The notes below the pieces were generated by a model. It searched no databases, was not told where the DNA came from, and saw nothing but the letters and a program-made list of their open reading frames with translations. A stretch of 63,733 nucleotides of DNA, filler included, from Octopus bimaculoides (lineage: Eukaryota): the NCBI RefSeq assembly GCF_001194135.2. It is 8 parts of 7 records of this genome, joined end to end, with 100 filler letters (N's around TTAATTAATTAA, not from the genome) between each part and the next. Parts side by side here need not be neighbours in the genome. Positions count along the whole stretch, not along the records: positions 61,512 to 63,733 come from NW_026320595.1; 7 more parts are not named here. One strand, written 5' to 3'. The position numbers and the translations under genes were made by a program. Positions 1-63,733 of this stretch are shown here, piece after piece; within the stretch, counting starts at the first letter, position 1, and the number at the start of each line of letters is the position of its first letter.

Positions 1-12329: not shown

Positions 12330-14900
12330 AGCACAGTAAGCGAAGAACCATGTTAGGTAGCTAATGGGTAGCTAGGCAACATGTTTGTCTAGCAAGAGCA
12401 AAAAGAAGAAGTGTGCCAACATCTTACAGTATGAAGATCAAAGACAAGAGGTTTTCCAGTTTGCTAGACAGTGTATCAGAGAGAATCAGGATCTTGTAGA
12501 TGAAGAGTGTGTATTGATAAATAATGACTGCATGATTCTAAAAAGAAAGAGGCATGGAAGTGCTACTATGAAAGGCTATTAAATGTGGAGAATGATTGGG
12601 AAAAAAGAATTCTTCTCAATGTGAACCCAATAGAGGAACCAGCTAGCCTAGTTGATACTAGTATGCTAGATAAGGCAGTTAAGGATATGAAGACAAGGAA
12701 AGCCTATAGTCCATCAAAAATTACTGTTGAGATGCTTAAGATATCAGGTAAAGTAGGATACAGTCTAGTCACACATACAGTTACTCAGGTTATTTAGGAA
12801 GGTGTCTTCCCTGATAACTGGCATAGCAGCATTACAGTCAGCTATTACAAGAGTAAAGGAGATGCCTCTGAAAGAAGAGATTACAGAGATATCAAATTAG
12901 TCAAGAAAGTTACAGTACAATTAATTAGAGATAGATGAGATGCAGTTTTGTGCTAGGTAGAAGGACTGTTGATGTTATCTTTTTAATTAGACAACTGTAG
13001 GAGAAGCATTTAGCTAAGAGTAAAACATTATACTTTGCATCTGCTGACCTGGAGAAAGCCTTCAACAGAGTCCCTTGCTTTGTGATATGGTTGTTACTGA
13101 GGAAGCTAGGATAGCTGAATGGTTTGTGAAAGCTGTACAAATCATGTGCAGGGGTGCTGCCAATAAGATGAGAGTTAGCTATGAGTTAGCATTCACCAGA
13201 ACTCAGTTCTCTGTCTCCTCTTATTCATCATTGTCCTCTAGGCCATAACATAGGAACTTAAAACTCACTGCCCCACCTCCAAACTATTATATGCTGATGA
13301 TAGCAGAATCCATAACAGAGTTAGAAAAGAAATTGCAGGCACAGAAGCAAAAGCTGGAATCAAAGGGTCTTAAAGTTAACTTAGCAAAAGACCAAAGTTC
13401 TAGTAAGCGAAAAAAATCAGACAGGACCCTATCCCTATCAGGGAAATGGCTCTGCATGATATGCAGTAATTCCATATGGTGTATCTAGTGAGAACTGTGG
13501 ATAGACAAGAGGTGCAAATGGAATTACAGGATGTTTTTAGAGAAAGTAGTTTTTGTATATGAAAGATTCACAGATGCTATAAAGTCCAAAGCCACATGCA
13601 AAACTGATTTTCTCAAATGACCCTATAGGTAGAAAATAGCTTCTGTTATCTAGGGAATGTAATTTGCAGTGGTAGATAATGTTCTGAAAGTGTAGTCACT
13701 AAAATGAGAATAGGATGGAAAAAGTTCAGCGAGAATTTTACTCCTGTTGGCAACAGTCTCTTAGAGTGAAAGCAGAAATCACCATCTGATACTTGTGTAC
13801 AGACAGTGTTGCTACATGGTAGTGAGATGTGGGACCTAAATGCAGATGACATGCAAAGTCTAGAGAGGAATGAAGCTAATACAATCCACTAGATGTGAAA
13901 TATTAGTGCGCATGTATGACAAAGTGTGAATGTATTAAGGGAAAAATTTGGAATAGAGGAATCAGAAGAGCATACAAGAGAAAAGACAGCACTTGTTTGG
14001 TCATGTGATGCGTATGGATGAGGACAGTTGCATAAAGAAGTGCTGATCACTTAGAATGGACAGAACATGTGGAAGAAGGAGACCCAGGAACACATGAAAG
14101 AAAGTATTGAAGGCTGATCTCAAGATGCTGAGCCTTATGTTGATTACAAACAACGAAGATGACAGGCATCTTGCTATGCTTCAGAAGACCCATCCATTAC
14201 AGCAAAAATTATACCTAAAACCACTGTTATGTTTTTGTATATGAAAGGCCTCGACCTCCTCTCTAGCTGATATGCCAAGTATTTCCTCCATCATTTTCAC
14301 TCCCACTATCTATGGTACTATGCAGCTGCTGTAATTACCTATGAGTAGTATCAGAATATATTACATCTCATCCTTTGTCATCCCAGGTCACACTATTTCA
14401 AACACCTCCTTTCTGTGCCTTCAGTCACTGTTTTTCTCCTTTCTGCTATACTCTACTCCAAACACCTCTATACTGCTATCATTCTTAATGTCCTCCCATA
14501 TGTACTATCATGACCCACCTACTATAACCACTTATGTATCCCTGTATCTTCCTCTCTGCCACTCTTGCTCCTTGAACATCATTCTACTACTTTCTGTTCT
14601 ATTTTCCTTCCTGATCCATTCCTCTATCTCTCACCTTACTCCTCTACACAGTGGTATTTCCCATCATCTGCACTCCAACTTGTTTATCACTCACTACATT
14701 AACCTCTATCAGTGTACTCCTCCATCACACACTTATGAAAGCATTCATTCTCTCATTCATTCCCATGATGCACCATCCATGTCCTCTCTTATGCTCACCT
14801 TCTTGTTGCTTAAGAGTTTGGTCCAGCAACCATTACTACTTTTCTCTTATCTCCTTCAGTCATATATCTCCTCTATAGTATGATAACTGTGCTTGTCCCT
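12330..14900 (+). mobile_element. RTE-clade LINE, 5'-truncated and decayed, with a CT-rich 3' region
   Basis: KAVKDMKTRKAYSPSKITVEMLK, DLEKAFNRVP, LLYADD, LESKGLKVNLAK, a Cys-rich insert (WLCMIC), LLHGSEMW, LFGHVMRMDED, RGRPR-like end. Many stops. Confidence 0.9.
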
Positions 14901-15374
14901 CTATCATACTTTCAATGCCTGGCATATAGGCACCCATCTCCACTTTCCCCATTCAAATACTTGCACTTAGTAGTGGGAGTTTCTTCCAGTTCCTTTCTCT
15001 CAGTTCTTTTGTCTTGCAACCTCACTAGTGTCAGTGGTATGAAAAAAGAACCCAGCTGCAGAAATTATCACTGGATCTCAACTCTGGTCTGTAGCTCACC
15101 GATTCCTTGTCAAACTATCCAATCCACACCACTTGCCTGCCTGCCGGCCTGCGTATGTCTGTCTGTCTGTCTGTATGTATGTATCTATCTATCTATCTGC
15201 CTGTCTCAAGCTCTCTCACTATGTATCTATCTCTCTATATTATTAGTTGTTATGATAGATAGCTTTGAATTTCTGTCAGGGATATCATGAAGGGGTGAGA
15301 TATATCATCATTTAATTTCCATTTTCCATACTGGCATTGGTTGTATAGTTTGATAGGAGCTGTTAAGGCCGGGA

Positions 15375-15530
15375 TCCACACCAGGTTCCATTGTCTGGTT
15401 TGGATTGGTTTCTATAGCTGGATGCCCTTCCTAACACCAACTACTTTACAGTGTATTGTGTGGTTTTATGTGGCACCAGTGTTTTTAATATGGCTCCAGC
15501 ACCAACAGGGTCACTGAGTAACTTGCAGCT
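15375..15530 (+). mobile_element. RTE-related 3'-end repeat fragment
   Basis: GCTGGATGCCCTTCCTAACACCAAC motif typical of RTE/Rex3-like 3' ends. Confidence 0.55.
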
Positions 15531-15559
15531 GGGAGGGCGAGTAGCAGTGAGAGGGTGTG

Positions 15560-16760
<1,201 letters not shown>

Positions 16761-16770
16761 ATAAACATAT

Positions 16771-16919
16771 GCACGTAAATTAGCAGTTTGGCAAAAGTGA
16801 CCAATAGAATAAGTACTAGGCTTCCAAAGAATAAGTCTTGGGGTCGATTTGCTCGACTAAAGGCAGTGCTCCAACATGGCTGCAGTCAAATGACTGAAAC
16901 AAGTAAAAGAGTAAAAGAG
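16771..16919 (+). mobile_element. SINE family A tail
   Basis: AATAGAATAAGTACTAGGC...GGGGTCGATTTGCTCGACTAAAGGC...GACTGAAACAAGTAAAAGAGTAAAAGAG. Confidence 0.85.
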
Positions 16920-17059
16920 TATATATGATTGTGTGAATGTGTTTGTATAGATATTTGTACATGTTTATATAGATATACATAGATGACCATAAAATGATAT
17001 GTGCAGTTTTATATGTATGTATGCGTGCAGGGGTATATATATAGATTTATATTTATTTC

Positions 17060-17286
17060 TTAATTGCTCACAGGGGACTAAACATAGCGGGGACAAACAA
17101 GGACAGACAAAGGGATTAAGTCGATTACATCAACCCAGAGCGTAACTGGTATTTATTTAATCAACCCCAAAAGAATGAAAGGCAAAGTCGACCTCAGTGG
17201 AATTTGAGCTCAGAACGTAATGGCAGACAAAATACCACTAAGCATTTCACCCGGCATGCTAACGATTCTGCCAGCTCACCACCTTT
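17060..17286 (-). mobile_element. SINE family B, near full-length
   Basis: Reverse complement of 26390-26655. Confidence 0.85.
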
Positions 17287-17353
17287 AATATATAGATTAA
17301 TATTAATTTATTAATGTCTTGTTTGTCTACATCTATCTATGTACCTATACATA

Positions 17354-20300
17354 TCTTGGTTTGGCTTCACAAACGAAGATTAGGAAGGCTGTCCACGTCA
17401 TCTGCAGGCATGCTCATGACTGACAAGTCCAATGTGGGAAAGGAAGGTCCGTGACCAGTGTCCACAGACGAAGGTAACATCCGGTGTGGTGTCAGAGGCG
17501 GCTCGGGCCTTCCTCCTGCGTCTCGTCTTTATGTGCATCTCTTCTGTGTTCTTCAAACTCATTGACCGCATTGAAGATCGTGTGGGGCCAGGCATCACAG
17601 TCCACAACCAGGTTTGTCCAGCATTGGTGGTCAACATGACATGCAGTGAGAGACTTTTTGAGGCAGTCTTTGTAGCGTTTCCTCGGGGTTCCTCTCTCAT
17701 GGTGGCCGGTGGAGAGTTCAACAAACAAGGCAATCTTAGGAAGGTGATGGTTCTCCATTGTGGAGACATGCCCTGCCCATCGGAGGTGGTACCTCAGTAG
17801 CATGGCTTCAATGCTGGGGACCTCGGCCCACTCCAAAACTTCAATGTTTGTGACGAAATCACTCCAATGAATGTTGAGGATAGTGCGGAGACATCGCTGG
17901 TGGAAGCGCTTGAGGGGAGTGATGAGAACCACGGCCCTGTAGATGCTGATCCTTGTCTTGTTCTTCAGATTATTATTGTGCCAAACATGTTTGTACAATC
18001 TGCCAAAGGAGCTATTTGCCTTAGAGAGTCTATTGTCAATTTCCTTGTCTATCCTTGCATCGGATGAGACGATGCAGCCCAGGTATGTGAACTGCTGTGT
18101 TGATTTCAGTTCTGTACCACAGATAGTGATGTAGGTGGGCGGTATACCTCTTAGGGTGCAGGCTGGTGAAGTACCTCCGTCTTCTTGAGGTTGACCTCCA
18201 GGCCAAAGAGCTGCGAGGCATCCGCAAAGCAGGACGTGATGCGCTGCAGAGTTCACTCTGTGTGGGTGACAAGAGCAGCGTTGTCCACGAAGAGAAGGTG
18301 TCAGATCAGTCTCTCCTGGGTCTTGGTGTGGGCTTGGAGGCGGCATAGATTGAAGAGGCTGCCATCCAGACAGTACCTGACATACACCCCATCCCCATCC
18401 TCCAGATCTTCAGTTGCATGCTTGAGCATCATACTGAAGAAGATGCTGAAGAGAGTCGGTGCCAGGACACAACCCTGCTTCACACCGTTGGAGATGGGGA
18501 AGGGCACTGACAGGTCACCGTTGAGTCTGATCTGGCCACGCTGGTTCTCGTGTAGCTGGATCACCATCTGTAGAAACTTGGTGGGACAGCCAAATCGTTC
18601 CAGGATAATTCATAGTCCTGTCCTGCTCACTGTGTCAAATGCTTTTGTGAGGTCAACAAAAGTAGCATAAAGTCCTCTGTTTGTTCTCGGCACTTCTCCT
18701 GAATTTGGCGCAGGGCGAACACCATATCCGTTGTCTCTGTTGACTCTGAAGTCACACTGGCTCTCGGGGAGGTTTTCTTCAGTGATGGTTGGTACAAGCC
18801 TGTTGAGCAGGATCCTGGCAAGTACTTTGCTATCGATGGAGAGTAAGGTGATTCTCTGGTGGTCGGAGCAGTCAGACTTTTCACCCTTGTTCTTGTACAG
18901 GGTTATCACAACGGTGTCGCAAAGATCCTAGGTAGCTTGCTCTGCTCCCAGCAGCAGACACGAAGATCATGGAACTTGTCATGGAGTGTTGGATCTCCAT
19001 TCTTCCTGATTTCTGGTGGGATGCTGTCAATTCCTGCTGCTTTGTGACTCTTGAGTTGGCCTATGGCTTCAGTCGTCTCTTTGAGAGTAGGTGGTTCGTC
19101 GAGCTCCTCTTTCAGTGGAAGTTGAGGAACGCGATGGATGGCAGCATCCTGTATGGTACGGTTAGCACTGAAGAAGCTTTGGAAGTGCTCGGACCAGCAA
19201 GCGAGAATGGAGGTGTTATCAGTGAGGAGGTTCTGTCCATCTGGACTGCGCAGGGGACTCTGGACCTGGTGGGTGGGGCCATACACTGCTTTCAGAGCCT
19301 CATAGAAGCCTCTATAGTCTCTGAGGTCAGCACACAGCTGGTTTCTCCATGCCAGGTAGTCCCACAATTCGTTCTGTATTTTTCTAAGTTTGCGCTGTAG
19401 CGTGTTGCATGCAAGATGAAAGGTAACTTTCTTTACAGGACAAGTTGGTTGTGCAAGGTGGGCCTGATGAGCTGCCCTCTTCCATGCAAGTAATTCCTGG
19501 ATCTCCTTGTCATTATTATCGAACCAGTTCTTGTTTTTCTTTGTGTGCACAAGAACTTCCTCAGATGTCTTAAGGATGGCTGATTTCAGGTTCTCCTACA
19601 AGATGTCTGAGGTGGTGTCATCAGTGCAAGGGTCCTCCTGGCACATACTGTGATGTTGAGTTTCTTTATGGGGTTACCTTTCTTCTTGGGTTTGGGTTTG
19701 AGCTGCAGTTTGAGCTTGCAGCGAAAAAGGTGATGGTCAGTGTAGCACTCTGCACTGGGCATCACTCTTGTGTGTAGAACGTCTTTCAGGTCCCGCTGGT
19801 GCACAAGCACATAGTCAAGTAGATGCCAATGTTTGGACCAAGGATGCATCCAAGTTGTTTTCAGACGGTCTTTCTGTTGGAAGATTGTGTTGGTAATAGC
19901 AAGTTGGTGCTCTGTGCAGAACTCGAGCAGGAGGCGCCCGTTGTCGTTACAGCCACCAACGCCATGTCTTCCAAGGACTCCTTTCCAAGCCTTAGAGTCC
20001 CTCCCAACTCTTGCATTGAAGTCGCCAAGGATCAGGATCTTGTCATTTGCAGGGGTGTTGTTCAAGAGTCAGCCTAGGCATCTGGGTAGTATACGCCTGC
20101 TGAAAACCATTGATCTTTTTCTCTCTTTCGCCATGGTTTGGATGGCATGGGTGGGAGGGGCTCATCTCCAACTCTACTGGCAGATCCTGCAGACACTTTG
20201 TCCGCAGGATCTGCCAGTAGAGTTGGAGCAGAAACACTGAAGAGTGTGAGATGTTGTTTGCTCTCCAGTGGTAGGCGTATGGATATGATGCAGTTCGAGT

Positions 20301-21556
20301 GGCCTATGGGTAACGTTTCCAGTTTGGAGGTGGTGGAATTCCTCACCTTGAGTCCTACACCCGACAGGCATCTTCCAGATGATGGTTTTCCAGACCAGAA
20401 CAGGGTGTAACCAGCGCTGCATTCTTTGAGGCTGCCTTCGTCAGCGAAGCAGACCTTGCTGAGAGCTGCTATGTCAATGATGAGGCGGGAGAGTTCATGG
20501 GCTACGAGAGCCGAATGACGTTCCGGGCGGTTGCTGTCAGCTTTGTCAACCATGGTCCTGACATTCCAGCAGGCAACTATCAAGTCCTTCTTACTTTTCT
20601 TCGGTTTTGTTTCCATGTTTGTTCGACCATTCTGAAGATGCCCGTTGACTGTGGCTAGCCAATTTGGTATATAGGAGACGAGCTTTGTTTAGGCGAACCT
20701 ATTGTACCGCCCCTCTCCATGTGCAGCAGGCAGTGCTCTCCCTAAATAGGGCTGTCCGGTCAATCAGGATGCTGCCGAGTGGTGCCGTCGCCTCTGGGTC
20801 AGCAACCAGGCGACCAAAGTCCTGAGCTGCCTACATGTAGGATCGAGACTACGACTTCCAGTGATGTCTTCCACCTGCCGCTTTCGCCCCTTTCCCATCG
20901 CTGCAGGGCTTTTGGGATGGTTATTACTGAGGAAGCTAGGATAGCTGAATGGTTTGTGAAAGCTGTACAAATCATGTGCAGGGGTGCTGTCAATAAGATG
21001 AGAGTTAGCTATGAGTTAGCATTCACCACAACTCAGTTCTCAGTCTCCTCCTATTCATCATTGTCCTCTAGGCCATAACATAGGAACTTAAGACTCACTG
21101 CCCCACCTCCAAACTATTATATGCTGATGATAGCAGAATCCATAACAGAGTTATGGCCTGCGCTGGGGAGTTTAAAGTGAAGTGCAGTGCGTTCAAACTG
21201 GCCCCACCCTTTACGCACGAGGTTCATCTGCCATGGCGAAAGAGGGAAAAGGATCCATGGTTTTCAGTAGGCGTATACTACCTGGTTGCCTAGGCTTAAG
21301 TAGGGGGTCAGCTTAGGAGAGCTCACCCGGAGCCTTTGACTGAAAAGTCTGTCCACAAGGCAGCGGAGTGAGATCAGGGAGGCACACCCATTGGGAGACA
21401 ATGACCAGTAGACTAATTCATACGCCTTTGTTTGGTCATTAACCAAACCGGGGTCCCAATGATCCTGAAATTAAATTTGAGCCATTGACCAAATGTTTCT
21501 TCCGCCTCTTCTGGAATACAATGCCTCGGGAGAGACAAGAGGCAGTGACAATACAA
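17354..21556 (-). mobile_element. RTE-BovB LINE, essentially full length but frameshifted (APE endonuclease + RT + C-terminal Zn finger)
   Basis: ATG at 20616. APE motifs [36 protein letters not shown] motifs FVDLTKAFDTVSR, GVKQGCVLAPTLF, FTYLG, LRWAGHV. Terminal LSHIGLVSHEHAC. Possible degenerate TSD TATGTACCTATACATA (17338-17353) / TATGTACATTATACACA (21557-21573). Confidence 0.95.
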
Positions 21557-22140
21557 TATGTACATTATACACACACAGACACACACGCACAAACACTCCA
21601 CACACATGCACATTGTTGAATGGTCACTGACTACACTGTAGTTCTTCCGCTTTTGACAGGTCTTATTTTTTGTTCCACAGGGTGTCCAACAATTACCCGC
21701 CTCACCAAGCAAGCCTGGTGGTGTTGCCAGTTTAGTTGCCGATGACCTGACCATGTAACAGGTTGCACTGGACTACATGGTACCAGTAGCACTTGAGAAC
21801 GACCTGACATATATATNNNNNNNNNNNNNNNNNNNNNNNNNNNNNNNNNNNNNNNNNNNNTTAATTAATTAANNNNNNNNNNNNNNNNNNNNNNNNNNNN
21901 NNNNNNNNNNNNNNNNTTTTTTTTTTTTTTTTTTTTTTTTGTTCTATGTTTATCGTATACTGTTACTAGATAAGCGTTGACCAGATGCTGAGGAAAGGGG
22001 TGGTCAACCGTGTCCTTAGAGAGGTCTTTAAGGTGCGCAGTGCTGACACTCCACACAAAGATATATATGTGTGTGTGTATGTATGTATGTATGTATGTAT
22101 GTATGTACGCATGCATGGATGGATGGATGGATGGATGGAT

Positions 22141-22400
22141 CCTCTGTATTTAATGATTTAAATTCTTCTTGAAAAGTTCTTAGTTTCTAACGAAGATACA
22201 AATCGCCATCGTTAGAATGTAGATAACGAAAATAATGACACATTTTGAACCTGAGAAATGTCTTGCATAGTTTTATTGTTCCACTTACAAATCGTATTTG
22301 TAATGTGCAAATCAGTTGGTTGATTTCTTTTTTCTGGAAATCCAAGCTTATCCAAAATGGCAGTTAGGCATTTACTTACAAAGACCAAATGCTCCAGCAT
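22141..22400 (-). mobile_element. R4/Dong-type RLE LINE, extreme 3' end (frameshifted)
   Basis: Across frameshifts it reads ..FVSKCLTAILDKLGFPEK..NQLI.TLQI..VSGTIK.CKTFLRFKM, paralogous to the C-terminus at 22624-22790. The 3' end abuts a (TGGA)n/(TATG)n tract. Confidence 0.65.
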
Positions 22401-22421
22401 GGGTGCTTGTATGTATGTATG

Positions 22422-23355
22422 TCATTATTCAGTTTTATTTCAAGATTTCTTGCCAATAGAGAAAGAACCGGTTTCTAACCTAGATCCAAGGCTCCTTCAT
22501 TGGAATTTCAACATCAACAGGGTATTTTTCTATGTATGTCTATGTGCAGATTTGTATGTTTTGTTTTTATGTATGTCTTCTCACGCATATACCTGCATAT
22601 CTAGACATGCTCACATATACTTAAATGATAAACTTTTGGAAAGTCTTACAGATTTTTACAGTTCCACAAATGGATCGCATCAGAAGTCTTCGAATCAGCT
22701 TACTCATTTCTGGTTTTGAGAAGCCTAATTTTTCAAGACTGGTATTTAGGCAGTTTGTTACATATCCCAGGTTCCCAACAATTACAGGTATAAACCTGAA
22801 CTTGTAATCTGGATAGAGTTACTGCAAATTTCTCAATAGTTCAGCATAGGTATTCTCTTTTTCACTGATCTTCAGCCTTATGTTAACATCCGCTGGGCAG
22901 CTAATTTCCACATCTGTACACAATTTCTCTTCTCTATCCCAAATCCTTATATCAGGTATGTTGTGCTTACATTTTATTGAAAGTTTTCACTGAGATATTC
23001 CACCTTGCTGTGTGTTCTTTTTTTTTTGTCCTCGTAGTTATCCTTCCGAGGTATTTCAATATATAGTATCCTAGCTACAACATCATATCTCATCGGTAGA
23101 TAATATCGTAATGGCATTTAAGGACAACTGCTTATGGTATGGCTAATATCTTAGGTGTTAACTCCACAAAATCTGCATCAGTTGTCACATCTGCATCGGT
23201 TGTCACTGCTTTTCCTGCATCTCTATCACTTTTGTGCATAAAATACTTGATTGATATTTCCTGTTCCTGGATTGCAAACGCATACCCTTCAAAGTGGGAT
23301 GTAGTAATCCGGTTATTCGTCCACTTACGTATGTTATTCGCATCCACTTTTTAAT
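22422..23355 (-). mobile_element. R4/Dong-type (restriction-like endonuclease) non-LTR retrotransposon, 3' part
   Basis: TTSHFEGYAFAIQEQEI; CCHC knuckle CRFCGVNT*DISHTISSCP; PD..E-type nuclease HNIPDIRIWDREEKLCTDVEISCPAD; IVGNLGYVT; ends KICKTFQKFII*. The 3' UTR ends at (TATG)3. Confidence 0.85.
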
Positions 23356-23399
23356 TTAGTGTAAAATTTGACCGCCCACCTACCTGGGAATAAGGCTCT

Positions 23400-23575
23400 C
23401 GAAATGTTTAGCAGTGTTTCGCTCGTCGCTACATTCTGAGTTCAAATTCCGCCAAGGCTGACTTTACCTTTCATCCTTTCGGGGTCGATGAAATAAGTAC
23501 CAGTTACGTACTGGGGTCGATCTGTTCGAATGGCCCTCTCCCCCCAAAATTTCAGGCCTTGTGCCTATAGTAGAA
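23400..23575 (+). mobile_element. SINE family B, 5'-truncated
   Basis: TTCTGAGTTCAAATTCCGCC...CCTTTCGGGGTCGATGAAATAAGTACCAG. Confidence 0.85.
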
Positions 23576-24009
23576 AGTTTTATTATCATTCTTCTTCTTA
23601 TTATTATTATTATTATCATCATCATCATCACCATCGTCGTCGTCGTCATCGTCATCGTAGTCATCATCGTTATCATCATCATCATCATCGTTATCATCAT
23701 CATCATCATCACCATCGTCATCGTAGTCATCACCTCCGCCACCAACACTTTCAGCAGTGAGATGATAAAAATCAATCACCATGGTGGACTTTGACTTTCA
23801 TCTTCTTTTCGATCGATAGAATATAGTTTCCAGTCAAGAAGTGTTTTGTTTGATTAGATCGATGACCACCCACGTGTTTTCTCCAAGAACCCCAATCCGG
23901 ACCAAAACCCTGACCTTGTACATATGTCAGAAACAACGACGGTGGCGACGGAGACGACGATGACGACGACGACGATGATGATGATGATGGAAACAACAAA
24001 CGGGTCTGA

Positions 24010-24520
24010 AATTTAGCTGGAAGCGGTGGGGGGTAATCTATTAAATCGACACCAATGTTTGCCTGGTATGTATTTTATCGATCCCCAAAATGATGAAATG
24101 CAAAGTCGACCTCGATAGAGTAACAATAACAATGGTTTCAAATTCTGGCACAAGGGCCAGCAATTTTAGGGGAGTAGTAACTCTCCAATACTCAAATGTT
24201 ACTTATTTGGATCGACCCCCGAAAGTAGACTTCGGCGGAATATGAACTCAGAACGTAAGCATATTGCCTAGCGTGCTAACGATTCTACCAGCTCGCTGCC
24301 TTAATAATAATAATAATAATAATAATGAGGATGATGGTTTCAAATTTTTCCACAAAGGCAGCAAATTTGTGGAGGAGGGATTTAAGTTGATTACATCGAC
24401 CCCAGTACACAACTGGTACTTAAATTACCGACCCCCCGAAAGGATTAAAAGCAAAGTCGACATCGTCAGAATTTGAAATCAGAATGTAGTGGCAGACAAA
24501 ATACCGCGAAGCCGTTCTAT
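24010..24520 (-). mobile_element. Cluster of SINE family B fragments separated by (AAT)n
   Basis: Several GCAAAGTCGAC...GAATTTGAA(C)TCAGAA(C)GTA segments at about 24060-24115, 24130-24300 and 24340-24520. Confidence 0.75.
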
Positions 24521-24701
24521 TATTATCATTATTACTATTATTATTAGTAGCAGTATTAGTATTATTATTATTATTGTTATCATCATCACCCACGCACACT
24601 CTCAAGACGTTTTCCCTCTATCTAATATATACGTACCTGAGGTCTTTGGTTGAGACCCGATCGGAAAATGAAATAAAATGCAAATCAATCGCAAAAAACT
24701 A

Positions 24702-24732
<31 letters not shown>

Positions 24733-24734
<2 letters not shown>

Positions 24735-25263
24735 GCCCAGATGCTGTACCAGGCAGTGGCTCCATGGCTGCTCATCTTAACTGAGTGGAAGTATTGCTCT
24801 GATGCAATACCAAGCAGTGGTTCTCGTGGCTTCTGATCTTAATTGATTTGAAATGCTATCATGTACGTTGTTTTGTCTTGGTATAAAAAGATGGGCTACA
24901 GAAAATATTCTGCTCTAAACCAGAGATTTGCTTGTCAGTTGCTTGACTTTAACCAGTTGAGCATGTCCCTTGGTGGCTGACGATATGTGCATCTCTGATC
25001 ATGAGCAGAAGTAGTGGGGGAGCATCATAGCCATATGTTGTGAGGAATTTTCTTATTTTGGATAATTTACCTTTGGAAAATGGGTGTTTCGTTCATCATC
25101 CTTAAACGGAGTGGCTGTGTGGTAAGTAGCTTGCTTACCAACCACATGGTTCCGGGTTCAGTCCCACTGCGTGGCACCTTGAGCAAGTGTCTTCTACTAT
25201 AGCCTCGGGCCGACCAAAGCCTTGTGAGTGGATTTGGTAGACGGGAACTGAAAGAAGCCCGTC

Positions 25264-25295
<32 letters not shown>

Positions 25296-25576
25296 NNNNN
25301 NNNNNNNNNNNNNNNNNNNNNNNNNNNNNNNNNNNNNNNNNNNNNNNNNNNNNNNNNNNNNNNNNNNNNNNNNNNNNNNNNNNNNNNNNNNNNNNNNNNN
25401 NNNNNNNNNNNNNGACTGAAACGAGTAAAAGAGTAACCCTTATTCAGGGAGCTTTCGAGCAGATTGGGCTACTCGACCCGAAGAAAATTCTAACTACGGG
25501 TAGTCATGATGGGTATAATGGGCTTCGTATATTTTACCTCAGTGTCACTTTGATGGAATGCACTGTTCTCTCACTC
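24733..25576 (-). mobile_element. LINE 3'-UTR-like repeat bounded on both sides by (AAT)n and interrupted by a SINE
   Basis: Shares sequence with 6003-6275. (TAA)n lies at about 24703-24732 and (AAT)12 at 25577-25612. Contains an internal diverged tandem pair of about 60 bp at 24740-24860. Confidence 0.7.
25108..25434 (+). mobile_element. SINE family A, young copy nested in the host repeat (middle lost in a gap)
   Basis: Intact head GGAGTGGCTGTGTGGTAAGTAGC...GGTTCAGTCCCACTGCG and tail GACTGAAACGAGTAAAAGAGT. The host reads CCTTAAAC|AACCCTTATTC, contiguous with the related text of the 6003-6275 copy. Confidence 0.9.
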
Positions 25577-25612
<36 letters not shown>

Positions 25613-25927
25613 CCTCTAACAGAAACGGAGAAACATTCAAAATACAAAAACCTGGAAATAGAGGTAACTCGAATGTGGAGTCTAAAAACAGAAACAAATT
25701 CTATCATAGCAGGCGCGTTAGGTATGATAAAAAAATATTCAGACAAATACATAACAAAAACACCAGGACTAACAAATATATATAACATGCAGAAAATAGC
25801 ACTACTAGGCACTGCACACATCCTACGTAAAACAAAAAAGAGCTTCATAACAAACCACAGCACATACTCAAATTACACAGAACTGCGTTCGGTAGTGCAA
25901 TGAAAGTACGTAATAAAACTAAAACTA

Positions 25928-25930
<3 letters not shown>
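25613..25930 (+). mobile_element. R4/Dong-type RLE LINE 3' end between (AAT)n tracts
   Basis: EKHSKYKNLEIEVTRMWSLKT...IAGALGMIKK...QKIALLGTAHILRK is the typical Dong/R4 C-terminus. (AAT)12 lies on both sides. Confidence 0.9.
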
Positions 25931-25966
<36 letters not shown>

Positions 25967-26277
25967 CCTTTCTACTAAAGGCACAAGGCCTTAAATTTTA
26001 GAGGGAAGATGCTAGTCGATCACATTGACCCCAGTGTTTCACTGGTACTTAATTTTATGTGCAACATAAAATGGCAAAATAAGATATCCAATGTCAAAAT
26101 CTTTAGAAAATGTGATACCTCCAATATCCAAAGCGTGCTGATACGAATTCAGTGCAGATGAGTGGGATATGTTGTTCTAAAGAAAAATGACCGAATTCCA
26201 AAACTTCTTCTGCATTGCCAATAAGTGGAGGGATATCGCGATAAGGTAATACCTGTCCTTAAGTACAAGGATCGTAG

Positions 26278-27211
26278 CACTCCGTCGGTTACGATGACGT
26301 GGGTTCCAGTTGATCCGATCAACGGAACAGCCTGCTCATGAAATTGACGTGCACGTGGCTGAGCACTCCACAGAAATGTATATCCTTAAGAAGGCGGCGA
26401 GCTGGCAGAAACGTTAGCACGCCGGGCGAAATGCTTAGCGGTATTTCGTCTGCCGTTATGTTCTGAGTTCAAATTCCGCCGAGGTCGACTTTGCCTTTCA
26501 TCCTTTCGGGGTCGATAATTTAAGTACCAGATACGCACTGTGGTCGATAATTTAAGTACCAGATACGCACTGTGGTCGATGTAATCGACTTAATTCCTTT
26601 GTCTGTCCTTGTTTGTCCCCTCTATGTTTAGCCCCTTGTGGGCAATAAAGAAATAAGAAACGTATACCCTTAACGTAGTTCTCGGGAAGATTCAGCGTNN
26701 NNNNNNNNNNNNNNNNNNNNNNNNNNNNNNNNNNNNNNNNNNNNNNNNNNNNNNNNNNNNNNNNNNNNNNNNNNNNNNNNNNNNNNNNNNNNNNNNNNNN
26801 NNNNNNNNNNNNNNNNNNNNNNNNNNNNNNNNNNNNNNNNNNNNNNNNNNNNNNNNNNNNNNNNNNNNNNNNNNNNNNNNNNNNNNNNNNNNNNNNNNNN
26901 NNNNNNNNNNNNNNNNNNNNNNNNNNNNNNNNNNNNNNNNNNNNNNNNNNNNNNNNNNNNNNNNNNNNNNNNNNNNNNNNNNNNNNNNNNNNNNNNNNNN
27001 NNNNNNNNNNNNNNNNNNNNNNNNNNNNNNNNNNNNNNNNNNNNNNNNNNNNNNNNNNNNNNNNNNNNNNNNNNNNNNNNNNNNNNNNNNNNNNNNNNNN
27101 NNNNNNNNNNNNNNNNNNNNNNNNNNNNNNNNNNNNNNNNNNNNNNNNNNNNNNNNNNNNNNNNNNNNNNNNNNNNNNNNNNNNNNNNNNNNNNNNNNNN
27201 NNNNNNNNNNN

Positions 27212-27246
<35 letters not shown>

Positions 27247-27713
27247 GAGAGAGAGATGCGTTCTTCCTTTTGATGTCATTTAGCTCCGGGTCAAACTTGA
27301 AAGGGGAGATTTATGATCAAAAGATGCTCCAGTCGCGACCATCACTTCTTTCATTGATAGATTCAGACTTAGTGTATATAAGATTAAATTAATCCTAGTC
27401 GAGTAACAAAAAAAAAAAAAGCCTCGCTTAAATATTTCCAGCTGTGGGCCATATCGGTTTTTCTTCAGGTATAGTTTATCACGGACTAAATTACCAAATG
27501 TGCACCTTCTTCTTTAAAACGATATTGCTGTCGCCTGCGGGAAATGTTGCTGCTATTTCTCATAGGTCAGTCGATTATATGGAGGTTACCTCCTTGGTAT
27601 ATTGTTGAAATGATTACTGTTGCAGTTGTTTCGCCCCAGATCAGCCCCGGTCGGACACCACATAACAATAACAAACCAGATTCAGGGCTTTCATATATAT
27701 ATGATACACACAC

Positions 27714-27744
<31 letters not shown>

Positions 27745-28003
27745 NNNNNNNNNNATTCAGCGTGACACAGGGTGTAACAAGGCTGGCCCTTTGAAATACA
27801 GATACAAGAGAAACAGGAAGATAGAGTGAAAGAATGTTGTGGTGAAAGAGTACAGCAGGGTTCGCCTCCATCCCTGCCGGAGCCTTGTGGAGCTTTAGGC
27901 GTTTTCGCTCAATACACAGTCACAACGCCCGGTCCGGGAATCGAAACCGCGATTCTACGACTGTGAGTCCGCTGTCCTAACCACTGGGCCATTGCGCCTC
28001 CAC
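26278..28003 (-). mobile_element. tRNA-derived SINE family C, split into 27755-28003 (head), 26656-26698 and 26278-26389 (tail)
   Basis: The head on the minus strand is GTGGAGGCGCAATGGCCCAGTGGTTAGG...GGTTTCGATTCCCGG (box A/B). ATTCAGCGT is shared at both gap edges (26690-26698 and 27755-27763). Confidence 0.75.
26390..26655 (+). mobile_element. SINE family B, full-length, with an 18-bp TSD and an internal 32-bp tandem duplication
   Basis: TSD AGAAATGTATATCCTTAA (26372-26389) / AGAAACGTATACCCTTAA (26656-26673), 16/18 identical. Unit GGTCGATAATTTAAGTACCAGATACGCACTGT x2 at 26510-26573. Confidence 0.9.
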
Positions 28004-28170
28004 CAGTACAAGGATAATCTGAAGGAATCACTAAAATCTCTAGAGCTCAACTTGACATCTTGGGAAAGTCATTGCTTCGATCGATATCCATGGCGTAAAA
28101 TGTGTCACGATGCATCCAAATAATTTGAGTTGAAGAAAAAGAACAATAGACATATTGATATGTATGTATA

Positions 28171-28226
<56 letters not shown>

Positions 28227-28845
28227 NNNNNNNNNNNNNNNNNNNNNNNNNNNNNNNNNNNNNNNNNNNNNNNNNNNNNNNNNNNNNNNNNNNNNNNNNN
28301 NNNNNNNNNNNNNNNNNNNNNNNNNNNNNNNNNNNNNNNNNNNNNNNNNNNNNNNNNNNNNNNNNNNNNNNNNNNNNNNNNNNNNNNNNNNNNNNNNNNN
28401 NNNNNNNNNNNNNNNNNNNNNNNNNNNNNNNNNNNNNNNNNNNNNNNNNNNNNNNNNNNNNNNNNNNNNNNNNNNNNNNNNNNNNNNNNNNNNNNNNNNN
28501 NNNNNNNNNNNNNNNNNNNNNNNNNNNNNNNNNNNNNNNNNNNNNNNNNNNNNNNNNNNNNNNNNNNNNNNNNNNNNNNNNNNNNNNNNNNNNNNNNNNN
28601 NNNNNNNNNNNNNNNNNNNNNNNNNNNNNNNNNNNNNNNNNNNNNNNNNNNNNNNNNNNNNNNNNNNNNNNNNNNNNNNNNNNNNNNNNNNNNNNNNNNN
28701 NNNNNNNNNNNNNNNNNNNNNNNNNNNNNNNNNNNNNNNNNNNNNNNNNNNNNNNNNNNNNNNNNNNNNNNNNNNNNNNNNNNNNNNNNNNNNNNNNNNN
28801 NNNNNNNNNNNNNNNNNNNNNNNNNNNNNNNNNNNNNNNATATAT

Positions 28846-28910
28846 ATACGACGGGCTTCTTTCAGTTTCCGTCTACCAAATTCACTCACAAGGCTTTGGT
28901 CGGTCCGCGG
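28846..28910 (-). mobile_element. SINE family A head fragment (5'-truncated)
   Basis: CGACGGGCTTCTTTCAGTTTCCGTCTACCAAATTCACTCACAAGGCTTTGGTCGG. Confidence 0.8.
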
Positions 28911-28926
28911 CTTTCATATATATATG

Positions 28927-28967
<41 letters not shown>

Positions 28968-29718
28968 AAAATCGCTCTTATAATAGTGGCTGGTGTTAAC
29001 TGTAAACACTTTTTTGAGCATATCGTAAAGGCAGCGATATCGTTAAATTCCTATAACGTCTCCTTGACTTGCAAAGCTTTACGGGTAAAAGCGTTACAGT
29101 GACCAAATTTAATATTAAAGTCAAAAATCAAATATATCCATTATCGCCTGAAGGATCACACGGGCTGTGAAACTGTGACTAACAGCGGAGTAAATTATCA
29201 AACGCTGACGATGATATAAAAATATACAGCGTATATTGAATAATTTTCACCTGCTTGTTTCCTCAAACGTGTGTATGTATATTATATTATATTGTATCAT
29301 ATTATATCATATAATATTAAATTATATTGTATTATATTTCATTTTGCTGAGGAAATAATTGTGTGGGAACATAAAATTATTGGAACGAGCATACAACTGT
29401 AGGCTTCTAAACATCACTAACTTCTTTTCCGCTATTCTTTCAATTTTGTGTAGTTCAATTGCTACGATATAGCCTGCTCCAAAATGTGCACGCAACATTA
29501 TACCTGGTTAAGCATGTAATATAGGATTATTCACTATATAGGCGTAAAGGAATTTAACGCGGCATAAATATAGTGACCTAATAGTACACAGGCATGTACT
29601 ATTAGATAATATGCATGTTACCTAATAGTAACACGTGCATGTCATGCTACTAATGCTTGCTAGCATTTAAAGCACATCACATATATGTGTGTGCGTGTGT
29701 GTGTAGGTGGTGTACACA

Positions 29719-29754
<36 letters not shown>

Positions 29755-30689
29755 TATATATAGCCTTTTTTGTTTATTTTCACTGTTTCGTTTTCGTCTG
29801 GTTTTCTGTCCGCCACTACATTCCTCCATGGCACAAATATAATTTGTGGTCCGTGGGAAGAGCCATTCTAATGATGCGTCCTGCCCTAACTCTTCGAAAC
29901 GCTTAGTTTTNNNNNNNNNNNNNNNNNNNNNNNNNNNNNNNNNNNNNNNNNNNNTTAATTAATTAANNNNNNNNNNNNNNNNNNNNNNNNNNNNNNNNNN
30001 NNNNNNNNNNATGTAGGTTTTATGAAGCATGTATCTATCTATTCGCATTTCCATCCCTATCATTCTAATTCCTCCTTCTCTCACTCAATTCTCACACTTT
30101 CTCTCTGCCCTATGCCAACAATAAATTAGTCTATGTATAATCTGTTCCCACTGTTTCAATATGCGCCATTGTAATTGTTAATCGTTTAGTGCAACGTCCA
30201 ATTTTCCTTTTAGTACTTGACGTATATAAAACGCAATCTTTGTTTTGTCTTAACTTGAGCTTCCGCTATCAATTGTTCCTGTCGAAGTTATACCGCTTCT
30301 TTATTTCCTTCTCACCTTCAGAAGAGTCTTTTTTTCTATTCTTCATCGATTTTCAATTCATATACGTCTTGATTGATTTTTTGTTTATTTATTTAATGGC
30401 ATTAAGAGAAAACTACATCTAATTTCACCTGTCTCCCATGATTAAGCTACGGAGATATGTCTATTGTATTATTAATGGGCGAATTAACATAATAGTAATT
30501 ATTACGTATTTGTATTATCATCGATGTTTTTTTATTGTATTGCTATTAATATCTTCATAATTACTGTTAATCAATAATGGCAGAATCGGAAGTGATCCAG
30601 GTAAATCCAACCGGGAATGATTTTTTTCCTTTTACCCGCCAGTAATTCATAAAATAAAAGTTGATTCCATTTAATATTAGTGTTAGGTT

Positions 30690-31880
30690 TTAGCACAATG
30701 CCAGCGACTTGAGAGAAGAAGAGGCTAAGTCGATTACATCGACCCTAGTAATCAACTGGTACCTATTTTATCAATCCCGAAAGTATGAAAGGCATATGAA
30801 TCTCGGCGGAATTTCAATTTAGAATAGAAAGTCACGAAATACTGCTAAGCATTTCGTCCGAGGTGCTAAAGATTCTACCTGCTCAACACCTTAAACCCAT
30901 CTATTATAATAATGCTCCTGTGCTTTTCTCCGTCACAACATATGAATGAGAAAGGAAGTGGTGATAGATGAATAAGGAAGGAAGTGGTGATAGGTGAATA
31001 AGAAAGGAAGGGGTTATGGCAAAACTTGGTAGACGGATGATGGAAACAGTGTGAGTATGTAAAATGGAGGGATCTGAATGTTTGTGTGTGTGTGCGGGTA
31101 TGTGTGTGTGTGCGGGTATGTGTGTGTGTGTCTGTATGTGTGTGAAATGAAAGTGGGATGGTGAACAGTCAACGCCGAAAAGAAAAATCAAACGGCGTTT
31201 CAACTCTGTGTGAGTATACGTGTGTATGTGTGCGCGTGTGGAAGGGAAGTATGTGAATGAATGTGTGAACCAGCGTTCTTTTAGTCACATCTCAAAAGAC
31301 AACTAGATAACATTGACAAGTGTATTAATTTGATTTACCATCCATATTTTGTTGAAAATAATTATTGATTGTATGTGTCGAGATTATAAAACGACTGCAG
31401 TAGAAAGGCATATCTTAAATTTGGTAATAGAAGAATCATTAAAATAAAAACTTGGTTTGTACCTTATTTATATATACTTTCCTATTCTTGGCAGAAGGCC
31501 CGATATTTTTGGGGAGGAGGCCAGTCGATGAGATCGACCCCAGTACGCAGCTAGTATTTAATTTATCGACTCCGAAAGGATGAAAGTTGTAGTCGACCTA
31601 GGCGAATATAACAAATACAGAACCAATAATAGAATAGATTCTCTCAGCTATATTAAATATTGGTTTTAAATTTTACACAAAGTCAGTAATTTCGGGACCA
31701 AGGTTATGTCGTTTACATCGACCCCCTGTGTGTTCAACTGGTGCTTATTTTACCGACCTTGTAAAATGGAAGCAAAATCTGCCTCGGCAGAATTTCGACT
31801 CGGCTCCTAAAGGAGGATAAAAATACTGCCAAGAATTTGCATGACGTGCTTAAAGATTTTGCCGGCTCGCCGCCTTTGAT
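30690..31880 (-). mobile_element. Three diverged SINE family B copies (about 30690-30895, 31490-31610, 31670-31880)
   Basis: GTCGATTACATCGACCC...GGTAC.TATTTTATC...GGCGGAATTT motifs. Confidence 0.7.
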
Positions 31881-32788
31881 TTATAGAATATTACCAGGAA
31901 TTAGTTTACAGATTTTTTGCTCAGGTGACCTAACTAGCAGTGCTATGAAAACAACCAGAATAAGAACTGGTTGGGAAAGCCTTACGTAAAAGGTATTTCT
32001 CAATCCCATTATGACAGATTTTATAATAATTTGCATGCTGTCTCGAATGTGTAGAAATTGCTTTCTTTTCAGGCGTAAATGTTTTAGAAATTGCGAAAGA
32101 GATCGAAACTTTAAACCAGCTAAAAGGTACTGAATGTATGACGTTTTTGTAGATGATCGACGAAGCTGAGAATATTAAGAAACTAGATGTAAAACGGATC
32201 GGAATCAGAATGGGAGAATGAAGACGGTACGGATCAATGCATACGTTTGAAATATAACAAGTTTAAAGTGAGATGCTACCATAGCATATATAATTTTACC
32301 TGTCTGTTTTACTTTAACAAATATATCACAGCATTTGTTGCTTCTGCTTCATTGTTTATTCGAGTGCTCTCTCCATACCTCTCTGTCGCTCTAATGAACA
32401 CGTTTCTACTCTAATAACTTCAGTACTCTCAACGGACCTCATCTCAAATCTACACCCTTGTGTTTGCATAGTAATGGGAGGACGGACACCCCATGCCTTA
32501 GTAATTATTCTTTTTTCTCATGCTGCAAACAAGGCAATCTCATCTGTAGGGGCAGCGCAATAAAATTCTGTCTGTCAATCTGCTAAGTGTGGAAATACAG
32601 CGTTGTGAGACACAGTGTTTTTTCTTCCTGGTAGATACCATAGCAACATGTCTAATGTTTTTACTGCGTTCAAATGCACCCGTTAATTACACTGCGTCAA
32701 GTTGTTGGAATTAAGAGGCACATCCTGTCGTACAAACTATTGAGAACTAGGAATATCCAGTCGATACGTGTTCTTATTACGTTTGTAG

Positions 32789-32839
32789 ATTGCAGCACCT
32801 CGAAAAATAATTGAATCGATCCGCAGACGTCAGAACCAT
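32789..32839 (+). CDS. Candidate 51-nt internal exon (phase 0/0)
   Basis: Acceptor TTCTTATTACGTTTGTAG| and donor CAT|GTAAGT. The frame is open: IAAPRKIIESIRRRQNH. It lies in unique, repeat-poor sequence. Confidence 0.45.
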
Positions 32840-34751
32840 GTAAGTAAGACTAGTCGATGTGAAATGAAAATGATAATAAGGATGCTAACGTTGAAATTAA
32901 CGCATGCAAGATTTCACAGCTTTAGCATCACACCTTCATAATCAGCCTCTGAACGTCTTAACCCACCATCGTATTTATTCTGTCTGCTTTGTCTATAACC
33001 TAGATCCTGACAATTCAAATATGTCAATCTAAAAAGAATTGTTACCATGAAGACCTAATACTTAACTGTATAAATAATATCTGCAGCGTTAAACTTTACG
33101 AGTTTTTTTTTCCTGGTTATCATACATTTAACGTAATTTTAATGGCTTCATCAATATAGATAGGTAACTAATTACGTGTTTACTTATTCTTGATACGATT
33201 TATGTAGACATTCGCCTTCCATCGGAGCTTCAACGATCCAATTGTTCATTACATTTCTCAATCAACACCAACCAAAGGAAATCAATACGCTTATTTATTA
33301 GTCATTTACGTTATCATTTCGAATTGCTTGCTCAGCCATCTTCGTTTTGTTATATATTTAAATGTAGCCTAATTGATTGTTGCAATACATTATATTATAT
33401 ATAATAAGACCAGTTTTACTAAACGAATAAAATAGCTGTCTTTTTTTCAGTAGAATGTAGAGCAAGCGTAGTGGATTTCAGTGAGAATATACTGGGAAAA
33501 TATCTGTTTTACTAACCAGAATGTCTCTATATCATCACTATTTTAACAAATATAAACACTTCAAATCCCTCTAAATTGAAGCACTTTTTTGTCATAAGGA
33601 AGAACAAACAATTTTTTTTCCATAACAGTAGATAAGCAATAGATTTATAACAGTCAGAGCATCGTAACTGCAATGTCGTTTTAAATGAATTCATAATATC
33701 AAGGGGGCTTAATCAACTGAAAACATGTAGTAAACGTGATTTACAGAAGGCTGTTATATCAGCAATTTTGATTGTTGGATATATCTGAAGCGCCGTATAT
33801 GAAATTATGAATGGCCTACGAAACTGTAATTGACTAACTGCCTACTGTAGTCACATTTGGAGCAAATCGATCTGGCTGATGCACATAATAATCTACTTCA
33901 GTGTGTAGTTTGGTAAATATTTCTGGATATTCCCAGAAATATGATGTTTTTTGGAAGTTTGCCAGCTGTCTGGATTTGTTCCATCGTCATTTCGGATGTT
34001 TTATTTCCTTTTCAATATATATATTTTCATTGTGTAGATATTGGTTATAACTAGTTGAAGTTTGTGGACTTATGATTAAACAGGTTGAAAGTGATTCTGT
34101 ATAGCATCTTCGTATTCAATGAACCGATATACTGCACTGTTTCTTCATTAGTAATGTCGCAGCTTCTGCTTGTTTAAGTATTGCAAATTGGACGATATGT
34201 CCCTATGTCCGGAAAATTACTTGAACAGTTCAAGATACAAACCCATTCATAATATTAGAGATTTCAGTGACTTATGTGTCGTTGGGAAAAACAGAAAATT
34301 TGAGATTAGTACAAGATATATGGCGGTTAATTTGGGTGTTTTGTACAAATATGACAAAATTATTCAAATTTACACCTGAAAGTGCTCCAAAGTTATTTGG
34401 AATTCGCTCATTAGACTAATATAAGAAAGAGAAACGCTAAACCGAGGGGAAAAGTGAAAATATAATCATTCCAATGACGAAACTTTCCAAATTAGAGTGA
34501 TTATATGATGATGGATATGATCAATCAGTGCATAGTAATATTTTAAATAAAATTAGTTACCTATACACGTCGTGGCATTACACATTGCTCGCATGTCAAA
34601 ATCTATAGATCTCTACTGCAGGAACCACGAAAGACATAATTTGCTAAATGTCAGGATTCGGAATTGCACGCCATTCGCAAAATGCCATCTCCAGAATCTT
34701 GAGCCGTGTAATGCCAAACTAGTGTGCATTTGAGTGCAAGAAGATTAAACT

Positions 34752-34783
<32 letters not shown>

Positions 34784-35580
34784 TTATATATATATCTATC
34801 TCTCTCTATATATAATATAGGCATATANNNNNNNNNNNNNNNNNNNNNNNNNNNNNNNNNNNNNNNNNNNNNNNNNNNNNNNNNNNNNNNNNNNNNNNNN
34901 NNNNNNNNNNNNNNNNNNNNNNNNNNNNNNNNNNNNNNNNNNNNNNNNNNNNNNNNNNNNNNNNNNNNNNNNNNNNNNNNNNNNNNNNNNNNNNNNNNNN
35001 NNNNNNNNNNNNNNNNNNNNNNNNNNNNNNNNNNNNNNNNNNNNNNNNNNNNNNNNNNNNNNNNNNNNNNNNNNNNNNNNNNNNNNNNNNNNNNNNNNNN
35101 NNNNNNNNNNNNNNNNNNNNNNNNNNNNNNNNNNNNNNNNNNNNNNNNNNNNNNNNNNNNNNNNNNATATATATATATATATACTTGTATATATGTACGT
35201 ACATATATATCTATGTGTGTGTATGTATATACGATATTGACAAGTTGCTATGTGTGCTACACACAACGAGTAGCGGAATGCAGGAAACTTGCATTGACAT
35301 GCAGCGACGACGCACCTATATACGTGTGAAAATAGATACATGCACAATTTTGTATTCATTTCTATATATTAAGTGATATCCACACATAGAGCACAAGCTA
35401 CACACACACACACGCACACATACAATTACCTGGAATATTGGAATAAAACCGATGCTTACTATAGAGTTTTCCATTTTTGAGGTCCCCTATCTATCTATCT
35501 ATCTATCTATGTATTTATGTATGTTTATATATATATATTTATCTGTCTACTTCTTTGTGAATGTGTGGGGGTGAGTGTGC

Positions 35581-35635
<55 letters not shown>

Positions 35636-36029
35636 AAAATTTATAAGAACACGGAATGTAAAAGTTTACTCAATATCATAAGAATCATTCATGTGCATTA
35701 CTAACAGATTTTAGTTGCTAGGGGCTTTACATGCTATATACATATACATATACATATATATANNNNNNNNNNNNNNNNNNNNNNNNNNNNNNNNNNNNNN
35801 NNNNNNNNNNNNNNNNNNNNNNNNNNNNNNNNNNNNNNNNNNNNNNNNNNNNNNNNNNNNNNNNNNNNNNNNNNNNNNNNNNNNNNNNNNNNNNNNNNNN
35901 NNNNNNNNNNNNNNNNNNNNNNNNNNNNNATATATGTATATATGTTTGTATGTTTGTATGTATGTATGTATGTATGTATGCATTCGTATTAAACAAGCAT
36001 TTCGGAAAGTGATGTGTGGAAAACAACGT

Positions 36030-37238
36030 CCATCATGTGGTGTCTATTTTCACTGATGTAGTTCTGAAATAGTTCTTGGAAGTTGACCTCCACTCTCTCC
36101 ATCATCACTCTGTCGATCTGGGAGACCCCCAAGCGATATAGCCTTTTTCAAATCGTCCAATGTACGTGGCTCATGCGCATACACACGTGCTTTTAGATTT
36201 CCTCACAAGAAATAATCCCACATGGACAAAGCAGGGGACCGACGGGGCCAAGGAATATGAGCAAACCTGGATATGAGGCTGTCACCTAAGAGAGGGCGAA
36301 GAACGTCCATTGATACTCTGGCTGTGTGGTCCGTCACGCCATCCTGATGAAGCCAAACACGTCGAATATATATACGTTTTCATCGTAACTCAGGTGCAAA
36401 GCAGTTGTTTATCATCTGGATGTAATATTTGGAGATTACAATAACAATATTTCCATTATTATCTTTAAAAAAATAAGGACCAATGACGGCAGCTTTTCCA
36501 ACAGCACACCAGAACATCTCTTTTGTGATGTGAAATCGCCTTTCGTGCGGTTCTCTCGGATTTCAAGAGCCCAATAACGACATTCATGCTGATTCACCAT
36601 TTCATTGAGATTAAAATGAGCTTCATCACTCATTAATAAAATGAGATGGCCATTTGCCTCAAAAATTGCTTCCATCTGACGTGAGAAGTTAAGCCGATGT
36701 ACATAGTCCCTGGGCAACCATTTCAACACTTGCCCAGTGACCAATTTATACGAGTGGAAACGTAGAACTTCATTGATATATGCACTACTGATCTATTATC
36801 GATGCCAAGTTCAGTGGAATACCTCCGAGCAGAGAGATTTGGACTCCTGTCAAAGCTCGTCTAAAGTGTTCCATATTTTCCGGTGTCTGTACCTTTCGTG
36901 GCGTCCCCAGTGGTCTCCTATTCATTAGTGTTCCTCGTGTACGACGTACATTCACCTAACGTAAGATTGTGTTACAGGTGGGATAAGCCAAATTTGGTTG
37001 AATGCTGAAGTGGCGTCGAAAATCATACTGATGTGTTGTGACAGACTGTTTTTTCTTTACGGAACTGTCCAAGGCAAACATGAAATTCTCCATCGTCCAC
37101 ATCGCCATGGTTTCACCTAAACATAAAAAGAAATGCTAAGACACGACGGAACGAATAGCACCAGTCTCACATATGACTCTCCCACTGGAGCTGAGAAATA
37201 GGTATTTCAAAAACGACCGTCTTCTCTACGTTACACTG
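36030..37238 (-). mobile_element. Tc1/mariner DD41D (rosa/VS-type) transposon, near full-length ORF relic
   Basis: N-terminus MAMWTMENFMFA; LMSDEAHF; WLHQDG...WPRRSPALSMWDYFL with 41 residues counted between the second and third Asp. The left terminus is TA|CAGTGTAACGTAGAGAAGACGGTCG; the other end was not found (microsatellite/gap). Confidence 0.9.
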
Positions 37239-37337
37239 TATATGCATCTTATAAAAGTATAAATACATGAATACATAGACATGCATACATACATACATAC
37301 ATACATATACACGCGTAAATACATATGCACATACATA

Positions 37338-37377
<40 letters not shown>

Positions 37378-38689
37378 TATATCCATATATATACATACAT
37401 ATATATATATACANNNNNNNNNNNNNNNNNNNNNNNNNNNNNNNNNNNNNNNNNNNNNNNNNNNNNNNNNNNNNNNNNNNNNNNNNNNNNNNNNNNNNNN
37501 NNNNNNNNNNNNNNNNNNNNNNNNNNNNNNNNNNNNNNNNNNNNNNNNNNNNNNNNNNNNNNNNNNNNNNNNNNNNNNNNNNNNNNNNNNNNNNNNNNNN
37601 NNNNNNNNNNNNNNNNNNNNNNNNNNNNNNNNNNNNNNNNNNNNNNNNNNNNNNNNNNNNNNNNNNNNNNNNNNNNNNNNNNNNNNNNNNNNNNNNNNNN
37701 NNNNNNNNNNNNNNNNNNNNNNNNNNNNNNNNNNNNNNNNNNNNNNNNNNNNNNNNNNNNNNNNNNNNNNNNNNNNNNNNNNNNNNNNNNNNNNNNNNNN
37801 NNNNNNNNNNNNNNNNNNNNNNNNNNNNNNNNNNNNNNNNNNNNNNNNNNNNNNNNNNNNNNNNNNNNNNNNNNNNNNNNNNNNNNNNNNNNNNNNNNNN
37901 NNNNNNNNNNNNNNNNNNNNNNNNNNNNNNNNNNNNNNNNNNNNNNNNNNNNNNNNNNNNNNNNNNNNNNNNNNNNNNNNNNNNNNNNNNNNNNNNNNNN
38001 NNNNNNNNNNNNNNNNNNNNNNNNNNNNNNNNNNNNNNNNNNNNNNNNNNNNNNNNNNNNNNNNNNNNNNNNNNNNNNNNNNNNNNNNNNNNNNNNNNNN
38101 NNNNNNNNNNNNNNNNNNNNNNNNNNNNNTATATATATATATATATGTATACATATGTATATATATATACAAATATATACAAATATACACACATACGTCT
38201 ATACGTTGTTCCCTTAAACCGCTTAAAGTGACACTCAGCAGGTGAATAAAGGACGAAGGACATATACCTGAAAAGATAGCCATAAAAAATTAACAAAGGC
38301 CAATTGTAATCTTGAGGAATCTTAGTGACACATTCCCCGTATCTGCTCGCATGGAAATCGCACTAACTTAATACGTCTCTTCAGCAATAACGTTCGAATT
38401 CCGGAAAACGTAAGATATTCTACATAACCAGACGTTTACACTCTCATGTCTACACAGGCCAAGAAATACATGTAAGCACTCCACACTCATATACAAATAT
38501 GCAAACTCACAGTGATGTACGATTATCCACACCACCCCGTTATCACCTATCAGTACATATTGTAAAGCTGAGTTTGTGTGTGTGTTTGTGTGTTGCATCT
38601 ATAGAAATCCACACCTTACAAAATAGCAATCTGGGAGTCGCACCAATGGATTTCTCATGATCGAAAATGCCCAGAATCGGTCACTTATG

Positions 38690-38740
<51 letters not shown>

Positions 38741-38747
38741 GTTGTTG

Positions 38748-38812
<65 letters not shown>

Positions 38813-40696
38813 TTGCTTCCTAAGAGGTGAATTTTTGCATTAAAAATAATTTTAAACCATAACTCCAAACAATTTTTCAGTCGGAGAAATACACCATCAT
38901 TTGCAAACATGAGTTAAGTCCCCTTCTAGTGACAGTGCAAAGAGAAAGAGAGAGAGAGAAATAACAGATTTTTAAAATTTCGTCTTTTTAGTGAGTGATG
39001 CACGATATAAACGATATTCTCCGTTTCTTCACAACTAATTTGCAAATTTGCTGAATCCATTGCTCTACTCATAGCGTATATAGTTCGTGAACATGGGAGT
39101 TGAAATTACCATGCCTTCAGAACAGAAGGAAAGGACCACGTGCGCATGCAAGAAATAACAGTAAAACATTAATGTCATTCTTAATTTTAATTTCAATTTC
39201 GTTTTATTAATAGCCCTCTTCTCTTCTCACATATTTTATACTCATTTTTGATAAGGTTTTTCAAAAAACCGAAACATGTAATTTAAATTAATTAAAACAC
39301 CCATTTTTTTTTTTTNNNNNNNNNNNNNNNNNNNNNNNNNNNNNNNNNNNNNNNNNNNNNNNNNNNNNNNNNNNNNNNNNNNNNNNNNNNNNNNNNNNNN
39401 NNNNNNNNNNNNNNNNNNNNNNNNNNNNNNNNNNNNNNNNNNNNNNNNNNNNNNNNNNNNNNNNNNNNNNTATATATATATATATATATATATCCCATAT
39501 GAAAAATGTCACACCTTGGAAGCTACTATAATGTATATCTACATAACTTTATCTGTCTCTCAGGAAAATATTCACTTCAAATATTGATTTTTAAAAATAT
39601 CTTTTGGCTAATGAATTTATCAACTCCACTCAGATAAAACTCATAGTTGCCTCGTTTTGATTTTGAAAACTGAGTGTATATGTTGAGAAACTAAACATTA
39701 GTAAGTAGTTTGGCCAGTCCCCTCGTGATTTTAGGCAACACACCGCGCAATAGATATATCCTGTATAACATTTTAAATGCAATCGCAACACGAAAAGACA
39801 AACATCTCTCAATTCCGCCAAACGCTCAAACGTTGTCTCTGTTTAACAAATTCTGATAGAAATTATCTTTAATTGGGCAAAGGCTTGTCGAAAATAATTG
39901 GTCAATAACTACTTCAGCTTTCAAGTGAGTCTAGACACATGCAAAGCCAAGGCATAACTAATTTTCATTTAAATAATACACCCACATACTTAACATTTTA
40001 CTCGCTTGTTCCCCATCCCTATCTCTTATAGGCGATTGTGTTAATACAAAAAGAAGGTTGATATTTACCTCATTAACAAAACCACTTTTACTCATAACAT
40101 TCAGTGCGAGAGTGAGTATCAAGCGACATTTTCCCCATTGTGTTTTCCATAATCTATTGAACAAATTCTGCTCTATTGAGTTTCACGTATCCGATCCAAA
40201 ACCACTTCAGCAGTCAAACTCTAACAAGCATAATTCACTTCAACATCCAGATGGCTACCAACGTAAATTTTTTATCATTTATCATATATTTCTTTCTTTT
40301 TTTGTCATGGTATATATAACCATATCCAGCGTCATACAAAATGAATGTGACAGATTCAACTGTCCACCGATATTCAGAGACACTATTTTGGCTTCCTTTG
40401 TTCAGTTCCTATCGATGCAATCAAATGTTGCAGCATACACTATAAGTTTCAGCAATGTGACTGACCTTTGACCTCTGCTAGATTTATGTATTATTATTTT
40501 TTTGAAGAGGTTACACTTTTGCACTGCGCTTGAAGAAATTTTGGAAATGGACCAATTCCTTTAAGTATAACATTATTTACCCCTACAACTTTGTCAGAAA
40601 ATTTCTAAAACGAAATTGGTTGTATGCAACAGTTCTGAATGAGCAACCTTCTAGAGAAAATACAATTTAAAGCTAATGTTCTAAGGTGTAAGCAAA

Positions 40697-40751
<55 letters not shown>

Positions 40752-42045
40752 CATATATATATCTCACGTGCTAAAACCCGCTTAAAACCTGGGTACTCTT
40801 TCTGTTTTTTATCAACAATAAATTCATTCAGTCATTTTTAAAGCTAAATTTCACAATTAAGAATATTAATGAATTTAGATATTTCATGTGTCGCTTGGCA
40901 GACAAGAAATCATAAACATATCTCACTCAAATTATACTCAGCCTTATAGGAATTTCCTTCTTGTTATGTTTATCGAAAAGAAAGTAGGTGATGTCCACAA
41001 CTGGAATAACATTGCTCATATGATTGCTCGATCGTAAACTTTTTTATAGCGTTAAAACCCTATAATTCTAGCGCCAACCGCAACGCAAGAAAAACAATAC
41101 GATGGACACATCGAAGACAGATAGCAGCCACATGAGGGGCAAGTGGGATGACGTAGCCAAAGGGTTCATGCACGAATGAAATTGACAGACTGAATGGTCA
41201 GAGGTGGAATGAAATAAATTACAGATCTGTTGTGCCAGGACATGCTTTGGTTTAAACGGAAACAACATCAGTATGATTATTAAGCATTTAGAAGCAATGT
41301 TGAAAATCGGTTAAAAACTGAAACCCGAACCAAGTTTCCGACATAGAGCAACGATAAGAAGAAAACAAACGCAGAAAGAATTAGATTATCAAGATGGAAG
41401 AGAGAGTGAGAGTCAGAGAGACAAAGTGAGTGAATGACTGAGTGCAAGTCAGAGAGCAGACACAGAGAACGAAAGAGAGAGAATGGCTTAAAAAAGATGA
41501 TTATATATGAATTGTTAACTTCAAACTTCTGGAAAATTCAAGGACGATGGTGTGTGAAAACGAAGTATAAATAAATTAATAGATAAGTAAAAAGAGCAGT
41601 CTTGACGACCATGCCTTTTCATTTACAACATAGTTGTGTTTGAGACTATAGTAACAAATATGGCTACCCTGTTATAATTTAGTCAAAACATGATTCCGAT
41701 ACTTCGTTCCGTCATTATATTTAAACATTTTTCGATCTTAGATATCTTGGTTGTTACGATACTTGAGTAGCCACCCGTTTTCGATTTCTGCAAAGATAAT
41801 ATAACAGTTATATTATTATTAAAATGCACATGTTTATATATATTTCTCCATGAAATAACACAGAAGTATCAAGCCGTTGTAAAAATTAAGTAAGAATAAA
41901 TATTCAAAAGTTTAAGACATTCAAAAACAAGATTCAGGAATAAACTCACACACACGAATATATAAAAATATAAATAACTTAAAAACATGTATGCATGTAT
42001 GTATGTATGTATGTATGTATGTATGTATGTATGTATGTATGTATG

Positions 42046-42076
<31 letters not shown>

Positions 42077-42153
42077 GAATATGTGCGTGTTTTCTTTTTT
42101 ATATGTATACATACATAGATACATAATCACATACAAATTGCCATTTACGTATA

Positions 42154-42184
<31 letters not shown>

Positions 42185-43413
42185 CTGCGTGTGAGTGTAT
42201 GCATGTATGCGTGTGTGTGTGTATGCCTGCGTGTCTGTGTGTGTGTCTGTGTTTGTGTCTGTGTTTCTTATCGAAATGGCATATAACATTGTATTTGAAG
42301 CAGTAAATTCACATTCTGTACTGACTTAACAAAAGTCAACTAAATCAAAACCATTTGAAATTGTCTCCCCTCACACTCGGAAGAATGCGAATACTACGTA
42401 ACGGTTGAGAATTTCCCTTATCAACAAATTTAGTTGCTATTCTGGACGCTTATAATAAGGATATGCTGGAAATAATAAGACCGATAAGAAAATTTACCCC
42501 CCCCCCCNNNNNNNNNNNNNCACACATATATATATATGCATGCAAAATCACACAGGTATATACACACGTACAAACACACGTACACAAACACCTTCACAAG
42601 TACACATACACACTTAATGCGAGTGTGTCACCGTGACAGTTCGCAGGGTTGGTGTGAATCATGGTTTTCTCGACACATTAGTCAGAGTCAAACACGTAAC
42701 ACATACGATAACGTTTGAAAAGCTTCACGTATTCTAAATCGATGCGGTGAACGTTCAGGGTGCGTTCCCATTGTTTTTGCATGGATGCTTGCTGCCGTCA
42801 TATTGGTGTCTGCGTATCAATGCACTTGAATGTCTAAGCTTGTGTCTGTACGACACTGACCCATGACTGTCTAAGCGTGTGTTTCTCGGCGTCGTCTTAT
42901 ATGTTGTACGCGTACGTGCGTTTATATGTACGTATTTAAATTCAAACATACGTGCAATTAAAATGTTGCACCTGTATGTGCTGGGTATGACGTGTCACAA
43001 TACAACAAATAATTGACCGGACTTCTAGTGCACTGAGTTTCAACGTGCATTATGCTTATCTAAATGTACCTGCATATCCAGATATTATGATGCTTGCATG
43101 AACATATTGACGGAAAAAAATATTTAACAGTTGATAGAGTAGAACGAAGTAAATATGTATATTTCACCATCCAACTGGTTGCACTGTCTCAGTAGCATTT
43201 TCACTAAATCACAAACTATATACATAAGTAAGCGTGAATCTATGCATAACTGTATGCGCGGACACAAGCGAACAAAGACTAACGTATGCAGACACACAAA
43301 CACACATCTACTTACGTACACATATTGATATATACTCGCCTAATAATTTTGGGATATAAATACATAAATATACATACATGTATACATGTATATAGTTGTA
43401 CATATATGTATAT

Positions 43414-43465
<52 letters not shown>

Positions 43466-43916
43466 TAGTGTGTTTACNNNNNNNNNNNNNNNNNNNNNNN
43501 NNNNNNNNNNNNNNNNNNNNNNNNNNNNNNNNNNNNNNNNNNNNNNNNNNNNNNNNNNNNNNNNNNNNNNNNNNNNNNNNNNNNNNNNNNNNNNNNNNNN
43601 NNNNNNNNNNNNNNNNNNNNNNNNNNNNNNNNNNNNNNNNNNNNNNNNNNNNNNNNNNNNNNNNNNNNNNNNNNNNNNNNNNNNNNNNNNNNNNNNNNNN
43701 NNNNNNNNNNNNNNNNNNNNNNNNNNNNNNNNNNNNNNNNNNNNNNNNNNNNNNNNNNNNNNNNNNNNNNNNNNNNNNNNNNNNNNNNNNNNNNNNNNNN
43801 NNNNNNNNNNNNNNNNNNNNNNNNNNNNNNNNNNNNNNNNNNNNNNNNNNNNNNNNNNNNNNNNNNNNNNNNNNNNNNNNNNNNNNNNNNNNNNNNNNNN
43901 NNNNNNNNNNNNNNNN

Positions 43917-44001
<85 letters not shown>

Positions 44002-44531
44002 TAGTGTGTTTACAAAGAGAGAGAGGGGCAGATCGACAGAGAGAGTGAGACCGAGAGAAAGAGTGAGATTTATAGAGAGATACAACTGAAATTTTTCATA
44101 TATGTGACTAATTATACGTATTTTACACAATTATACGCATAAAATTAACCACATGAACTTACTAAATTTCAGAAATCTGAATAGGCTCATCAAATTCTCA
44201 AGACATTATAACCCTATGTACAATTACAAGTACAACTATGAATATATACATATATTTTATGCCTATGTGTAAGTGGCGTGCGTTTCATGTGAACATTTTG
44301 TGTATGCGTATGTGAACATATATTGTACTTATGTATATAAATATGATGGCATATAAATATTACAATATATATGTAATATATATGTAATATATATGTATAT
44401 ACATGCATATATATATATATATATATATATANNNNNNNNNNNNNNNNNNNNNNNNNNNNNNNNNNNNNNNNNNNNNNNNNNNNNNNNNNNNNNNNNNNNN
44501 NNNNNNNNNNNNNNNNNNNNNNNNNNNNNNN

Positions 44532-44564
<33 letters not shown>

Positions 44565-44639
44565 GATACAAGTATGTATGTTTGTGTGTGTGTGAATATG
44601 CGTGTCTGTGGGCAAGATCATATTATTTTATTTCTTATT

Positions 44640-44835
44640 ATTTTACATCTTTGTGTCATTTGACTGAGACCAAACTGGATCACCGCCTTTGGAAGAACAA
44701 ATCCATCCCAGGACTTATTCTTTGTAAGCCTAGTTGTGATAGTACCGGGCACTTCTGCTCAACCGCTATGTTACGGAGGTTTAAACACACCAACATCAGA
44801 TGTCAAAATATGGTGGGAGGAGAAACACAAACATC
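44640..44835 (-). mobile_element. SINE family A tail, diverged
   Basis: GTCATTTGACTG...CCCAGGACTTATTCTTTGTAAGCCTAG...AACCGCTATGTTACGGAG. Confidence 0.7.
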
Positions 44836-44859
44836 CCAATACATGCATGCATATATAGT

Positions 44860-45389
44860 GATGACGCGGTTGTTCCTCCATTCATCTGCCGATACCAACT
44901 CAGACTCAACACGGAGGCCCACATCAAGTGTCTTCAGGAGGTAGTGCTGCCCTGGGTCAAGATGTTTCCTGCTAGAAGATCCTATGTCTTACAACAGGAC
45001 TCTACACCATGCCACACGCGCTGCAGGACCCAGTCATGTCTCTCAGACAATTTCTCCGAACACATCTTCTCTAACATCATGCTATTTATCACCGCAACCT
45101 GCAACCTCCTTGATTATCATGCGTTGTGTGAGGCACACCAAGTAACATTAAAGATGAACTGAAGGTAAGAATCATGGCAACATTCACGAACTTAAAAAAG
45201 GAAACCGCAGATGTGTTGCAGAAGATGACGAAGTCTGTCGGAGTCCGTGGTTGAAGCCAATGGCGAATTTATTGAATAAATTCATTCTTTCGTATTTCAA
45301 GATATTTTTATGTAATTTTCGTAAATATTTCTGCTAAATTGAGATGTCAATGATACATTTTTGCATAATTTAGACAATAAATTACCCGC
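44860..45389 (+). mobile_element. Tc1/mariner DD37D (maT)-like relic, 3' part
   Basis: QLRLNTEAHIKCLQEVVLPWVK...YVLQQDSTPCHT...SDNF, KDELKVRIMATFTNL, EANGEFIE*. Same family as 53285-54030. Confidence 0.8.
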
Positions 45390-46919
45390 NNNNNNNNNNN
45401 NNNNNNNNNNNNNNNNNNNNNNNNNNNNNNNNNNNNNNNNNNNNNNNNNNNNNNNNNNNNNNNNNNNNNNNNNNNNNNNNNNNNNNNNNNNNNNNNNNNN
45501 NNNNNNNNNNNNNNNNNNNNNNNNNNNNNNNNNNNNNNNNNNNNNNNNNNNNNNNNNNNNNNNNNNNNNNNNNNNNNNNNNNNNNNNNNNNNNNNNGATA
45601 TTCCACACATACACACACATAAACACACACACGAATATATGTTCATATCTATGTATGTAAGTATCTATCTATCTATCTATGTATCTATGAATGTATCTAT
45701 CTGAATATATAGATATATAACTGTTGGTAGAGTATCTTATGTATTCGGTACCTTTTAAGCGAAAATATCGTCCCGCAATATGTATGTTTTGGTGGTTGAT
45801 TAGACCAAGTACATTTGATGTTACCACACTTGTCACGTCATAGCTAGATAGCGCCATTTGTTTTATAATTTTAATAATTCTTCTTATCTCATTCTTCAAT
45901 TCCTCTCTACTATATTTAACATCTTGATTTGTCCAAATGGGAAACTTTATCATAAGTATAAATTAAATCTTTTCATTTCTGCCGCTTCATTTAGTCACCA
46001 TACCGTAATCACGTATCTATATAAAGGCTCTCTTCTCAAATTAATTTTTCTTTCTATCATATTCTCAGCACGTTCTCTTCTGTTTATATTCCTTTTCTTA
46101 TCTGTCTTTCTCCCTCTATTACTCTCACGCTTCGTCTATAATGTATATAATCTCTATCATACTACTTCTCGTTTCCATATGCACTGTCACATCGTTCTGT
46201 GTTCCCCATCGTTTGCAACCAATCGATCAAATATAGACGACGTACAACCTTTCTACGTTTTCAGTTTTCCCTTGTCCTATCAACCCTGAATAAAGAATGA
46301 TTCTGCAATGTCAGACACATTAATTTTCACTCCGATTTTTCCAACTAATTCGGAGCAATACAGACTATTTCAAGCTTCCTTGAAATATTTTCTCTCATAT
46401 ATATATATACGTACACTCCCAGTTACACACATGTATAAAATATTATAAAAATATGTATGTGCATATGTATGTGTATATGTATATGTATGTACGTATTTAT
46501 TTATCTATCTATCATTCTATCTATTTATCTATCTATCTATGTGTCTGTGTGTGTGCATAAAACATACATACAAGCACTCTCACAAATGCGCGCGCATGCA
46601 AGGACTAGTATAACCTCTAAATCCAGCACAATATCATTTGCCAAGTATTTGCTCTGTTTTATATATTTCGATGCTTGAAATTAAGAAAACGTTAAATTAC
46701 ATCCAAAAGAAGTTCACCACATTCCAAGAAAGTTATTATTAATCTATTCAAATATATTTCTATGAACATTACTGAAACCTGTCTCGAATTACATATTTTC
46801 AATGATTCTTTCATGTTTTATAATTATTTTCCCTTCAGACGCAATGTTTATGAGAAAATTAAACAAATGTGTGTCAAAAGAAAAGTTCAATACACTTAAC
46901 CTCAGAAAAAGTAATAATT

Positions 46920-47115
46920 ATTATTGCTACTATAGGCACAAGGCCTGAAATTTCTGTGTGGGAGTCTAGTCACTGATCCCTTTTCTCAACTAGTACTATT
47001 TTCTTCAACACCGAAATGAGAAAAAGCATACCACCCCGGCAGATTTGAAAACAGAACGTAAAGCCGTCGAAATACAGTTACGTTTATTGGCCGGCGTATT
47101 AACGATTATAGCAGC
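46920..47115 (-). mobile_element. SINE family B, diverged
   Basis: TATAGGCACAAGGCCTGAAATT...GGCAGATTTGAAAACAGAACGTAAAG. Confidence 0.65.
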
Positions 47116-47289
47116 TTAAGAAATTTAATAACAGTCAATATGAATATTCATTTCGTGCATATGAAGTTATCCCTGTATGAATCCTTGCAGGAAATAAATA
47201 GGCACCTTTAAATTCCTAAATTTCTGATCTAAGTGTCTTAATATGATTTCAGCGGTTTAGAATCTACAATGTAATTATTCGTTTTCATT

Positions 47290-48171
47290 CCAGGTGCCAT
47301 CCTATTAAACATTTGCGAAGAGTAGCTATGCCACACAGAAAAAAATCAGTAGAACTGTCAGATTTTCAAATTGGGCGTATTGTTGGGCAATCTGATAGAG
47401 AGAAGAACCTTTTTCCCACCAGATAGAGTGAAGAACCTTTTTTCCTTCTCGGTTGTGGCTGAGCTTTTTCCCTTTTACCAAGCCACAGTTTACGACGTTT
47501 AACATTTCGATAGAAAATCCATTTTTCGTTGCCAGAACACAAGTCTATCAAAAAAGGGTGAAATGAGTTCGCGAGAATGGAGAGAAAAACAGATGTCAAC
47601 TCGGGATTTGCGATTGCTTTCGGACAATTCATGAGGCACCTATTTTCCAAGATTAGGAACCTTTCCAATTTGTTGAAGATGACGATGAACAGTTGTATGC
47701 TTTGAACTAAGTTTTATTGCCAATTCTTCAACTAATAATGCAGGATTTTCTTCAATTAACGCCCCAGGGAGCTTATCATCAAACTCAACTGCACGTCCAG
47801 TTCGATCTTCCTCTTCAAGCCTGAAATCTCTACTTCTGAGTTTTGCAAATCATCTTCTGCAAGTTCTTTCATTCAAGCATTCTTTCCCATAAACTGAGTG
47901 TATGTTTCGAGTCGCTTCGGCTGCAGAGTTTCCTTTTTTGTACTTATAAAGTATTATGTGCCTCAAATGTTCTTTGAATACTTCCATGTTAGAAAGGGGG
48001 TTAATCAAAGAAATTCTAATTCTATCATTCTGTAAAATAATATTTAATTAGTTTAAATGTACACAAATGCATAAAAATAATTTTAAAATCCATTACCCAT
48101 TTTAAAATACTCTTAAATTTAATTCAATTTTAAAACAGGTAAAGTCGGACATAACTTATGGGATGATCTGA
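47290..48171 (-). mobile_element. Mariner (DD34D-type) relic, 5' two-thirds
   Basis: Terminus TA|TCAGATCATCCCATAAGTTATGTCCGAC; MEVFKEHLRHIILYKYKKGNSAAEATRNIHSVYG...; LCSGNEKWIFYRNVKRRKLW. Confidence 0.9.
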
Positions 48172-48184
48172 TATATGTGTGCGT

Positions 48185-48388
48185 GTGTGTATCTGTGTTT
48201 GTTCCCCCCACCATCGCTTGACAACCGATGTTGGTGCGTTTACGTACACGTAACTTAGCGGTTCAGCAAAAAAGAATGATACAATAAGTATTAGGCTTAC
48301 AAAGTATAATTCTTGGGGTCGATTTGTTCGACTATAGGTGCTGCTCCAGCATGGCCACAGTCAAATGATTGGAACAACAAAGAGAGTA
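48185..48388 (+). mobile_element. SINE family A tail
   Basis: CATCGCTTGACAACCGATGTTGG...GGGGTCGATTTGTTCGAC...GCTCCAGCATGGCCACAGTCAAATG. Confidence 0.85.
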
Positions 48389-50482
48389 ATATTTTAGTGA
48401 AAACTATAATTGCCACAAACATCATTACCAAAATCGGGATATAAAATGGAAAGGATATAGAGAGAATTAATAAATTAAATAATATATCATATAAAATAAT
48501 TGAAGAAGGTCGTCAATTCTGTATATACATTTATGTCTGTGTCTATGCTGGTCATCCGGTGTTAGTCTGTTGACATCCCCATAACTTACCTCTTCCGCTG
48601 AAGAGACAGAATTGCGCTTAACAAATAAGTTCGTTCCGCTAAATTTCCTCAAGGCGCTGGCTCAATATGGCCTCAGCGTAAATCCTTAAAACTATTCGCG
48701 CGCGCACAAACACCCCCCACACATACACACACACACACGCACGCGCGCGCGTTCGGGCGCAGACACATTAATATTTGTTTCTATGTAACAGAAAATAATT
48801 ACATTAATCCTGTCAGCTAACATATCGGAGGACGATAGATTAGCTGCCCGAAACTTCGAAGCAATTGTCAATGATATTCCTGTTCAAGAATGATGAATAA
48901 ACAAATAGATGTTTCTGTGTGTATGTGTGGGTGTTTATGCGTGTATGTCTGTAAATAAACTTTTAAAATTGTGAACAGTTATGCATATTTGTAACTGTAA
49001 ATGCATTTTCGTATTTCCCAAATACCGTTTAGTTTTCTTCAATTTATAACGGATCCCAGTCACATCATTTATGTTAAAAAATCTCAGTTACAGTTACGTT
49101 GAATATGAAATAAGATTTCCATGAGTGAAAACCCACACTAATACAATGCATACATACATATATACACACACAGAGACAGTTATGTATATATTTTTAATTA
49201 AGTATTATATGTTCGTGGACTTAAGATCACCGAGACGTGAATGTCTGCCTTTAATCTCATGTTTTAAGATTTCTTTTTCATCGATCGGTGATGTATAAGG
49301 GTGATCTACCACTGAAGTACCGATGTCCGTGTAATCGACTATCACAGCTCCTATTAATAATAATCAGCCTTGATCCACGTTTAGGAACATGTATTATGAT
49401 TGCCTAAATTAGAAACCAGTGAGCTCGTTAGTGTTATTATTGTTACTATTATTATTCCGATTGCCTCTGTTGTTGTTGTTGTTGTTGATGATGATGTTGT
49501 GTTTGTTATTTATCTATTGAACTCGGAGCATTCGAAGCAAAAAAAGAAATACATCAAATATATAAATATCAGTTTATCAATACAGCTATTCAAAATTTAC
49601 AACATTTAGCTCTCGTATAAATTATAATATACAATGTATTTTTGTACGAAATGTAATTGAGGTAATAAAAAATAAATAGCAAACATAACAGCCCCATATC
49701 AATGAGTGTGTTGTGCTATANNNNNNNNNNNNNNNNNNNNNNNNNNNNNNNNNNNNNNNNNNNNTTAATTAATTAANNNNNNNNNNNNNNNNNNNNNNNN
49801 NNNNNNNNNNNNNNNNNNNNAAATGATTTAAGGTGGAATTAAGAAGTATAAAAATCATTATCATGAGTCATTATCGAAAGTCATATCGGTTTCGTCATAG
49901 CTGTTCACTGACTTTTAATCAACTTCGATTTCGTAACGGTGTTGGGTCTTGTAGTACTTGAGTGAAAGATTGCATGCAAGGGAGATGAGCAGTTCTGAAA
50001 GTGATGCAATGAAGGTAGATATAATTAATAGAAAATGAATGGCATTTGTTTCTTTTTACTTTTCCCCTATATACTTGTATATGTATTTGTATATATATGT
50101 ATATAGTTCACAGATAAGATCTAAAGATTCTCCGTATAGAAGACTCTTAGTAGTGCTCAAAAGATTTAAACTAATATTCTGATGTCTCTACAGGGGATAA
50201 TTTCACAAACTGGTGTAGAGGCAATTATGTGGATAAAACAAATTAAACACATCATATATATTAAGTTTATTAGACATCAAATACAAAATATGTATATAAG
50301 ATGCAAAACGAAAGGAAGAAAAAGGTAGAAGCTTTTAGATGATGAATTTTTATGTATAAATATATAAATATTCATATTAATATGAATACGTATTTAAAAC
50401 GTAATCGAATTTAATCTTGGGTATGCATTTTATATGGTCATAGACTGACGATTCGGTTCGTCCCCTGCACGATTCAGGTACA

Positions 50483-50526
50483 TGATGCTGATAAGCCATA
50501 AAATGGCAAAATGTCGGTATCCATCA
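50483..50526 (+). ncRNA. Decayed minimal type-I hammerhead ribozyme motif
   Basis: TGATG-CTGATAA-GCCA-TAAAA-TGGC-AAAA-TGTCGGTA-TC-CATCA: stems I (5 bp) and II (4 bp) are perfect; the core differs from CUGAUGA/GAAA by two G>A changes; stem III is near-palindromic. Confidence 0.55.
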
Positions 50527-51129
50527 CTCCTAAATGAGACTGGGGGTGAGTTATCTCGGCTGTCGATGGTCTTCAGGTGTTTTAATACTCTGTGCTACCA
50601 GGGAGTTGTCTCGAAAGCGCTACGATGCAGCGAACCGGCACACAAGCAAAACACATTGTGTGCGGTCGATAATGTTTACAACAATAGTGTTGTTTTGAAT
50701 TCGTAACTGAATGTATAGACCATATAAATGCAAATGTATGTGGTTATGTATGTGTGTTTAGTCCAGAAAGGCTCGGAAACGGTGCATCCTTACGAAAATC
50801 GATTTCGATTTTCGAAATCTGCGTCCCATAGAATAGGTGGTCCATCAATGATAATAGAAAAATATAATATGCTACAAGAAATAACTTAACTTTTAGATCG
50901 ACAACTCTCCCACTCTCTATCTTGTACCGCCAATGTATCTCTCTCTATTTACTCACCATACTTTTTGACACTCACTCACTCAGTCTCTTAGATATTAACT
51001 TACATGCATTGCTTTCATTTTGTTCACAACACATCCACTAAAATTTCTTAAAACCATTACTGCAGAAACATATTGCCTTGAAATTGCTAAAATGAACGAA
51101 AACTGCTACTCCTCCGTCCCAGACTGGTC

Positions 51130-51810
51130 GACAGATTGTTCAACTTATTTAGCTATGTAGACTACTGCAAGAACTCCAATTTGCCAGAAAACTGCCTGAA
51201 AACATTTGCATGCGATCGGAAAATCAAAAAAGCTCGACACGATTTAAATGAAAATCAGAAAATGCGCAGATATGAAATTTGCTGATCACTTCTTCTCCGT
51301 AACCAGACCGATCCATTTCTCGACCGTATTGTGACTAGCAATGGAAAGTGGATACTGTATAATAATAAAAAAAACGCTCTTCGCAGTTGTTGGACTAAAA
51401 TGAAGCACCGAAAAACTTCCTTAAACTCGAGTTCTTCAAAAAGGAGGTTATGTTGACTGTTTGGTGGTATACTACTCGACTCATCCACTATAATTTCTTA
51501 AAACCATTACTGCAGAAACATATTGCCATGAAATTGCTAAAATGAACGAAAAACTGTTACTCCTCCGTCTCAGACTGGCTAACAGAAGTGGGCCAATCAT
51601 ATTTCATGACAATGCTCGACCACACGTTTCACTAATGACGTTACGGAAGTCGAGAGGAACTTGGCTACGAAGTGCTTCCCCACCCAGCTTATTCCTCAGA
51701 CCTATCTCCTACCAACTACCATTTTTTTCAAGCACCTTGATGGTTTCCTGCGAGAGGAGTTCAAAAATCAAACCGATGCTGAAAGTGAGTTTAAAGAGTT
51801 AATTAGCTCC
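51130..51810 (+). mobile_element. Mariner (DD34D-type) relic, catalytic region
   Basis: DPFLDRIVTSNGKWILYNN, VMLTVWW, IIFHDNARPHVS, VLPHPAYSSDLSPTNYHFFKHL. Confidence 0.9.
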
Positions 51811-51951
51811 AGAACGTCAAATTGTGGTTTGGAAGCAAACTTCTCACCACGGAGTTGTTCTTTTGGTAGGATATACCCTCATGACAAATAAATAGACAAT
51901 GTAGATGAGGTGAATTCTTTTATTTATAGATAGTAGTTATCGCCAAGCCAA

Positions 51952-52227
51952 CATGGCAGTCCCAAAATTAGGACGAAAGCTGCCGTGAAGTAGCTCCAAG
52001 AAGCCATCGCCTCTAGCTAGCTATGTGACATACGAAACCTGTGTCCTTTATAACCTTCGAACAGGGGAGGTCAGCAGTGTCCCCCTGCTGGTTTGGCATC
52101 TGCAGACTAGTTTCAGGGTGTTGCCCCTTGTCAATGCAGAGCAGCCAAGCCCCAGCCAGGCGGCGCTACCGACTATCTGTTCGAAGGTTATTCATGGCAG
52201 TCCCAAAATTAGGACGAAAGCTGCCGT
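51952..52227 (-). mobile_element. 241-bp structured unit carrying a type-I hammerhead motif, with the start of a second tandem copy (Penelope pLTR or retrozyme-like)
   Basis: The 35-nt exact direct repeat at 51952-51986 and 52193-52227 runs into a gap. A 15-bp perfect inverted repeat lies at 52050-52064 / 52177-52191, and the hammerhead at 52099-52140. Confidence 0.7.
52099..52140 (-). ncRNA. Minimal type-I hammerhead ribozyme (decayed core)
   Basis: Minus strand TCTGCA-TTGACAA-GGGG-CAACA-CCCT-GAA-ACTAGT-C-TGCAGA: 6-bp stem I, stem II, palindromic ACTAGT stem III, GUC cleavage triplet. It differs from canonical by three transitions. Confidence 0.75.
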
Positions 52228-52327
52228 NNNNNNNNNNNNNNNNNNNNNNNNNNNNNNNNNNNNNNNNNNNNTTAATTAATTAANNNNNNNNNNNNNNNNN
52301 NNNNNNNNNNNNNNNNNNNNNNNNNNN

Positions 52328-52380
<53 letters not shown>

Positions 52381-52491
52381 TATGTATGCATGTATATGTA
52401 TATATGCGTATATGTATGCCTATATATAAACATATATATTGACACATGCACAATATACACGTCTATCTATGTGTGTCTGTTTGTATCTATA

Positions 52492-52560
<69 letters not shown>

Positions 52561-52597
52561 ATCTATCTATCTATCTATCTGTATATCTATCTATCCA

Positions 52598-52652
<55 letters not shown>

Positions 52653-53104
52653 ACACACACACGCGCACACACACACACACATATATATATATATACACAC
52701 ATAAATCAAAAGACTTACTGTCTTAGTGAAATACCTAACCCTTTCCCCTTATACTCAATTCAGGCTTTGATTTTTTAAACTTTCTTTTTAAGAGTTCTAG
52801 AGCCACGCTGTACTTGTCAGCATGCAGTCAGATAATATGTCGATGCAAGAAATGATGCAGAAACAAATGCTACGTATCCTAAGATCACTGCACTAAATTT
52901 ACTGAGGTAGTGAAGAGGAGGCTCGTGATACCCGTTTCGAAAGAAAATAATACATCAAACCAGTTCTGTAAGCGTAGTGGTTATTGTATCTTTGCTACAT
53001 CAAAAAGTCTAAGTCTTTCATGCTTTAGTACTTCATGCATACACCTACATATTTCTACACGCATGCACACTTACCACACAGGTACATATGCTCGTGATGC
53101 CCGT

Positions 53105-53142
<38 letters not shown>

Positions 53143-53152
53143 NNNNNNNNNN

Positions 53153-53195
<43 letters not shown>

Positions 53196-53284
53196 GCATA
53201 AGGTGCGATGGGTGTATATTATGTTTTTAATTTCGTGCATGTGCATTGTTTGATTCTGATTTTGTCGACTGCACAATATAATAG

Positions 53285-54030
53285 GGCCTGTTGGGTACCG
53301 TCTGTGAGAAAAACAGCACCATGTCGCAATTGACTCTAGCAGAAATTTGGAAACGACATGCTGTACTGCTTGGCATTCATGCTGGAAACTCCAATACGAT
53401 CATTTCAGAGTGTTTGGCTGTCAATCTGAGGAAAGTGCAATCTGAGGACATGTATCGAGAGTGATAAAAAGGAAACATCCACCCAACATCATGGTGTTTG
53501 TTGTGATCACTAATGATGGCGGCGTTATTTCTCTATTCCTCTACCCACACAACCTCAGACGCAACATGGAGGTCTACATCAAGTGTCTGAAGGAGATAGT
53601 ACTGCCCTGGATCAAGAGGGTAGCTGTTAACAGTTTTAAAGAGGACACCTCCTCAGTTACACTTCGGCATAAATAGTTTGAGATTTGGTTCAGTAGACTG
53701 TGCACCATGCTACGCAAGCAGGAGAACCCAGTCATGGCTGCCAGACAGTTTCTGCGACCAGACCACACCACACCTAACATCTGGCCACCTAACTCCCTAG
53801 ACTACAACCTCCTCGAAAGCAAGGATTATGGCAGCATTCACCAACTTAAACTAGGAGACCGTCCACGACGGTTGCAAGAGATTTCAAACTTGTCTGAAGG
53901 CCGAGGTTAAAGCCAATGGCGATTAAATTGAATAAATTTACTCCTTAGTATTTCAAGATATTATTATGTAATTTGGGAAATATGTCTGTTAAAATGAGAT
54001 GTCAAGCGTTATTTTCATTTTTGCGTAAGA
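53285..54030 (+). mobile_element. Tc1/mariner DD37D (maT)-like, internally deleted relic
   Basis: KHPPNIMVFVVITNDG...YIKCLKEIVLPWIKRVA...TPNIWPPNSLDYNLL; the 3' region is colinear with 45250-45350. Confidence 0.85.
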
Positions 54031-54097
54031 AAGACGACAGTTTATTCACCACACTNNNNNNNNNNNNNNNNNNNNNNNNNNNNNNNNNNNNNNNNNN

Positions 54098-54135
<38 letters not shown>

Positions 54136-54614
54136 CATGTTTGTATGTATATGTGTGAGTGTATATATATATATATATATATATATGATGCAACCACTAC
54201 TGTGCTTGAATATATTAAGTCCACCATTTCGTCAATCGCAGCAGTTTCCAAACCTCACTACTAATTCAGTTCTCAACTAAATTGCAAACTGTTAACAGTT
54301 TTGTTTTAACCTCCTCACTTACACTTTAGCATAAACACTTTGAGACTCGGTTCAGTAGAAAAAAAAAGTTACATCAAAATATGCCAGATTTAAAAGTGGG
54401 CAGTAAGGAACCTATTCATCTTCAATTCACATAAATTATTTTATTTTAAAATAAAGTATACTTTTCTTAGGCTTAAATGATAGAAAAATGCATGAGGAAT
54501 ACAGAATCGTTAGTAGCATTGAACAAAAAGTAGTAGAAAAATGTTATGAGGTGATATGTTATGAAATTTATTGTCAGTAAGTGATAAGAATGTATTTCTA
54601 AAATGAATGCATAC

Positions 54615-54730
54615 ATTTCAACGCGGCGAGTTTGTAGAAGCGTTAACACCCAGGGCGAAATGCTTAAAGGTATTTCGTCTGTCTTTTCGTTCTGATTTCA
54701 GATTCCACAGAGGTCGACTTTGCCTTACGT
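54615..54730 (+). mobile_element. SINE family B head
   Basis: GCGGCGAGTTTGTAGAAGCGTTAACAC...GGGCGAAATGCTTA...GAGGTCGACTTTGCCTT. Confidence 0.75.
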
Positions 54731-55654
54731 ATATTTTACTTTTAATAAAGTTATTTTTAATATGCTGTTGAATTAGGGTAAGTTTAACTTTTATCATTAA
54801 TTTTCTCTTTCAGCGGTAATTAACTTGCTTTCTGTTTTTTTAATTTTCCTTTTTAATTGCTTTCCTTTTCTTTTTAGTTAATTATTTAATGAGGCTAGTT
54901 CATTAATGTGCTATATGCTTCAGATATGTGCATCTAAATTTATTGGGACAGGAATATAGTCATTTTTGGCTGTGTCTCTATAGGCAGACCTTGAAGGCAT
55001 GTAGTAAGGCTGTCCAGAAAAGGCATTGGTTAAAAATGCTTATATTCTAAATTTACTTTTTAAATTTCAAAATTAATTAAAAGGAATTTTTCATAAATCA
55101 ATTTTATATTAATGCGATGTAGGTAATTTTAACTTGTATATATCTGATATGTTATTATAATTACTGTTGTATTGAATAATTATTACTAGATCTAGATTAG
55201 CAGCAGTCAGTGCTATTATCACCAACTCAAAATCTACGTTACTTAATGTGAGCCTGGTATCTAATGGTTTTAGTGTCTTGTTGTTTGTAACATTTGGTTA
55301 GCTATGGTGCAAGCAGCAAGATGGTAAAATTCCCTGCCATTAATTTGGTGTGGATGAGTAATATCATATAATTCAATCACAACATATATTTAAATTAGAC
55401 ATGAAAAAAATTGAAGTATTATCATCACTTACATGGAAAAATTGAAATATTATCTTTCAGTATTTTATAAGTTAAAATCTTAGATTATTAATTGACACAT
55501 TATTAATTATCTTATAACAGCAATGCCTGGAAAAATCATGGATTATATGGAAAACTGCGAGCATGAAAAGTAATATACTTAAGATTATAAACCTGGAAAA
55601 GTACAGGAAAAGTTATTACACTTGGAAGTAATAGCTTGTCCTATACTTTTCCAG

Positions 55655-55747
55655 GTAGTATTATTTGTTTAGTTGCATCATTATCTCTGTATCTGATCAT
55701 CTGGATTCCTCTTATATCCACTCTTTACCCCGCGGACATGGTCTTCG
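55655..55747 (+). CDS. Candidate 93-nt exon (phase 1/1) encoding a hydrophobic, TM-like segment
   Basis: Acceptor CTATACTTTTCCAG| and donor TCG|GTAAAA. The frame is open: (x)SIICLVASLSLYLIIWIPLISTLYPADMVF. Confidence 0.4.
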
Positions 55748-55850
55748 GTAAAAATTTTGGAGTGTTAGTTCAAATCATTTGAGTGCTACTAAGTGTTTTC
55801 TATATTGAGGACTTCTGGATCTCATATATTGACACACACACACACGCACC

Positions 55851-55903
<53 letters not shown>

Positions 55904-56097
55904 NNNNNNNNNNNNNNNNNNNNNNNNNNNNNNNNNNNNNNNNNNNNNNNNNNNNNNNNNNNNNNNNNNNNNNNNNNNNNNNNNNNNNNNNNNNNNNNNN
56001 NNNNNNNNNNNNNNNNNNNNNNNNNNNNNNNNNNNNNNNNNNNNNNNNNNNNNNNNNNNNNNNNNNNNNNNNNNNNNNNNNNNNNNNNNNNNNNNNN

Positions 56098-56480
56098 TTC
56101 TGTAATTTCAACCAATCACTGACGTCCATTCAGCCGATATACCTTAAGTGCCGACTACATAAACAAACGATTCTGAAACAATTAACCCTAACCCTAACCC
56201 TAACCCTAGGGTTAGGGTTAGGGTTAGGGTTAGGGTTAGGGTTAGGGTTAGGGTTAAAGCAAATTTAAAATGAAAAATGCAAATAAAACGAAGGTATGGA
56301 GATTAAATACGCTTTACATCGCTTAATCAGCCAAAGGAGTAAATGTAAACAACTGAAAACTTGTCAGTGATTGGTTGAAATTATCGAAATAAGACAATTT
56401 TTTACATGAAATAAATTCGAATACAAAAATATTTTTCTGTTCTATAACACAAAATAGATAAGTATACGAATGTGGCCCCC
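56098..56480. mobile_element. Fold-back/MITE-like element with 21-bp inverted repeats around a telomeric-repeat palindrome
   Basis: TAATTTCAACCAATCACTGAC (56103-56123) and its exact reverse complement (56363-56383). The centre is TTAA(CCCTAA)3CCC-TA-(GGGTTA)8A. The left end is lost in a gap. Confidence 0.7.
56182..56257. repeat. Interstitial telomeric repeats in inverted (CCCTAA)n/(TTAGGG)n arrangement
   Basis: Direct reading. The palindrome axis lies between 56207 and 56208. Confidence 0.95.
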
Positions 56481-56515
56481 GTTTTAAAATAGATCCTCTT
56501 TTTTTATTATTATCA

Positions 56516-56590
56516 AGTTCACTACATGGAATCGAACTCGAAAACTTAGGGTTAGTAGCCCGCACTCTTAATCATTATGCCATATGCCCG
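56516..56590 (-). pseudogene. Degenerate tRNA-like head (SINE-derived pseudo-tRNA)
   Basis: GGGCATATGGCATAATGATTAAGAGTGCGGGCTACTAACCCTAAGTTTTCGAGTTCGATTCCATG has box A- and box B-like motifs. The acceptor stem pairs poorly. Confidence 0.5.
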
Positions 56591-57636
56591 TGAGCAAAAG
56601 CGAAGTTGATCACAGCAGATTTGAGCTCACGGCGTAAAGGGGGCATAAACAAATATTGTAAAGAATTTTGTTTGCCACTATTCCGGAACTACTTCTTTCA
56701 TGGTCAAGTGAATGGAGAGTACATGACCACGAACAAGCCAGAAAACAATGTTTGCAAGGAAGAATTAACTGAAGTAGGAATCGACGTCCGTCTAATCAGA
56801 CTTAAAATAAGTGCTGGGCTCATTAATTTTTAAACCTAGTGTTGCCGCCTGTCCCTCTGTATCTATTTCTCCCTCAAATATACCCACCTAATCTGTTGAT
56901 TGATGCGGTGAAACTAGAGTTAGTGAGGCTCCTTGTTAAGTACAACGACTAACTTGAGTGGCTTAACCTTTTTGATGCAAACGTGTGACTGCTTTTCGTT
57001 CTACGATACAGGCCTCATGTATTAAAAAGCGATCTAAATTAAACCTTCCATCAAAATTTCATTTTAATTTAAGTTCCAAACACCAACTTAAATGATGGCA
57101 AAAATATTTGACTAAAGTCTTCACTATTTTCGTAATAAATTGAAACAATGGTAGTGTGTTTCAACAGGAATGTGGGAACAAAAGGATTAAAACAACCTTG
57201 TTTAGCATTATCATTATATATTCTTTTGACATTATCAGTTATGTGATTGCTCAATTTATCAAAAATAACAGCCATATCTTTTCCAAACTACTCAGTGTTC
57301 ATAAAAAATAGATGGACATACTGGATAATGTGATCCTTGATGCAATAAGCCTGAATAAAAGGTTACGATGGTCACGGTAAGAATGCTTCTGATCTTAATT
57401 CAAATTGAGGAAAGCTGAACTCTTGCTAAACAACAACAGCGACAACAGCAATGACGACAACGACAACAATCGAGTTATGGCAAGATCACTCTATTAGAAG
57501 ACTGGTGTTTTGTGGTTGTTATTTTGTCTACCAATTATAAGATCTGGGATCTTCTAATTCACTACATAAATATGTAACATTTACAATATAGTCCTTTACA
57601 AGTGTAGGTACGTGTACACACACACACACACACACG

Positions 57637-57705
<69 letters not shown>

Positions 57706-57777
57706 ATATTTACATATATGCGTGTTTGTGTATATACATGTACAACAATTATTTCTTCTTTACCTACTCGTCTATAG

Positions 57778-57841
57778 ATGAAGACGGTTGTGGACAGCTG
57801 TCCAAAGAATCCTGTAGTAACAATTCGAGAATGAATGATAG
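57778..57841 (+). CDS. Candidate 64-nt exon (phase 1/2), phase-compatible with 55655-55747
   Basis: Acceptor TTTCTTCTTTACCTACTCGTCTATAG| and donor TAG|GTAAAT. The frame is open: (D)EDGCGQLSKESCSNNSRMND. Confidence 0.35.
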
Positions 57842-59138
57842 GTAAATGGAGAGAGTGGTACCAGAAGAGAGAAGATGGAGTACTTGCCGCAGACAAAGTT
57901 CTTTCTTCTTCCATTTTGTTTGAATTTAGTAATGTATTTTTTGTAGTAAGTATTTACATTCTTTGAACCAATGACCTACTAGTAAACGATGCCCGCATTA
58001 ACTTAGAGTCTTGATTTAGTGATTGGAAGTTAAACGTGCGTATGATTGGTTGGATTCGAAAAGTAGAAAGAAAACCGACTTCTCATTTGTGAAGTACTTA
58101 TCGACTGAATTAGCTACAACGTTACCCTGACAAGAAGAGATAGAGAAACAGAAGATACACAACAGAGGAAAATATAATAGAAATATGAAACAGAACTTAC
58201 TACATTGGATAAACAGATAAAGAATTGTATTTGCTGAAGAAATGGAATATTCCACTTTATTTATTCAGCCGATCATAGAAATATAGAATTTCTTTGCAGC
58301 GTGTTTGCATTTTTCTCAGTATCAATATGAAGTTATTTTTTTTTCCAACTTTATAAATCTATATTAATCAAAATATTTGTTGAAAGATATTTACTCGACA
58401 TTATTTTAGTCTATTTTTTTTCTATTTATGTGAAAAAGCTTGTAAACTTTGCCCTCATTTCTAAAATTATGTTTTCTATATTAATACAAATTAAATATCT
58501 TAGCCGCCTACAAAAATATTTATACTTCTCAATTGTCTCAAGAAAAACCATCATAAGAACATCATAAATAAAAGAGACAAATACAAAGGAAACCAAATGA
58601 TTTGCTTTGCCAAGATATTTTGTTTGATCAGTTAACATATATCACAGTTTTAAGACAGGCCATGATAATGCTCAGTCTTTGAAAAAACCCAGCTTCTTTT
58701 CAATTAATATCTGAAATGGAGTTGTTTTCTCATATATTCGCTGTTGTTGCTTTTGTTTCTGTTTTTGTCGTTTTTATTTGGCTTCAAGCCATCCTTGATC
58801 AAATAGACATTTAATCAAAGACACTCCAGCTGTGACCATCCAATCTTATTTTATTTCATTTTCAAGTCTTATGCATTTTTGACTACTGAGAATGACTAAG
58901 GTGTAAGATGACGGAGATTTCACTACTCTTTCTAGCAGGTCAAGCGATCACGCAGAAGTCTCTTTGTTGTGTTTTCTTTTATTAATCTATTCACATCTAG
59001 AATGCTTTAAAGACTAAAAAAATCAACCCTGTGTACTTTCTTTATTGACTACACACACACAAAAAAAAGAAGCGTAAAGTTGACTAAGGCATGATTTGAA
59101 ACCAAAACGTAACAAGAACATAATTTAATAAGACAGTA

Positions 59139-59429
59139 CTGTAATACCTCAATTTACGAGGACCCGCTTTACGAAATTCCGGGCTTACGAGTTTTATTTT
59201 TCAAGCACAAGATCCAAATTTTGAACGAAGTGCAAAAGTTTCTACTACCATTATAAATGCTTCTGCGCATAGAGAGCAAACAAAAAAGGCTTCTTCTAAG
59301 CAGACCACTCTAGATTTGTTTTTTAAAAAGAAATCTACAAGCCCGTCTACGAGTACTTGTTAATTGGTGGTCGCATCTGCAAGTGATGGTGTGTACGAAT
59401 CTAGTGCGAGTGAAAGTGATAATAATACG

Positions 59430-59480
<51 letters not shown>

Positions 59481-59730
59481 TAAATAATAATGATAATAAT
59501 AATAATTTTTATTATAAATGATCTTGACATTCTTTTTACCTTACATAAAGTATTCTTTGCATTATACTGTTGTTTTATTGCTATTTATTTACGAGTATTA
59601 CAAATTTTATAGGTAAAATATTTTTCTGGGAACGAATTACGATTTATAACAATGCTACTATGGGAAATTATTGCTCTGCTTTACTAGTTTTCTCCTTACG
59701 TGCGGTCTTCGGGAACGAATTACGGTATTT
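59139..59730 (+). mobile_element. Tigger/pogo-like non-autonomous element
   Basis: Terminus TA|CTGTAATACCTCAATTTACGAG; transposase C-terminal remnant KKASSKQTTLDLFFKKK; the right end GGAACGAATTAC is degraded; internal (AAT)n. Confidence 0.7.
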
Positions 59731-60030
59731 TGTCTGAAGTTCAAGCGATTTTGTAAATCTTTCGTATCAAAATTGTGTCAGTATACGACATGAAAGAACA
59801 AGTAAATTTAAAAAGTGAAAGTACACCATCACAATATAAGCAACGAAGAAAGTGATATGGTTCCCAGTAAATCACTGTTCGTCTCTTGCTTTTCCTTCTC
59901 ATCTCTGAGGATCTGTTGTATCAAGATTTTGTCGCATACATCTCAAGTCTCTTTGATAAAACTCCGTGCGTGTGACTAGAAGATTTTTCTCTTTCTCTCA
60001 CTCTCTCCCTGTCTGTTTCTGCTTCTCTCT

Positions 60031-60144
<114 letters not shown>

Positions 60145-60420
60145 ACACATGTATATGTATGTAAAGCACTGTAAAGCCCGATACGAAATCAAAGATAGAG
60201 ATGAGTAGTGGAGACTACACTTCACTCCAGTGTTCACTGTCAACGATGTGGTACATCTGCCTAAACTAGTGTGCGGAATACGAGCCGACTAATGTACATA
60301 ATAAGTAGAAAATACTTTTGGTATTTAATATGTTGATAGACATACATGCGTTGCACAAAAAGCCGAATGAAGTTCGTAACAGTTGTGCAAACATGCAATC
60401 TGGTACTCACCTCATCAGTG

Positions 60421-60500
<80 letters not shown>

Positions 60501-61511
60501 ACTATATATATATCTAAACATACGTACATCCATACATACCTGCATGTTCTTCCATATACTTCCAACAAGGCTGAAACGACTACCGTCATCTATTTTGTGT
60601 TTATAACTTCTTCAACAAAATTATGTTTTGGCGATATTATTGTCGTTGCTAGTGTACTATACGTTCTCAAGATCTTGCATTCTAAGTTCTGCGGTGCTGC
60701 TTTTTAATGTGTACTGATAAACTTGTGAATCGGTACTCCAAAACGGTTATGAGACGCAACCACAGGCTAAAATGCTTATTTTCGCAGTTTTGTAAAACCA
60801 ATTAATATTTGAAACTCAATTGATACGATCTGCTTACTTTAATTTTTCTTTATCATATTGTCTGTACTTATCTTGGGGTTTTTAAAGTAGTTAAATGCAT
60901 ATAAGAAGCATATACATACGTACATGCTTCTTATATATATAATTGACAGGGAGGATGCTCTTGAAACCGAGAAGTTGAACTTACGGAGACAATATTTACA
61001 TACCTCCTGAGGAAACACAACTAGATCTCACAATGCTGGAAACCGGTTGCTCAGTGAAGTACCTGCACGCCTGGAGAACTACGTTGCGTAGATACAATTG
61101 TAGTGATTAAAAACAAATGTCCAACCGTATTCTTTGTTGATTCCAAATTTTTTCAGTTATCTATTCACACACGATAGAAGCCCAAACGCAAAAATGAAAA
61201 TACGTATAATACTACTACTGGGTAGCACAGGGTAAAATCTGAAGGTGGACGAGCTTTATACTGTTCTCTAATAAATTCTTAACAGAATATACCATAGCTA
61301 TATATATATATATATATTTCAAACTATATACATTAACTTGTGTGTGGGTTCGACCTAGGCTAAGAATGTGTGTTATAAGTGTATATGTGTCCTTATAAAG
61401 ATATATATATANNNNNNNNNNNNNNNNNNNNNNNNNNNNNNNNNNNNNNNNNNNNTTAATTAATTAANNNNNNNNNNNNNNNNNNNNNNNNNNNNNNNNN
61501 NNNNNNNNNNN

Positions 61512-61641
61512 ACTTATTCTTTGTAAGCCTGGTACTTATTCTATCGGCCTCTTTTGCCGAAGCGCTACGTCACAGGGACATAAACACACTAACATCGGTT
61601 GTCAAACGATGTCAGGAGGACAAACACACACCCACACACAA

Positions 61642-61690
<49 letters not shown>

Positions 61691-62010
61691 TATATATGTT
61701 TGTATGTATGTACATATGTCCGTATGTATGTATGCATGGATGTATGTATGTAAGTATGTGTGTGTGTGTATACATGTGTAGTTGTGCTTGGGCTTGCCCT
61801 ACCAGGACCATCTCTCAGCAAACCGGGTGTTGGTTTGTTTACATCTCCATAACTTAGTAGTTTAACAAAAAAAAGGCCAATGGAACATGTAGCAGACTTT
61901 GAAAAATAATCTTAAACCCTGGAGTCGATTTGTGCAGCTAAAAGCCATTAAGGCAGCGCTCCAGCTTGGCCGCCATCCAATGACTGAAGCAAGTCAGATA
62001 TAGAATATTA
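61512..62010. mobile_element. SINE family A fragments (61512-61630 minus; about 61810-62010 plus, diverged)
   Basis: TTGTAAGCCTGGTACTTATTCTATCGGCCTCTTTTGCCGAA and GCGCTCCAGCTTGGCCGCC...AATGACTGAAGCAAG. Confidence 0.7.
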
Positions 62011-62110
62011 AAAAAAAAAAAATTTTTTAAATTGTTATATTTCAAAAAAGAAAATGACAACAGTAAAAGAAAAAAGATTTAACAAGAGCCCTTAAAATAG
62101 GGATCAATTC

Positions 62111-62116
62111 TTTATT
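62111..62116 (-). terminator. Candidate polyadenylation signal (AATAAA) for the DD3-3-like transcript
   Basis: TTTATT on the plus strand, just beyond the end of the 79-bp array. Inference only; other AATAAA-like sites exist. Confidence 0.25.
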
Positions 62117-62199
62117 TCAAAATAAATGAGACCCTGCTAAGACAATTTTGCGAACTCCTTGTCCAAACATAAAAATAAGGAGTTTTAAAGGAACTCTAT

Positions 62200-63180
62200 T
62201 TGGGTTCTTGTGTTAGTAAATTTTATTACTTTGGGCACACATCTTCTGCACAGAAAAATTAGGGGTTACAAAAGCGAACACTACTAGGGCCCTGTTGATA
62301 AATTTCATGTTTAGCATACACTTCTGATGTTCGGAAAAATCAGGGGTTATAGAAGAAACCCCGTTAGGCCCCTGTTAGTCAACTTCTTGTTAAGGGTACA
62401 CTTCTAATATGCAGAAAATTAGGTGTTATAAAGGAAAGTTTTTTTGGCCCCTGTTAATACATTTCTTGTTTAGGGCACACTTCTAACACACAGAAAATTA
62501 GGGGTTGTAAAGGAAAGCCCATTTACCCCTTGTTAATACATTTCTTGTTTAGGGCACACTTCTNNNNNNNNNNNNNNNNNNNNNNNNNNNNNNNNNNNNN
62601 NNNNNNNNNNNNNNNNNNNNNNNNNNNNNNNNNNNNNNNNNNNNNNNNNNNNNNNNNNNNNNNNNNNNNNNNNNNNNNNNNNNNNNNNNNNNNNNNNNNN
62701 NNNNNNNNNNTGTTAATACATTTCTTGTTTAGGGCACACTTCTAACATAGGGGCTATAAAGGAAAGCCCATTTACCCCTTGTTAATACATTTCTTGTTTA
62801 GGGCACACTTCTAACATACAGAAAATTAGGGGTTATAAAGGAAAGCCCATTTACCCCTTGTTAATACATTTCTTGTTTAGGGCACACTTCTAACACACAG
62901 AAAATTAGGGGTTGTAAAGGAAAGCCCATTTACCCCTTGTTAATACATTTCTTGTTTAGGGCATACTTCAAAAATACAAAAACAATCAGGGTTATAAAGG
63001 AAAGGCCTTCTGGCCCCTGTTAGTAAATTTCTTTATGAGGATACACTTCTAATATCCAGTAAATAAAGGGTTATAAATAAAAGATCTTTTGACCCTTGTA
63101 AATATTAGTAGTTGTTTTGGGTTCACCTCTGATTATAATATAAAAAAGGGATCTTCTTCACATATAAAAAGATTCAGGTT
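62200..63180. repeat. Tandem array of about 79-bp units (roughly 12 units, including a gap)
   Basis: The anchor TGTTAATACATTTCTTGTTTAGGGCA recurs at 62452, 62531, 62711, 62780, 62859 and 62938 (79-bp period, one 69-bp unit). Units diverge toward both edges. Confidence 0.93.
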
Positions 63181-63186
63181 TTTCAT

Positions 63187-63391
63187 TTATTTCACCATAA
63201 TTACACCCTTTTGGGCCCTGTTTGTGAACTGGTTGTTACGGGTGCACATGTAGTTATAAACCCCTTTCTTTATACGGAGTAGCACACCCGGATAGGAAGC
63301 TGGTGCTTTGTTCAGTAAATCGTCCATTTCAGTCTTCTTCTCCAAACTGTCTTGTACAAGAGTGTTCGGGCATTGCGACGCTTTCAGACAC
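63187..63391 (-). CDS. Terminal coding exon of a protein DD3-3-like gene
   Basis: Strong acceptor TTCTCATCTCTTTCTGTTTCAG|G. 67 open codons CLKASQCPNTLVQDSLEKKTEMDDLLNKAPASYPGVLLRIKKGVYNYMCTRNNQFTNRAQKGVIMVK then TAA. The APAS..G.LLR.KKG.Y.YMC.RNN.F.NR.QKG motif matches my recollection of the DD3-3 family C-terminus; not database-verified. Confidence 0.75.
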
Positions 63392-63700
63392 CTGAAACAG
63401 AAAGAGATGAGAAGTTATTCAACATGTACACATGAAGCCCACATGTGTGTGTGTGTGTGTGGCATCAGGAAGGTTGCTTCGTGAACCTATGGCTTCAGGT
63501 TTCAGTCCCAATGCTTGACACCTTGGGAAAACAGAAAAAAAACAAAAAAACCTTCTGTTGTAGCCCAGGGACAATCACTGTCTTGCAAGTGGATTTGGTA
63601 AATAGATGAAAAGTGTATGGAAGCTCATCATATACATATATATATATAGACACATGTTTATATATATATATATACACACATACATACATGTATATATATA

Positions 63701-63733
<33 letters not shown>

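What the first reader, a model, noticed from the sequence alone, without database searches (positions are those of the whole stretch)
62200..63262. 79-bp tandem array in the putative 3' UTR is homologous to the gene's own last codons
Seen: coding 63217-63252 aligns ungapped to array unit 62371-62406 at 28/36. On the minus strand that unit reads *KCTLNKKLTNRGLTG against the coding YMCTRNNQFTNRAQKG. The array starts right after the stop, has homogenised central units and diverged edges, and a candidate AATAAA follows it. Inference: the conserved C-terminal motif seeded a gene-derived minisatellite of about 1 kb. It could act as a repeated regulatory or decoy element, or promote unequal crossover with the CDS.
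Basis: partly seen in the sequence, partly recalled or inferred. Interest (0 to 1): 0.72.

Follow-up and report, generated by a model that had tools for sequence, protein, structure and literature searches.

The report
Minisatellite copied from a gene's coding tail
A roughly 1-kb run of 79-base repeats just downstream of a DD3-3-like gene descends from a duplication of the gene's last 16 conserved codons, which makes it a tidy but ordinary example of how a minisatellite is born, with no sign of a function.

Summary
A 79-bp tandem array spans about 62168-63147, and an N gap at 62564-62710 lies inside it. Central units are 96-99% identical to each other; edge units are 60-80% identical.

The minus-strand last exon (63391..63187) encodes the family-wide C-terminus of DD3-3-like proteins (LNxAPASY...YxYMCTRNNxFxNRxQKG). 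Homologues match it right to their own C-termini, so the coding sequence is the ancestral copy.

Its 47 nt at 63206-63252 match array unit 62360-62406 at 36/47. The local score is 25. In 1000 dinucleotide shuffles the mean was 11.4, sd 1.5 and maximum 20. In 952 natural 205-nt windows the maximum was 19.

Best reading: an old tandem duplication of the gene's 3' coding tail lay beyond the stop codon and was therefore harmless. Unequal exchange or slippage then expanded and homogenised it into a minisatellite.

Not shown:
- That the array is transcribed. Three AATAAA candidates exist, and one overlaps the stop codon.
- That the array has any function.
- That the unit is absent elsewhere in the genome. 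No close relative of this organism is reachable with these tools.

The true copy number is unknown. This is a real feature of an ordinary kind.

The parts
63187..63391 (-). Last coding exon of a DD3-3-like gene, including the TAA stop at 63189-63187. It encodes (x)CLKASQCPNTLVQDSLEKKTEMDDLLNKAPASYPGVLLRIKKGVYNYMCTRNNQFTNRAQKGVIMVK*. The acceptor AG sits at 63393-63392, preceded by a pyrimidine tract.
   Evidence: Translation. 187 homologues match it as far as their own C-termini. One source names the family 'protein dd3-3-like'. ORFs called on the genomic contigs of several homologues show the same R|C junction.
63206..63252 (-). The coding segment homologous to the array unit. It is the parent copy and encodes YMCTRNNQFTNRAQKG.
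   Evidence: 36/47 identity to 62360-62406, score 25, against a shuffle maximum of 20 and a natural-window maximum of 19. nhmmer gives E = 1.7e-4. The repeat finder lists 63213-63237 as the tenth member of family D5.
63148..63205 (-). The last 5 codons, the stop codon and the first 39 nt downstream. This stretch has no significant similarity to the array on its own. It contains an AATAAA at 63191-63186 that overlaps the stop.
   Evidence: (97 of 500 shuffles did as well).
63093..63147 (-). The most proximal recognisable unit. It is strongly degenerate and carries indels.
   Evidence: score 16; 3 of 500 shuffles reached it.
62711..63092 (-). Right block of the 79-bp array. Unit starts are at 62707 (cut by the gap), 62776, 62855, 62934 and 63014. 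The unit at 62707-62775 is 69 bp long because of a 10-bp deletion.
62564..62710 (.). Assembly gap (147 N) inside the homogenised core of the array. The 33 nt on each side are identical. The true length is either an overlap with nothing missing, or 46+79n bases.
62168..62563 (-). Left (gene-distal) block of the array. Homogenised units start at 62448 and 62527. Diverged units start at 62369 and 62289, with about 1.5 further degenerate units back to about 62168.
   Evidence: (E = 9e-14 for 62168-62274).
62111..62116 (-). Candidate poly(A) signal AATAAA about 50 nt beyond the distal end of the array. A further candidate lies at 62227-62222, inside the distal degenerate units.
   Evidence: These are consensus matches only; whether any is used is not shown.

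Best explanation
This is a minisatellite that was born from the gene itself.

**Origin.** A segment of about 80-110 bp at the 3' end of a DD3-3-like gene was duplicated in tandem. It began at the Tyr-Met-Cys codons of the conserved C-terminal motif and ran through the stop codon into the proximal downstream sequence. The extra copy lay beyond the first stop codon, so the protein was unchanged and the duplicate was free to decay.

**Expansion.** Two adjacent copies are a substrate for unequal exchange and replication slippage. These processes expanded the copy into an array of at least 11-12 units of 79 bp. They keep the central units nearly identical, while the edge units, which take part less often, drifted apart.

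**Present state.** The coding copy was held by selection on the protein. The array copies lost the reading frame; every unit now starts with TAG where the gene has TAC. The array is most likely a neutral, length-variable VNTR with no function of its own.

**Shown and inferred.** Shown: the tandem structure, the homogenisation gradient, significant similarity in the sense orientation confined to the motif codons, and the antiquity of the coding motif. Inferred: the duplication and expansion mechanism, neutrality, local origin, and length polymorphism.
For: **The array and its gradient.** TRF and unit mapping. Central units are 96-99% identical and edge units 60-80%.

**The similarity is not chance.**
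- Score 25 (36/47) against 1000 shuffles with mean 11.35, sd 1.5 and maximum 20.
- 952 natural windows reach a maximum of 19.
- A profile of the units gives E = 1.7e-4.

**The similarity is specific.**
- The rest of the exon (63391..63253) shows none; 235 of 500 shuffles did as well.
- The non-array flanks of the piece score 10-13.

**Direction of descent.**
- The motif YxYMCTRNNNFSNRSQKG ends proteins of 450-950 aa from many lineages.
- The array units carry stops in all frames.

**Register.** In 10 of the 11 distant homologues examined, the best alignment to the array is in the sense orientation and in the same register (TAC ATG TGC ACC CGx AAC...). This includes the degenerate proximal unit.

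**Local origin.** The window's own CDS scores 25, against 11-18 for the tails of 34 other homologues.

**Edge units.** The most CDS-like units are the unhomogenised edge units, 62369 at 73% and 63014 at 63%, against 53-61% for central units.
Against: - The parent copy and the first recognisable unit are not in regular phase. Their spacing is about 108 nt rather than 79, and the 58 nt between them do not match the array significantly. Indels or a longer original unit must be assumed.
- The protein-level signal of the units against the family profile is marginal (E = 0.02-0.07 in a tiny database).
- At sites where edge and central units differ, the CDS agrees with the edge state only 4 times to 2, which is not significant.
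- The register evidence from other homologues is not independent of the window's CDS, because they are homologous to it.
- No orthologous locus or genome-wide copy count could be obtained. Local origin and absence of dispersal therefore remain inference.
Confidence: 0.74

Rival explanations
1. The array belongs to a dispersed satellite or a repeat family carried by a transposable element. It may itself have come originally from the tail of some DD3-3-like paralogue. It happens to lie next to this gene, or was brought there, and did not arise in place.
For: The piece is rich in dispersed and simple repeats. Two inverted, diverged copies of one element lie at 61512-61600 and 61820-61910, and microsatellites are present. 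Whether the unit occurs elsewhere in the genome could not be tested, because the source organism is apparently absent from every searchable collection. The irregular junction with the CDS would fit an independent insertion.
Against: The similarity is in the sense orientation and lies within about 60-110 nt of the very sequence it resembles. It is stronger to this gene's CDS than to any other homologue's (25 against 18 or less). The unit core has no exact match in the JGI metagenome contigs. No called ORF in 5.8 billion proteins shares words with the array's translations, although both of these negatives are weak. No tRNA or Rfam match suggests a SINE.
Confidence: 0.13
2. The similarity is chance. 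An unrelated AT-rich minisatellite happens to resemble the neighbouring coding sequence.
For: The matching stretch is short (47 nt at 77%). The protein-level signal is marginal. The agreement between the edge units and the CDS is weak.
Against: None of 1000 shuffles and none of 952 natural windows came near the observed score (maxima 20 and 19, against 25). The match is on the sense strand, next to the array, and confined to one part of the unit. The same register recurs with the degenerate proximal unit and with the edge units on both sides.
Confidence: 0.06
3. The array is a functional part of the mRNA. It would be a multi-copy 3' UTR element, such as a decoy or sponge for a small RNA or an RNA-binding protein that recognises the motif-coding sequence of DD3-3-like transcripts. 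Homogenisation would then reflect selection as well as turnover.
For: An AATAAA lies about 50 nt beyond the distal end of the array, so a long 3' UTR containing it is possible. The central units are very similar to one another.
Against: There is no evidence of transcription. An AATAAA overlapping the stop codon could end the mRNA before the array. The unit dimer folds no better than shuffles (z = +0.76). There is no Rfam match. The homogenised central units are the least like the CDS (53-61%), which is the opposite of what a decoy for the coding motif would need. Homogenisation of the centre is the expected neutral pattern.
Confidence: 0.05
4. The array is an assembly artefact: a collapsed or misjoined repeat.
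For: An N gap sits inside the array, and its two sides carry identical 33-nt sequences.
Against: Units on both sides of the gap are mutually diverged at 60-80% with distinct indels. An assembler does not invent such differences. Only the copy number and the join across the gap are uncertain.
Confidence: 0.02

Closest known systems
Minisatellites / VNTRs in or just beyond the last exon of a gene, for example the 40-bp 3' UTR VNTR of human SLC6A3/DAT1 (from general knowledge, not tested here)
   Same: Head-to-tail units of tens of base pairs lie downstream of the stop codon. Turnover by unequal exchange or slippage is presumed.
   Different: Here the unit can be traced to the gene's own terminal codons. 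For the classical VNTRs no such coding parent is known. Polymorphism and transcription are not shown here.
Models of minisatellite birth from an initial tandem duplication or slipped-strand mispairing between non-contiguous short repeats, followed by unequal exchange that homogenises the centre and leaves the edges diverged (established repeat-evolution theory, from general knowledge)
   Same: The diverged parent copy still sits at one end. Edge units are degenerate on both sides, and the core is 96-99% identical.
   Different: The founding event is inferred and was not observed. The junction between the parent and the first unit is irregular.
Unstable tandem duplications of coding sequence, for example the 882-bp duplication in exon 5 of sorghum dwarf3 (abstract of PMC12806913, listed)
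   Same: Coding sequence is duplicated in tandem and becomes a substrate for unequal crossing-over.
   Different: That duplication lies inside the reading frame, has two copies and changes the protein. Here the copies lie beyond the stop, number at least 11 and are decayed.
DD3-3 / DD3-3-like glycoproteins (Dictyostelium DD3-3; Halocynthia HrSMLP1, PMC6916515)
   Same: The exon encodes the family's conserved C-terminus.
   Different: Only the last exon is in the piece. Nothing in the literature read here mentions a repeat derived from the tail.

Membership tests
Minisatellite / VNTR | Head-to-tail tandem array with a unit of about 10-100 bp | tested here: met
   79-bp period, at least 11 units, TRF scores 288 and 455.
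Minisatellite / VNTR | Concerted evolution: a homogenised interior and diverged edges | tested here: met
   Central units 96-99% identical, edge units 60-80%.
Minisatellite / VNTR | Copy-number variation among individuals | not testable with these tools
   Only one assembly is available, and it has a gap inside the array.
Gene-derived (CDS-seeded) repeat | Unit significantly similar to the adjacent coding sequence, in the same orientation | tested here: met
   Score 25, against a shuffle maximum of 20 and a natural-window maximum of 19. The match is in the sense orientation.
Gene-derived (CDS-seeded) repeat | The coding copy is ancestral, being conserved in lineages that lack the repeat | tested here: met
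   The motif is conserved at the C-terminus of 187 homologues. No array is found in 39 homologue loci.
Gene-derived (CDS-seeded) repeat | Unit confined to this locus and not dispersed | not testable with these tools
   No genome of the source organism or a close relative can be reached. The negative scans carry little weight.
DD3-3-like protein family | C-terminal motif LNNAPASYxG...YxYMCTRNNNFSNRSQKGxIxV at the end of the protein | tested here: met
   phmmer E-values down to 2e-17, with matches reaching the C-termini. Thirteen columns are invariant. A source gives the name 'protein dd3-3-like'.
DD3-3-like protein family | Full-length architecture (signal peptide, N-terminal conserved region) | not testable with these tools
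   Only the last exon lies within the piece.
3' UTR element | Lies between the stop codon and the poly(A) site that is actually used | tested here: inconclusive
   There are three AATAAA candidates: at the stop, inside the distal edge of the array, and beyond the array. No transcript data are available.
Structured or curated RNA element | Match to an Rfam family, or folding beyond shuffles | tested here: not met
   The only Rfam matches are below threshold and fall on low-complexity microsatellites. Fold z = +0.76.

The most novel reading that the evidence does not exclude
The array is transcribed as part of a long 3' UTR. As a multi-copy relic of the family's most conserved coding motif, it would titrate a small RNA or RNA-binding factor that targets that motif in DD3-3-like mRNAs. 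Array length would then tune expression of a gene family that is linked to self/non-self recognition in ascidians.
Probability: 0.03. Interest if true: 0.6.

Novelty: new member of a known kind. Interest (0 to 1): 0.27.

Why it matters
The parent sequence of a minisatellite is usually unrecognisable. Here it is still identifiable, because selection on an ancient protein motif has frozen it. That gives an outgroup for ordering the units and dating the expansion. It is a clean illustration of birth by duplication followed by homogenisation, and a possible length-polymorphic marker next to a DD3-3-like gene. It does not change what is known about such repeats, and no function is indicated.

Tried and rejected
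- **Word-index protein search with the exon.** It found nothing, so the source organism and its close relatives are not in that collection.
- **Profile search of the same collection, and metagenome loci found with the exon.** These returned only distant relatives, at most 64-67% identical. No orthologous locus could be inspected.
- **Exact scan of the JGI metagenome contigs with a 22-nt unit core.** No matches.
- **Protein search with the array's own translated frames, to catch ORFs called on other copies.** Nothing found. Because the organism seems to be unrepresented, this does not exclude dispersal.
- **Unit profile against 39 homologue loci.** Nothing significant, and no comparable array downstream of those genes.
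- **Family protein profile against the six-frame translation of the array.** The hits fall on the right strand and in the right region but are only marginal (E = 0.02-0.07). They were not used as evidence.
- **Edge-versus-centre polarity test with the CDS as outgroup.** The result was 4:2, too few sites to mean anything.
- **Gapped alignment extending the homology through the stop codon into the proximal downstream sequence.** It looked suggestive, but the stretch is not significant on its own. It is reported as not shown.
- **Rfam, tRNA and RNA-fold checks.** No structured RNA, and no tRNA-derived SINE signature.
- **Pfam and PDB sequence searches for the exon and the family.** No family and no solved relative.

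Full report
**What is in the piece.** The usable sequence is 61512-63733. Tandem Repeats Finder reports a 79-bp period at 62249-62563 (3.9 copies, 76% matches) and at 62748-63077 (4.2 copies, 85% matches), on either side of the N run. I mapped the conserved 41-nt core of the unit. This puts unit starts at 62289, 62369, 62448 and 62527, then the gap, then 62707, 62776, 62855, 62934 and 63014. The spacing is 79-80 nt, except for one 69-nt unit just after the gap. A profile of seven units extends the array leftwards to about 62168 (E = 9e-14). Pairwise alignment shows a further strongly degenerate unit at 63093-63147. With the gap at its nominal length, the array covers about 980 bp.

**The gap, examined first as instructed.** The N run is 62564-62710 (147 N) and lies inside the homogenised core of the array. 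The 33 bases before it are identical to the 33 bases after it (TGTTAATACATTTCTTGTTTAGGGCACACTTCT). If the array is regular, the missing stretch must be 46+79n bases. A run of 147 does not fit that (147 mod 79 = 68). The alternative is that the two contig ends overlap by 33 nt and nothing is missing. So the copy number is a lower bound and continuity is unknown. Reading frame is not at issue, because every frame of the unit on both strands carries stop codons.

**The gene.** On the minus strand an open frame runs from a good splice acceptor (ttctgtttcAG|G, with the AG at 63393-63392) to a TAA at 63189-63187. It encodes CLKASQCPNTLVQDSLEKKTEMDDLLNKAPASYPGVLLRIKKGVYNYMCTRNNQFTNRAQKGVIMVK.
- An exhaustive phmmer search of 1.84 billion representative proteins found 187 relatives, with E-values down to 2e-17. 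Nearly all match as far as query residue 65-67, and many are matched right to their own C-terminus, including full-length proteins of 450-950 aa.
- The tail LNNAPASYxG...GxYxYMC(T/S)RNNNF(S/T)NRSQKGxIxV is close to invariant.
- One member is named 'protein dd3-3-like' by NCBI/UniRef.
- It has no Pfam model and no solved relative detectable by sequence.
- Several homologues are ORFs called on genomic contigs, and they read ...R|C... at the same point. This fits a conserved intron position.

The exon is therefore real, and its last 16-21 codons are ancient.

**The claimed similarity.**
- The best local alignment between the whole exon and the whole array, on both strands, is 63206-63252 against 62360-62406. 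It has 36/47 identities and scores 25.
- 1000 dinucleotide-preserving shuffles of the exon gave mean 11.35, sd 1.5 and maximum 20.
- As a natural-sequence control I used 952 windows of 205 nt from 39 unrelated loci. Their maximum was 19, and the top case was a chance match in a 3' flank.
- The rest of the exon shows no similarity to the array (235 of 500 shuffles did as well), and neither do the non-array flanks of the piece.
- The match is on the sense strand, lies 60-110 nt from the array, and is confined to one 47-nt half of the unit.

I take the homology as established.

**Direction and place of origin.** The coding motif is shared by distant eukaryotes, while the array units are full of stops; each begins TAG where the gene has TAC. 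The coding copy is therefore the parent.
- The window's own CDS scores 25 against the array. The equivalent CDS tails of 34 other homologues score 11-18.
- In 10 of the 11 examined, the best alignment falls on the same codons in the same register. This is not independent of the window's CDS, but it is what descent from a DD3-3 tail predicts.
- The units most like the CDS are unhomogenised edge units (62369 at 73%, 63014 at 63%), against 53-61% for the central units.
- A polarity count at sites where edge and centre differ gave only 4:2 in favour of the edge state. That is too few sites to weigh.

**Where the picture is less tidy.** The 58 nt between the coding copy and the first recognisable unit (63205..63148) comprise the last five codons, the stop and 39 nt beyond it. 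They do not match the array significantly on their own. A permissive gapped alignment can be run through them, but I do not count it as evidence. The spacing from the parent copy to the next motif-like segment is about 108 nt rather than 79. So 'the array starts right after the stop' is only approximately true. Either the founding unit was longer or indels have accumulated since.

**Mechanism.** The central units are 96-99% identical and the edge units 60-80%. This is the classical outcome of unequal exchange or slippage within an array. The most economical history has three steps:
1. A tandem duplication of the gene's 3' end, harmless because the copy lay behind the stop codon.
2. Expansion of that copy into an array.
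3. Continuing homogenisation of the interior.

I found nothing that points to a function.
- There are no Rfam matches apart from sub-threshold hits on the AT/TG microsatellites.
- There is no tRNA.
- The unit dimer folds no better than shuffles (z = +0.76).
- The units have no coding capacity.
- Whether the array is even in the mRNA is open. Minus-strand AATAAA occurs at 63191-63186 (overlapping the stop codon), at 62227-62222 and at 62116-62111.

**What could not be tested.**
- The exon has no near-identical match in the 5.8-billion-protein collection.
- The best relatives, by profile search and in the metagenomes, are at most 64-67% identical.
- A 22-nt unit core has no exact match in the JGI metagenome contigs.
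- No called ORF shares words with the array's translations.

Because the organism seems to be unrepresented, these negatives are weak. Distant homologue loci carry no comparable array. The octopod attribution was not verified.

**Verdict.** The functional suggestions have no support. This is a new instance of a known kind: a minisatellite born by local tandem duplication. Its one unusual feature is that the parent sequence is still recognisable, because it is a strongly conserved coding motif. Interest is modest.

Noticed in passing
window 63186-63191 (minus strand): An AATAAA hexamer overlaps the TAA stop codon (GTG AAA TAA ATG). If it is used, the mRNA would end about 10-30 nt after the stop and the array would lie outside the transcript.
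   Followed up: partly
window 61512-61600 (-) and 61820-61910 (+): Two diverged copies of one dispersed element, about 70% identical over 90 nt, lie in inverted orientation. They flank (AT)n and (TATG)n microsatellites. The + copy is followed by an A-run at about 62008-62024, which is SINE-like. From memory it resembles an abundant cephalopod repeat; this was not tested.
   Followed up: partly
window 62531-62563 and 62711-62743: The 33 nt on each side of the N gap are identical. The scaffolder may have put a gap where two contig ends actually overlap. The N-run length (147) does not fit the 79-bp phase.
   Followed up: yes
window 62707-62775: The first unit after the gap is 69 bp long. It has a 10-bp deletion (ACATAGGGGCTATAAAGG in place of ACATACAGAAAATTAGGGGTTATAAAGG). 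Units 62448 and 62855 share the variants CACAC and GTTGT, while 62776 has CATAC and GTTAT. This hints at a higher-order (two-unit) periodicity.
   Followed up: no
window 63391-63393, and homologues P0002, P0003, P0006, P0007, P0029, P0042: ORFs called on the genomic contigs of several distant homologues read through the same ...R|C... junction (AG|G TGY). The intron before the last exon therefore appears conserved in both position and phase across taxa.
   Followed up: partly
P0015 (2139 aa): This protein carries a type IX secretion C-terminal signal domain (CHU_C) and matches residues 23-53 of the exon in 11 separate stretches. Its Pfam hits are Ig-like (BiPBP_C, Big_12) plus a weak COX2 cupredoxin segment. 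The DD3-3 C-terminal exon may form the last strands of an Ig-like or cupredoxin-like beta-sandwich.
   Followed up: partly
window 63444-63461, 63630-63733 and 61642-61780: A (TG)9 run lies in the intron upstream of the last exon, and long (AT)n/(TATG)n microsatellites lie near both ends of the piece. These produce all the sub-threshold Rfam 'miRNA' hits.
   Followed up: yes
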